64,000 nt of DNA from Selaginella moellendorffii. Its lineage: Eukaryota; Plantae; Lycopodiophyta. Positions 1-64,000 of this stretch are shown here, piece after piece. Within the stretch, counting starts at the first letter, position 1, and each line of letters begins with the position of its first letter. Made by a program: the position numbers and the translations under genes. The notes beneath the pieces were generated by a model that saw nothing but the letters and a program-made list of their open reading frames with translations, was not told the DNA's origin and did no database searches. The DNA is taken from contig NW_003314301.1 of the NCBI RefSeq assembly GCF_000143415.4, positions 1,294,981-1,358,980 of the forward strand, read 5' to 3'.

Positions 1-727
1 TGTGTGGATGGATGGATGGATCAGGCATGTACGAACATGCTGCGGATTTATTTGAGGCCATGAAGCTGAGAGGCCTGAGGCCACACGAGGTGAGAAAGCT
101 CGTTTTATGTTATGGTCTGTGGCGTAACAGCGCTGGTTTCTTTTTTTCACAGGTCAGTTACAACAATTTGATCGATGCTTACGCTCGAGCTGGCCAATTC
201 GCGAAAGCAGAGCAGCTGCTGGTTGAAATGGCCAAAGCCGGATGTCCTCCGAGCTCGGTCACGTTTCTTCTTCTCATCTCTGCCTACGCACACCGGGGGA
301 AATGCAACGAGGCTGAGAATGCTTTAGAGAGAATGCAAACGGCCGCGATACGCCCAACCGTGAGGCATTACAACGAAGTTATGCTTGCTTTCTCCAGGGC
401 CAGGCTCCCTAGTCAAGCCATGGAGAGTTACTTGAAGATGGAGAGGTCAGGAATCCAACCCGACGTAGTCTCGAGCAGGACAATGATCCGGATACTTCTC
501 GAGGGCTCGATGTTTGAAGAGGGACTTTCCCTGTACAAGAAAACCGAGGCAAAACTCGTCAGCGACAGCCTGAGCCGGGAAATGGTGGCGAAGCTGTATC
601 AAGGCGCTGGCAAACACTTCGAGGCCAAATACATATTGCGACAAACATCTGGTGCGTGTTTCTGGCTCTCTTTAAAACTTTGATAAACGTTCCTTTCAAA
701 ACAGGTGATAGAGAGGTGGTTTCCTAG
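1..727 (+). CDS. 3' end of a P-class pentatricopeptide repeat (PPR) protein gene (starts before the window)
   Basis: Tandem 35-aa PPR motifs (VSYNNLIDAYARAGQFAKAEQLLVEM, VTFLLLISAYAHRGKCNEA, RHYNEVMLAFSRARL); GT-AG introns at ~90-152 and 652-704; last exon reads GDREVVS-TAG (725-727). Confidence 0.85.
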
Positions 728-898
728 CGCTAAAAACATGAACACGCGAGAGATGAGAAGAATACAAAAAACGAGCTTGGAGTTCTCAGCTACAAGAAAG
801 ATGAGCTCCAAGCAAGACGCAGCAAAACGAAAACTAAAAAACAAGAACCAAAGCAACACAGGACAAAGCAAAAAGACAACTAGAAGAGCTGTTGTCTG

Positions 899-3100
899 TC
901 ACATGAGGCATTCCACCCGAAAGCCTTTGTCTTCGGCGAACCAGCACTTGCAAACGCGGTACTCGACAAGTCCTCCAACCTCCATAAAGTTCTCCAGCGC
1001 GGCCTCAAAGTACGACTGAAGAACCTTCCAGGCCAGGCAGGCGCACTGCGATCCATACGCCGCCGTGAACTCGTCCATAAGAAAGTGGCAGACGTCCGAG
1101 GGGCTCTCCCGGAACCTCGCAAGATACGACATGAACACCAGCGTCTTGGGGTGGCCGGGAGCGGTGGAATGCAGCAGCCGGAAGAGCCTGTCCGGGGTGA
1201 TGAGCTTGAGAGCCTCATGGCCGCCGGAAGCATCAGCCGACTTCTTCCCGCTCACGGACAGGGGCCCGTAGAAGTCGAAGAGTGTGACCCGGATCAAGTC
1301 TTTGTCATCCTTGGACATCCCGGCGACTCGTCCCAGCCGCTCCTCGACGCTGGCCAGCAGCTGCGTACACTTCTCTATGCTGTCATACTTGAGCGAGTCG
1401 TCCAGCGGCAGCAAATCTCGCAACAGTTCCTTGTTGCTCCGCTCCAAGCAGCACCTCCGGCAGTGGCACTCGAACCCCCAGTCCTCCACCAGCGCCTTCC
1501 TCCGCTCGGTGCTCCACGGAGCGTATGGATCCACGTACGAGATGAGCAGCTCGTCGCCGGCGTGCAAGTCCCTGGCCGCGTGAAACATGGTGGCCTTGCC
1601 AACCTCGAGCTTGGAAACGTTTGGAAGACACGAGTGATTGACGAACGCCGGCAGTCCCCACACCCGCGACTTGCTACACTCGGACTGTCCCAGCATCGTC
1701 CAAGGGAAGTAGGCCGCCTTGACGGCCCCCTGGATCCTGGCCACGTCCAGCGGCGGAGCTTCTTCCGGCGGCATTGCTCCTTCGTAGCCGAGGTTTGGCC
1801 GGAAGATCTTCATGCTCGGCACTGAGGCCGCATCGTCGATGGCGTAAAGTTGGTGGATGATCTTCTGCGACGAGCGGCACGCCTTGAGCGCCCCGACCAG
1901 CAGCTCCGACTCGGCGGCCCCGGCCTCCTCCTTGACACAGCTCGCGAAGCTGATGTTGTTGCTCACCAGCAGGAGCTCACCCAGCCGGACCTTCTTCGTC
2001 ACAAACAGGCCCCGACCGCGACCGTCCCTCGTCAGCCGGACTTCCACGGGGCCGACGTAGTCACTGCATTTTGGAGCGTGCTCGGCGTTGCAGCCGCTCG
2101 AGACGTAGTCGCCAACGTCGTACACTCCCTTCTGGCTCTGCTGGAGGAACACCTTGCACTTGGCCAGCGCTTCCAGGATCTCCTTCTTGGCATCACCGTC
2201 GGACGAGTACTTCGCGGCCGACTTCAAGCTCACGCGGGCCTCGACGTGCTCCTGGATCGCCATGAGCGCTCGGCCCTTCCGGTAGAAGCTCTTGGCGTGG
2301 AAGGCGTCCATCCCGATGGCCCGGTTGGAGTCGGCGATGGCCTTCTCGTACATCCCCAGCTTGAGCCACGCCTCTGCCCGGTTGGAGATGGCCAGCACCG
2401 CCTCGAGCTTCATCTCCTCCCCGCCATCTTTCCTGCCGAGGCTGGCCGCGACGCAGTCACTGTAGTACTGGATCGCCACCAAGTAGCTCCCCTGCGCGAA
2501 GAGAGCGTTGCCTTCCTTGCGGAGCTCCTGGGGTGGCATGGCGACGAGCTTCTCGGGCGGCGAGGTGGCGACGCCGACGAAGTCCAAGTTCCCGGGGCTC
2601 TGGACGTAGAGAACTACCGGGGTGACGCTGGGGTGGAGGCAGCCGATGGAGGGACGCGTGATCACCACCTTGATCCCTTTCGGGAACATCTTGCGGAGCT
2701 CCTCCTGGCGGGAGGAAGGCTGGATGGCGTTGAAGACGTGGAGGATGCAAGTGGTTCCATCGTCGGCCTCGACGACGGTGAGCACGGAGATGCCGCGGCG
2801 GGTGGCGTCGACGCAGAGGCTGCCGAGGAGGAGGCGCTGCTCGTACCAGCGGTGGAGGAGCAGCTTGTTGTCCTGGAGGAGCTTCTGGTTGTTGCGGGCG
2901 CGGCGGTAGAGGTCCTGGACGATGTTCTTGAGGTGGACGGGCTTGAGCTGCGAGGCCGGGGTGGTGGGGGGGACGCCAAACAGGTGCTGGCTCGAGAGGC
3001 TGGCCAGCTTCTTGCAGCCCGAGCAGCGCCGCCGCTCGATGCATTTGAAGGTGCCGTTACACATGTCGTAGTAGTCGCGGAGAACGTCCTCTTTCTTCAT
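899..3100 (-). CDS. TPR + SET domain protein (SMYD-like putative lysine methyltransferase), intronless coding region
   Basis: 738-aa ORF (first ATG 3100; track starts at GTG 3115). TPR motifs (LRKEGNALFAQGSY, SNRAEAWLKLGMYEKAIAD, KSFYRKGRALM); SET motifs GRGLF, NHSCLPN, AARDLHAGDELLISY; post-SET WGFECHCRRC. Confidence 0.9.
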   Translation of the reverse strand: MKKEDVLRDYYDMCNGTFKCIERRRCSGCKKLASLSSQHLFGVPPTTPASQLKPVHLKNIVQDLYRRARNNQKLLQDNKLLLHRWYEQRLLLGSLCVDATRRGISVLTVVEADDGTTCILHVFNAIQPSSRQEELRKMFPKGIKVVITRPSIGCLHPSVTPVVLYVQSPGNLDFVGVATSPPEKLVAMPPQELRKEGNALFAQGSYLVAIQYYSDCVAASLGRKDGGEEMKLEAVLAISNRAEAWLKLGMYEKAIADSNRAIGMDAFHAKSFYRKGRALMAIQEHVEARVSLKSAAKYSSDGDAKKEILEALAKCKVFLQQSQKGVYDVGDYVSSGCNAEHAPKCSDYVGPVEVRLTRDGRGRGLFVTKKVRLGELLLVSNNISFASCVKEEAGAAESELLVGALKACRSSQKIIHQLYAIDDAASVPSMKIFRPNLGYEGAMPPEEAPPLDVARIQGAVKAAYFPWTMLGQSECSKSRVWGLPAFVNHSCLPNVSKLEVGKATMFHAARDLHAGDELLISYVDPYAPWSTERRKALVEDWGFECHCRRCCLERSNKELLRDLLPLDDSLKYDSIEKCTQLLASVEERLGRVAGMSKDDKDLIRVTLFDFYGPLSVSGKKSADASGGHEALKLITPDRLFRLLHSTAPGHPKTLVFMSYLARFRESPSDVCHFLMDEFTAAYGSQCACLAWKVLQSYFEAALENFMEVGGLVEYRVCKCWFAEDKGFRVECLM

Positions 3101-3942
3101 CGACACCGCCGCCACCTTGCTCGCTCGATTCGATCTTCTTCTTTTGCTTTGCTTTCTTCTTCCGTGAAGATCTTTCCTTCTTCTCTACTTCCTCGCGATC
3201 TTCATTTGTCACTTCCTTGTTCTTCGAAGATGATCTTTCTTCCTTCTTCTTACTCGCTGAAGAGATCTTCGTTATTCTCAAGCGAAGTTCTCCTCCGCTA
3301 CTAAGTACTGCCTTTCCTTCTTTGCTACTCTTCGTTTTCGTTCCTTTGCCACTTCGTTCTTTGCTTAGAAACTACTTCACTGGACTGGAAGCACTGTTGA
3401 AATCTCTCCAATCCACTGGAATACGGCCAGCACTCGTCGCGCAAAAGTATTTTTCCAGCAGCGATCTTGTCTGGCGGCACTGTAGCTCTGACTGACCTTG
3501 GGAGCGGGGACGAGTTTTGGCGGAGATTTGGCGAAGCCCGAGCAATGGTGGCGGCAAAATCTCTCTGGAGAGCTGTGGCGGCGAGCAGGGATCGAATGTA
3601 GGAAGGGAGCGAGAGACTTACGAAGAGAGCGATGAGAGCGCAGCGCCCCCAAAATTCCTTGGAGAAGAAAACCCTAGGAAGAGCTACCAGATCGCACGGT
3701 CGGGAGGGGGGACACGTGGCACGCCTAGATCAGGTTATACTACTACATAAAACTAGGACGCTTTTTTTTTATGTATTTATTTTACTTTACATCTCGTCTC
3801 GCAACTCGCAACGCCAAAAACTTTGTCAAAACCTCACCTTGGGAAAGAGAAGAGAGGAAGAAAAAAATAATCCACGAAGACAATGCCAACCTCGAGAAGA
3901 TGAGAAGATGGGATGGAAAAAAAAAGAAGAGAGGACAAAAAG

Positions 3943-6900
3943 TCAGAAGAGATCCGCTGCTTTCTTGTATTGATCTTGCTTCCACTTTGGCAGTGCTCGG
4001 AACTGATCCACTTCCATGCCGAAAACGCTCTTGAATTCCTCGGGCGATAAGTAGCTCTGCTCGGTGACAAAGAGAGAAGTTAATCTCACTCAATCAAGAT
4101 CAAGATCTCTTGCGTAGTTACCTCTCGTTTTGTCACGTCGATTCCAGGAGGATTGCTCGAGGATTTTACCTTGAGGATCTCATAGCTGAAAGGCCCAGTC
4201 GCCGCAGGAGGTGGTGGAGCGTCTGAGCTCTCGGAAGTTGTAGGAGTTGGATCCACCACTGGACAAGATTCGAAGGCGTTAGACAAAGGTTGGAAACAAA
4301 GAAAGTTTTGGTGTTACCAGGTTCTGGAGATGGCTCCTTGCTCTCGACCGGTGACTTTCTCGGCGTGAAAGATGGCCTGGGTGTGAGGGGCGATTGTCTT
4401 TGAGAGGACGCCATGGGAGATGACGAATCCGCGTCGAGTTTTGGTTCGTTGGCACCATTGGTAGCTGTTCGTTTCTTTGGAGGCGTCTGCACGAGGAGAG
4501 AAGTAAGCGACACAACGTAGAACAAAAAAACTGTGGCGTACATCGTGCCCTTGCGCTGGTCTGCCCTGTAGCGCCGCGAGTCGTCTCTCAAAGGGATCAA
4601 CATAGGCCTGTGATTTGTTTTAGAACAAAACAACAAGAAGTAAAGAACAAGCTTACAGCTGATTTTGATGGATCCCAGGCGAAGTGTCTTGTAAAAAATG
4701 CTGGCTCGCTGCCCTCTAGAATTTTGAATATTGGGATGTCTTTGGAAAGACCATCAAGTCTATTGGCCCGCTCAACGTATTTCTACACACACACACACAA
4801 ATATCAAAGATGTTTCCAGAAATTTCAGAACAAACCTCGGCAATTGCCAATCCCTGTTTCTTGTCCTTGGGACTAACGTTTTGACCAATCCAAACACTCA
4901 GTTCACACCGGGTATCAAGGATCATGATGTCGTCACTCAGGAGATCGTCTTGAGTGAAATTAAAAGTTTCTTCAAACTGTATGACACAAAGTTATACATG
5001 CTAGCTCCAAGTTCAAGAATGCGTACCAATAGATTGCCTGGCTTTCTTGTGTACTCAAACAAGCGTGGATCCTTATCGGAGTCAACAAGTTCTCTCTGGC
5101 TGGGATATACCTTCTTTCCTCCAAGAGCATTCCAAAATGTAGGAGGCTCAGAACCTTCTTTCAATGACTTGGGAGATGATTCACTCTATACATCATTTAG
5201 AATAAGCATTAAAGACGATATAAAAAAGATAGGAGTTACCTTCAATGACGTAGCAATTCGTGCGGCAACTTGTTGTTCCTCAAGGGTACTGAAACTTCCA
5301 AACCATAGCAAATAAGTCTTAGCAGACTGAAAAATGAAGCAGTCCGAGGAGTTTAACGAGGCAGAAACCTGCGTAGCATGACGGTGTCACCATCTGACAG
5401 TTTCTGGCAATTTCAAACACAGCTTACGGGCTCAACTTGGACGGCCAGACTGTTGTAAGGCTTTGTTCCACGTACTCGAAATAAAGCAAGACCTTCCTCT
5501 GTGTATGTTTCGTCTTCCGACGCACTCTCTGATACAAGTGTCTTGTATCCCGAGCTCTGACCACCCTGATAATAGGAAGGAATGCACCAGTTTTATCCAT
5601 TCAAAAGATAGTAGTTGACGAAAAATTGTGATCGATACCTTGAAAATGACCAGGCTTGAAAATAACGCAAAAAACTGTGAAGGCTCCTTGCCTTCAAAAA
5701 CACGGGCCTGCCACCAGGAGTTTGTCACAAGATTATGGAAAGAACTACTCACTTGTACTAGACGTCCTTTAAAAGAAGAGGAGATCTCTTCAACGTGAGA
5801 AAATGCTGAGCTTTGATCTTCCTGTAAAGAGCTTTGAAGAAACAAGTAAACAATTTTATAGGAGGCCATACCTCTGTACTTTGATTTCCAAGCCAGCAGC
5901 AAACAAAACACTCTGTTTCCTTTTGATCTCCTTGGTAAGTGTAACGCACAACAAAACAGTCACCAGAATAAAAATGCCCATGGGCTTCCGAAGGGACGGG
6001 AGTCTTTGTCTTTCCATCAACCCGCCACACCTAAAGCAAGACAAAGTTTTAAAAGTAATGTGCACGGTTTCAAGCACCTCTAATTTTCCTGAGGAGTTAA
6101 AAAGGGATGGTTCATCTTCCTTGACAGAAGCACCTTTCAGAAGTCCCTTGACATCCACGCCTTGCTGCTTGAGTAAAGCTGCGCAAGTCTTAATTCCATC
6201 AGTGAATATGACTCGATAATAATCTTACCCGCAACTTTTCCTCTGCCTTCTTCTGAAACCACAGGAGCACCTCCAGCCGTTGTCCATTCGCCAAAATAAG
6301 ATTTAAACGGCAGAGTTTCAAAGCCTTCGATTACTCGTGTAATTCGTGTTGTTTCTGGCTTCTTAGCAATATATTCCTGCATAGACAAGCGCTTTAAAAA
6401 ATTTATAAGAATGCCACAATGTCCTCCTTACCTCCGCTGCCTTGGACGCAGACTTTCTTTCGTCTAAAGAGGTGGCACGACCCGTCCAAACATATACTGT
6501 AGGTCCACCATCTAACAAGTAGCACTTGTCTGTTTCCAAAAGCTCTCTCGGCAGGGGACTAGCGCTGACTTCTTGCACGTTTCCATCCACGAGACTTCTA
6601 GTAAGAAGCGAACAAGCGAACGACGTTCAGAGTCAGTGGACGAAGGAATGACGGACTAGCAATTACCATATAAACAGCTTTCCACTGCCAGGATCTTCGT
6701 CTTCGTTCTCCTTGATCGAAGCTTTCTTGCCAATGGGTGCAAAACCTCCAAACAATCCCCAAAATTCGCCAGCATCCGCTTCAGCAGCCATTTTTCCATC
6801 CTCTGTCCCACGGCAAGTCTGAGATAAAAGATAGAAAAACACAGTACTCACCAACAATAGCAACTGCGCATTTGCCATCGTGATCATTGTCCTTGATAAA

Positions 6901-7736
6901 CTGCACAACTTCCAGGGCCTTTGCTCGCTCTTGAATGCTTGAGTTGACGCCATTGAACTGATAAATCTTCACGTCTGTATCCAGGATGAACACATCGTCG
7001 TGATTGAGCGACGATCTCGAAAATGGCACCTGAGAAGAGGAGTATAAAGTTTTACGTCATAAAACAGCAGACACAAACCTCTTTTACTCGAACGACTCGC
7101 CTCCCTTTGCAACAAAACAACCGCGGCTCGATCTTTTCGACTTCCGGCTTTTTAAAGCCGGAAGCGCAGCCACCTTCGAGTGGAATAATACACGGCTTGA
7201 AATAAGTTAAAAACTTATCGCTTTCGGATCCTTGGACTTCCCTGTATTGAACAGCTCGTCCTCCCAAGGCTGCATCAAGCTCTACAGATTTTATGGCAGC
7301 AGTGCCAGCTTCATCCTGTGTGAAGAAGACAACATTATATAACTTCGATCCAAATTCACGCAACACAAATTTACCTGACTTGTTGCTTTGCCAAGCCAGA
7401 AATGTATATCATACCGGAGAGCTCCACTCTTCAATGCGGTAGTCTGGGAGAAGTAAGAAAGTAGAAATTAATCATCCATGAAAGGAAGTGCAAGAAAAGT
7501 TAGCACCGACTTTTAAGATGATATATGAATCACCAGTGTAAAACTTTCCATGATCAGACTTTGGCAGAGGGACAGGAACAAAATTTTCGATTCTCCAAAT
7601 CTCCAGCCCGCTAGCAAACGAATTAGATTGATCAAGGTATCATCAAATACCAAAATAGAAGATGAGAAACCAAAGGATACGCTTTCTGTCCAATGCCCTG
7701 GAAGGCCGGATCAACGTTCTTCATGGAAACAGCCAT
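3943..7736 (-). CDS. VLN: Villin (gelsolin repeats + C-terminal headpiece), multi-exon
   Basis: Starts [18 protein letters not shown]; exons encode [67 protein letters not shown]; headpiece [16 protein letters not shown]...[19 protein letters not shown]. Confidence 0.95.
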
Positions 7737-8348
7737 CGCAATATCGATGCTGGATCCTCACAGCAGCATCTAGCGCCAGGAATGATCGAAATATCGCAGA
7801 TCGAGCTCACAGAGATCTAGCTCGTTCCAAATATCCCAATCCTGCTGCCCCGAGGTTAAATCTGGAGATTTCTCGTACCTCTTCACCGGATTCGTGCGCG
7901 CTCGCAGCAGCGCCTCGATTTGCAGTGGCGCTCAAATGCCCGATCGATTCCTCCACGCCGATCCCTGGGATTGCGCAAGAAAACCAACAATGTATGCCTA
8001 ATCTATCACTCGCAACAGTGCTAGGAGCTAAACCTTTCCAGCATGTCTTTAGCATGACAACTCAGAGCCGTCGGATCCACGAATCGGACGCTCCAGGTGG
8101 ATCTGAGTTGGCATAGCGTACCACTGCCACGTGGGGCCCAGGATGCAGAACAACCTGGATCAAAGTAAAGACCATAGAACTCCAATAGATTTTCTTCTTT
8201 CTCAAAACAATCGCAAGATCGATCGCGAAGAAGCTCTCGGAAATTTCGGCCTAGATCTACACATCTTAGAAGTATACACGGGGATGTTTTATTTTTTCTT
8301 TCGATTCTCTCGTTTAAACGGATGCTCTGCAAGGCCTTCGATGGATCG

Positions 8349-9779
8349 TTATGCTACAAAGAAGACGAAGACCAAGAGGAATACCAGGAGCACGAAGAAG
8401 ATCTTGACGATGAGCCAACGGTTGGAGGAGATGCCATTAAGGTACTTGAGAAGCTGGCCTTGCGCGGCATCCACATTCGATAGCGTATCATCCATGTTTT
8501 CATCGATCCTGCGAGAAAAAGAGAACTTTGGGTGAGTTCCATCTCCAAAGAAGCTCAACTTCCTGCGGGATCACGCGAAAGAGCGTTTGTTACCTGATCG
8601 CAACTTCGCCTTGCTCCGCAACCATCGTCGCCAACTGCGAGAAAATGTTTCCCAGCTCCGCAATGGTCGACTCCACGTTTCGCAGCGCCTCGGCTCGGCT
8701 GTGCAAGTAGTGATCTTGAGTAGGAACGAGCTGTTGCGTTTGAGTTTGAGACTGCGAGGAGGAGAGGCTGCTACTCGAGGCTTGAGACGTCGAGCTCTCA
8801 GCACCACCAGGCCGCCTCCTGAAAGACCACGAGAGAAAGATCGATCAGCGAAAACAAAGATAAATGAATCTCCAGACACCTTAGATGAGTTGCCTTTGGC
8901 ATTCCATCAGTTACACCTCTGCATGCAATGCAAAGAAACATACTCTCCGTGTCTGTGTGGATAGAAAGCTTTTCTAATCAACTTTTCCTTCACAAACCTT
9001 GAATTGAAGAGCTCCCTCGTTGTGGCTCCGTTCACTGGAACTTGTTTGCCAAAGCGCCTTGTTCCTTTCTCGGCCGAGGTCGAGTAGATCTTCATACGTT
9101 CTTCGTGAACTTTGAGACTCTAGAGGCGCAGAAGGAAACCTTTAGTCACTCAAACTTGGATGGAGAGAGATCGAGAGAAAAATAAAAAGAGGGAGACATA
9201 CCTCGCTTCGCAACGTCAAGACATCCTTGAATTCTTTGGTTGTGTCCATGAGCCTTGTTTTGAGGTTTCCTACGACGGTGGTGGAGTGATCGCTGCTATG
9301 CTTGTTTCGATTGATCTCGTTGCGAGCGTCGCAAACACGCTGGAGATCCTCGATCGCGCTGTTCAATGCCTGGATATCTTGCCTGATCACAGCAGTGAGC
9401 TCTTGGATCTCGACTGCTGGGTCGTCAAAAATGGACGTCTTCTTCGCCACTGCAAGGAGAAGAAAAGTTCTCACCAAGCTCGAAGAGATCGATCTAAAAG
9501 GCGCTAAAGCACGAAGAACTTACATTGGGTGAGCTTGTGGAGCTTGTTAGATGTTTGGTGGATGCTAAGCCCTATTTGCGAGGCCCGGCGATTAAACTCC
9601 GAGTGCAAGGATCCGCTGGATTGATGCTGCTGTAGCGGCCCTCCTGCTCTCGCCGATGATCCCTCCATGGAGCCATTCGCCGCGGAGAATGCCGGCGACC
9701 GTTTCAATCTCTCGGCAATCGCCTGGAATTCCGACGTTCTATCCCTACAAGACGACGCGCCGCTCACCGCCACTGGCAT
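8349..9779 (-). CDS. SYP3: Golgi Qa-SNARE syntaxin, SYP3/Sed5 family, multi-exon
   Basis: N-terminal RDRTSEF motif; AKKTSIFDDPAVEIQELTAVIRQDI; SNARE domain RIDENMDDTLSNVDAAQGQLLKYL; C-terminal TM WLIVKIFFVLLVFLLVFVFFVA. Confidence 0.95.
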
Positions 9780-10016
9780 CTTTGCGCGCCTTTCCTCCCC
9801 CTAGAGCCCTAGAATCGGTTCATGCAGCTTGCGCGCCCTGCCTGTGCCTAGATCCAGCTCTCGCGCTCCCAGATCTCGAGCTCCCAGCCCAGCGCCTTCC
9901 AATCTAGGTCTAACCTCGCAATGAAATGGCATGGGCCGTTGGATTGGGCATCTAACGGACGAGAGAACGCGTCATACGTGGCGCCTTCTTCCACCTAAGA
10001 TTAGGGTTCTTGGGCA

Positions 10017-12614
10017 ATGGCGCGTTGTCGCGCAGCTCGGTCGGAGGCGCTGCCAAAGGAGTTTGGAGGGATGGAAGACCGAAAACGCGAGATTTCTCGT
10101 CTTCTCCAGGCATTGAAGGTGTGTAGCAAAGCCCGGGATCTGGAAGCTGGGCGAAAGATCCACGCACAAGCGATCCAGGGCGGCATTGCCCCGGATCCTT
10201 TCGTCGCGAGCAGCTTGATTCATATGTATTCCAGGTGTGGCAGCACGGAGGACGCATCGGCCGTGTTCTTCGATCTCACTCCACCGCAATGCCGCGACGT
10301 AGTTTCTTGGACGGCTCTCATGCTGGGATTCGTGGACAACGGCCAGGGCGAGCGTGCGATCGAGCTATTCGGTGAGATGATCCAGCAGCAATGCCGGCCA
10401 GACGCTCAAGCTTTCGTGGCAGCGATCAAAGCGTGCTCTAGCATCGCAGAGAAGGGAAATTACGGGAGGAACACTGATAGAGGGAAGCTGCCAGATCCTC
10501 TGGAGGTTGGAATGGCTCTCCATTCTCATGCCGCTAAGAATGGGCTCGTGAAGAACAACGTGTTCGTCGCCAACGCTCTGGTGGATATGTACGCGAGGTG
10601 TGGGAGCGTGGCGGATGCTAGCAGGACCTTTCACGGCATTGCTCGTCGCGATGTGGTGGCTTGGACGTCGTTGGTTCTGGGATTTGCCGAGAGAAAAGAC
10701 GGTGGCCAGGAAGCTCTACAGATCTTTTCTCGGATGATCGAGTCTGGGGAGTGCGAGCCGGATGCTCGCAGCTTTGTTGCTGCGCTAAAGGCTGTGGCGA
10801 ATCTAGCAGCACTAGAAGAGAACAAAGGTGGCGGGCAGGCTAGAAGCGAGGTGAATTTTCGGTGCCTGGAGAAAGCAATGGCGCTTCACTCCGAGGCCGC
10901 GAGGAGACGATGCCTGGATACATTCGTGGCCAACACGCTCATCGACGTCTACGCCAAGTGTGGGAGCTTGGGCTTGGCTCGCAGCGTTTTTGAGAGCTTG
11001 TCCCGGACGAGCTCTCAGAAACGCTGGGAGGCAGGGTCGAGCTCCAGGAGCTTGGTGTCCTGGAACGCGATGATCCTGGCCTACGCCGAGAACAACGAGC
11101 CCGAGATGGCTCTGCTGCTCTTCACTCACCTGGATCATCCTCCCGACGCTCCGACTTTCACCGCGGCTTTCAAGGCCTGCGGGGGGCTGGCGAGAAGAGA
11201 AGCTCCCAAGAGCTTGAGCGATGGTGGTGCTGTGAAAGTCGCGGCACTCGAGAAGACCATGGCCGTGCATGCTCGAGCGGCGAAAGAGCGGTGGGACTCG
11301 CACGCTTTCATAGCCAGCAGCGCCATCGCCGTGTACGCCGAGTGTGGAGATATGGTGGACGCTCGCTGGAGCTTCAAGAAGATGGCAGTGAAAACTCTGG
11401 CCGCGAAGACGGCTCTGCTACAAGGATACGCCGACAACGGGCAGGGAGAGGCTGCTCTCGAGCTCCTCTCGCGCGAGTTCAAGCCGGACGACGACTCGTG
11501 CTCTTGCGTCGCCGCTCTCAAGGCTTGCTCGAGCTTGGGAGCTCTACAGGCCGGGAAAGCCATCCACGGAGACATCTCCCGGCGTGGATTCGACTCCAAC
11601 GCGGTGGTGGCAACTTCTCTGGTGGATTTCTACGGGAAGTGCGGGAGCATGGTGGATGCCCAGCTGGTTTTCGACTCCACGATCAGCGAGAACAAGGATT
11701 TCGCAACTTGGAGCTCTCTAGTAGCAGGCTACGGCAGGCAAGGTGACAGTGAGCGAGTCTATAGCTTGGTGGACAGGATCCAGGAAGAACAGGGACAGCA
11801 TCCTTGCGAAGTTACGTTCTTGTGCGTTCTCAACGCTTGCAGCCACGCTGGTCACGTCGACAAAGGCAAGAGCTACTTCGCAGCAATGTCGTCCAAGTAT
11901 GGGATCACTCCCGGAATTGAGCACTATCACTGCATGGTCGATCTGCTGGGAAGAGCAAACCGGCTAGACGAGGCTCTCGAGACAATAACAGCGATGCCTT
12001 GGAGAGCGGACGTGGTTACATGGACGACGCTGCTGGGAGCGTGCCGGAAATGGAAGAACTCGCGAGTCGGGAAGATAGCTTTCGAGGAACTTGTGCGCCT
12101 GGACGAGAAGAAAGCCGCGGCATATCTCCTCATGGCGGGCATCGCCGGGGAAGAGATGGAGCTCTCGAGAGGAAGTTCTTCGAGAGCTCAAAGCTGGTGG
12201 ACGGACGAGGAGGGGGTGGTGCACAGATTCGTGGCCGGAGACTTTTATAGCCCAGGAAACTCGAGCTTCGTCAAGAAGCTCAAGGAGATCCCAGGAGCTC
12301 CTCCACTCTCGGACAAGCTTTGTGGACACAGCGAAAGGCTGGCTGCGGCGTGTGGAGTCGTGAGGAGCAGCGCTCATCCAGGTAGCGTGATTCGCATTGT
12401 AAAGACTCACGAGAATGTTTGCCGCGAGTGTCACAGGATCATCGCAGCTCTGTCACTGCTCGAAGCTCGAGTGATCGAGTGCGTAGATCCCGCTGGCTTT
12501 CACGCCTTTGATAATGGAAGAAGCACTTTCCATCGCCAAACTCGCCGATCACCACGAGCACTCGCTTACAGCGATCTAAAAGCAGTGCGCTTTTCTCGAG
12601 TGAGAGGCATTTAA
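10017..12614 (+). CDS. PLS-class PPR protein with E domain and aberrant DYW:WW-type deaminase domain (organellar RNA-editing factor family), intronless
   Basis: PLS motifs (FVASSLIHMYSRCGS, DVVSWTALMLGF, EHYHCMVDLLGRANRLDEA, VTWTTLLGACRKW); QSWWTDEEGVVHRFVAGD; LCGHSERLA...VCRECH; no terminal CSCxDYW. Confidence 0.92.
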   Translation: MARCRAARSEALPKEFGGMEDRKREISRLLQALKVCSKARDLEAGRKIHAQAIQGGIAPDPFVASSLIHMYSRCGSTEDASAVFFDLTPPQCRDVVSWTALMLGFVDNGQGERAIELFGEMIQQQCRPDAQAFVAAIKACSSIAEKGNYGRNTDRGKLPDPLEVGMALHSHAAKNGLVKNNVFVANALVDMYARCGSVADASRTFHGIARRDVVAWTSLVLGFAERKDGGQEALQIFSRMIESGECEPDARSFVAALKAVANLAALEENKGGGQARSEVNFRCLEKAMALHSEAARRRCLDTFVANTLIDVYAKCGSLGLARSVFESLSRTSSQKRWEAGSSSRSLVSWNAMILAYAENNEPEMALLLFTHLDHPPDAPTFTAAFKACGGLARREAPKSLSDGGAVKVAALEKTMAVHARAAKERWDSHAFIASSAIAVYAECGDMVDARWSFKKMAVKTLAAKTALLQGYADNGQGEAALELLSREFKPDDDSCSCVAALKACSSLGALQAGKAIHGDISRRGFDSNAVVATSLVDFYGKCGSMVDAQLVFDSTISENKDFATWSSLVAGYGRQGDSERVYSLVDRIQEEQGQHPCEVTFLCVLNACSHAGHVDKGKSYFAAMSSKYGITPGIEHYHCMVDLLGRANRLDEALETITAMPWRADVVTWTTLLGACRKWKNSRVGKIAFEELVRLDEKKAAAYLLMAGIAGEEMELSRGSSSRAQSWWTDEEGVVHRFVAGDFYSPGNSSFVKKLKEIPGAPPLSDKLCGHSERLAAACGVVRSSAHPGSVIRIVKTHENVCRECHRIIAALSLLEARVIECVDPAGFHAFDNGRSTFHRQTRRSPRALAYSDLKAVRFSRVRGI

Positions 12615-13170
12615 GGAGAAAGAAAACCATCGCTCATCTTTCATTGGTTCTCCATTTTTCCCGATCAACGAGCGTGCTCTGGACAAAATCTTTCCTTTTC
12701 TTCTTTTTCTTCCTCCTGTCGAGCTCTGCTACCCCCAAAGAAAAAAAATTCCTATTCTCCTCCCTTCTCCACCGCCATTTCTTCATAATCCCAGACCAAC
12801 ACTTCTTTTTCTTCTCCTTTCACCTTGAGAAATCTTCTTCCCATTCCATGCTTACTGTTATTCCTTCCTGTCTTTAAAATCACCGAGGGGCTAGTCCCAA
12901 GCCAAGCCACCATCTCTGTCCACCACCAATCCGATCACCCTCTACTCCAATCCCTGTGTCGTCAGCCGGAGTAGAGGAAAAAAAAATGTACAGACTAATA
13001 GAAAAGCTCCCAAACTTCCAAGTGCCACCGCTTCTTCTGAGCCTGTTCTAGTTTTCCTCCTCTTTTTTCCCTGTTCTTTCACCCGTGTCCCTGTCTCTGT
13101 TCCATTAGTTTTTTTTTTTTTTTTCCTTGCCTGTCTTTCCTGCTGTGCCTCTTCTTCGTCTTGATCGTCT

Positions 13171-14903
13171 CTACAAATGGTTGTGGACGATGAAACCTGG
13201 TGGTGCTCCGGAGAGCCTGCTCGCTCCAACTTCTAAGCTCTTGCCATTCCCGGCCATGGTGCAGCTGGAACGCAGCACCGGACTGTCAGTCTTCTCGACA
13301 AACTTTACAAAGGAGTAATCGAGGACGTCTGCTGCCGCCGAGGAGCCCAGATCCTGGACTGACCCCGCGCTTGCTCGCCTCACATGTTTCGTTGTTGTTG
13401 TTGTTGTTGTTGTCGTCGTCTCTACATTATTTCCTGCTGCCGAAGAAGCTAAAGCCAGCTGCTGCCTAAGTCGTTGCTGCTGCTGCTTCAAGAATCTCAA
13501 CCTCTGGATCTCTTTCTTCAGGGCCTCGTTGTGAGCTGTAAAGCGAAAAAAGAAAAAGAGTGAAAGTTAAACAACGACAGGCCAGAAAATATAGGAAAGG
13601 AGATTTTGCAAAGTGGTGGCTGCTTTACCATCTTTAATCCGGGCATCCTGAGCCAGACCAGCAACGTTCTGCTTGAGGGCTGCGTTGTCCAAGTGAAGCG
13701 CCAGGCGCTGGTGCTCGAGCAGTGCCACTTGTGTCGACAGCCCAGACACCTCATTCTGGAGAAAAGAAAAGCAAAACATTAAACGAATGATTGATTACAA
13801 GTGCTTCAGCACAAAGCTGCACACAGCGGTACCTGTAAGTCACTGACGTTACCCTCCAGCTCATGAATGTATTGAAGTTTTCGCACTCTGGAGCGCTGGG
13901 CTGATTGCCTGTCCCGCAGAAAAGAAAAACAGAAACAACAACCATTAGAATGATAGCCAGAAAAATCCTAGAAACCAACCAGAGAGAAAAGAAAACCACA
14001 CAGATAAATCTTAGAAAGCAAGCACATATAAAATCGAGAAGCAAACACAACCATAGTAGCTAGCAAAACGAGAAACAAAGAGAAGGAACAGAGTTATTAC
14101 CACCTTAAAGCCAACGATAAAAACCAAACACAAAGGTAAAATGAGAAAAACGAGAAGGAAAAAAACAATCAGACAAAACGAAATGAGCTAGTGTCCTGAA
14201 AAATACGAACAAAGAGAAGAGAAAGCCACAGTTAGTATGACACAGGTCCTAGAGGAGGAACAGACCACCACCGAAGTGCCCAGCCTACCAGCAAAAGGAA
14301 GCCAAAAAAAAAAAAAGCTATCTAAACAATATCTTACCTCTTGGAGCGCTTGGAATCAGCGCTCTGATCGCCCTGGAGCTGTGACTGCTCGTTGTCATGC
14401 TGCTGCTCGGCGTCATTCCCCATCCTTGATCCACCAACGTAGCTCAAATCTCCAGGAAAAGTCCGGAAGGGATGAGGAGCTCTTCGATCTTGCTGAGACC
14501 ATCCTCCATCGGATATCTGGACGACGTCGCTAAACATGGCCGCGAGCTGCTGTTCTTCCCGATCGAAGTAGCACTCGTCCTCCTCGGCAATGTCATCGAT
14601 CTTTCGGAGGTTGGATGGAGCCTCCAAGAAGGTGATGCTGTCGCTGGCGGATCGCCTGTGAGACGCGCGCGACGGCCTCTCGGGCGCCTTGGGCGAATCG
14701 AGCAGCTCCTCGAGCCAAGAGGGCTCCACGTCCGGGACAAAGCTCGCGGATGGGCTCCGGCGATGGTGATGCGCCACAGCCGCGGCGCCATAGCCAGGAA
14801 CTCTAACCACGCATCCAGGGTAGGGCGGCCCAACGCACGGCTGGGACGACGAAGTAGAGGATGGAATCGCTGGACTCTTCGGCGGGAGGTGATTGAGCGC
14901 CAT
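13171..14903 (-). CDS. bZIP transcription factor, group E-related atypical type, 4 exons
   Basis: MALNHLPPKSP start; HHRRSPS, PSWLEELL, HRRSASDS motifs; spliced basic region KRSKRQSAQRSRVRKLQYIHELE; zipper exons 13629-13757 and 13537-13171. Confidence 0.88.
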
Positions 14904-15544
14904 GGAATGCCCCCAGTTTACACACCTTGAGGAGGATTTGTCGCTTCGCCCGAGCTGCGAGCTCGACATTCTTCGCTGCGATGGAGTGGATTGATCGATC
15001 CCTGGACGATAAAAGAAGGAAAAAGCATGCAATCCCGGGAATCGCCGAGCTCCACCGAGCAAGATCTAGGGTCCACAATCCAGATCTAGAGCTGTGGATC
15101 CCTCCTTGGCGCTAACCCTAGAAATTTCTCCAGTGAGGCCGCAGCCATCGTCTACTCCCTCTCTCTCTCTCTTCTCTTGTTCTTTAATGTGTAATTTCAA
15201 GTATAAAGGACGTCACGGGGTAAATTCCGCGATGGATGGTTGCGATTCGTAGTTTTCGAAAGAACGGTCAGGATTTGGTGAAACCCACGAGATGATGACT
15301 GGCTGGGATGAAATGCCTGGCAGCAGACGGCTAAGATCTGATGTAAATTTCCTGTCAACAGCTGGATCCTAGACGATGTATGTGGCGGAGTTTACATTAA
15401 TCCAGTTGTTAAGTGGCAATGATAATGATGAATTTGTCCGTGATACAAACATACCATGTGAATGTGGGTAGATCATGCTGATTAAAAATTAAGTGTACAT
15501 ACTATTTGATTTTAGGGCAAAGTTCCAGCTAGGGTTTTGGGCTC

Positions 15545-17488
15545 ATGGAAGAGAATGCGAGGCGGTGGAGGGGAAATTTGCGCGCGATGAAAGAGCGAGT
15601 GAGGGATCGCCTCTGCGCAGCGCAAGCACACAGTTCTCTCAGGCAATCGCAGCAAAGATCCGGTGTGGTGCGTGGAGCAGCGCTTGGCAGGGCCAGGACG
15701 GGGTTCGTAGTCGCCAGGGTATTCAAGGGAAACGTCGTGTTTGCGCGGGTTGCCAAGAATCTGCGGCAGCGACAGCGGGCGTGGAGGAAAATCTCGATCG
15801 CCGATCGCATTCCAAGCTTCCGGAATCTCATCGCTGGAGCTTTCGGTGGAGCGATTCTTGTCGGTGGCTCCTCCGCTCACGCCGAAGCGCATGAAGCTCC
15901 ACAGGGGTTCTTGGAAGAGCTGGCCACCAGAAGAAAATTCTTCAAAGGTGAGTGGAAACTTTCTCTACACAGTCCTTAACTTTTGGACAGGCCGGGGCGC
16001 TGCAACTATCGACGATGATCTAAAGAAGAAAATTTCCGAGGACTCTCCAACCGTCCGTGTTCTTCGTGCCATAGCTGTTCCAGTTCTCGCAAATGTTTGC
16101 CATGTTTTCATGCATGGACTTAACCACACTGAGGTTTGTGGCTCGTCTCTTCTCTCGATTTTTTTCTGCCACTTACTTCTAGCAAACAGGTCTATGGCTT
16201 GGAGAAGCTTGAGAAAGCACTTCTACATCGCCCCCAAAGCACGGGTCTACTAACGGTGAGCTTCTCTTTTCATTTCTCTTCTGTTCTCTGGTATGATGTT
16301 CTAACGCAGTTTTTACTTTCGTGTAGCTGAGCAATCACGTTGCCGCAATGGATGATCCTTTGGTCACAGCTTCTTTACTATCGCCTCAGATTCTGCTTCA
16401 TGAAAGGATGCTAAGATGGACGTTGTGCGCTACTGACCGATGTTTCACGTCCGTGCCCAAGTCTATCTTCTTTACGTCTTTGAAGGTGCTGCCAGTTTCT
16501 CGCGGCAAAGGCATTTACCAGGAGGTATACTTTTTTCTTGTCTCTGCAACCTTTGGAAAGTCCACTGACGCGTAGTAAATTTTCTTACAGGGCATGGACC
16601 TTGCGCTGGAGAAACTCAACCACGGAGATTGGGTACACATTTTCCCCGAAGGCAGTCGATCTCGAGATGGTGGGAAAACCTTGGGAAATGTGAAACGAGG
16701 GGTTGGGAGGTGATCTTGTGTGAGCTTTTTCTTACTTGCTGCGAGCTATCTAATGCCCCTTGTTTTGTGTGATGAAGGCTAGTCATGGATGCGAAGGAGA
16801 CGCCTGTGATCATCCCTTTCATGCACGAAGGCATGCAAGAAGTTTTGCCGATTGGTAGCAAGTTCCCGCACATCTGCAAGAAGGTATTTGTCTCGTCTCG
16901 TGTTCGTGTTCCTTCACAGAGCTTTCTTTGCAGGTGACTGTTCTTGTGGGAGATCCAATTCTCGTGGACGATTTGCTTGCCAGATGCAAGGACCAAGAAC
17001 TCACAACCGATGCTCTCTACGACGCCGTCGCGCAGCGCGTGGAAGAGAGAATGCGGGGGATGAAAGGCGAGCTACAGCAGCTGGTGGCGAACGAGAGACT
17101 AGCCCGCGAGAGAGATCGCAAGCTCTATCTGGCTCGGCGAGCGAGCGGGATCTGGGAGCACGTCGATTGGGAAATGGAAGGCTTTTCACTCCACAGCGAC
17201 GACGAGACGATCGATCACTCCCATCAGCAGCAGCAGCGCGAATTCTCCGAGATCTCTTCCGGCGACGCAGCAAAAACGAGCTGGATGGATCATCCAATCC
17301 ATTCCAGCGATCGCGCGCTGGATTCTTCGCCAAGCATCGCGGCGAGATTGAGAGCTTTCGGCGATCCAGCAGCGATGGTTAGCTTCGCGGCACGCGGCAT
17401 CGCCTGGAACTGGAAGACGCGCGAGTTCAAATATGGTGTCGGCACGTGGACGGCCAGATTGTGTGGAAATCAAGGGCTGGGATTGTAG
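15545..17488 (+). CDS. TAZ: Tafazzin-like phospholipid acyltransferase, multi-exon
   Basis: [10 protein letters not shown] (HxxxxD), [40 protein letters not shown]; introns with GT-AG ends. Confidence 0.9.
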
Positions 17489-17715
17489 AGGTTCTCGGGC
17501 TTGGGTTTGTGGCGTAGGGTTTGAGCGTTTGTGTTTTATAGCGAGCGAGCTGGTTTGGCGTCGCCAAGGGTTCTAGGCGCTCATATCTCTTCACCGGTTT
17601 GCCACACACAGCCGCAAAGGTACGCGCCTCCAATCCACCGATTTGCGGCGTGCTAGGGCGCCGCCGCGAGGCATTTCTGGAGATTTCTCACTCATTTGCC
17701 GCGGGATTTTGCCAG

Positions 17716-18628
17716 ATGAATCGAGAGAAGCTGATGAAGATGGCTAGTGCTGTGCGCACCGGTGGAAAGGGCACAGTGAGGAGGTATTTCGGCGGCATTG
17801 GTGATTTCGTTGTTTGAGCTGATGGATTTTTGTTTTCTGGCGCAGGAAGAAAAAGGCTGTACATAAGACGACGACGACCGACGATAAGCGTCTCCAGAAC
17901 ACGCTCAAGAGGCTGGGCGTGAACACCATTCCCGGAATCGAGGAAGTTAACATCTTCAAGGACGACATTGTTCTTCACTTTGTCAGTCCCAAAGGTTTGG
18001 AACCATTTTTTTTCCTCCATTTTCTTCCAGGCTTTTTTTTTTCTTAGATCCGATCGACCAACCTTTTTTTTCTTCATTACTTCTTTTCACCTTGTTAAAT
18101 TCTTCCAATTCTCCATTCCCATCGATTAAGTTCTTCCAGTGTTCTCTTTTCCATTCTTGTTAGTCGAACAAGTTCTTCCAATGTTTACTGACGCTCTCAT
18201 GTTTTACAGTCCAAGCCTCGATAGCTGCTAACACTTGGGTCGTGAGCGGACCCGTCCAGACAAAGAGTAAGCTCCAGAGAAAGTATCAAAGTGTTTAGCT
18301 AATCCTTTTTTCGATCGATCGCCAGAGCTCACGGAACTGCTGCCTGGTATCATCAACCAGCTCGGTAAGTTTTGGCCATTGTTCTCGCTTGGATTTGTAT
18401 TGATGTTTTGCGATCGAATCAATCCAATCGACTGCAGGTTTCTCGGGGCCGGATAACTTGGAGAACTTGAAGAAGATCGCGCAACAATTCAAGCGGCAAG
18501 AGAGTGGCGGCGGCGGAGCTCCGCTTGGCACCATCGAGGACGACGAGGATGTTCCCGACCTTGTTCCTGGCGAAACTTTCGAAAAGCCTGCCGCCAATCC
18601 TCCCGAAGAGGTTGTGGCAACCGCGTGA
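17716..18628 (+). CDS. BTF3: Nascent polypeptide-associated complex beta subunit / BTF3, multi-exon
   Basis: [61 protein letters not shown]...[14 protein letters not shown]...DDEDVPDLV; TGA at 18626-18628. Confidence 0.95.
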
Positions 18629-18841
18629 TACTAGCAGAGAATATTCTTGCTATGTACTTGTAGCCCCTAGGGCATATTCTCCTTTTTTTCTATTTTCCTA
18701 TCACGCGTCACATATTATTTTTAGGATTTATTAATCTAGCCTATCCGGTCGCACACGTGGCGCGAATCCGAGAGCTTTCTTTTTTTTGAGAACCCTAGCT
18801 CCAGGGCGAGGACTTTTGGAGGAGAGGTCCGAGCGAAAGCG

Positions 18842-19589
18842 ATGGCGGCGATTTTCAACAAGCTCTCTACGATTTTCAGCAGTGATGATACGCTGCCCTG
18901 GACAGATCGCGAGATGATCAGTGTAAGCTTCGATTTTCGGGAGAATTTGATGGATGCTTTGGAGCAGAGATGCGAGAGCGAGGTCGCCAAGGAAGGAGCT
19001 GGAATTACGCCGGAAAAGGATCGCAACGAGAGCCTGATGCGCCTCGCCTGGGCGCTCGTCCACTCGAGAGAGCCGTCTAATGTTCTTCGAGGCATTGCGA
19101 TGCTGGAAGGTCTGTGATGTTCTTTGTGGATTTCTAGCAAGAATTTAGCTCGAGAGAATTTACAAACAGCTGCGTTTGATAAGAAGGCTGGACCGCTCCA
19201 AACGCGAGAGATTCTCTACTTACTGGCTGTTGGCCACTACAGGAATGGTGACTACGTCAAGAGCCGGCGATTGGTCGAGCAAGCTCTCGAGGTAAACTTT
19301 CTCGTTCTCCTTGCAAGTTGTTTAAATCCTTTTCATTCCTCGTCTCTCTCTCACAATTGAAAGCTGTGTTTCTTCACAGATTGCTCCCGATTTTCGCCAA
19401 GCTTTGATGTTGAGGTCTCTGATCGAAGACAAGATCGCAAAAGGTTAGAGCTTGTACTGGCTTTTCAAAGTGAGAAGTTAATTCTTGGTATGTTTCTCAG
19501 ATGGAATTATCGGGGTGGGAATTGCGGCAGCGGCCGTGGGACTGGTTGCGAGCGGGGTGGCTTGTGTAGTGGCCGCCAGGAAGCGATAA
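18842..19589 (+). CDS. FIS1: Mitochondrial/peroxisomal fission protein FIS1, multi-exon
   Basis: LPWTD, ESLMRLAWALVHSREPSNVLRGIAMLE, REILYLLAVGHYRNGDY, IAPDFRQA, C-terminal TM GIIGVGIAAAAVGLVASG...RKR-TAA. Confidence 0.95.
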
Positions 19590-21012
19590 CTTCGGACAAG
19601 GCCCCGTTATAATTGTGGTAACGTTTTTTGTGTAAAGTGTATGCATACCAGATCCAATTCTATTTTACTTGAAGCACGGAGTGTCTTAGACGTCTTTGAA
19701 TTCTATTCTAAGAGCCTGTTGTGATTTCTCCGAGCGGGAGGACGCATCAAACCTAGCGGCAGTCTGAAAGTGGTGAGAGCAGAATCTTTTTAAAAACTTA
19801 CAATAAAAAAGAATGTGAAATAAAATTATATTTATAATTTTAATATTTTTAGTTTTTAAATGTTTTGAATGTGTATCTTAAAGAAAATACATTTTTTATG
19901 GCTAAAATGTGACAATTGAATATAAATAGCAATTATCCAAGGGTCTTGATTATTAAAAATTTGATAATAATAACAATTTTAAAACTTTAAAATAAAAATT
20001 ATATTCTTTTAATGAAGAGAGTATTATAAGTTTAAATCTTAGTAATTCAACACTTTACATTCAAAGTTAAAATAAAATATATTGTAAGTTGAAATGCATA
20101 TTAAATAAAAGCTTTTGGTATTTGCAAATAAATTTTTTTATGTGGAAAACAAAAAAGTCATAAATTTCAATTTATAATCTTTTATTACCCAATTTACACT
20201 AACTTTCTTGAACATTTACTAAATTTTATATTAAGTATTTATCTTTTAAAAAGCTATTATTATTATTATTATTTATAAATCTTAAACAATGAGTGAAATT
20301 TTATTAGGATTTACTCTACTGGGAGTTGTTACCTCTCTATGACATGCAAAATTAGCCTCAAAATGTAATTTAAACAAATTTCACTATGAACCAAAAAGAA
20401 CTGAAGTGTAGAATGGTTTACACTAACACAAATAATAGTAATTTTGAAAATATTAAATTTAAATAAAACATTTAATAAAAATCAATTTTTTAAAATTTAA
20501 AAACATTATTTAAGAAATGAAAACTTTTAAAAGTATATATTTATTTGAGCATTGGAACTTGTTAAATGTACAAGAAAGTTGTAAGACTCCAAACAAATCA
20601 TTGTCAAGTCATGTGAAGAAGAAAAATATATCATATATTGCAAATGGCAAAAAGAAAAAGTAATATTCACCCAATTAATACAGTAAAAAATGGATGTCAC
20701 AATAATGCTTATTTCACCTTGAACACATTGAAACACTGAAGCTCATGTTCTTGAAGGATTGGAAGATAAAGGCTCCCTCAAATGGTGTCCAAGTATAAGA
20801 TCAATCCATTGGTTGAACATTGGGTGCCACATGAATAAGGTGGAAGAAGCGATGTCAAGGAGGGTGGAGGAAGTGGAGCAAGGCAAGCTCCATCGCTGTT
20901 CTTGGCGCATTAAAATCTGAATTTAAAAATGGAAGTTTTATGTTTTAACATGTTACAGAAATTTCTATTATTCTTTGGTTGTATTCTTACTGTTGTAAAT
21001 AGAACACATGTC

Positions 21013-22149
21013 TTATATCATGTCAAGATTATAGTAGCTCGGGTACCACGAGCTCATGTTGTTCCAGTTGACACCACGAGATCTTCTGAATGGATTGGCC
21101 ACACGACTCCAATCTCTGGATGCCAGCTTGAAACAAAACACGTCGTTGCAAGCGCTCAAATCGCCACTGGTGGAAACAAAAGCCACCAAAACAACGTTAC
21201 CCATCCCAAAAGCAAACCAGCTGCAGCCACCACCCTGCGCCATCAGCCCATGCACGTACTTGTCCGGCAATCTCGATACATCCTCCCAGTTCTCGTTGCT
21301 CTTGCAAGCGCAGAAAGGCTGCTCCAGATCCACGCGCCCCTGGGACATCCTTGTAGCACGGCAAGCGGGACAAGTTCCCATCTTAGTTCTTTTCTTGTTG
21401 GGAGTGTAGAGCCAGATCCTCACGCACCCTTCAAAGTGCAAACGCTTCTCCATGGAAACACACGCGAGAACGTCGTGCTCGAGCTGGAAGAAGCGGTACT
21501 TGACGCTCCCGGTGCTGGGAGGGAGATGAAAGCTGCGTCCTTTGACGGGCCTGGGGACACCAATTGCTCTTGGCAGAATGTGAGCTTCCAAAACGTCCAG
21601 CGCTTGCAGCGAGCAAGTGTCAAGAACGTGAGAGTACATCAGGCGTGTGGAGCACTCGAGCCTGATGCCCGAGTCGTGGTTGAATCGATCGCCCAGGTAG
21701 CACATCCCCGTCCACTCTTGCGCCGGGGGAGCGTCGTCCACTGCCTCGAGCTTGAGGCTCGAGTTTAGCTTGCACAGCCTGTGGGACATAGGCGTTGCAA
21801 TAACGAGAAACTCGGCGTCCAGTGATGGAGGCTCGATCTCTTTGGTGAAGCCAGTCACCGGATTCCAAGCGGATATAGTGTTGTCTGTCCGCTCCTTGAA
21901 GAAGAGGATTCCACCCGCGGCTCCACACAGATTACCTTTGATCTGGGACGGATATGGCAGCTTGTAGTTGACAAAGCGATCCCTCTCCATGTCCCAGACC
22001 TCCAAGACTCTGCCATCTTCGTACACCAGACCGTACCTCAGCCTGCTCAAGATCTCCACAATGTCATGCGGTTCTGGGACGTCCTGGCTTTGTAAGGAGC
22101 GTACCTCCGTGTGGGCTTTTTTTCTTCCTTTGCCATATACAAAAACCAA
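21013..22149 (-). pseudogene. Degenerate F-box/kelch-associated-type ORF with truncated F-box; possibly a pseudogene
   Basis: 378-codon intronless ORF opening at TTG with no in-frame ATG until codon ~54; F-box remnant PHDIVEILSRL; AAGGILFF...WNPVTGFTKEIEPP resembles plant F-box-associated propellers. Confidence 0.5.
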
Positions 22150-23235
22150 CCTTAGGGTTCAATGGATATATTTCATCCACTATATTGAAATTTCCATTCG
22201 GCACATGAGAGTGACTAGGGTTTTCACCAAGATGGCTATAGCTGCAGAACTAAATTTTTTGTAGGTTATGGTCTTGGCTTGTCACCATTCTGGGCTCATG
22301 AGCTTACATTCCAGAACTTAGTATGGTCTTCTTTCGATTTAACTAGTTCGAGGAGATTTATGATTTGTCTAATGGCACTATAGATTGAAGATATGAGTTT
22401 TTAACATTATACAAGAATGGCTTGTAATTTAAAATTAAACAAAGACAATGGATTTAAATATATAATACTAATTTACTACGCATTGCATGTAGCAATGTTT
22501 GGTTTACTTAATAGTAGTGTTATTCCTACTTATTAATCCAATTGATAAAATAAAAGGCATAATTATAAATATGTTTATAATTTATAAACACAAGATTAAT
22601 CTTACATGTTTGCTTAATAAAACCAAAAATTAAGTTTTATAAACAGAAAAAAATAAAATCTATTTTTATCCCAGCCCCATATCAGTAAAAAGCAATTCTT
22701 ATTTTGGAAAGAAAAGCGAAAGTCACTATGATGCATACACTACTTGGTTCATTCTAAGAAGCTTCTCTCTTTTTGAAATCAGCCCATCTTAAATACAAGA
22801 ATGATACAAAAGGACTGAAAGATAAATTTATTATATTTATTTTTATTTAAAATCACATAAAAGAGTAATGTCTATGAGAACTTATTTATTGCTCACTCTA
22901 CTTTATTAATCATCTACCTTACTTAAATATTATTTAAAGAAATATTAAAAATATAATTTGTGAGTATATAAAAATGTGCAAGTCAATTAGCCCAAAAAAC
23001 CTAACTTCTATATAGGAGCAAGTGGTCCAGATTAAAACTAATTTAATGCCTATAAAAATCCCACTATGCTAATTTTAGTGTATGACTGTTAATATTAGTA
23101 TACAACATTGTAATTGTACACTTAAACATCCATTCATCCTCTCCTCTTAGAAGAATGGAAGGTAGTTAAAGTTTTGGAGGATTAGTTTGCTAAACATCAT
23201 GCCAAACCTAGCATTGACAGCTTGTGGCAATCACA

Positions 23236-23822
23236 TGTAAGCTCATGGGCTTAGATTTTCCAAGAGGTCACTCAACCTAGTATTATTCAAACCTAAAAAT
23301 GTTTAACCTTAAGTATCCCAAGACCCTTAACTGATTGAAAAAAGGGTGCATTTTTATTTATAAACTCTTTCTCTTTATATTTAAACTTTATAGATCATCT
23401 TTTAAGTCATTCTCTTTGGTTACTTATAATTCACCATACTTCTTTATAAATTCACAGCCTCGTGAATAGAAGTTAACAGCCATAACTTTTCTGAGAGCTT
23501 CCCTATCTTTACACTCTACCCCTTCGATTGAGCCCAACCAGAGCAAACTAAACTTAGATGTTAATTAATATGTGGTGTGATTCCTTTATCCAACTAATAT
23601 AGTCGGACCCAAGACCGCTTTAATACCAAATGTAAGCTTGTGAGTATAGACTTCCCAGGAAGTCACCTAGCCCAGTACTATTCAAACCAATGATGCTTAA
23701 CCCCAAATATCCCAAAACCCTTAATCAATTGGAAAAAGGGTGCACTTTTATTCATGTGCCTTTTCTCTTTATATTTGAACCCTATAAATCGTCTCTCAAA
23801 TTATTATCTTTAGTTAATTATA
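23236..23822 (-). mobile_element. TRIM (terminal-repeat retrotransposon in miniature)
   Basis: LTRs 23236-23428 and 23631-23822, ~200-bp non-coding interior, degenerate Met-tRNA PBS (rc TGGTATTAAAGCGGTC), PPT-like end, TSD tcaca/ttaca. Confidence 0.8.
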
Positions 23823-25369
23823 TTACAAAGGTAAAGTCAACTCTGTTGGCAGTATTGAATCATGACCATATAAGAGTTTACATAGTAAATCACTAACATA
23901 ACTCTATCTTGTGATATGCACATACCAAAGAGATAGCAAATAACCATCTTAATTTGAATGTTGAAAATTTAGATACTTCACGATCATCTTTTTAAAGGTT
24001 TGAATGAGTTATTCCACTAAACCATATATCTATGGATGATAAGCACTTGTGAAAATATAGTGTATCTCCAACCAAGATGTTAAAATATGAAATACCTCAA
24101 TTATAAATTTGAAACTATTATCTGAGAGTATTTGCTTTGGATAAAATTGTTAGAACACCAATTATTGAGGTGGAATTACGCAACAACAATTACTGACACA
24201 CTAGCAAAAGTATTGACTTCTACACAACAAGTAAAGTAGTCGAAAACAACAATAACATACTCATTGCCAACAGTCCATTATGGAAGTCCTATTAGATCAA
24301 ATACCACAAACTCAAATGGATGAGAAATTATAATTGACTTTAACCATTCTTTTGTAGCACAAAAGGGAGTATTATGGGCTTGGCACTAAACACAACTACT
24401 CACATATCAGATAATATCACATTGCATCTATGGCCAATAGAAAAACTTATATAGTTTCTTAACCACACATTGATATAGCCTAGAATAGGAGAGTTATGAT
24501 AAATATGGAAAAAGCATGAAATAAATATTGAAAGTACCACCAGCTATAAATGATTATCAAAGATCAGTCCCAAGAAAGTTGTCTTTAAGGCAATATTGAG
24601 AATGTAAATGCTAAAATGGTAAATCATTAACAAGTAATACAGGATATTTAAACCCCTTACAAAACTTTTAAATCTATAGTTCAACTTTTTGAGCCTCACA
24701 AACCTTATTAAAAGAAGGTAAATCTTGTTTTGCACCTTATGGATACTAAATATTAAATATAGCAATTACCAACAGCATAAAATCTATAAGTGCTAGAATA
24801 ACAAACTTGTCAAGAACAAAAGAAGAGAGCAAAGAAGGGAGAAAAGCTTGAGAAAGGGGATTAACATCAACTATAGAACTTTCTAAATAATAAACAACCT
24901 TGAAATTATATATTTGAAGCTTTATAGCCCATTGAGCAGTATGACCAACAAAATTTTTCCGCTTCAATAATGAAGTAATTATAGCATGATCACATTTTAG
25001 CAACGTTCAAAAATTGTGCAAATACTTATGAAGCTTCTTGAAACCCCAAATTGCTATTAAACACTTATTCTCTATTGTGGAGTAGTTCACCTCTATTAGT
25101 TGTAATATATAGTTGATGTATGCAATACGATAATACTAACTAGGCACACTCGTACTTTCTTGTATTAAGACACCTCTATGATTGATATCTAAAACATCCA
25201 CACACAAAATAAAAGGTTGAGTGTAGTCAGGATGTGCCAAAACTAGAAAAGTTAATAACTCTTTGAGATCCATAAAGGCCTATTGTAAGGAACCAACTCG
25301 CCGAAGTGTCGTAGGCTAAAGGAGCCCCAAAACCATGACCAAAATGATAAAGAGTTCATCGGATGGGAC

Positions 25370-25640
25370 TAAGTCTAAGATCGAGTTCAAGACCGACTCT
25401 AAAACCGAGTTCGAGATAGAGTCCGGAATTGAGTCCGAGACCGACTCGGAGACTGAGTTCGAGACCGAGTTTGAGACGGAGTCCGAGATCCGAAATCGGG
25501 TCCAAGACCGAGTCCGAGATCGAGTCCAAGGTCGGGTCCAAAATCGGGTCCGAGATTGAGTCTGAGATCGAGTTCGAGACCGAATCCGAAGTCGGATCCG
25601 AGATTGAGTCCGAGATCGAGCCAAAGACTAAGTCCGAGTA
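25370..25640 (+). repeat. Degenerate hexamer tandem array (GAGTCC/GAGACC/GAGATC/GAGTTC) inside element B LTR
   Basis: Visible directly; also in LTR copies at ~31750-32020 and ~32460-32730, with a decayed relative at ~41890-42020. Confidence 0.9.
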
Positions 25641-26489
25641 CTAATACGGGTCAAGGGGTGAAAGCCCAAAGCGTGTGTCTCCCAGGGGGGGGGCGCTGCA
25701 GGGGGTTCCAAAAGTATAGTAGGGATAGTGAGGTCCAGGAACCAGTTTTGAAGGAACTCTCCAGTGGGGCTTCCAAACTGACTTGAGGTTGGGACTGGGA
25801 CCGAGGGGCCTTGGGTGGGAGTGAGCATGGACTTGGTTGGTGCCGGAGGGGCCATCCAAGGAAGTGCTCAAGAGCAGCTCTCACTCCCGAAAGGGAAACT
25901 AACTGCGGTGCTCCCGACTCATGTGGAGTGGTGCCCACTTGAGTACCATGCGGCTCATTGGTCCTTGCCCTTCCTAGAGGCTTGGACCTTCCCTTCGGGA
26001 TGGAAGTGGGGGGGTAAAGGTACCCATATTGGGCCGTTAGGCCACGATGTTTCGCCCCGGCGTCCCGAAACATGCGTTGCACCCGAGACTTGGGATTTAG
26101 AGGGTCCCATGATCAAGTCTTGTGGTACCAAGGGATGTTAGGAACCTGGAAGCTTGGTGTGCTTGGCTGCTTGTGCTTGTGGGGAGTGTAGCCGAACCTT
26201 AAGTCCAGTCTAACCCGGGGAGGGGGGATTGGGAGAGATTTGGGAATTCGTGGATGGATGGCTAATACTCCATTGCTCGTGTAGTGAGTAGCTGAAACCA
26301 AGTAGGACCAAGTAGGAGCTGGTACCACAGGCAGGAACCTTGGTAAGGGAACTTAGCAAAAGCCAAGGCAGTGTTGGACGGATAGACGAGGTAAGCTGGC
26401 AAATTAGAAAGGAAAAATTTGTAGCTTACAATTTGGTATCAGAGCCTTTTCCTCAGTTCTAGCGAAGGATAGAGGCGGATTGCTGGGAG

Positions 26490-29400
26490 ATGGCAAAGCC
26501 AGGGCGGAAGCAAACCAAGGCGGAGACGGAACCTCCTCTAGAGCTGGAGCTTCCGGTTGAACAAGAGGCTATGGATGAGGAATCCTTGCATGAGGAGGAC
26601 TTTAGTGAGGAAACTTCCAAACAGGAGTCCAATGGCGAGGTTTGGTCGTCCAAGGCTCGATTGGACGTGCTAGAAGGACAGTTGGCATAGACTAATGCCC
26701 TACTGAAGACTCTCGTACGCAAGCTAAAGCGTGACAAGAAGCAGAAGAAAAAGAGAAAGACTGCGGATGCTGGCAGTGCAGAAGGTGCGGACCCTTCAGC
26801 CGGGACTAAGGCAGAACCAAACAAGGTCAAATAGACCGAAGTAGAATCAATCCCTCAGGCAGTTCCCAAGTACAAACCAAAGCCCCCACCGGTCTTCAAG
26901 GGAGTAAATGACTATAAGGTGGTGGAGGATTGGTTTTACGATATGGAGGACTACTTTCGAGCGTTGCGATTACCGAGCTCGGAGAAGGTCCCATGTGCAA
27001 AACCATACTTGGCAGATAATGCCAAGTCTTGGTGGAGAACGACGGAGGCCAACGAAGGACCGGTGGCCACTTGGGACATGATGAAGGCGAGGATCCGCGC
27101 AATATACATTCCTCTGAATGCTACTCTGCATCTGAGAGATGAGCTGAGTAGGCTGAAGCAGACTGGAACCATCCAGGAATATGTGAATGGGTTCATGGCA
27201 AAGAGGATATTTGTCACGGGCATGGGGGATATGGATGCCTTCCATGCCTTCATATCAGGTTTGCAAACTTGGGCTCGCGGTGAGGTGATGCGCTGGAACC
27301 CGACCAACTACAAGGAAGCGTTAGATGCGGCCATCAAGGTGCATTTCAATGATAACTTGCGAAAGGGGAACGCAATGGGGTCGGGATCCATGTTTAGCAA
27401 AGGGGCCAAACCAAGGGGAACATATAACAAAGTTAAATTCAAGAAGAGTTTCTCTAAGAATTAGTCCTCGGGGTTGTAGAAGGGCAAATCCGGTGGCCAG
27501 CGAGCAAGTACGTGGGGGAGTCAAGCAAAAAGGGACAAACCCACGGATAAAAAGGTCAAGTCATTTAGCAGCGTGGGAAACAACGTATGCTACAACTGCG
27601 GTGAAGCGGGACACTTTTCGAGGAATGTCCCTACCCGAAGAAGGCCAGAGCCAATATGGCCATTAAGTCGGATGAAGTCCAAACTGAGGTATGTGATCCA
27701 GTCCCTAGCTCAAAGTTACTCATTACATGAGCAACTTTGGTAGAGAGTCATTCGCGACATCTACTAGCCCTCCGAGGGAAGCTCAGGGGTAGCTTTGTTA
27801 AGATCCTTATTGACACAGGTGCTTCGGATAATTTTGTGGCTGCAAACATAGTCTGGCAAGTCGGACTAACGGTGCAGCGGCTGGGCGAACCAAAGACTAT
27901 AGAGTTTGTTCAAGGTAGCCAAAGCACCGATGAGGTACTTCGAGAAGCGAGAGTCAAAGTAAGGACTTGGAAAGTAGACATGGACTTCACCGTGTTGGAC
28001 ATGGCGGGATTTGACGTGATCTTCGGGATGGATTGGTTTAATTGGTTTGTGGTAGCTCTACATGGACAAGGTAGGAACCTTGTGGTACTGGCTAATGCCT
28101 AAGGAAGAAGATCCAGGGTGGAGGCCCAGGATCTAAAGGTAGGGCAATGCAAGGCCAAAGATTCGTGCTTAAACATAGTGTTCACGAGAGGACAACTCAC
28201 TAAAGGGACCAAGGCGGCATTTTTGTGTTTACTCTCGGTGAGAAGTGACAAAAAGACAGGAATGGAAGAAGTATCTTTAATGATCTAATGGGTGTTGGAC
28301 CAATTCCAGGATACCATGCCAAATGAGCTACCGGCGGGGTTGCCCCCCACACGACCGATAGAATATAAGATTGAGCTGGTTGAGGGTGCTGAGGTGGTGG
28401 TTCGTCCCCCCTATCGTTTGAACGAAAAAGAACTTGCAGAGCTCAAGTGCCAACTAGAGGAGTTGGTGGACAAAGGGTATGTTAGGTTGAGCAAGTCGCC
28501 GTATGGGGCACTGGTGCTATTTGTGAAAAAGAAAGATGGATCTAGGCGTATGTGCATAGACTACCGGTTACTCAACAAATATACAAAGAAGAACAAGTAC
28601 CCTTTGCCAAGGATTGAGGACTTGTTCGATAGGTTGGGAAAGGCAAAATACTTCTCGAGGATTGACCTAAGGTCAGGATATTACCAGATCAGGGTAGCAG
28701 AGGAAGATGTCGAGAAGACAACCTGTCGAACGAGGTATAGGAGCTTCGAGTTTCTGGTGATGCCCTTCGGGCTATGCAATGCGCCGGCAACGTTTTCGGC
28801 GTTGATGAACCATATCTTTGTACCCTATCTAGATCACATTATGGTCGTCTATATTGATGACATCCTGATCTATAGTGAAACGTTAGAGGAGCATGCCAAA
28901 CACTTGACGAAAGTGTTTGAGAAACTAAGGGAACATCAGCTGTATGCTAAAGAGAGCAAATGTGACTTTGCTCAACAAAAGGTAAAGTTCCTCAAGCATG
29001 TGGTGGGCAAGGACAGGCTCAAGGTGGATCCTGAGAAGGTCCAAGCGATCCAGGATTGGGAGCGACCATCGAATGTACACGAGTTAAGGGCATTCCTGGG
29101 GCTATGCAACTACTATCGAAAGTTTATCAAACACTATTCGAGAGTAGCCCTGCCCTTAACGGACCAAACGGGAAAAGGGAAGATGGTATGGACAGCAGAA
29201 TGCGAGGCGACATTCGTCCACCTCAAAGGGAAGTTGAGGAAGGCTCCCGTGTTGGCGTTACCAGACTTTGGTAAGGACTTTGAGGTAGAAACAGATGCTT
29301 CAGACTTTGCGTTGGGCGCAGTTTTGAAGCAAGACAACCATCCAGTAGCGTTCTTCTCGAAGAAGTTGGACAAAGCTCAACGGAAGTGGCCTGCCCATGA

Positions 29401-31261
29401 GAAGGAATTGTTTGCGGTGGTCAAGGCGCTCAAGGAGTGGCGACACTACCTTGGGAGACACTTCAAGGTTTACACGGACAATGTGGCAACGAAACACTTC
29501 TTGTCACAGCCCGACCTGAGGGGAAAACAAGGTCAGTGGGCCAATGCTTTGGCCAAGTTTGATTGCGAGATTCTGTACAAGCCTGGGAAGAGCAACATCA
29601 TGGCAGATGCGCTAAGTCGAAAAGCGAGCTTGAAGTTGGCTATATCTAGCGCGACGGCAACCTTTTGGGATGATGTGCGAACCGTATACGAGAACGATGG
29701 TCTAGCACAATAAGTGTTTCTGAGGAATCTAGAGGCACGGGAAGCTCATCAGAGAGGTGAGCTGCCAATGGAAGAGAAAACGGGCTATGCGGAATGCAAT
29801 GAACTCATATATTACAAGCAAACGAGGGTGTATGTTCCAGAAGGGGAACTAAGGAAGGTAGCCTTAGAAGAGTGTCATGACGGACCTCTTGCGGAACATG
29901 GTGGAGTGCCCAAGACAATGGGCTTACTTAAGAGGAAGTACCACTGGCCAGATATGGCTAAGGATGTCCAAGACTATGTAAAGACATGTCCAACATGTCA
30001 GTAGATCAAAGCCGTGACTAAGGCTAGTGGGGGCTTGTTACAAAGCATCCCAATTCCAGATTGTCCGTGGAAATGTCTTACAATGGACTTCATCACGGGA
30101 CTTCCCCTAAGCGAGGGGTTCGATGCGATATTCGTGGTGGTGGATTGATTTTCGAAGATGGCACATTTCATACCCACCACAATGGAAGTGGATGCGGAAG
30201 GTGTGGCGAAGCTGTTCTTTGAACAAGTGGTTCGAGTGCGGGGAAGGCTAGAAGAGATTATCTCAGATCGAGATAAGATCTTCACCAGTAGGTTCTGGAG
30301 GACACTCCTAAAATAGTATCGCACCAAATTGAAATTCAACATAGCCTATCACCCACAGACAGGTAATGGGTATTAAGTCAAGATTGATGGCACTAACACT
30401 TCTTGACAGACGGACAAACAGAAAGGGTGAATAGGCAGCTGGAGGATTATTTGCGATGCTATGTCTCGAGAGACCAGACCGATTGGGTAAGTCATTTGGG
30501 ACTTGCAAAAATGTGTTATAACAACTCACCACATTCAAGCATTGGGGTGAGTCCATGGGAAGTCATCAATGGGCGAGCTATTGAAGGTCCTGTGGAACTC
30601 AGCGTGGCCAAGTATCATGGAGAGTTACCCGCAGTGGAGGCATTCACTGCAGAAAGACTCAACATTTGGAATCTAGTGAGGGATTCCTTGGAATGAGCTC
30701 AACAAAGGCAAACTAAGTACGCAAACCAGAAGCGCCGGGATGTAGAGTTCCAAGCTGGGGAGAAGGTGTGGCTAAACACCAAAAACCTCAGGCTACCAAG
30801 TGGGATCAGCCGGAAGTTGACCCAAAGGTAAAAATGCATGTATTCCTGTAAATGAATTGATCTTGAGTTCCTTAAGCAGGTTCGCGAGGCCTTACGAGAT
30901 TGAGGCTCAAATCGGTAAAGTGGCTTACCGTTTCTGACTTCCTCGAGAGATGGGGAAGATGCATCCCGTGTTCCACGTGAACTTACTCAAGCTGTATTTT
31001 GAGGATCCGCTTCACAAGGACCAAGTAAGACCTTTACTTGAGGTTATCCAAAGGGAAGAGGAATACAAAGTCGAAGCCATCCTCAATGCGCGCAAGAGCA
31101 AGCGACAAGGACGCGAGGTGAGAAAGTTCCATGTGAAGTGGAAAGGATTTCCACACTACGAAGCAACATGGGAACCGGAGGAAAACCTAGCGAACGCGCG
31201 AGATCTAGTGGAGGAATTTCTGCAAGGCAGAACTCTATGTACTTATGCAAAGTTCAATTAA
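26490..31261 (+). pseudogene. gag-pol of element B (Gag, PR, RT, RNaseH, spliced IN, chromodomain)
   Basis: One reading frame can be reconstructed after reading through premature stops, one 1-nt deletion in the zinc knuckle, and removing introns 30363-30409 and 30828-30879; RT-RH is an uninterrupted 473-aa ORF (28292-29713). Confidence 0.9.
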
Positions 31262-32071
31262 AAGTATCAATTTGAGAAGTTGAGTAATGGCATATGTTGG
31301 GACCCGAAGGCGCGCTGAAGGTAAGCTAATTAACATGGGTTAGCTAGGTCGACCAGGTGTAGGGAACTACGCCCGACTCCCTGCGGGGATGTCGAATCCG
31401 TAGACGTATTCTACGGAGGTTGGGTTCGAATCCCAACCCCCTAGTAAAGCAAGGCTGGGTTCAAGTCCCGACCCCATACTAGGGCATGGTGAGGTGAGTA
31501 TAGGGACACTTATATTCCATTGTCATGGGCTCTTGGCCGGGGAGGCTAACTTAGGCACACCGCTAAGTGGGGGGATGCCCTCGGAGACATGGTTAACAAG
31601 TCGTACGATAAAAAAGAGACGTTCGATGTGGGCATCGAACTTCTTCTATGGGTGGTGGAGTTGTAAGGAACCAACTCGCCGAGGTGTCGTAAGCTAAAGG
31701 AACCCCGAAAGCATGACCAAAATGATAAAGAGTTCATCGAATGGGACCAAGTCTAAGATCGAGTCCAAGACCGACTCTAAGACCGAGTTCGAGATAGAGT
31801 CCGGAATCAAGTCCAAGACCGACTCGGAGACTGAGTTCGAGACCGAGTTTGAGATGGAGTCCGAGATCCGAAATTAGGTTCGAGACCGAGTCCGAGGTCG
31901 AGTCCGAGGTCGGGTCCAAGATCAGGTCCGAGATCGAGTCTGAGATTGAGTTCGAGACCGAATCCGAAGTCAGATCCGAGATCGAGTCCGAGATCGAGCC
32001 AGAGACTAAATCTGAGTACTAATACGGGTCAAGGGGTGAAAGCCCAAAGCGTGCGTCTCCCGGGGGGGGGG

Positions 32072-32171
32072 NNNNNNNNNNNNNNNNNNNNNNNNNNNNN
32101 NNNNNNNNNNNNNNNNNNNNNNNNNNNNNNNNNNNNNNNNNNNNNNNNNNNNNNNNNNNNNNNNNNNNNNN
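32072..32171. other. Assembly gap (100 N) directly after a poly-G run
   Basis: 100 Ns; the following 32172-32375 nearly duplicates 25080-25283. Confidence 0.99.
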
Positions 32172-35100
32172 GAGTAGTTCACCTCTATAGGTTGTAATAT
32201 ATAGTTGAGGTATGCAATACGATAATACTAACTAGGCACACTCGTACTTTCTTGTATTAAGACACCTCTATGATTGATATCTAAAACATCCACACACAAA
32301 ATAAAAGGTTGAGTGTAGTCAGGATGTGCCAAAACTAGAAAAGTTAATAACTCTTTGAGATCCATAAAGGCCTATTGTAAGGAACCAACTCGCCGAAGTG
32401 TCGTAGGCTAAAGGAGCCCCAAAACCATGACCAAAATGATAAAGAGTTCATCGGATGGGACTAAGTCTAAGATCGAGTTCAAGACCGACTCTAAAACCGA
32501 GTTCGAGATAGAGTCCGGAATTGAGTCCGAGACCGACTCGGAGACTGAGTTCGAGACCGAGTTTGAGACGGAGTCCGAGATCCGAAATCGGGTCCAAGAC
32601 CGAGTCCGAGATCGAGTCCAAGGTCGGGTCCAAAATCGGGTCCGAGATTGAGTCTGAGATCGAGTTCGAGACCGAATCCGAAGTCGGATCCGAGATTGAG
32701 TCCGAGATCGAGCCAAAGACTAAGTCCGAGTACTAATACGGGTCAAGGGGTGAAAGCCCAAAGCGTGTGTCTCCCAGGGGGGGGGCGCTGCAGGGGGTTC
32801 CAAAAGTATAGTAGGGATAGTGAGGTCCAGGAACCAGTTTTGAAGGAACTCTCCAGTGGGGCTTCCAAACTGACTTGAGGTTGGGACTGGGACCGAGGGG
32901 CCTTGGGTGGGAGTGAGCATGGACTTGGTTGGTGCCGGAGGGGCCATCCAAGGAAGTGCTCAAGAGCAGCTCTCACTCCCGAAAGGGAAACTAACTGCGG
33001 TGCTCCCGACTCATGTGGAGTGGTGCCTACTTGAGTACCATGTGGCTCATTGGTCCTCGCCCTTCCTAGAGGCTTGGACCTCCCCTTCGGGATGGAAGTG
33101 GGGGGGTAGAGGTACCCATACCGGGCCGTTAGGCCACGGTGTTTTGCCCCGGCGTCCCGAAGCATGCGTTGCACCTGAGACTTGGGATTTAGAGGGTCCC
33201 ATGATCAAGTCTTGTGGTACCAAGGGATGTTAGGAACCTGGAAGCTTGGTGTGCTTGGCTGCTTGTGCTTGTGGGGAGTGTAGCCGAACCTTAAGTCCAG
33301 TCTAACTCGAGGAGGGGGGATTGGGAGAGATTTCGGAATCCGTGGATGGACGGCTAACACTCCATTGCTCGTGCAGTGAGTAGCTAAAACCAAGTAGGAC
33401 TAAGTAGGAGCTAGTACCACAAGTGGGAACCTTGGTAAAGGAACTTAGCAAAAGCCAAGGCAGTGTTGGACGGATAGACGAGGTAAACTGGCAAATTAGA
33501 AAGGAAAAATTTGTGGCTTACACCTATTTACAATCTTCAAACCAGATGAAAGATGACATTAACAACTTTAGCAATATTTGCAATAGTGTAGTGCAACCAA
33601 AAATATGATCAACAAAATAACTAAGATACTGCATCTTACCCATGAAGCATTACACATTATTCACACATTTTGGAGTAGGGAACTTTAGAACAACCATGTG
33701 AAACACAAATCTCTAAACCCCAAAGTGGAGCTGAAAAGGTGCCATATAGTAGTGGTCGAAGTGGAAGTCCAACAAGTATGACATGTTTGGGCTAAAAGCT
33801 TTGACTTGGAAAGTTGAGAACAAGAGTGGAATTTTGATTAAAGTGCTCAAAGAATAAGCATGAAGCAATCAATGAATGAGTTTCTAATAAGGGATATAAG
33901 TGTAAGCAACCAAAGAGAACAACTCGAGAAGCAATCCATAAAAGTTCAAATATAGAGGGAAAGGGCCCATGAATAAAAGTGCACCCCTTTTTTTAATTGG
34001 TTAAGAGTCTTGGGATATTTAGGGTTAAGTGTCTTGGGTTTGAATAATACTGGGTTGAGTAACCTCCTGGGAAGTCCAAACTCAGGAGATTACATTTGGT
34101 ATCAGAGCGGTCTCAAGTTTGACTCTGTTGGTTCGCTAGGGGGATGGTCCAAAGTTGAGTTGAGCTCACGAGTTGAACTCAATTCAACACAAGTCAATGT
34201 AAGTCAATGTAGTCAACTATAACTCTTACAAAGAAAATCTATGTTAAAAAAATTAAGGTTCTGACAAACTTTAAAATATTAAAATATATGAATACCTAGG
34301 TCAAAAGTTTCTACTAGATTGAGTTATTTAGAAAATACTAAGTTCATGAGAACCTATCTATTTTCTTACTAAAGACTATCTTTACAACTATCATATTTTG
34401 ATTTTCTTACAATTCATTAAAAATCCTATATGAATCAAGATAAATTTTTTGAAGGGTAGCCATTAATAGTATATAATGGTAAGGCAATATATATTTACAC
34501 ACAATTCATTAATTCTAGAGTTCTTAAGTAAAATAAAATATCTGTAAGTAAGAGTTGTAGGGCAAATCAATGTGAGAATATTAATTTCCTTTCATTATCA
34601 CAATTTTCATCTAGTCCTTATTAGAATGTAAAGACCATTATATAGTGATTCATATAAAAAACTCTACTTACTTGCCTATAGCACAATCCTCCTATATGAG
34701 AAAACTAAGGTATATTTTTGGGATGAATCCCCACTAGCATTTTTCGAGAGTCATTTGTGAACAATAATAATAGAAATCAAAATATTTTAAAAGACTCAAA
34801 AGTGATATCACATCAAAGAATCAAGTTTATCTACATTTCCAAGATTGAGAGGTAATCTCACATAAGAGAATGCATGTGGGCCTGTGTGCTTGCATACTCT
34901 ACTACTATAATATAATTTATATTTCCTTGTGTATTTTTCTAGAAAGTTCAAGTGTAGAAAAAAATATATATAGATGGTCATTAAAATGATAAATATTCTA
35001 GCATGTGTATTTAGAATTCTAGAAGCTCTTCTATTCATAAATAGACTATGCTTTTGAAATCTCATTTCTGAGATTGACATTTCAAGAATCTGAGTATTAT

Positions 35101-36600
35101 TAGTGTCATAATAAATAAACCTTATTCCCAAGACTAAAAATTAATATATAAATGCCAAAAAAGTTAGTTATTATAATATTTTTATTATCCTTACACTCCT
35201 AAAAAATTTAATATAGAAATGGCTCAAAAGAAAGTCATTACTACTCGTCTATAAGTCCCTAACATCTCATATTAATTTCTACCTTCATCCCTAAGGTTTA
35301 CCAACATTCCACATTCATCTCCACCATAACCATATTACAATCTTCTTTCTATTAAAGGTTTTTATAAAGTCAAACTAAAACTCTCTGTATACAAAATTTT
35401 GAATATTGTTACTAAAGAGTGATTACCTCTAATGCTTCAAGAGCAGTGCCGCATGTTTTTGCAAGATCTTACTCTTGGTATGGCAAGACTACTTAAAAGC
35501 ACAAAATGCTATTATATTCAATGTCTAATATGCTACTTTTTTTTTGGACAAGACAAATGTCTTCATTACAAAATTTTCTTAAATTGCCTAACAATGGGCG
35601 TAGAAAGTGTGGATGTACAATAAATTCAAGAATAAATTATAGACACATACCCACTATTTCTTCATGGTGAGGAACAACATCCCCATGGGAAACAACGCAT
35701 TAGCTAGTGTAGAATATGGGTTTTTTAGGCTATTGACAAAGTCAATGATGGGGAGTTTTCTCAAGTTGAAGTCTATTACACCCAATCCATAGAAGATCTC
35801 ACTCTTGATTTAGTGGGAATTAATGAACAAATTGAGAGTTAATTCTAAGATGCCTAATATGCCTTTTTTTTCTTGGGTCAGGACATTTAAAAAGGGCTTT
35901 TATAGTTTTCTTGAGCATTGCTACATAATTAGTGTTATCACTTCATATAATTGTTGATAGGATATTGAAGGATGAGATGACAACACACAAATATTACAAA
36001 TTGATGGTTGCATGTGAGAATACCAATTTGCAATTTTGGAATATGATATTAACATTGATAACTAACACTGACACTATTACTGACGATTTGATATATGATA
36101 GGATTTTCTTCTCAAGTAAGGATTCATTTAACTTTCTTCTATGTCATCATCAACATGTCATTTCCTTCTATGCCTCCGTCTATATTGGGATTGTGCTCAC
36201 TTTGCATTTGTTAAGCTATAGCCTTTGCATACTTTAATAGACTTCTAAAACCTCCAACTCTAAAAACTCAAGGTGATTGTGATATATAAAACAAAACTAA
36301 ATATGTAATGAAATCATAATAAATATAAATTACCTCCTTGAGGTTAGAGGTAACTCTAAGCCAGTGTTTAAATAAATGATGTTTTTTAATAGCAAACACC
36401 AATCTACTAGAATTATATGCTACCTCCACCATATAACCATTACTTATTGTGCAATCAGTCACAATACTATCTAGTGGGTAATAGAGCTCAAGCAAAACTT
36501 GCATTGCTGATGGAGTTTCAAATCAATACCTAGGAATGTATTGCAAATCTACTCAACCACAAGATTCAATATGATGTTAGTGGCACTATTGGGCTCACCC

Positions 36601-37916
36601 AAGGCCAGAAACTGCCCAAGGTGGCGAGGCCGAGCTGGACCTCGGGCAGTTTGGGGATCCGGGGGCCCAAGGTTAACCTGGGGCCTTCGAGGCCAGAAAC
36701 TGCCCGAGGTGGCGAGCCGGACCTCGACCTCGGGCAGTTTGCGGGTCCAGGGGCCTGAGGTTATTTGAATAACCTCGAGCCCTCGAGGCCAGAAACTGCC
36801 CGAGGTGGCGAGCAGGACCTCGACCTCGGGCAGTTTCCGGGTCCGGGGGCCCGAGGTTATTTGAATAACCTCGGGCCCTCGAGGCCAGAAACTGCCCGAG
36901 GTGGCGAGCCGGACCTCCACCTCGGGCAGTTTCCGGGTCCGGGGGCCCGAGGTTATTTGAATAACCTCGGGCCCTCGAGGCCAGAAACTGCCCGAGGTGG
37001 CGAGCCGGACCTCCACCTCGGGCCCTCGAGGCCAGAAACTGCCCGAGGTGGCAAGCCGGACCTCGACCTCGGGCCCTCGAGGCCAGAAACTGCCCGAGGT
37101 GGCGAGCCGGACCTCGACCTCGGGCCCTCGAGGCCAGAAACTGCCCGAGGTGGCGAGCCGGACCTCGACCTCGGGCCCTCGAGGCCAGAAACTGCCCGAG
37201 GTGGCGAGCTGGACCTCGACCTCGGGCGGTTTCCGGGTCCAGGGGCCCGAGGTTATTTGAATAACCTCGGGCCCTCGAGGCCAGAAACTCCCTGAGGTGG
37301 CGAGCCGGACCTCAACCTCGGGCAGTTTCCGGGTCCGGGGGCCCGAGGTTATTTGAATAACCTCGGGCCCTCGAGGCCAGAAACTGCCCGAGGTGGCGAG
37401 CCGGCCCTCAACCTCGGGCAGTTTCGGGGTCCGGGAGCCCGAGGTTATTTGAATAACCTCGGGCCCTCGAGGCCAGAAACTGCCCGAGGTGGCGAGCCGG
37501 ACCTCAACCTCGGGCAGTTTCCGGGTCCGGGGGCCCGAGGTTATTTGAATAACCTCGGGCCCTCAAGGCCAGAAACTGCCCGAGGTGGCGAGCCGGACCT
37601 TGACCTCGGGCAGTTTCTGGGTCTGGGGGCCCGAGGTTATTTGAATAACCTCGGGCCCTCGAGGCCAGAAACTGCCCGAGGTGGCAAGCCGGACCTCGAC
37701 CTCGGGCCCTTGAGGCCAGAAACTGCCCGAGGTGGCGAGCCGGACCTCGACCTCAGGTAGTTTCCGGGTCTGGGGGCCCGAGGTTATTTGAATAACCTCG
37801 GGCCCTCGAGGCCAGAAACTGCCCGAGGTGGCGAGCCAGACCTCGACCTCGGGCAGTTTCCGGGTACGGGGGCCCGAGGTTATTTGAATAACCTCGGGAC
37901 CTCGAGGCCAGAAACT
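36601..37916. repeat. GC-rich tandem array of 96-bp and 51-bp palindromic units
   Basis: 17 occurrences of GGCCAGAAACT spaced 88, 96 (x10) or 51 (x5) bp; each 96-mer holds two inverted repeats. Confidence 0.95.
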
Positions 37917-40230
37917 ACTTGGCTTATACCCTATATTATTTTGTCAATAACATAGGATACATTTATATTGTATGTAAATATTTTTAAATTTTTTAAATGA
38001 TGGTATATATAGCACCTTTCAATATGTAAGTTATTTGAAAATTAATATTAGTTTTCCTATTTATATAGAAAGGATGCATTCTAAACAAGATTTCATACAT
38101 ATTTTGGATTCATAACAGAACTTTAAAGAGTATAAATCTGGTATGTTGCATTATTATATTAAATATATTGTACTATTTTAATCTATGAATGGATGAATCC
38201 ACATCCATAAATTTGTTTTGTATTGTGTATGAACCTAAATTATAGGCATATGCTCTAAATGTCATTGAGCAGTATTTGTATATATGGCTAAAACTCAACT
38301 TATATTGAGAATCAAAACTATGTCATCGAAGAATTATCATTACTAACATCACCTAACACTAAAGATTTGACAAACTATTGATATTTTACATGTGATCGGA
38401 TATCTTGCATCTCCATGCTAAAGCAGAATGTTATTACTATCATCACTAACAATCAAACTTCACGTGCTGAAAACTTTTTCTTGGATTTGTGTGCATGCAA
38501 TAGACAACAGAACATATGATAATACTATCACACTTACACATATTAGATATGCTATAGTATTTAAATTCATTTGTACATTGTTATTATTCTTCTTATTGAT
38601 CTCCTTAAATCTCAATTTATGTTTCACTATAGATTTTTACAAGTAGCATAAGGGAGATAGAGAACTCCAAAACCTATAAAGAAAGATGAAAAGGTTCTTC
38701 TACATTTTTGAGATCACCCACCGCTTTTGTTCTCTTAAAATCATGTTTCTAAAAGTTTTTTATGTTGCCATTTTTATCTTCATCTTGGCTCTATTTTGTT
38801 AGAGGTTGTGATCTGCAACAATACTAGTATGGTTGTTGCTTGGTGTTTTATCTTTCTAGTGTTGGCAAGGGTAGAAAGATAAAACATAAACCGAACTTTA
38901 TGGAGATTCAAGTTTATGGATCTCCAATCAAAGTGTTTAAACTAAAATGAATGTGTAGAAAGAGTTAGTCATCATCCTCTCTTCCTCTTCCAATTCAAGT
39001 GGAAAAACTATGCTAGTGTTAGCCCCAAATTCATGAATTCCATCTTCAGTAATATTCAAAGCTATTAGTAATGTTTTCCACTTTTCCCACTTCTCAGTCA
39101 AGATACACTTATTTCTATATATACCCATGAGTGAGCTTCCATCCTGCTACAACAACAATATCTTCTTTGATCTAAAACCTCTTATCAACAACACTAAAAG
39201 GGATGGAGATCAAGTAAAATGTCTAAAATTGGCGTAAGATCAAGACCACACACCTTTAGCATTTTGAAGGAATAGTGTCTATAGTTTATTGTTGTAGGCA
39301 TTTAGATTGCATAGATGAAACATGTAATCAAAATAGCTATAGAAATTTTATATTTTTTGAATTTTATATTATATTTCTATAATCAATCCTCTTGCCTGTG
39401 ACACCATTATTATTGCATTCAAGTGTTGGTTTTGCAAGAATTTTCCTTTATATTGTGCCATTTACAAGGGCAAAATGTATTACTTTCTTCTGTGGGATAG
39501 AGTGGTTAGAAGAGATGAAGTCTCTTATTTCTTCTTTATTTTTGTGGCCTTTTAATATTATCTTTTTAATTAGAACCAACCACTTGAGGACCTCACATAC
39601 ACCCCAATTATGAATCTCTTAAAAAATAAGCACTTAAGTTAGTATTCTTTTGAGGTAAAGAAAGAGAAGATAAATTTGTATAAAACATGTTTATTGGATT
39701 TGATATATACTATAAAGCAACCTTCAAAAGCATTAGCATTTAAGAAAGAAAGATATTAGAAACAAGGCCTTTTGTTCAGATATTACATAATGGGATAAAG
39801 AGGAAGAGGACTTCACCAGCTCAAAAAGTGGCAATTGTAGTTGAGAAAGTGGTTCATGGCACATCTATAAAGTACAATTCCTAAGCTTCTATTAGTAATA
39901 TGAAAATTGTTCACTTAAAGTGTTCTTTTTTCTTTATTGATGGTATAGGTCTTGGAGTAAAAAGCCTAATATTCAATAATAGACTTGATATTAAGTACCA
40001 TTTTGCTCCAAGATATTGCACATTGTCAAAATAAAAAATGGAGAGTACACAATTGTTATTCAATACTTTCCTTGCATATATCCAAACTTTACTAAGTACA
40101 AGAAATATAGGAAGGCATATATATACTACATTTTCATCAACACTTTACACTAAGATCCTAAAGTGGATATTCATATACATCATGCAAGCTTTATTACTAC
40201 TAAGTTGTAAGACTTTTAGAGCTAATAATA

Positions 40231-40684
40231 TATAGCACATGTGATCATGGGATGAGATTTGGATATACTGTCACAGTGGATCCTTGGAACTTTGGGGGAT
40301 AAATGGGGATAAAATAGCCATTAAGGGCTCTCTCATCAAGCAATTGCCCCTTTTCCAGTTGGTTTAAGGGGAGAGAGATAAAGTGTGTTACAGTTGGTAT
40401 CGGAGCAAATGGCACGGGTTCGATTCCCATTGATTAGTGGTTACTTAAAAATATAATATACCCTTGAACAAGGTATATTCCTACCCCTAAATTTGAAATC
40501 GTATGTATTGGGCATCCATGCGTGTGTGGAGTATCCATGGACGAAGGTATCCACCGTGGGACTGCGGTACGGGTGGATGACTGCGGTGCGGGTGGATGAC
40601 TAGTTGCTTCACATGGAATAGCTGGTCTACACAATGGAAGGATTGGTAGATTAGCTTAAGGGGAAAGAGATAAGATGTGCTACA
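40231..40684 (+). mobile_element. Miniature non-autonomous LTR element with mostly deleted 3' LTR
   Basis: LTR 40231-40392, PBS TGGTATCGGAGC, LTR tail TTAAGGGGA.AGAGATAA..TGTG.TACA repeated at ~40656-40684; perfect TSD TAATA. Confidence 0.75.
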
Positions 40685-43422
40685 TAATATTTTCCAAGAC
40701 TATCAATATTTATTCTCTATTAGTAATATATACTTTCATACTTTATATAATTAAAAGTAAAACATTCATTTCATTTTGTATACTTACAAGTTTTCTTTTT
40801 ACAATACTATTTGTAATACTAGTGTGCCTTTTTTTTCTATCTTTACCATCTTAAAATATATTTCATAGTAGTTTAGGGCCATGATATTGCAATATATTGC
40901 AAGAGTGTATATACTGTTGTACTGATTGCTGCCACTGTTTCCACCAAAAGCTAGAAATAAATATGGCATTTCTTGAAAGTCACGGAATTGTAATTTTTTA
41001 AAACAAATAGGGGGGCATTCTTTTTCACCTAAATTGTTGCATCTTTTATCATTTCATTTATCTCCAATATATGATCATTATTCTCATTATCCTCTTTTTC
41101 CATCTTTTATATGTTTTGAATGTGTTGTGCAATGGGATGAATATTACAGCTCCTAGTCTTTGAATTACTACAATGAGGAGAAAGATTTCAAGAGTTGAAA
41201 CTACCAACATTAGAACCATTTATTTTATGTTTTGATGAACTTAAATAAAATAATATATAGTAAATATTTAAATTCTTGGACAAAAAGCCTCCTCTAAAAT
41301 AGTTTTATCCATATAAAATGTAGAGAGTTATGAAAATATAGTATAAAGTTAGGTTTTCTATAACCTTAATTTTTCAAAATTTATAATATTTGTATTAAAT
41401 TGCAATTGAAAATTGAGCTCAACTCGCGAGCTCAATTTTTCAGCTCATGAGCTCAAAAGTGGTCCGCGCTCGTTGGCTAGGAGAATCACACCACATGTTA
41501 ATTGACATCTGGCAAGTGTTCAGTGTGGTCTGGCTCAGCTTGACCCGAGGGGTAGGGTGTCAAGAGAGTAAGGCTCTCGGGAGAGTTGCGGCTCTTAGCT
41601 TTTGTTCACGAGGGTGTGAACTTACAAAGAAGCGTGGTGGATTATAAACAACTAAAGAGAACAATTCAAGAAGCAATCCATAAAGGTTCAAATATAAAGG
41701 GAAAGGGACCATGAACAAAAGTGCACCCCTTTTTCCAATTGATTAAGGGTCTTAAAATATTTAGAGTTAAATGTCCTTGGGTTTGAATAGTATTGGGCTA
41801 AGTGACATCCCAGGAAATCTAAACTCATGAACTTACAATAAAAAGGATTGATACATAGTAAGTGTTGCGACATATGGAAGTGTCAAAAAGGAGTTTGAGA
41901 TGGAGTCTAAGAAGGAGTCCAAAATGGACATGAGATGGAGTTGGAGATGGAGTCCAAGATGAAGTCAAGATCCGAGACCGAGTCTAATCCGAGGTTGAGT
42001 CTGAGACTAAGTCTGAGTCCGAGGGTAAAAGCCAAAAAGATCGTCTCCCATACTCTAGGGGTTTAGTGAGCTCCAAAAGTATAATAGGGGGAGGACTCTA
42101 GTGGAGCCAGTTTAGCTAAGAAAGGCCAATGTGACCAAAGAAGGTTATACCTATGTGTTAAGTGATGATATATTTATTGAGGAGTCCAATGCTAGAATGA
42201 ATATAGACAAACAAGCAAGGTAGCTTGATGGAGTATTCAAGAGCTGGCTCTAGCTCCCCAAAGAGATTGAATGGTTAGTTATTTTTAGCATTGATTAGAA
42301 AAAGAAGTGCATTTTTATTTATGGGCTTTTTCTTTCTATATTTAAACCCTAATGACCTCATGCTCCCAATTTAAATGTGAGTGGCACTTGGACACCTAGC
42401 ATGGCTTATCAAAGCCTTGCTCTAGCCACATGGCTAAGGCAGTTATGAATGGATGGCCCAGTCTTTGAAAGATTGGGATTCTGATGCAAATAGTCTAAAA
42501 CTATCAATAAGACAAAGTTAAATGAATATAGCCTTAGCATAATAAATTGATATGTCAAAAGTACCTTTGGGGTGTTAATCATAAGATCAAATACATGCAA
42601 CACTTGGATCGAGCGCAAAGCCTAAATGGCATAGATGTCATTCACGAAGATAGTAAATCCCTAAGTCCAAAATATAACTTATGAAAGTTGTGAATGAGAC
42701 TCTTCCAAATGGTCAGTAGTGGAGTTAAATGACTAAAGTAGAATAAAAAATTTAATCATTTACATGCCATAAATTTGTCAAGATCCCTTACAAAAACTAC
42801 AATACATAAAATAAGGCGTATCCTTGGTCATACCCAAAATAAGCCATGGTCCAGATTGAAACCCATCTAATAGGTATTAAAATCTTACTATGTTAATTTA
42901 AGTATATGATTGTTAATATTAGTATATGACATTATAGTTATACACTTAAATGTCAAAAAGTGAATATTATTTATATATAATAAACTATATAAAGAAAAAA
43001 TTAACTATTAATTTAATGATTTTATAGAAAACTGTAAAATAACATTTAATACTTAAGAAATAAAATATATCTTTAATATTACTAAAGAATTTAATAAGGG
43101 TATAGACTGAAAGTTTTTCTAAGGCAAGTTTAACTACATGATTTACTATATATAACTTAAAAATTATTTACATTAATGTTTTTATTTTTATAGTAATTTA
43201 AAATTTAAATTATCTTTTACTTGCTCTATGTATGCTTTATAAAATTTTAATTATTATAAACTAATTATATAATATAATTTTTTATATTGTGAAATTATGA
43301 AATTTTAAAAATTGTAATATACTAAGAATGAGTGAAAATAAATATAGTTATAGTCATGATCATCTCTTATAGTTTTTTTTACTTTTTATAATTGTATAAT
43401 AGTTTAATACTTATTTTAATAT

Positions 43423-46400
43423 TGTGAGTGCTTGAAATATGGAAAGGGAATACAGAAAATATGCATATCAATTAACCCAAAAACCCTAACTTATATACAG
43501 AAGCAAGTAGTCTGGATTGAAACTAATCTGACAGCTACCAAAATCCCACTATGCTAATATTAGTATACGGCATCGTAGCCATATACTTGGCCCTCACATC
43601 ATCCCCTCCTCTCAGAATAATAGAAGACCATCAGGGTTCTTTTATAGATGGGCCAAGATCTGGAGGAACATCAAGAGGAGGCATTGGTGGATCTATAGGT
43701 GGTATTAATTGCTCCTAATCCCTTTATATAAAGTGTTTCAACCATTGCACATGCACAATCTCTAGAGGATCGGCCTGTTGGACGTTATGCCGAACCTCAT
43801 AAACTTGTGGTCCCACTTGCCACAACACCCGATATGGTACTTTTCAATAAGCAAGGAGTCACTTAGATAAACCACATACCATAAGATGGGGAAAACAGAC
43901 CAACATCAAGTCATCCACTTTGTACTCTGCAGGTGGACAATGATGGGAGTTGTAGTGCTGTTGTTGTCCCACTTATACACGGCTTAAGTGCTCGGTAGAC
44001 TTTGCTCGGATAAGTGGAAGAATGTTTGTCAAATACTGATCCCATAACCTAGCATCGGTAGCTCGTGGCAATCGCAAAGGTAAACCAAGCTCTATTGGTA
44101 ATATTGGATCATGACCATATAAAAGTTTATATGGTGAAACACCAATAGAACTCTACACCCCTATGACATATCCATATTGAAGAGACGGTAAATAACGATC
44201 CCAATCCGAATGCTGAAAGTTCACATACTTTGCGATCATCCCTTTGAACGTCTAAACGAGTCGTTTCACTAGACCATTTGACTGTGGGTAATAAGCACTC
44301 ATAAAAGTGTGGCATATCCCCAACCAAGACGTCAAAACATGAAATGCCTTGGCCATAAATGTGGGACCATTATCCGAAAGAATCCGCTCTGGACAAGATT
44401 GCTGGAACACCACTCGATTGAGGAGGAAGTATCCAACAACAGTTGCAGAGGCACTAGTAAGAGGACCAAGTCAAATAGTCAGAAGCAATAATAATATACT
44501 TATTACCAACAGTCAACTGTGGAAAAGGTCCCATAAGATCAAACGCCACCAACTCAAACAAATAGGAAACTGCAATCGACTCCAACCATCCTTTCGTGGC
44601 ACGAGGGGGAGTATTACAAACTTTGCACTAAACGCAGTTACGCACATACCGAATAATATCACATTGCATCTCCGGCCAATAGAAAGACTTGCACAGCTTT
44701 TGGTCATATGACGATGTCCCATATGCCCACCTAGAATAGGAGAATCATGGTAGGCATGTAGGAACCATGGAATAAAGATAGAAGGCACCACTAGCCATAA
44801 ATGATCATTAGAATCTGTCCCCACAAAATAAAGAAGGCCGTTTTCAAGGCAATATTGAGAATGTAAATGCCGGAAAGGCAATCATTAGCAAGTGATGTAG
44901 GATTCTCAAACTCATTTCAAAGCCTTCGAATCCACAACTCAATCTTTTGAGCCTCGCGAACCTCATCAAGAGAAGGTAGATCTTGTTCTGCGCCTTGTGG
45001 ACATTGAATGTCAAGTATAGCAACTGCCGTCGGCACAAAATCCTCGTCTAGAAAATCCACAGATGTTGGAACAACAGGCTTGTCAGAAACATGATAAGAG
45101 AGTGGAGAAGGAAGAGGAGCTCGAGAAAGGGTATCAGTATTAACTATAGAACTCCCTGGGTGATGAATAACATCAAAATCATATATCTAAAGCTTCAAAG
45201 CCCATCAAGTAGTACGACGAACTAGGTTCTTCTACTTCAATAATGAAGTAACAGCAACAAGTAACGTCTGAGAACCATATAGATATATATGAAGTTTCTT
45301 GAAACCCTAGACTGTTGCTAAACACTCCCTCTCTGTCGTGGAGTAGTTCATCTCTACTGATTGTAATGTACAGCTTATATACGCAATAGGATGGTGTTGA
45401 CCACGCACACTCGAGCTCTCTTGCATTAACACACCTCCAAGACCAATGTCATAAGCATCCACATGCAAAATAAAAAGTCGAGTATAGTCAGGATATGCCA
45501 AAACCGGAGAAGTTGTCAATAGCATTTTGAGATCCCCGAACGCCCACTCACAATCCGGAGACTAGATGAAAGATGATGATGATGACTTCAGCAATGCTCG
45601 CAATGGTGTAGTGCGATTAGAAAGATGATCCACAAAACAACCAAAATATTGCACCTTGCCCAAGAAGCGCTGGACATCATTCACACACTTCAGAGTAGGG
45701 AGCTTTAGAACAACCACAAATTTGTCAGAATCAACTTACAAACTTTCACGAGAAATATAGTACCTAAGATAAGTTGTGTCCTTGGACCCAAACACGCACT
45801 TCGACCGCTTCAACTTTAAACCAACGTCATGTAGCCGATCGAACACTTTACAAACATCACAAATGTGCTCCTCCCATGTCCTTTCCGAGTGGATCAAGAC
45901 ATCATTAATGAAGTTAGCAGTCACCTTTGGCATATCACAAAGAACCTCATCCATCATCTGCTGGAAAGTTGCTAAAGCATTATTCAAGCCAATGAATAAC
46001 AACCATTAAATGTTAGAATATTCAAGCATCACCAAGAACTTGTACAAACCAAATGGTGTACGAAAAGCAATCTTAAGAATATTTTTTTCAACTATTGGTA
46101 CTTGCCAGTACCCAAAAGCAAGATCTAACTTGGTGAACTAGCGATTTTGCCCTAGACGATCCAAAAGATCAGCAATGTGAGGAAGAAGGTACACATCCGA
46201 GATTGTCACTTTGTTTAACGGACGATAGTCGATGCAGAAACAAATACTCCCATTAGGCTTCGTCACAAGATGAGTTTCACATGCCCAAGGACTCCACGAC
46301 TTTTGAATAACACTCTTCTCCAACATCTCCTTGACATTTGCACGTAAAATCTTGATCTCTTTGGGTGACCAACGACGAACAGAAACCTTGATTGGACGAG

Positions 46401-48449
46401 CATCCTCGATTGGAATCGGATGACATATGGCAATCTTGGCCCCAGAAGATAAGTCAAATTCAAAGAGATCAGAATACTCCTTTATGAGTCAGTCAACCAC
46501 TGCAACACAAAGATTGTCAGAGGGATCAGAAAAGGGAAGAGTAGAATAAAATGGAAACACAGGAGGAAATAGTGGGGGAACAAAAGTAATGAAAGCAGAG
46601 GTAGAAATAGAGGGACAAAGAGGTATGGAAGTGAGAGGAATGGATAAAACATAAGGAAGTATGAAACAAGGGGGAGAAGCCTCAAAGTCACACTTGGCAT
46701 AATTGCGCTGCAACCAATTCATACCAAGAATGAGGTCAAAAGCTTGACTCGGCACCACCCGCAACGACTGTAGCTCAAGCTTGAGATCGCCCACATGTAT
46801 AACTATGTCTGCCTCATCCTGTGCACACGCATGTGTACTACCGTTGCCATAAAGTATGAAAACTGGTTCCATCGCATGACGCAAGTGTAGACGACAACGT
46901 GTAGCAACAGATCGAGCAATAGAAGATAAACTTGAACCTGTATCAACTAATATGGAGAGAAGAATAGGAGACCTCTTGTTATAAAAACAAGCTTGGAAAG
47001 TAAACACTAGATGAACCAATGCTAAGTGAACCCCTTGATGATACTCCCGAAAGAAAGATGGAAAGGTCACTAACTTATTTATGCAAGGTCCCTCCGTTAC
47101 TCATGCAACTCCTCATTTCCTGGATGCACCTCGGTGTCCAAACCTTCCATTGCAGCAGCACCAACGGGTTGTTGACGCCAAGGTCTCCACCCAAAAATGG
47201 AAGTTGCCAATCCAGAAAATGCCGACAACACCGATAACTATGACCAACTTCATCACATGCTCAACAGTAAACATCATGGCCACAACTACGTCCTCGCCCT
47301 TGTCCTTGGACTCGAGTAGTAACAACATCAACCTCCATTGGAATAGGACCATCACTCATAGAAAGTGGAGCTGAAGGATGTGTAGTGAGAAGTGGAAGAG
47401 GCGATATCTTATAACGTTGTGCCAAGTAAAGAGTGTCGTCAAGGGTGGCGGGAGCAAGTGCATACACAAGTCTAACAAGATCTTGACGAAGTGTTGGCCA
47501 CAACATTCCTAGTTTGATCCGCTCCGACATATTGGGTTCCGCACGAAGTAAAAAACTTCGGAAACGAACGCCAAATTACATCATTGACTCAGATGGCTCT
47601 TGGCGAAGACGATGCAATTGTTGGAAGGCATCATCACAATTGTCAGCATGTTTGAAGGTGCGTTTGAAGATGTCCGGGATGCATTTGTAGACAATGCAAT
47701 TGGGTCCAAGTCCACTCCAATCACACTCTAATCCCTATCAAACTATTGTACCATTGCAATGCCGTCCCTTGAAAACATGTGAGAAACTCATGCAAACGTC
47801 GAGCATCATCCCAAGAATGATATGTGGCAATCACTGTAAAGTGATTGAACCAATGGTACACATCATCCCTAGGATTTCCATAAAAGAACTCCAACCGAAC
47901 GTAAGGATTAGCACCAAGAGTAGGAGGAGTTGTACCACATGCCGTGAATGCAGCTATCAATTAAGTTTGGTTGTTCAATTGCAAACACATAGCATCAAGC
48001 AATTAGACTAACTATTGCTCTAGAGTCAGAGGAAATTATTGATCTGCCATGAAGATGAATAAAAAAGAAAGAGCAAAAGAAGAGAAATGATAAAAAGCTA
48101 AAAGGAAATGGTAGATCTAGACAATGCAAAAAGCTAGATTTAAACCAAAATCCTAAAAGGGAAGAACAAAAGAAGGAAATAGAAAAAGTTAGATTTAGAC
48201 GATGCAAAAGCTAGATCTAAACAAAAATCCCAAATTCAAGCATTCCTCAGGGATAATCAAAGGTGCCCTTCGTCTCCACCAATGTGAGTGCTTAGAATAT
48301 ATATAGAAAATGTGCATATCAATTAGCCCAAAAACCCTAGTTTATATACAGGAGCGAGTGGTTCGAATTGAAACCAATCCGACATCTACCAAAATCCTAC
48401 TACACTAATATTAGTATATAGCATTGTAGCCGTACACTTGGCCCTCACA
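43423..48449 (-). mobile_element. Full-length but degenerate Ty3/gypsy element (element D) with short LTRs and no chromodomain
   Basis: LTRs 43423-43598 and 48283-48449; PBS rc TGGTGGAGACG; PPT rc GAGAGGAGGGGA; gag, protease LVDTGSS, RT (CIDYRPLNKVT), RNaseH (LHVDAYDIGLGGVL), integrase; TSD ATAT. Confidence 0.92.
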
Positions 48450-49558
48450 ATATCAGAAATTAAATTTTTACAAATATCTAGTTTTTGTTATTTTTAATTA
48501 TTTTATCATTTTTATTTTATTTTTATATATAATTATTTATTAATACCTTATATGTCGCGAATGTGACTTCGGGTATCGAAAGTTACCTGTCGACTAGTCC
48601 TTTCGGATATTCTTTCCTTACTGCCACGATGGCAGGAGGTCGGTATTGCTGGACCCGTTATCAGTTTCCCACTTGAGCTAGTTGAGAAACTGGTCAATGA
48701 CCGTGTACTTAGATCGGATAAACATAAGGTAGGAACCCTATGTGTTTCTTGCTGAGCATACTCGGCCTGGTTTGAGAAACTCCTGTCATTGGCTTGCACT
48801 TGCTAGTATCAAGAACCCCCGTGATATTGAGATTGGTCCCTCAATATTGCTAGATGATAGCTTACCGTGTCTGCCAAACACCCTCGCTATCATGCCCTTT
48901 GTGTTAGTCTCATTTCGGTCCCAAATACTATTTATGGAAAGTGTCCAGATTTGCTCATTTGGCATATCTATGGAATGTAGAGATCGGCTTGAACACAATG
49001 GTGTTCGTCCCGTGTCCAAATTCGCAATCTAGGGACATTCCATATTTAGTAAATTTCGAGCTTGTCCCAGAGACTAACTCCTGATACTAAAGGAGGGTGA
49101 AAGACCAAAGCGTGTGTTCCTCAAAGGGGGGGGGCTGTGGGGGGTTCCAAATGTATAGTAGGGATAGTGGGTAGGTCGGGCATGGCCGACCAACCTGAGG
49201 CATAGTCTAGCTCCCGCTTGCGTGCCTGTCCTTGTTCTGCGTCCAGCTTGGGTCTAAGCCCAAGTTCCATTCCATGCTAGTTGGTGGAGTACCCATATCC
49301 TCACGTTAGGCCACCGGTATGCCGAAATAGCGCCAGACTCTGTTTGGCTCCGTTTTGCGTGCTGGTCTTGGCATTGGGATGCTGGTTGCTCTAGGACTGT
49401 TCCAAGTCGCTCCGGGCTCCTGTCCCTTCGCTCCTTGGGCTTCATGCTCGGGAGTTGCTCTGTGGTTCGGTTCTGTCACTCCTTGGCTCTATGCTTGGGA
49501 GTTTGGCACCGTTCCTTCGTTCAGTGGCCCAAGGCCCTGAACCTCGGGTTCCTATGGA

Positions 49559-49607
49559 CACGTGGCATGGACACGTGGCATGTGACACGTGGCATCTGTC
49601 ACGTGGC
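49559..49607 (+). promoter_or_regulatory. Cluster of four G-box/ABRE motifs (CACGTGGC) in element F 5' LTR
   Basis: CACGTGGC at 49559, 49572, 49586 and 49600; function untested. Confidence 0.6.
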
Positions 49608-52600
49608 ACAAAGAGGGTTTAGGTTCCGCTTCGTGGTGTTATCCTATGGTAAATCACCATAGGATAAAGGGTCAAAACCACGTGCGCTACATTTGGTATC
49701 AGAGGATGAGTCTCAGCGAGTACTATTCAATGAGATTGGGCAACTAGTCTCGTTGCATACGCAGAGATGAAAACGATGATCCGAGTGGGTACACGTTTGG
49801 CAAAAAGGGTTCACATTCGTTCCTTGGGTATGGTTTTGGTTACCTTTTGTACCTAATAATGTGAGCTTGCTCTTGGGCTCATATGATGGATTTGAGATGC
49901 TCCGTTAGCACGAGTTTACGCTTAGGCTCGTGTGTGAGGCACATTAGCAACTTGAGGTTACACTTTGAGTTGGCAGGATTAATGTTAGCCTATCGGTGGT
50001 TCCATGAGTTGTTCCGTGTACCGTTGGTAAAAGCAAACCTTCCCTGAGTTTGCTATGAGTGGCAAATAGGCTGGACCATAGCTGTTTAGCACGGCACTAG
50101 TGGATCCTTCCTTGGCATGGTTACAAGTGGATCAATCAAGTCTATAGGGATAAGTCTATTGATTCAAGTAATCATTGCCGTGCTCTCTCATAAACTTTTC
50201 TTGGATTGGACTGAAGGCAGTGCGAATGCAAGCTTAAGGTTTAGTCAAAAACGAGATCGAAAAGAGAGTCATCAGGGACGGAGGATCAAATACGTAAATC
50301 ATTTTCTCTCCCTGGAGATATGATTTGCAACGAGGTATGACTTATTGCTCGTGTTCACATTATGCAATCAAGAGTCCCTATCTGCATGTTGATTATGATA
50401 GTCTTACAAGTGGTGAGTCATGGGATGAATAGTGGTGAAGCATTATACCATTTTGTCTAGACTTGCTATTGGAAGACTTGAGTTACAATGCTCAATTCTT
50501 TTACCGGGAACCTTGCTATTGCTCCTTGAGTAGCTTGGTGTTGGATTAGTTTTGAGTTTTGTCGGAAAGAGAGTGGCATGAACTTGTCCGTGTTGTGAAC
50601 AAAAGTTGGTGGTGTTCAGTGTTGTAAATCTCTATCGGTGGAGTGTGGCATTTATGTTGCATTTTGTCGAGTCGAGTTGACACTTGATACTCACATAAAC
50701 CTTTGAAGTAATGGCATTGGCATTGCTCATGGTGTTGCTCAATTGATGATCAAGTCATTGTGATTTCTATATCATATCCATGTAATAATGAGCAATATGT
50801 TTACGAAGTTGCTTGGTTAAACGATGATCAACCTCAAAGTGGTTGATGGTGAAGCTAGTCTACTTACATGTAGTAATATTGAAGTAGCTTTGACTAAGAT
50901 TCTCAATGGTGGTCCATTATGCTAAGCTTAAGTTGGTTCCTTGTTCCTTGAAGGGTTTGCCCATAAGGTGTTGGAAAAAGGGTTATAGCATTCATTTGCT
51001 ATAGCTTGTCGAATGATCTGTTAACACTTAGAGTAGATTGTTGGATGGAGAAGATGTGTAGTGGAGGCATTGACATCACTAGCATTTGTGTTAGTGGAAG
51101 TGGCATTGTTATTTTAAGTGATAAGGAAGATTCCTTAGAGCTTGATTTTCCATGTCATTTTTTCTTGTTAGTGTTTTAGCTTCACATTGGATCTTGAAGG
51201 TGGTTGAAGAAGAGTGTTAGTGCAATGTGGATATCCGAAGATGTGGTCTTCGTGATCAAGCCTTGGATGTTCCATTTGCATTTTACAGATGTCGGAGTTG
51301 GATGTTGAAAGTATGGGCAAAAAGATGTTCGAGGCTTAAGCATACTATGAGTCATGAGAATTTGTGTTGAGGTGAACCTATGTGAAGTTGTTGGTAGGAG
51401 GAAGTTGGTTGAGTCTTGAAAATTTGTATTCCTAGACTAAGAGTCATTCTTTCTCTAGAATGGAAAGATTTTCCACAAATTTTCTTAGACTTTTCCAATG
51501 GCTGATCTATTATCATTTTGTCCGAAAACCATTCCGTTTTCGAAAGCCAATACAAACTAGTGAAGGGGTTGGAGTTGACTTCGGTTGGCATAGATTTTAG
51601 TAAGTAGTTTGTATGATGTGGCCCAAAAGGGATGCTAACTTTTGGGGCTAAGGCAATTGAGTTGAATAGAGTCTGGAGTTAGTGCAAAAAAGTGGCCGTT
51701 GCACTTTTCTAGAAAGGTGACCCTTGTGCCTTTCTTTTGTAGCGTTATGCTTGGTGGCAGGTTGCACTTTGCATTTCGTTAGACTCTATGAGAGTAGTGA
51801 GCTCTCACTGATCTTGACTTGGTCTTGGTGGCCCTGCGCCTTGGCTGAGGATGGTGATGTTCAACTTAGTTGTTTGAGTTTGAGATGTTGGTACCCGTAC
51901 TATAGCTTTGTCTATGAGGAGGTTGTGTACCAACATGAGTCCATCTCATGGTCTTCACTTGAGTTTTGACTTAGTGTTGATTATGTGTAGCTAGCTTCTT
52001 TAAGGCATACTCGGAGCTGTTGGCTAAATGCATTAGTGAGCTTATTGCGGTTGAGTTGGAGTCGAGTGGTCATTTAGTTTGTGTTTGTCCATGAACGTTT
52101 ATCTCGACCTGGGGTATCACGTTCATGTTGGACAAGTATATGACTCGATGGCATGAGTTTAGTGTTTGAGTCTTGTGAAGGCAAGTTGAGGGGTGATTGT
52201 TAGTTGCTTTGCGACTAGTGATTGCTTGTAAACTTTGTCGAAAGACTATGACACTTGCTTTACTCGATGATGATTTAGCAGTGATGGGCTTGCTTTGCCG
52301 GATGGTGTTGCGGAGGATCATGTTGTTAAACTTACATGGGTTCTCCATGCTGGCATGTCGACTCTACCTCTGTTGATATCATTTGGTTGCGTTTAGTTCA
52401 TAGTGTTGGATTTCATTGAGTCTTAGACGTGGTGATTCACTCCTTGAGGAAGTGTTATCTATAACTGAGTTTTGCTAAAGGATTGGTCTCGGATACTAAC
52501 TAAAGTATCTTCGACCTTGGTTAGCTTGGTTGCTAGAGAGCTTTGAGTGGTGACACACTCGTGCTTTCTTTTAGCTTTGTTCTAGTGTTGATGGCATTGA

Positions 52601-55161
52601 AGTGATGCCTTGTCGTTGACATTGTTGATGTTGAGATTTTAGTGAAATGAGATGTCTCTCCGCAAGATTGATGTCGAGTTTCATTAGTTTTGATGAAGAT
52701 AGTGTCGATGATTTGGCTATAGCTTTGTGTTATTAGCATTCGTGCATTTGTTAGTTAGCAACTGTGTTGACGTTCAAATGAACTGAGTGGCAAGTTTGAG
52801 CTAATTGTGTTCTAGACGAAATTATTTAGTAGGGGTTGAGCTTTGAGCTTTTCCTTGAAAAGTGATTCAGTCATGGACTATACTAGCTTTACAAGATGAA
52901 GAGTTAGTGATTGATATTGAAGATGTTGGTCCCTTGTTGGGTTTGCATTGGGATATAACAATCATTGATGATTCTTTTTGTGCTTGTTATGACGTGAGTT
53001 ACGTCTTGCTATAGATGGATTCATGGAGGATCGTTTGGTGATCACTTGTTGAGCATAGCTTCGTTATGCTAGCTTTTGGATTGATGCAAATATACTCTTC
53101 ATTAGCTTTAGCATTATGAAGTTTAGCTTATGGATGTGTTGAGGAGGATATTGTGGGTTGTACCATGATTTCTTCTTTAGCATTGAAGTTAGTTCATGTA
53201 AGACTTGTGATCATTATTAGACAAGACTTGGCTATAGACTTCTTCGAGCTTTTGGTTCTTTGAGTTTTATGCTCATTGTTCTATTTGTTAGAAGTTGTTG
53301 GGGAAGACATTTTGGCTTGTTAGCTTCTATGAAGTTAGTATTTGCATCTAGCAATCATTGGTGATGATTGACTATCATCTAGGGTAGTTGATTATCCTTA
53401 TCACAAGTTTTGCTTGATTATTGTTGATATAGAATGATTTGCCATTCTACGGGATGGTGGATTCCTTCTTTGACAATGATTATGCATCTCTTTATTAATG
53501 GGATGATTGACAATCTTTCATGATAGTTAGTTGTTCTCTTTGATGGCTTTTGGCTTTTCGCAATACCACATGTTCTTTGTGGTTTGCTCTGGATTGGTCT
53601 CTTGGGTTTGAGACATCAATAGGATGTTCCTGACACTTGCTTAGGCAACTTCAGTTCCTTAGTATTGTTGACCGGGATCTATTTAGATTTGCTTTTGCGA
53701 TAATTGGCATGAACGAGTGTTTGTTGGTTTTACCATATTCATTCTGTTTTGTTGATCATTGCTTGAGTTAGTTCTGATAGATTGGGATGTTATTACCTTT
53801 GGGTGATACATTCGCGAGCATTGTGCTTGTTAGTCAATGATACTTTGTGTTCTTTGAGTTATCTCTAGTAAATTGTTCGCTTACTATCTACTATCTTCGG
53901 TAGTTAAGTTTCATCATCGAGTTTCCTTGATGATATACTTGCTATTGAATTTTGTTGGATGGTGCATTCTATGGTTTCCAATGATAGTGATCTTGGTGGT
54001 TACTACTAGTTTATCGGATGATAACTTGCTTGGAATACTTTTGTGTTCTACTCTAAGATATAATCACTGATAATTAAGCTTCTAAGATATCATTGTCTAT
54101 GACTTTGATATTGTTCATCTATTGATCTTTGAGTTTGGGCCAGTAATAGGCAGATTGGCTTCGGCACTTCGTGTGCATGTTGAAATCTCTAGTCATGGGG
54201 TAGCTACTGTCGACTGGCCACGATGGCAGGAGATCGGTATTGCTGGACCCGTTATCAGTTTCCCACTTGAGCTAGTTGAGAAACTGGTCAATGACCGTGT
54301 ACTTAGATCGGATAAACATAAGGTAGGAACCCTATGTGTTTCTTGCTGAGCATACTCGGCCTGGTTTGAGAAACTCCTATCATTGGCTTGCACTTGCTAG
54401 TATCAAGAACCCCTGTGATATTGAGATTGGTCCCTCAATATCGCTAGATGATAGCTTACCGTGTCTGCCAAACACCCTCGCTATCATGCCCTTTGTGTTA
54501 GTCTCATTTCGGTCCCAAATACTATTTATGGAAAGTGTCCAGATTTGCTCATTTGGCATATCTACGGAATGTAGAGATCAGTCTGAACACAATGGTGTTC
54601 GTCCCGTGTCCAAATTCGCAATCTAGGGACATTCCATATTTAGTAAGTTTCGAGCTTGTCCCAGAGACTAACTCCTGATACTAAAGGAGGCTTGGGGTGA
54701 AAGCCCAAAGCGTGTGTTCCTCAAGGGGGGGGGGGGGCTGTGGGGGGTTCCAAATGTATAGTAGGGATAGTGGGTAGGTCGGGCATGGCCGACCAACCTG
54801 AGGCATAGTCTAGCTCCCGCTTGCGTGCCTGTCCTTGTTCTGCATCCGGCTTGGGTCTAAGCCCAAGTTCCATTCCATGCTAGTTGGTGGAGTACCCATA
54901 TCCTCACGTTAGGCCACTGGTATGCCGAAATAGCGCCAGACTCTGTTTGGCTCCGTTTTGCGTGCTGGTCCTGGCATTGGGATGCTGGTTGCTCTAGGAC
55001 TGTTCCAAGTCGCTCCGGGCTCCTGTCCCTTCGCTCCTTGGGCTTCATGCTCGGGAGTTGCTCTATGGTTCGGTTCTGTCACTCCTCGGCTCTATGCTTG
55101 GGAGTTTGGCACCGTTCCTTCGTTCAGTGGCCCAAGGCCCTGAACCTCGGGTTCCTATGGA

Positions 55162-55196
55162 CACGTGGCATGGACACGTGGCATCTGTCACGTGGC
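55162..55196 (+). promoter_or_regulatory. Cluster of three G-box/ABRE motifs in element F 3' LTR
   Basis: CACGTGGC at 55162, 55175 and 55189. Confidence 0.6.
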
Positions 55197-57026
55197 ACAA
55201 AGAGGGTTTAGGTTCCGCTTCGTGGTGTTATCCTATGGTAAATCACCATAGGATAAAGGGTCAAAACCACATGCGCTACATTATATATTTACATATAGTA
55301 TATTATAATATATTACATATAAATATAAATATTTTAATTTATAAAAAATTTAACTAAAAAATAATAAATTATTTATTATTTGGAAAATCTATTTAGGAGG
55401 ATGAAATAGTAAGACACATGAGAAAAACTCTAACTACAACATAGTCTAAGAAGAATGAAAGGTTTTAATAATTACAGTTCCAGCAAAAAGTTGCATCGTA
55501 TAGATCTTTAAAGAGGATAAATTATAAAAAAAAAAATTGCTAAAATGACCAAAACAGTTTTTAAAGAAGAAATGTTACCCATCAATTACAAAGAAAAAAA
55601 AGGGAAATCTTGATAAATTTCTTGGAAGCTTTCAAAGAGAAAGAGAGGTAACTCTTCAACTCTCTAGTGATGGACTTAAAAAGAGCTGGGAAAAAAGAAA
55701 AGACAAAAGAATGGCAGACCATGGGAAAATAAATTCTAATTTATCAAAATTTAAACCTCTAGATCAATGCTTCCTTGAGAAAAGCTTTCACCATGGAAGC
55801 GATCCCCTATCCAAGAAAATCCGACCATCTGAGTGTCATGTAGAGCTAGAGTAAATTGGTTGTAAAAAATATCACTCATTTTAAACAGGCACTGAACTAA
55901 ACTCCTCCAAGTTGGCAGACAAGCCAAGCTATCAGATTATATCACTATCTAAAAACTGAGAATTCTAGCTGAACTTCAAAACCCTAAGGTCAACATGGCG
56001 GGAGTCCGCTGGCTGAATGGAACCAACGCTCTGAAAAACCCGGGAGAATTTAAATTTGTATTTACTTTAGAAAATACAATTTCAAAACCCAAGAAAAAGA
56101 GGAAACGTTTGAATGGGATAATCTTGGGGCGTGTATAAAACCAACCAATTCGTGAGGTGCACTCAAAGACTGGGCTCTTTGATGGGAGCCATGGCCACTG
56201 GCCATGACCGTACGGAGAATGTACGAACCCGAGCCTGGCCCAGGCCCGGCAGCGGTTTTGCGGTTTTGTTAATCTTGGGCGAGCGGTTAAGTCAAAAAAG
56301 GATGGTTTTTACCCTCGAATTCTTATCACGGGAATATCTCGGCCGTCGGATCGCCTCCGTACGGCACGCCGACGGACGTGATCATCCGGGGGTGACCGGC
56401 AGTTGCCGGTGGTGTACCTCATCTCCCCGTATCTCTCATTTTCCGGTAGACCCTATACCCTATGTTTTTTGTGTGTTCTTCGATGTTGCGAGGTTTTTCT
56501 TCTCCGCAGTGATCTCCCCCTCGCTTCTTCTTCCAAGATCTTCGACGAGGCGGCGTAATTTCGCGGGCGCGATCCGGTTGCGTGCGCGATCTGTTCACGC
56601 CCCAATTCGCCCAGATTCGGGCAGAGGTTTATGGTTTACCGGGGGTTCTGCCAATGATACAGTATCGAGGCGCGGCAATTGGAGCAAGATCTGCGCTGCC
56701 GGCAGCCGATTGATCCCAGCTTCCCCTGGAATGTGAGTATTTTCCTGGAATGGATCCACAGAATCGAGGCAGTGGGAGCGCTAGGTTATTGGGATACACG
56801 AGTAGGCTCGCCAGGCCGCGGTCAATGCGTGCGCGACGAGTGCGCTGTCTCAAGGTTTGTATCGTTCTTCCATTTGAGCGGAATTTTCGAAAGAAGAGAG
56901 GAAAAATATTTTGCTACTAATTTCGTGGGTTTGTCTTCCAGGAGAAGAGCGGTACGATCCAGCAAGTGAAGCAAGGTACGGAGTTCTTTGAACTTCTGGC
57001 AGCGGTTGCTGGGCAGTTCCTTCAAG

Positions 57027-58702
57027 ATGGAGGCGAACCGGAGCGCGGTGGTGATGGATCCAAGCCGGCCTCCAAGCACGGTAAGTTTGGAGCATTCTTT
57101 CTCTTCTTTTTCGCTTGTGGTCGGTTGTCTTGAGTTGGTTTTTTATCTTATGGTTTTTTCGTTTTCCTCTTTTGCTTACCTAGGTGGTTCGTTTCGCAAG
57201 AGACGGTACTCTTCTTTCTCACACAAAGGATCAAAGAGGACAAAGGCAGCGGACGATCTGGGGAGCGCGTCGCAGGCATCTCCAAGTATGATGAGCCTCG
57301 ACTTTGAAGGTTGGTCTAGTCAATATTGTTTCTCCTTTTTACTGTTCTTACTGCTGCCGTACTTGCAGCCAAGCCTGGTACCTCCACCCCGACGTTGAGT
57401 GGAGCGTCTTCACCTCGGAAAACAGGTAACTCTTCTAACCTTCTACTTTGCTGGAGCGTTATTTTAGCTTTCTCATGTCTGTGGTGGTTGGTTGGAGCAG
57501 TCAAACTGAGCATCAAGTCATTCACGGTTCCGGAGCTGCTCATTGATATGCCCGAGTCCGCTACGGTGGCTAGCCTCAAGGCAAGTTGAAATACCTCTCC
57601 GCGTCATGAAATAACCTCGTGCCTGCTGTGCACAGAAAGCGGTTTTGGACGCAACTACTAATCTCTTGGGTGGCGGCCTGAAGATCCGTGTGTTCTTGCA
57701 CGGGAAGAGAGTCCCAGATGAAGAGGCCACGTTAGCCCAAGTTGGTCTTTCCCAGAATGGCAAGGCTGGATCGCTGGGCTTTATGCTAGAGCCGGCGTCT
57801 TCCTCGAGCTGTGAGGGGCCGCTTTTGGCGCTATCTCAGCAGGGATCATGGTAAGGAGAACTACAAACGAAATGGTGGCTAAATCGCATGTTTGAACTAC
57901 AGGTACACAGCCGACGGTAGCTGGGTGGTGGAAGATCAGGAGAAAACGGAAGATAACGCCGAGCAGAAGCCGGACATTGACGCGAAATGGACTGGTACTC
58001 ATCTGGTTTTACAGGGCTATAAGAACAAGTTCCAGAGTGTGACTGATGAAAGAACATATAAAGCACGGTTCGGGGAAACCACATCACCACAGCCGGACAT
58101 CAAGCAGTGCGAGGCTACCAGTCCATCGCTGATGCGAGCTTTGCCTCTTTCAGAAGCCGAAGGCCCTGGAGGACTAGTGCAGCGCGCGGCGGACAACTCG
58201 CAGGGCCTGGCGCTGGTGTCGCTGCAAAAGCAAATGTCGCTGGAAGGCACGAAGAGGAGGATACGGAGGCCGTTTACGATCGCCGAGGTGGAAGCGCTCG
58301 TCTTCGCCGTGGAGAAACTCGGCCTTGGAAGGTATGGGCTTTTCGCTTTTTCTTTTCGTTTTGTTTATTCCTGTTACTTATCCAGCCTCCATGTGTGCCT
58401 CGTGTCTCGTGTAGGTGGCGCGACGTGAAGTTATGGGCATTTGATCAAGCAAAGCATCGCACTTATGTCGACTTGAAGGTAAAGCATCGGTTTTTTCTTT
58501 CTCCCTCGCGCAAAGTCTCATAAACGCTTGCTGGTTCTAACAGGACAAGTGGAAAACTCTCGTGCACACTGCTCGGATCGCTCCCCACCAACGCAGGGGC
58601 GAGCCAGTCCCGGAAGAACTCCTGGAGCGAGTGATCAAAGCACAGGATTACTGGACTGCAAGGCAGGCCAAGCAACAAGCCGAATCAACCGCGGCAACTT
58701 AA
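57027..58702 (+). CDS. TRFL: Telomere repeat-binding protein (TRFL family I / TRP1-like), multi-exon
   Basis: Ubiquitin-like domain VKLSIKSFTVPELLIDMPESATVASLK...SLGFMLEP; Myb/telobox KRRIRRPFTIAEVEALVFAVEKLGLGRWRDVK...HRTYVDLKDKWKTLVHTA plus Myb-extension PHQRRGEPVPEELLERV. N-terminal exons are less certain. Confidence 0.9.
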
Positions 58703-59164
58703 CTTCCACTACCTCGTGAGGTACTGCTGGGCTGTGTACATAGATATATAGATGATCCAACACCACCAGGCTAGCAGCTCTTGGAAGTAATACTAGCTTA
58801 CCTTAACATCGTCATCGCCATCATCGTCAACACCACCACACAGATCAAAACTCTTCACTCTCTCGACTCCAACTCTACTCTCAAGCTGAACACCAACGAA
58901 AGAAGAAAAAGAAAAAAAAGGAAGAAGAAGACCATTCTTTTATTTTTATTCTTGTTGTATCACCTCTTTAACTCCCCAATTGTTCTGTACATCTATTTGT
59001 ATAGCAGCAATAAACATCTATACAAAACAAAACAATAGAAACATCAACGTTGTGAAAAAATGGCAAAAGAAAAAAAAATCGTTACTTTAGAAGATCTCTT
59101 CTCTAGACGCATAAAATATGAGATAGTGTTTTTACGTACGCGACTGTTCTTCTTGGATGGCTCT

Positions 59165-61088
59165 TTACTCGGCGGCTGCTTGCACCGAGGAGTCGTCGTA
59201 TTGCCACGGGTTGAAAGTGATCCCTGTCTGATCCACTCTGTCGCCGCTGGATTCCGCCTCGACCTTGGCACGGTGCTCCGCGTACTTGCCGTTGAATTCG
59301 TAGATCTCCAAGTCACCCCACGGCGTCGTACTGACATCTTCCGTGAGAGTAAACCACTTTGGCGTGAACTTCTCGGATCTCGACTCACGGACTTTCTTCT
59401 CGGCTCGCTGCTTGTCTTCCATCCTAAGTAAAGAGCATTTGGATTAAGTCAATGTCAATCGAGAGTGCTCGAAACGAAAGAGAAAAGTGTGCTAACCTTG
59501 ACTTCTCAGAGCCGGCTTTGCTCATCTCGCCCTTCTCCAGAGCGTAACGGTCCGGTCTCAGGCGTGAATCCGACGGAAGTAGCCCGTTTGGCGCCGTGTC
59601 GAAGCTGTTAATCTTGTGAGCAAAATGCGTGTACTGGAACTTATCGTTCTTGGGAACGTCCGCTACTCTCCACACCTGCATCAATTACAACCAGGTCAAA
59701 GATCCCTATATAACGATTCTCCATATCGCCCACCTCCTTCAGCTCAGATCCTGCTAACGGCTCGCCTTCGGAATCGCAGGGCTGGTAACTCATAAATGAG
59801 TTCCACTTCCCCGTAAGCAGAAGCTTGGGCTCCTCGTCCTTGTTGTAAACGTAGCCATCGACCTCATAACGACCAGATCTTTGCAAACAAACAGTAAGTA
59901 CTACGCACATCAAAGAAAGACTCTGATTTTACCCAAACCAGCCACAGGGTTGAAAATAAAGGATCACTTTGTCGCCAGTCGTGAGATTTGTCACAACATA
60001 ATCTCCGGGAGAGTCTATCCACGTTCTGCCAAATATCAAATTGTGCACCTTTGTTGGTGGCGGTACTAGATCAAGTACCACGCCAGATTTTTTTAGCACA
60101 ACTCGCGTCCTGAGAAAAAAGAGGCTCAGCCAACATTTTCAGGCATCCAGAACAAAAATCTCACCTTCCAACTGGGTAAACGTCGACAGAATTCCCGAGA
60201 AATTTCGTTTTCAGCTTCGAGGTGATGTCATAGGTGAAGTGCTCGTTCTCCGCATGTCCAGAGCTCATCGGAGGATGGTGACTGACCTACAGAACAAAAA
60301 CTTATAGAAGACCAGCCACAAAAGCGAGGAGATCAAAAGCACCTGCTCGGCGAGGAACGTTATGCCACTATGATTCACCATTTCATACGTCTCCCCGAGA
60401 ATAGGATTGAATGGCTTCCACGCACGTTCGTAAGCATAATATACAGAGATAGCCCAGCACGCTGTAGAAGAAAACAATCCGAATCAGCACCCCAGAAAGA
60501 GAATTCACCACTTACAAGCATAGACCATCCTCAAGTATGGATCTTCGCACTGATCAGCGAGGTCCAAAAGGTGTGCATACTCCATCAACTGTAGATAGAA
60601 TTTACAGCTTTGCCTCAAGGAAAAAGTTTTTCTTTACCTCGGCCATTCTTTGGAGCATCGTCATGGGCTCAAAAATCAAAACTGGCAGTGTCACCATGGA
60701 AGTGACGTCCGATCCAATATACTTGTGCATCATTTTCCAGTAGCTCTCACGATCCTATCGATCGTAAAGACCAAAGAGTGAGGAAACAAACAAAAACAAG
60801 TATTAAAAGAACAAGAAAAAGAACAAGGGAAGACTTACTTCTTGCTTGAAGCGGCCTTTGAGTGCTTCGCTCTCGGCATCCTCTTGGCCGCCTTCGGGAT
60901 TGATAACCTCTAGACCCTCCACGCCGCCCAGCATACTGGACAGAGATTCCTTCAGCTCTAGCTAGAATTGGGCGCTGGATCTGATCGATAGATACGCACC
61001 TGGAGACCGTGGCGCTGCTCCACGACGTAATGCTCGAGATCCTGTTCGAAATCGCGGAGAAAAATCCGCCATTCGCGTTGCTCGCCAT
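59165..61088 (-). CDS. ORP3: Oxysterol-binding protein-related protein, ORP3 subfamily, multi-exon
   Basis: [47 protein letters not shown] signature across a splice, [20 protein letters not shown]. Confidence 0.95.
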
Positions 61089-61331
61089 CGCGGCGCAAGA
61101 CGATCGAAATATTTCGCCCTCTCTCTTTTCCAGGGTTTCTTGGAAGATGCCCGGGGATATTCCGAGCGCGTGAGATGGGACGATCGTACGGATGTGGAAG
61201 AACTGCAAACAACGGCTATGATTGCTAGATACTTTAAATTCGTAAAGTGTGAGAATATTCATTTTTTATGCCGAGTATATTGGTTAGTTTTAAATTTTCA
61301 TATAACTCATATAACTCAATTATATATTTAA

Positions 61332-62288
61332 TTACCTATTAAACTGTACATCCAGAGGTGTTGAGAAAGGATTACAGATTCTATCAGCCCAACACCTTGT
61401 ATCTAAATCATATGACAATAGGTACGTTTCATTTACATGACTACAATATCCATAAAAATTCAAGTAGTTATCTGCTTGACCACCAAAGCTGATATGCAAT
61501 CCTTGCAAACCTTGAACCACATTCATACTCACCACAGCAATCTCACTGCCTGTCTTTGCACAAACCTCCTTAACTACAAACATACACTTGTCTTTCAGCC
61601 ACACCATGTAGAGCTTCTCCCTCCAGCTAGCCAAGCAGATGAACTTACCCTCCGTGACAGGACGGAGATCCTTGATTGTGATCGTGTTGCTCGCCACATC
61701 AAACTCAACAATCTGACGATGGGAGGCATCTATACAGGCCAATTTGTTTTGTATGAGCACCAGATCACTCCGTGAAGAGGTTTCAATCGTGATGGATTTA
61801 CACCATTCTGCCTGGCCGCAAGTGAAGGTGTGGATGTTGCCACTCCAGAACCACACCACAACCTTGAACTCCTCGGCAGTGGCCAAGAGGATCACCCTGG
61901 TGATCCTCGAAAAGTCCAAGAAAGGGATCTCTTCCCACCTGTTGGCAAAAGGATTCCCAACGTAGAGTTTTCTGGCCTTTGTAGAGCGAGCGAGAACGAG
62001 GCGCTTGTCTTGGGAGACAACACACAGCGAGTCGGGAACGTTGTCACTGCGAGGTTTCCAGTGCATCACCTTGCCACTGCTGTCCCGGATATAATTGGTT
62101 TCCGTGTAGCGTAACCTAGCACTGTCCTTGTAGGAGCTCCGGAAGCTGGGCTCGTCCACGGCTGCTTTCCACGCGCGGCACACGCATCTGGAGGTGAGAA
62201 CACCCGAGAATGGAAGCTTGCACAGGATTTGTCCCACAAGCTCGGGCATCAACGCCGATATTCCTGTGCCATTCTTCGTTGACGCCAT
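61332..62288 (-). CDS. F-box protein, intronless
   Basis: LMPELVGQILCKLPFSGVLTSRCVCRAWKAAV F-box; LYVGNPFANRWEEIP; first ATG at 62288. Confidence 0.85.
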   Translation of the reverse strand: MASTKNGTGISALMPELVGQILCKLPFSGVLTSRCVCRAWKAAVDEPSFRSSYKDSARLRYTETNYIRDSSGKVMHWKPRSDNVPDSLCVVSQDKRLVLARSTKARKLYVGNPFANRWEEIPFLDFSRITRVILLATAEEFKVVVWFWSGNIHTFTCGQAEWCKSITIETSSRSDLVLIQNKLACIDASHRQIVEFDVASNTITIKDLRPVTEGKFICLASWREKLYMVWLKDKCMFVVKEVCAKTGSEIAVVSMNVVQGLQGLHISFGGQADNYLNFYGYCSHVNETYLLSYDLDTRCWADRICNPFSTPLDVQFNR

Positions 62289-62691
62289 AACCCTAGGCCA
62301 ACTTCCCAACCCTTTTCAACTTTAAATACCTGAGGCATAAAACATTCTCGAAATATTCTCATGGCTACTTTATCTATTTAAAGTTTGAGAATAGGTTTGA
62401 GGGTGTTTCACCCTAGATGCCTTTAATCATTGATAGAAGAAGAAATGCAATGAAAATCAAAAGAAAGAATAGGTTTAAACATAACAATTATTGATATACG
62501 AATATTCACTTCGGGGCAGTTAACGGCTTCTAATTAAGCTGAGAATATTCGCCATTTTTATATTTTTAGGGCTCTTCCGCATTTTTGTAGCTTTGAGTGG
62601 ATTAGATCACTAGGCAGCGATGGATCTGATCGATCTGGGATCCAGCATTTCTCCTCTGCTGTGCTGCTAGGGCGTACAAGAGAAGAGGTCG

Positions 62692-63410
62692 ATGGGATGC
62701 GTCCTGGGCGCGGCGCGGGATAATCCCAAGTGCTACCTGGATATCTCGGCAGCTGGGGAATCGCTGGGGCGCCTGGTGATCGAGCTGCGCAAGGATGTGG
62801 TTCCAAGAACAGCGGAGAATTTCCGGGGCCTGTGCACGGGTGAGTATGGCGCGTGCTACAGGGGGAGCAGCATTCACAGGATTGTGCCAGGCTACGTTGC
62901 GCAGGCAAGAGATCTAGATCTGTGTGCGAGCTTGCGCTGAGATTTCTATTCTTCTTCCCAGGGGGGAGATTGTGGCAAATCGATCTATGGGAAGAGATTC
63001 GAGGACGAGAATTTCAAGCTCTTGCATACTTCCAAAGGGACGCTTTCCATGGCAAACAATGGCCCTCACACCAATGGTATAGTCCCAAATTCTCCTTGTT
63101 CTTTCCAAAATCTCTTGGATTCATCTCTTCTTTGATCCATTCTCTCGGTCTCAGGGACACAATTTTTCATCTCTTTGGGTAAATGCAAGCAACTAGATGG
63201 AAAGCACGTCGTGTTTGGCAAAGTCATCCAAGGTATAGTGCTCGTACTTTTGTACTTTTCTTTTTTATCTTCTACTACCACAGTGTAAAGTTCTCGCTAC
63301 GTTGATTTTCAGGCATTGAGCTTTTGGACTCGCTGGGCAACTTGGGGAGTAGCGAAGGAAGAACGATCAAAGAAGTAAAGATCCATGACTGTGGCGAGCT
63401 AGTTCAGTAA
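62692..63410 (+). CDS. Divergent single-domain cyclophilin (PPIase), 4 exons
   Basis: [35 protein letters not shown]|[27 protein letters not shown]|[24 protein letters not shown]; first intron GC-AG (62905-62961). Confidence 0.9.
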
Positions 63411-63790
63411 ATACTGTGAAAAAGAAAAACTATTTTCCTTTTCATACCTGTGAAAATAGGATATTGCGCAACAATATACAGCAAAGAGCCATGGAGTTGC
63501 TTCAAAGCTTAAATATATCTCAGATATATCTTGAGAGAAAGATCAAAATACAATATTGATGGAATAAGAAAGAACGCATAAAATTTATAACCCACTTTAC
63601 AAATATCATGAAGACCCATTCGTCTTCGTATTTGATGCATCTCACAAGGAACAGAAGGGTATATTCGATGGATAACCGTGTCGCAAAACCCTAAATTCTC
63701 TTCTTAGGGTTCTTTACATTTCTCTTCCTCTCAAACGCTACGATCGCGACGACGCGGCAACGATGAGCCTCGATCTGGCACGCCTGGATC

Positions 63791-64000
63791 ATGGCGAGCG
63801 CTCGGATGGGCAGCTTGCTGGCTGCATTGAAGCAATGCGGCAGCTCGAGAGATCTGGCAAGAGGAAAGCTTGTCCATGCCGCGGCGATCGAGCGCGGCGA
63901 TGTCTCGAGCATCCGGGTATGGAATTCTCTGATTAGCATGTATGGAAAATGCGGCAGCCTCACGGATGCGCGCCTTGTGTTTCACAGGATGCCCGGCCAC
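63791..64000 (+). CDS. 5' end of a PLS-class PPR protein (runs out of the window)
   Basis: MASARMGSLLAALKQCGSSRDLARGKLVHAAAIERG...VWNSLISMYGKCGSLTDARLVFHRMP, open to the window end. Confidence 0.85.
   Translation, partial: MASARMGSLLAALKQCGSSRDLARGKLVHAAAIERGDVSSIRVWNSLISMYGKCGSLTDARLVFHRMPGH

Follow-up and report, generated by a model that had tools for sequence, protein, structure and literature searches.

According to the accessible part of a 2025 review, plant LTR retrotransposons generally lack introns, with Ogre and EVADE named as exceptions. In the accessible sections of the wider literature, introns or splicing are described for Ogre, EVADE and copia elements, BARE1, the env gene of Bagy2, and CRR among plant LTR elements, and Cer1 is described as splicing an accessory gene. 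Ogre, a Ty3/gypsy element of the Tat clade, keeps an intron in its DNA, makes its whole polyprotein only from spliced RNA and is partially spliced, as far as the available portions of the reports go (PMC6317226, PMC4408406, PMC12786077). BARE1 and the Ty1/copia element EVADE also keep a short intron in their DNA, according to the accessible text (PMC3735527, PMC5580714), and BARE1 is described there as translating a capped, partly spliced RNA pool while packaging only RNA from a second pool, which is uncapped and unspliced and has the R repeat (PMC3735527). In the same partly accessible accounts of BARE1 and EVADE, splicing yields a Gag-only RNA and the unspliced RNA gives full Pol.

The locus analyzed here is assigned to SM1-Galahad, a chromovirus family of Selaginella moellendorffii, which resembles Ogre in its intron kept in DNA, its partial splicing and its likely dependence on spliced RNA for the whole polyprotein, and resembles BARE1 and EVADE in the short introns kept in DNA. 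It differs from Ogre in that its two introns of 47-52 nt lie inside integrase folds and its RT would be made without splicing, and its logic is opposite to that of BARE1 and EVADE, because its full Pol would need splicing. Unlike in all three of these elements, the splice would set integrase only and not the Gag:Pol ratio. Membership of the Ogre clade was rejected, because the locus has PR and RT in one frame, introns in integrase and a chromodomain, whereas Ogre has its intron between PROT and RT, no chromodomain and a Tat-type structure. Penelope-like elements and tyrosine-recombinase retrotransposons keep spliceosomal introns and belong to other retroelement orders, without a DDE integrase. 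In two reviews of DIRS elements, the strings 'intron' and 'splic' are absent. In their accessible parts, none of the cited sources on intron-bearing elements (including PMC2864245, PMC12786077, PMC10309623, PMC5718144, PMC6839031, PMC4408406, PMC12477314, and PMC6317226) puts an intron inside integrase, and the open literature covered here (PMC and bioRxiv, with subscription journals, Repbase and two REXdb supplements outside the coverage) holds no report of one.

SM1-Galahad was described by Novikov et al. (2012, PMC3350952), and the accessible part of that paper reports hundreds of copies about 95% alike, a consensus built from several copies, and no intact copy. The published element is about 7.5 kb long, with LTRs of 1076/1146 bp containing poly-G tracts and a tRNA-Met primer-binding site, and its coding region is given as ORF1 of 3885 bp (1295 aa) without a chromodomain, ORF2 of 316 bp, and ORF3 of 309 bp with a group I chromodomain (PMC3350952, accessible part). 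The 3' part is thus read there as two extra short ORFs, and the strings 'intron' and 'splic' are absent from the text (PMC3350952). Novikov et al. place SM1-Galahad with Galadriel (PMC3350952), and Neumann notes discordant chromoviruses in Selaginella, in the parts of both sources that are accessible. The element was thus known before, and its introns have no mention in the accessible text of that description. SM1-Galahad is a known family with an unrecognized, RNA-supported feature among intron-keeping LTR elements. Its sister family in the same genome, SM2-Galahad, also has a group I chromodomain and is reported as one uninterrupted ORF of 1577 aa (PMC3350952, accessible part), compared with 1557 codons here without the introns. 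Compared by description, SM2-Galahad likely represents the intron-free ancestral state. A stored protein of the same length, P0071 (1577 aa), was rejected as SM2-Galahad, because it is a Centaurea protein and the length is a coincidence.

The window, the whole 64,000-nt stretch of S. moellendorffii DNA that was analyzed, contains the element on the plus strand. A 1147-bp 5' LTR (25284-26430), bounded by TG..CA and containing 12-bp tandem repeats and a poly-G tract, is preceded by the target-site duplication CCTAT (25279-25283), and the identical 5-mer recurs directly after the final LTR end (33523-33527). The motif at 26434-26445 is what we take to be a primer-binding site of the tRNA-Met type, the type of the SM1-Galahad site. 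The reading frame starts at ATG 26490. Exon 1 (26490-30362) encodes gag, the CCHC motif, protease, RT, RNase H, the integrase HHCC finger, and the first two catalytic Asp residues (30086 and 30266). After intron 1 (30363-30409), exon 2 (30410-30827) encodes the rest of the integrase core, including the catalytic Glu (30421), and the first part of the GPY/F (SH3-like) module; its beginning matches Ty3 Gag-Pol 1269-1324 (PDB 7q5b, E 0.0055). After intron 2 (30828-30879), exon 3 (30880-31261) encodes the remainder of the module, matching SH3_Tf2-1 positions 43-63 of 64 in Pfam (E 0.0044), and the chromodomain (about 31064-31222; Pfam Chromo PF00385, E 3e-16). A purine-rich tract, an imperfect PPT, lies at 31648-31661 ahead of the 3' LTR (31662-33522), which is interrupted at its poly-G tract by an assembly gap (32072-32171). 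The order gag-CCHC-PR-RT-RH-IN-chromodomain found by Pfam is that of Ty3/gypsy chromoviruses, and the TG..CA LTRs, PBS, imperfect PPT, target-site duplication and chromodomain after integrase are also those of a chromovirus.

This copy is decayed, with 13 premature stops (11 in exon 1, one in exon 2 at 30694, and one in exon 3 at 30935) and a one-base frameshift near 27621. The true LTR pairs agree at 372/402 and 504/531 positions. The stretch 32072-32990 is an assembly artefact: beyond the N gap, the assembly duplicates the 5' flank together with the first half (about 650 bp) of the 5' LTR, with no mismatch over 25118-25935. The run of G is 9 long in the 5' LTR and 10 or longer at the gap; the published SM1-Galahad has 11-25. 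The initial part of the LTR (25350-25661) is a degenerate 12-bp tandem repeat, and the 5' LTR contains a single TATA 4-mer and no TATAWA. Both LTRs carry a CTAAY..YAG run resembling a branch point plus acceptor and overlapping GTGAG (26262-26289 and 33354-33380), which could mark a leader intron. The target-site duplication is the same 5-mer as that of the SM2-Galahad exemplar, by chance or target preference. Elsewhere in the window, a second, frameshifted and decayed Ty3/gypsy remnant lies at about 43900-47100 on the minus strand, with related pieces upstream of the element at 22900-25000, and a tandem array of partly palindromic units of about 96 bp, with long open frames on both strands, occupies 36578-37996.

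The host, element length, LTR length, poly-G tract and two ORF lengths of the locus match SM1-Galahad. Counted from ATG 26490, the frame reaches the stop within insert 1 after 3884 bp, or after 3885 bp (1295 codons, as in the published ORF1) with an extra base at 27621, and the extra base is carried by most contigs of a DNA-like run, X10 (depth 270.6 of 366.6). The frame from ATG 30950 has 309 bp up to its stop, equal to the published ORF3, and the middle ORF is 318 bp here versus 316 bp for ORF2. By these published features, and not by nucleotide alignment, the element is identified as a dead copy of SM1-Galahad. Because the published ORF1 length corresponds to an end at the stop within insert 1, this insert is not peculiar to the window copy.

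The preliminary description had proposed that two spliceosomal-type introns split the integrase, and its reading of the sequence was borne out. The inserts of 47 nt (30363-30409) and 52 nt (30828-30879) both have GT..AG ends; only one of the six equivalent cut positions listed for insert 1, and one of the five for insert 2, gives GT..AG, and in both cases it is the proposed one. Neither length is a multiple of 3 (2 and 1 mod 3), and each insert, if retained, gives an in-frame TAA (30374-30376 and 30829-30831). Their removal restores both frame and motif: the distance from Asp 30266 to the Glu of GQTE (30421), the catalytic Glu of D,D(35)E, is 35 codons, compared with 50.7 if insert 1 is kept. 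HPQT and the GPY/F-type motif lie 149 codons apart once the inserts are removed but 182 apart if they stay, and among the 45 homologs carrying both motifs, 32 show an HP-to-GP[FY] spacing of 149-151 residues. The motif split by insert 1 is continuous in stored homologs (73 occurrences). Among random segments of the element, a GT..AG cut is allowed by 30/4705 (0.6%) at 47 nt and by 45/4700 (1.0%) at 52 nt.

Other features of the inserts are also intron-like. Their G+C contents are 0.38 and 0.33, and that of the exons is about 0.48. Intron 1 has a branch-like CTAAC 14 nt before its end, and intron 2 has only a weak TTGAT. The proposed size match with host introns stands for the 52-nt insert, which lies within the range of 52-103 nt shown by the 8 introns in the annotated model of one host gene in the window, but the 47-nt insert falls just under that small sample. 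This host gene neighbors the element and has 100% identity to a protein of Selaginella moellendorffii. The GT..AG ends, branch-point-like motif, host-like size and AT richness are those of a U2-type spliceosomal intron. Short direct repeats of 5 and 4 nt flank the two inserts and are too short to indicate origin, and matches of the inserts to the rest of the window do not exceed 10-14 nt. Because intron 2 cuts within the SH3/GPY-F module itself, and not between module and chromodomain, its retention would be no clean chromodomain switch. A weak test gave no sign of intron 1 in other lineages: of 184 stored proteins, not one terminates directly behind HPQ[TS]. Protein searches with exon 2, in which 11/45 and 1/4 candidates passed, gave no near-identical family protein (best identity 61%), and scans of 193 and 11 stretches found no related locus.

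Because the window copy is dead, the test of splicing needed other copies of the family. Four probable-RNA runs from four studies (X1, X2, X4, and X7), of 14 contig runs marked as possible RNA, were used, their RNA status being a guess. At mostly 90-95% similarity to the window, their contigs derive from other copies. The preliminary description had asked for reads across the predicted junctions, and both inserts are skipped in probable-RNA contigs exactly at the predicted GT/AG ends. The exact 47-nt GT..AG skip is found in two of the four runs, X2 (depth 9.36, side 255) and X4 (depth 10.1, side 25), and the exact 52-nt GT..AG skip in X2 and X7 (depth 59.2, side 252). A single X2 contig of 1083 nt lacks both introns. 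Intron 1 is retained in contigs of X1, X4, and X7, and intron 2 in one X4 contig at depth 2. In X4 and X7 the retained intron 1 is one base shorter and has internal differences, with GT/AG unchanged among the 40/96 differences listed. Raw RNA reads that matched (12, 3, and 0) were too sparse for junctions.

An adjacent X2 contig of similar depth, not joined to the spliced one, reaches further upstream, to pol, which hints at a spliced RNA longer than an integrase-only message. The X7 contig of depth 59 carries foreign sequence ahead of position 30329, retains intron 1 and lacks intron 2; given the foreign sequence, it is not a full element transcript, and it probably represents a host-driven transcript of a truncated copy. 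The inserts are removed exactly in RNA, as guessed for these runs, and present in DNA. The exact skipping in probable RNA together with the family-wide presence indicates, as judged from sequence, that both inserts function as spliceosomal introns and have survived reverse transcription. None of the three outcomes named beforehand as contrary to this (inserts unique to one copy, unconserved GT/AG ends, and no splicing) was found. We consider it likely, at a probability of roughly 0.8, that full integrase plus chromodomain is made only from doubly spliced mRNA and that new genomic copies are reverse-transcribed from unspliced RNA.

The introns are also present in the DNA of the family. Intron 1 occurs in other copies (contigs 90-99% alike to the window). 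In X10, which carries another organism label than the RNA runs, 1265 contigs were aligned and cover 30/30 bins, and the depths of the intron-holding bins are 410 and 309, compared with 284-378 in the next bins. No joint was found at either intron in X10 at a listing depth of about 2 and a total depth of about 300-400, and two joints of depth 2.3-2.5 are listed elsewhere; among 8 of 1267 pieces viewed individually, none spans an intron junction. Since assembled contigs drop rare variants, rare intron-less DNA copies are possible in X10. These data bear on whether the introns are leaky, so that spliced RNA is copied too and intron-less daughters, rare, silenced or purged, supply the integrase and perhaps the skipped contigs. 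The full-length RNAs with and without the introns would share the PBS and LTR ends and differ by 99 nt only, artificial introns are lost on retrotransposition in reporter assays, and Logan contigs would drop rare variants, all of which fit such leakage. However, X10 has no skip at the depths given, Novikov et al. found no intact genomic copy (PMC3350952, accessible part), and one contig has intron 1 and lacks intron 2, as expected of RNA intermediates. We regard leakage as unlikely.

The spliced frame appears to have been under selection. In exon 2, 15 of the 22 listed differences between the window and the transcribed copies are silent, where 6.8 are expected by mutation class (P 0.0003), and 6 of the 8 sites varying among runs are silent (P 0.02), although methylation-driven mutation at third positions could inflate this silent excess. 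Exon 3 shows no significant excess (6/14 listed differences silent versus 3.9 expected, P 0.17). Of the 96 differences, 40 were listed, and the four of these in intron 1 were dropped, so that the test rests on 36. The premature stops of exons 2 and 3 are sense codons in all covering contigs (4/4 and 3/3 runs). The unspliced frame has 1295 codons and encodes Gag-PR-RT-RH and an integrase ending four codons before the position of the catalytic Glu. If only intron 1 is taken out, the frame has 1431 codons, and without both introns it has 1557. As had been proposed, full integrase plus chromodomain is readable only without both introns, as judged by the frame count, the D-35-E spacing and the exact skipping.

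These results also argue against non-autonomous spread, in which the inserts crippled the integrase of a founder, the family used SM2-Galahad integrase, and splicing is incidental. An intact sister family of hundreds of copies does exist in the same genome (PMC3350952, accessible part), and retained forms are common among the RNA contigs. Against this stand the silent-site excess in exon 2 among intron-bearing copies and the similarity of exons 2-3 to intact homologs (32-42%), which are as close as the integrase part of exon 1 (35%, P0068). Moreover, two independent inserts both have exact, used GT..AG ends, with a CTAAC branch-like motif in intron 1. Non-autonomous spread is therefore quite improbable. 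Domesticated integrase genes do gain introns, so the region could in principle be a host gene with ordinarily gained introns; this is very improbable, since the introns lie within a full element with LTRs, PBS and a target-site duplication, its family numbers hundreds of copies, and the window copy is dead. That the inserts are chance intron-like indels of a dead copy, as its 13 stops, single frameshift and flanking 5- and 4-nt repeats might suggest, is refuted by the presence of intron 1 in other copies, its setting of the consensus ORF length, and the exact skipping of both inserts at GT..AG.

Under the preferred reading, splicing for integrase and copying from unspliced RNA, the spread of the family with both introns implies copying mostly from unspliced RNA, and we infer from the family-wide retention that unspliced RNA is the packaged form. 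Because spliced and unspliced RNAs differ by just 99 nt, something must separate them. The introns would have been gained in the SM1 lineage and would persist because spliced RNA stays out of replication. There may be two RNA pools as in barley BARE1, one capped, spliced and translated, and the other unspliced and alone packaged and copied. By analogy, this would be the most likely sub-mechanism, with a chance a little short of even; capture of unspliced RNA by Gag, either during translation or in the nucleus, is possible if doubtful, and selective loss of intron-less daughters takes the remaining share of the probability. Integrase would enter the particle from spliced mRNA, and the likely effect in a single-ORF element is a low level of integrase compared with Gag and RT. 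Control of targeting through regulated splicing is possible, although the position of intron 2, within the SH3-like module, makes it doubtful. We tentatively suggest, as a fuller model with less than even odds, that the integration step alone is under host splicing: unspliced RNA would give particles, cDNA, and a catalytically dead integrase, active sorting would bar spliced RNA from replication, and how often two recently gained micro-introns are spliced would decide, by tissue or stress, whether and where the cDNA integrates.

LTR elements are expected to lose spliced introns, and reporter assays depend on this loss, yet a family of hundreds of copies keeps two in its integrase core. The introns explain the absence of an intact copy in the published survey of SM1-Galahad, and annotation based on ORFs can call intron-bearing families dead in genomes with small introns. 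The 99-nt difference between the RNAs is a clean natural test of how genome RNA is discriminated from mRNA, and the single-ORF sister family in the same genome makes the intron gain in SM1-Galahad datable.
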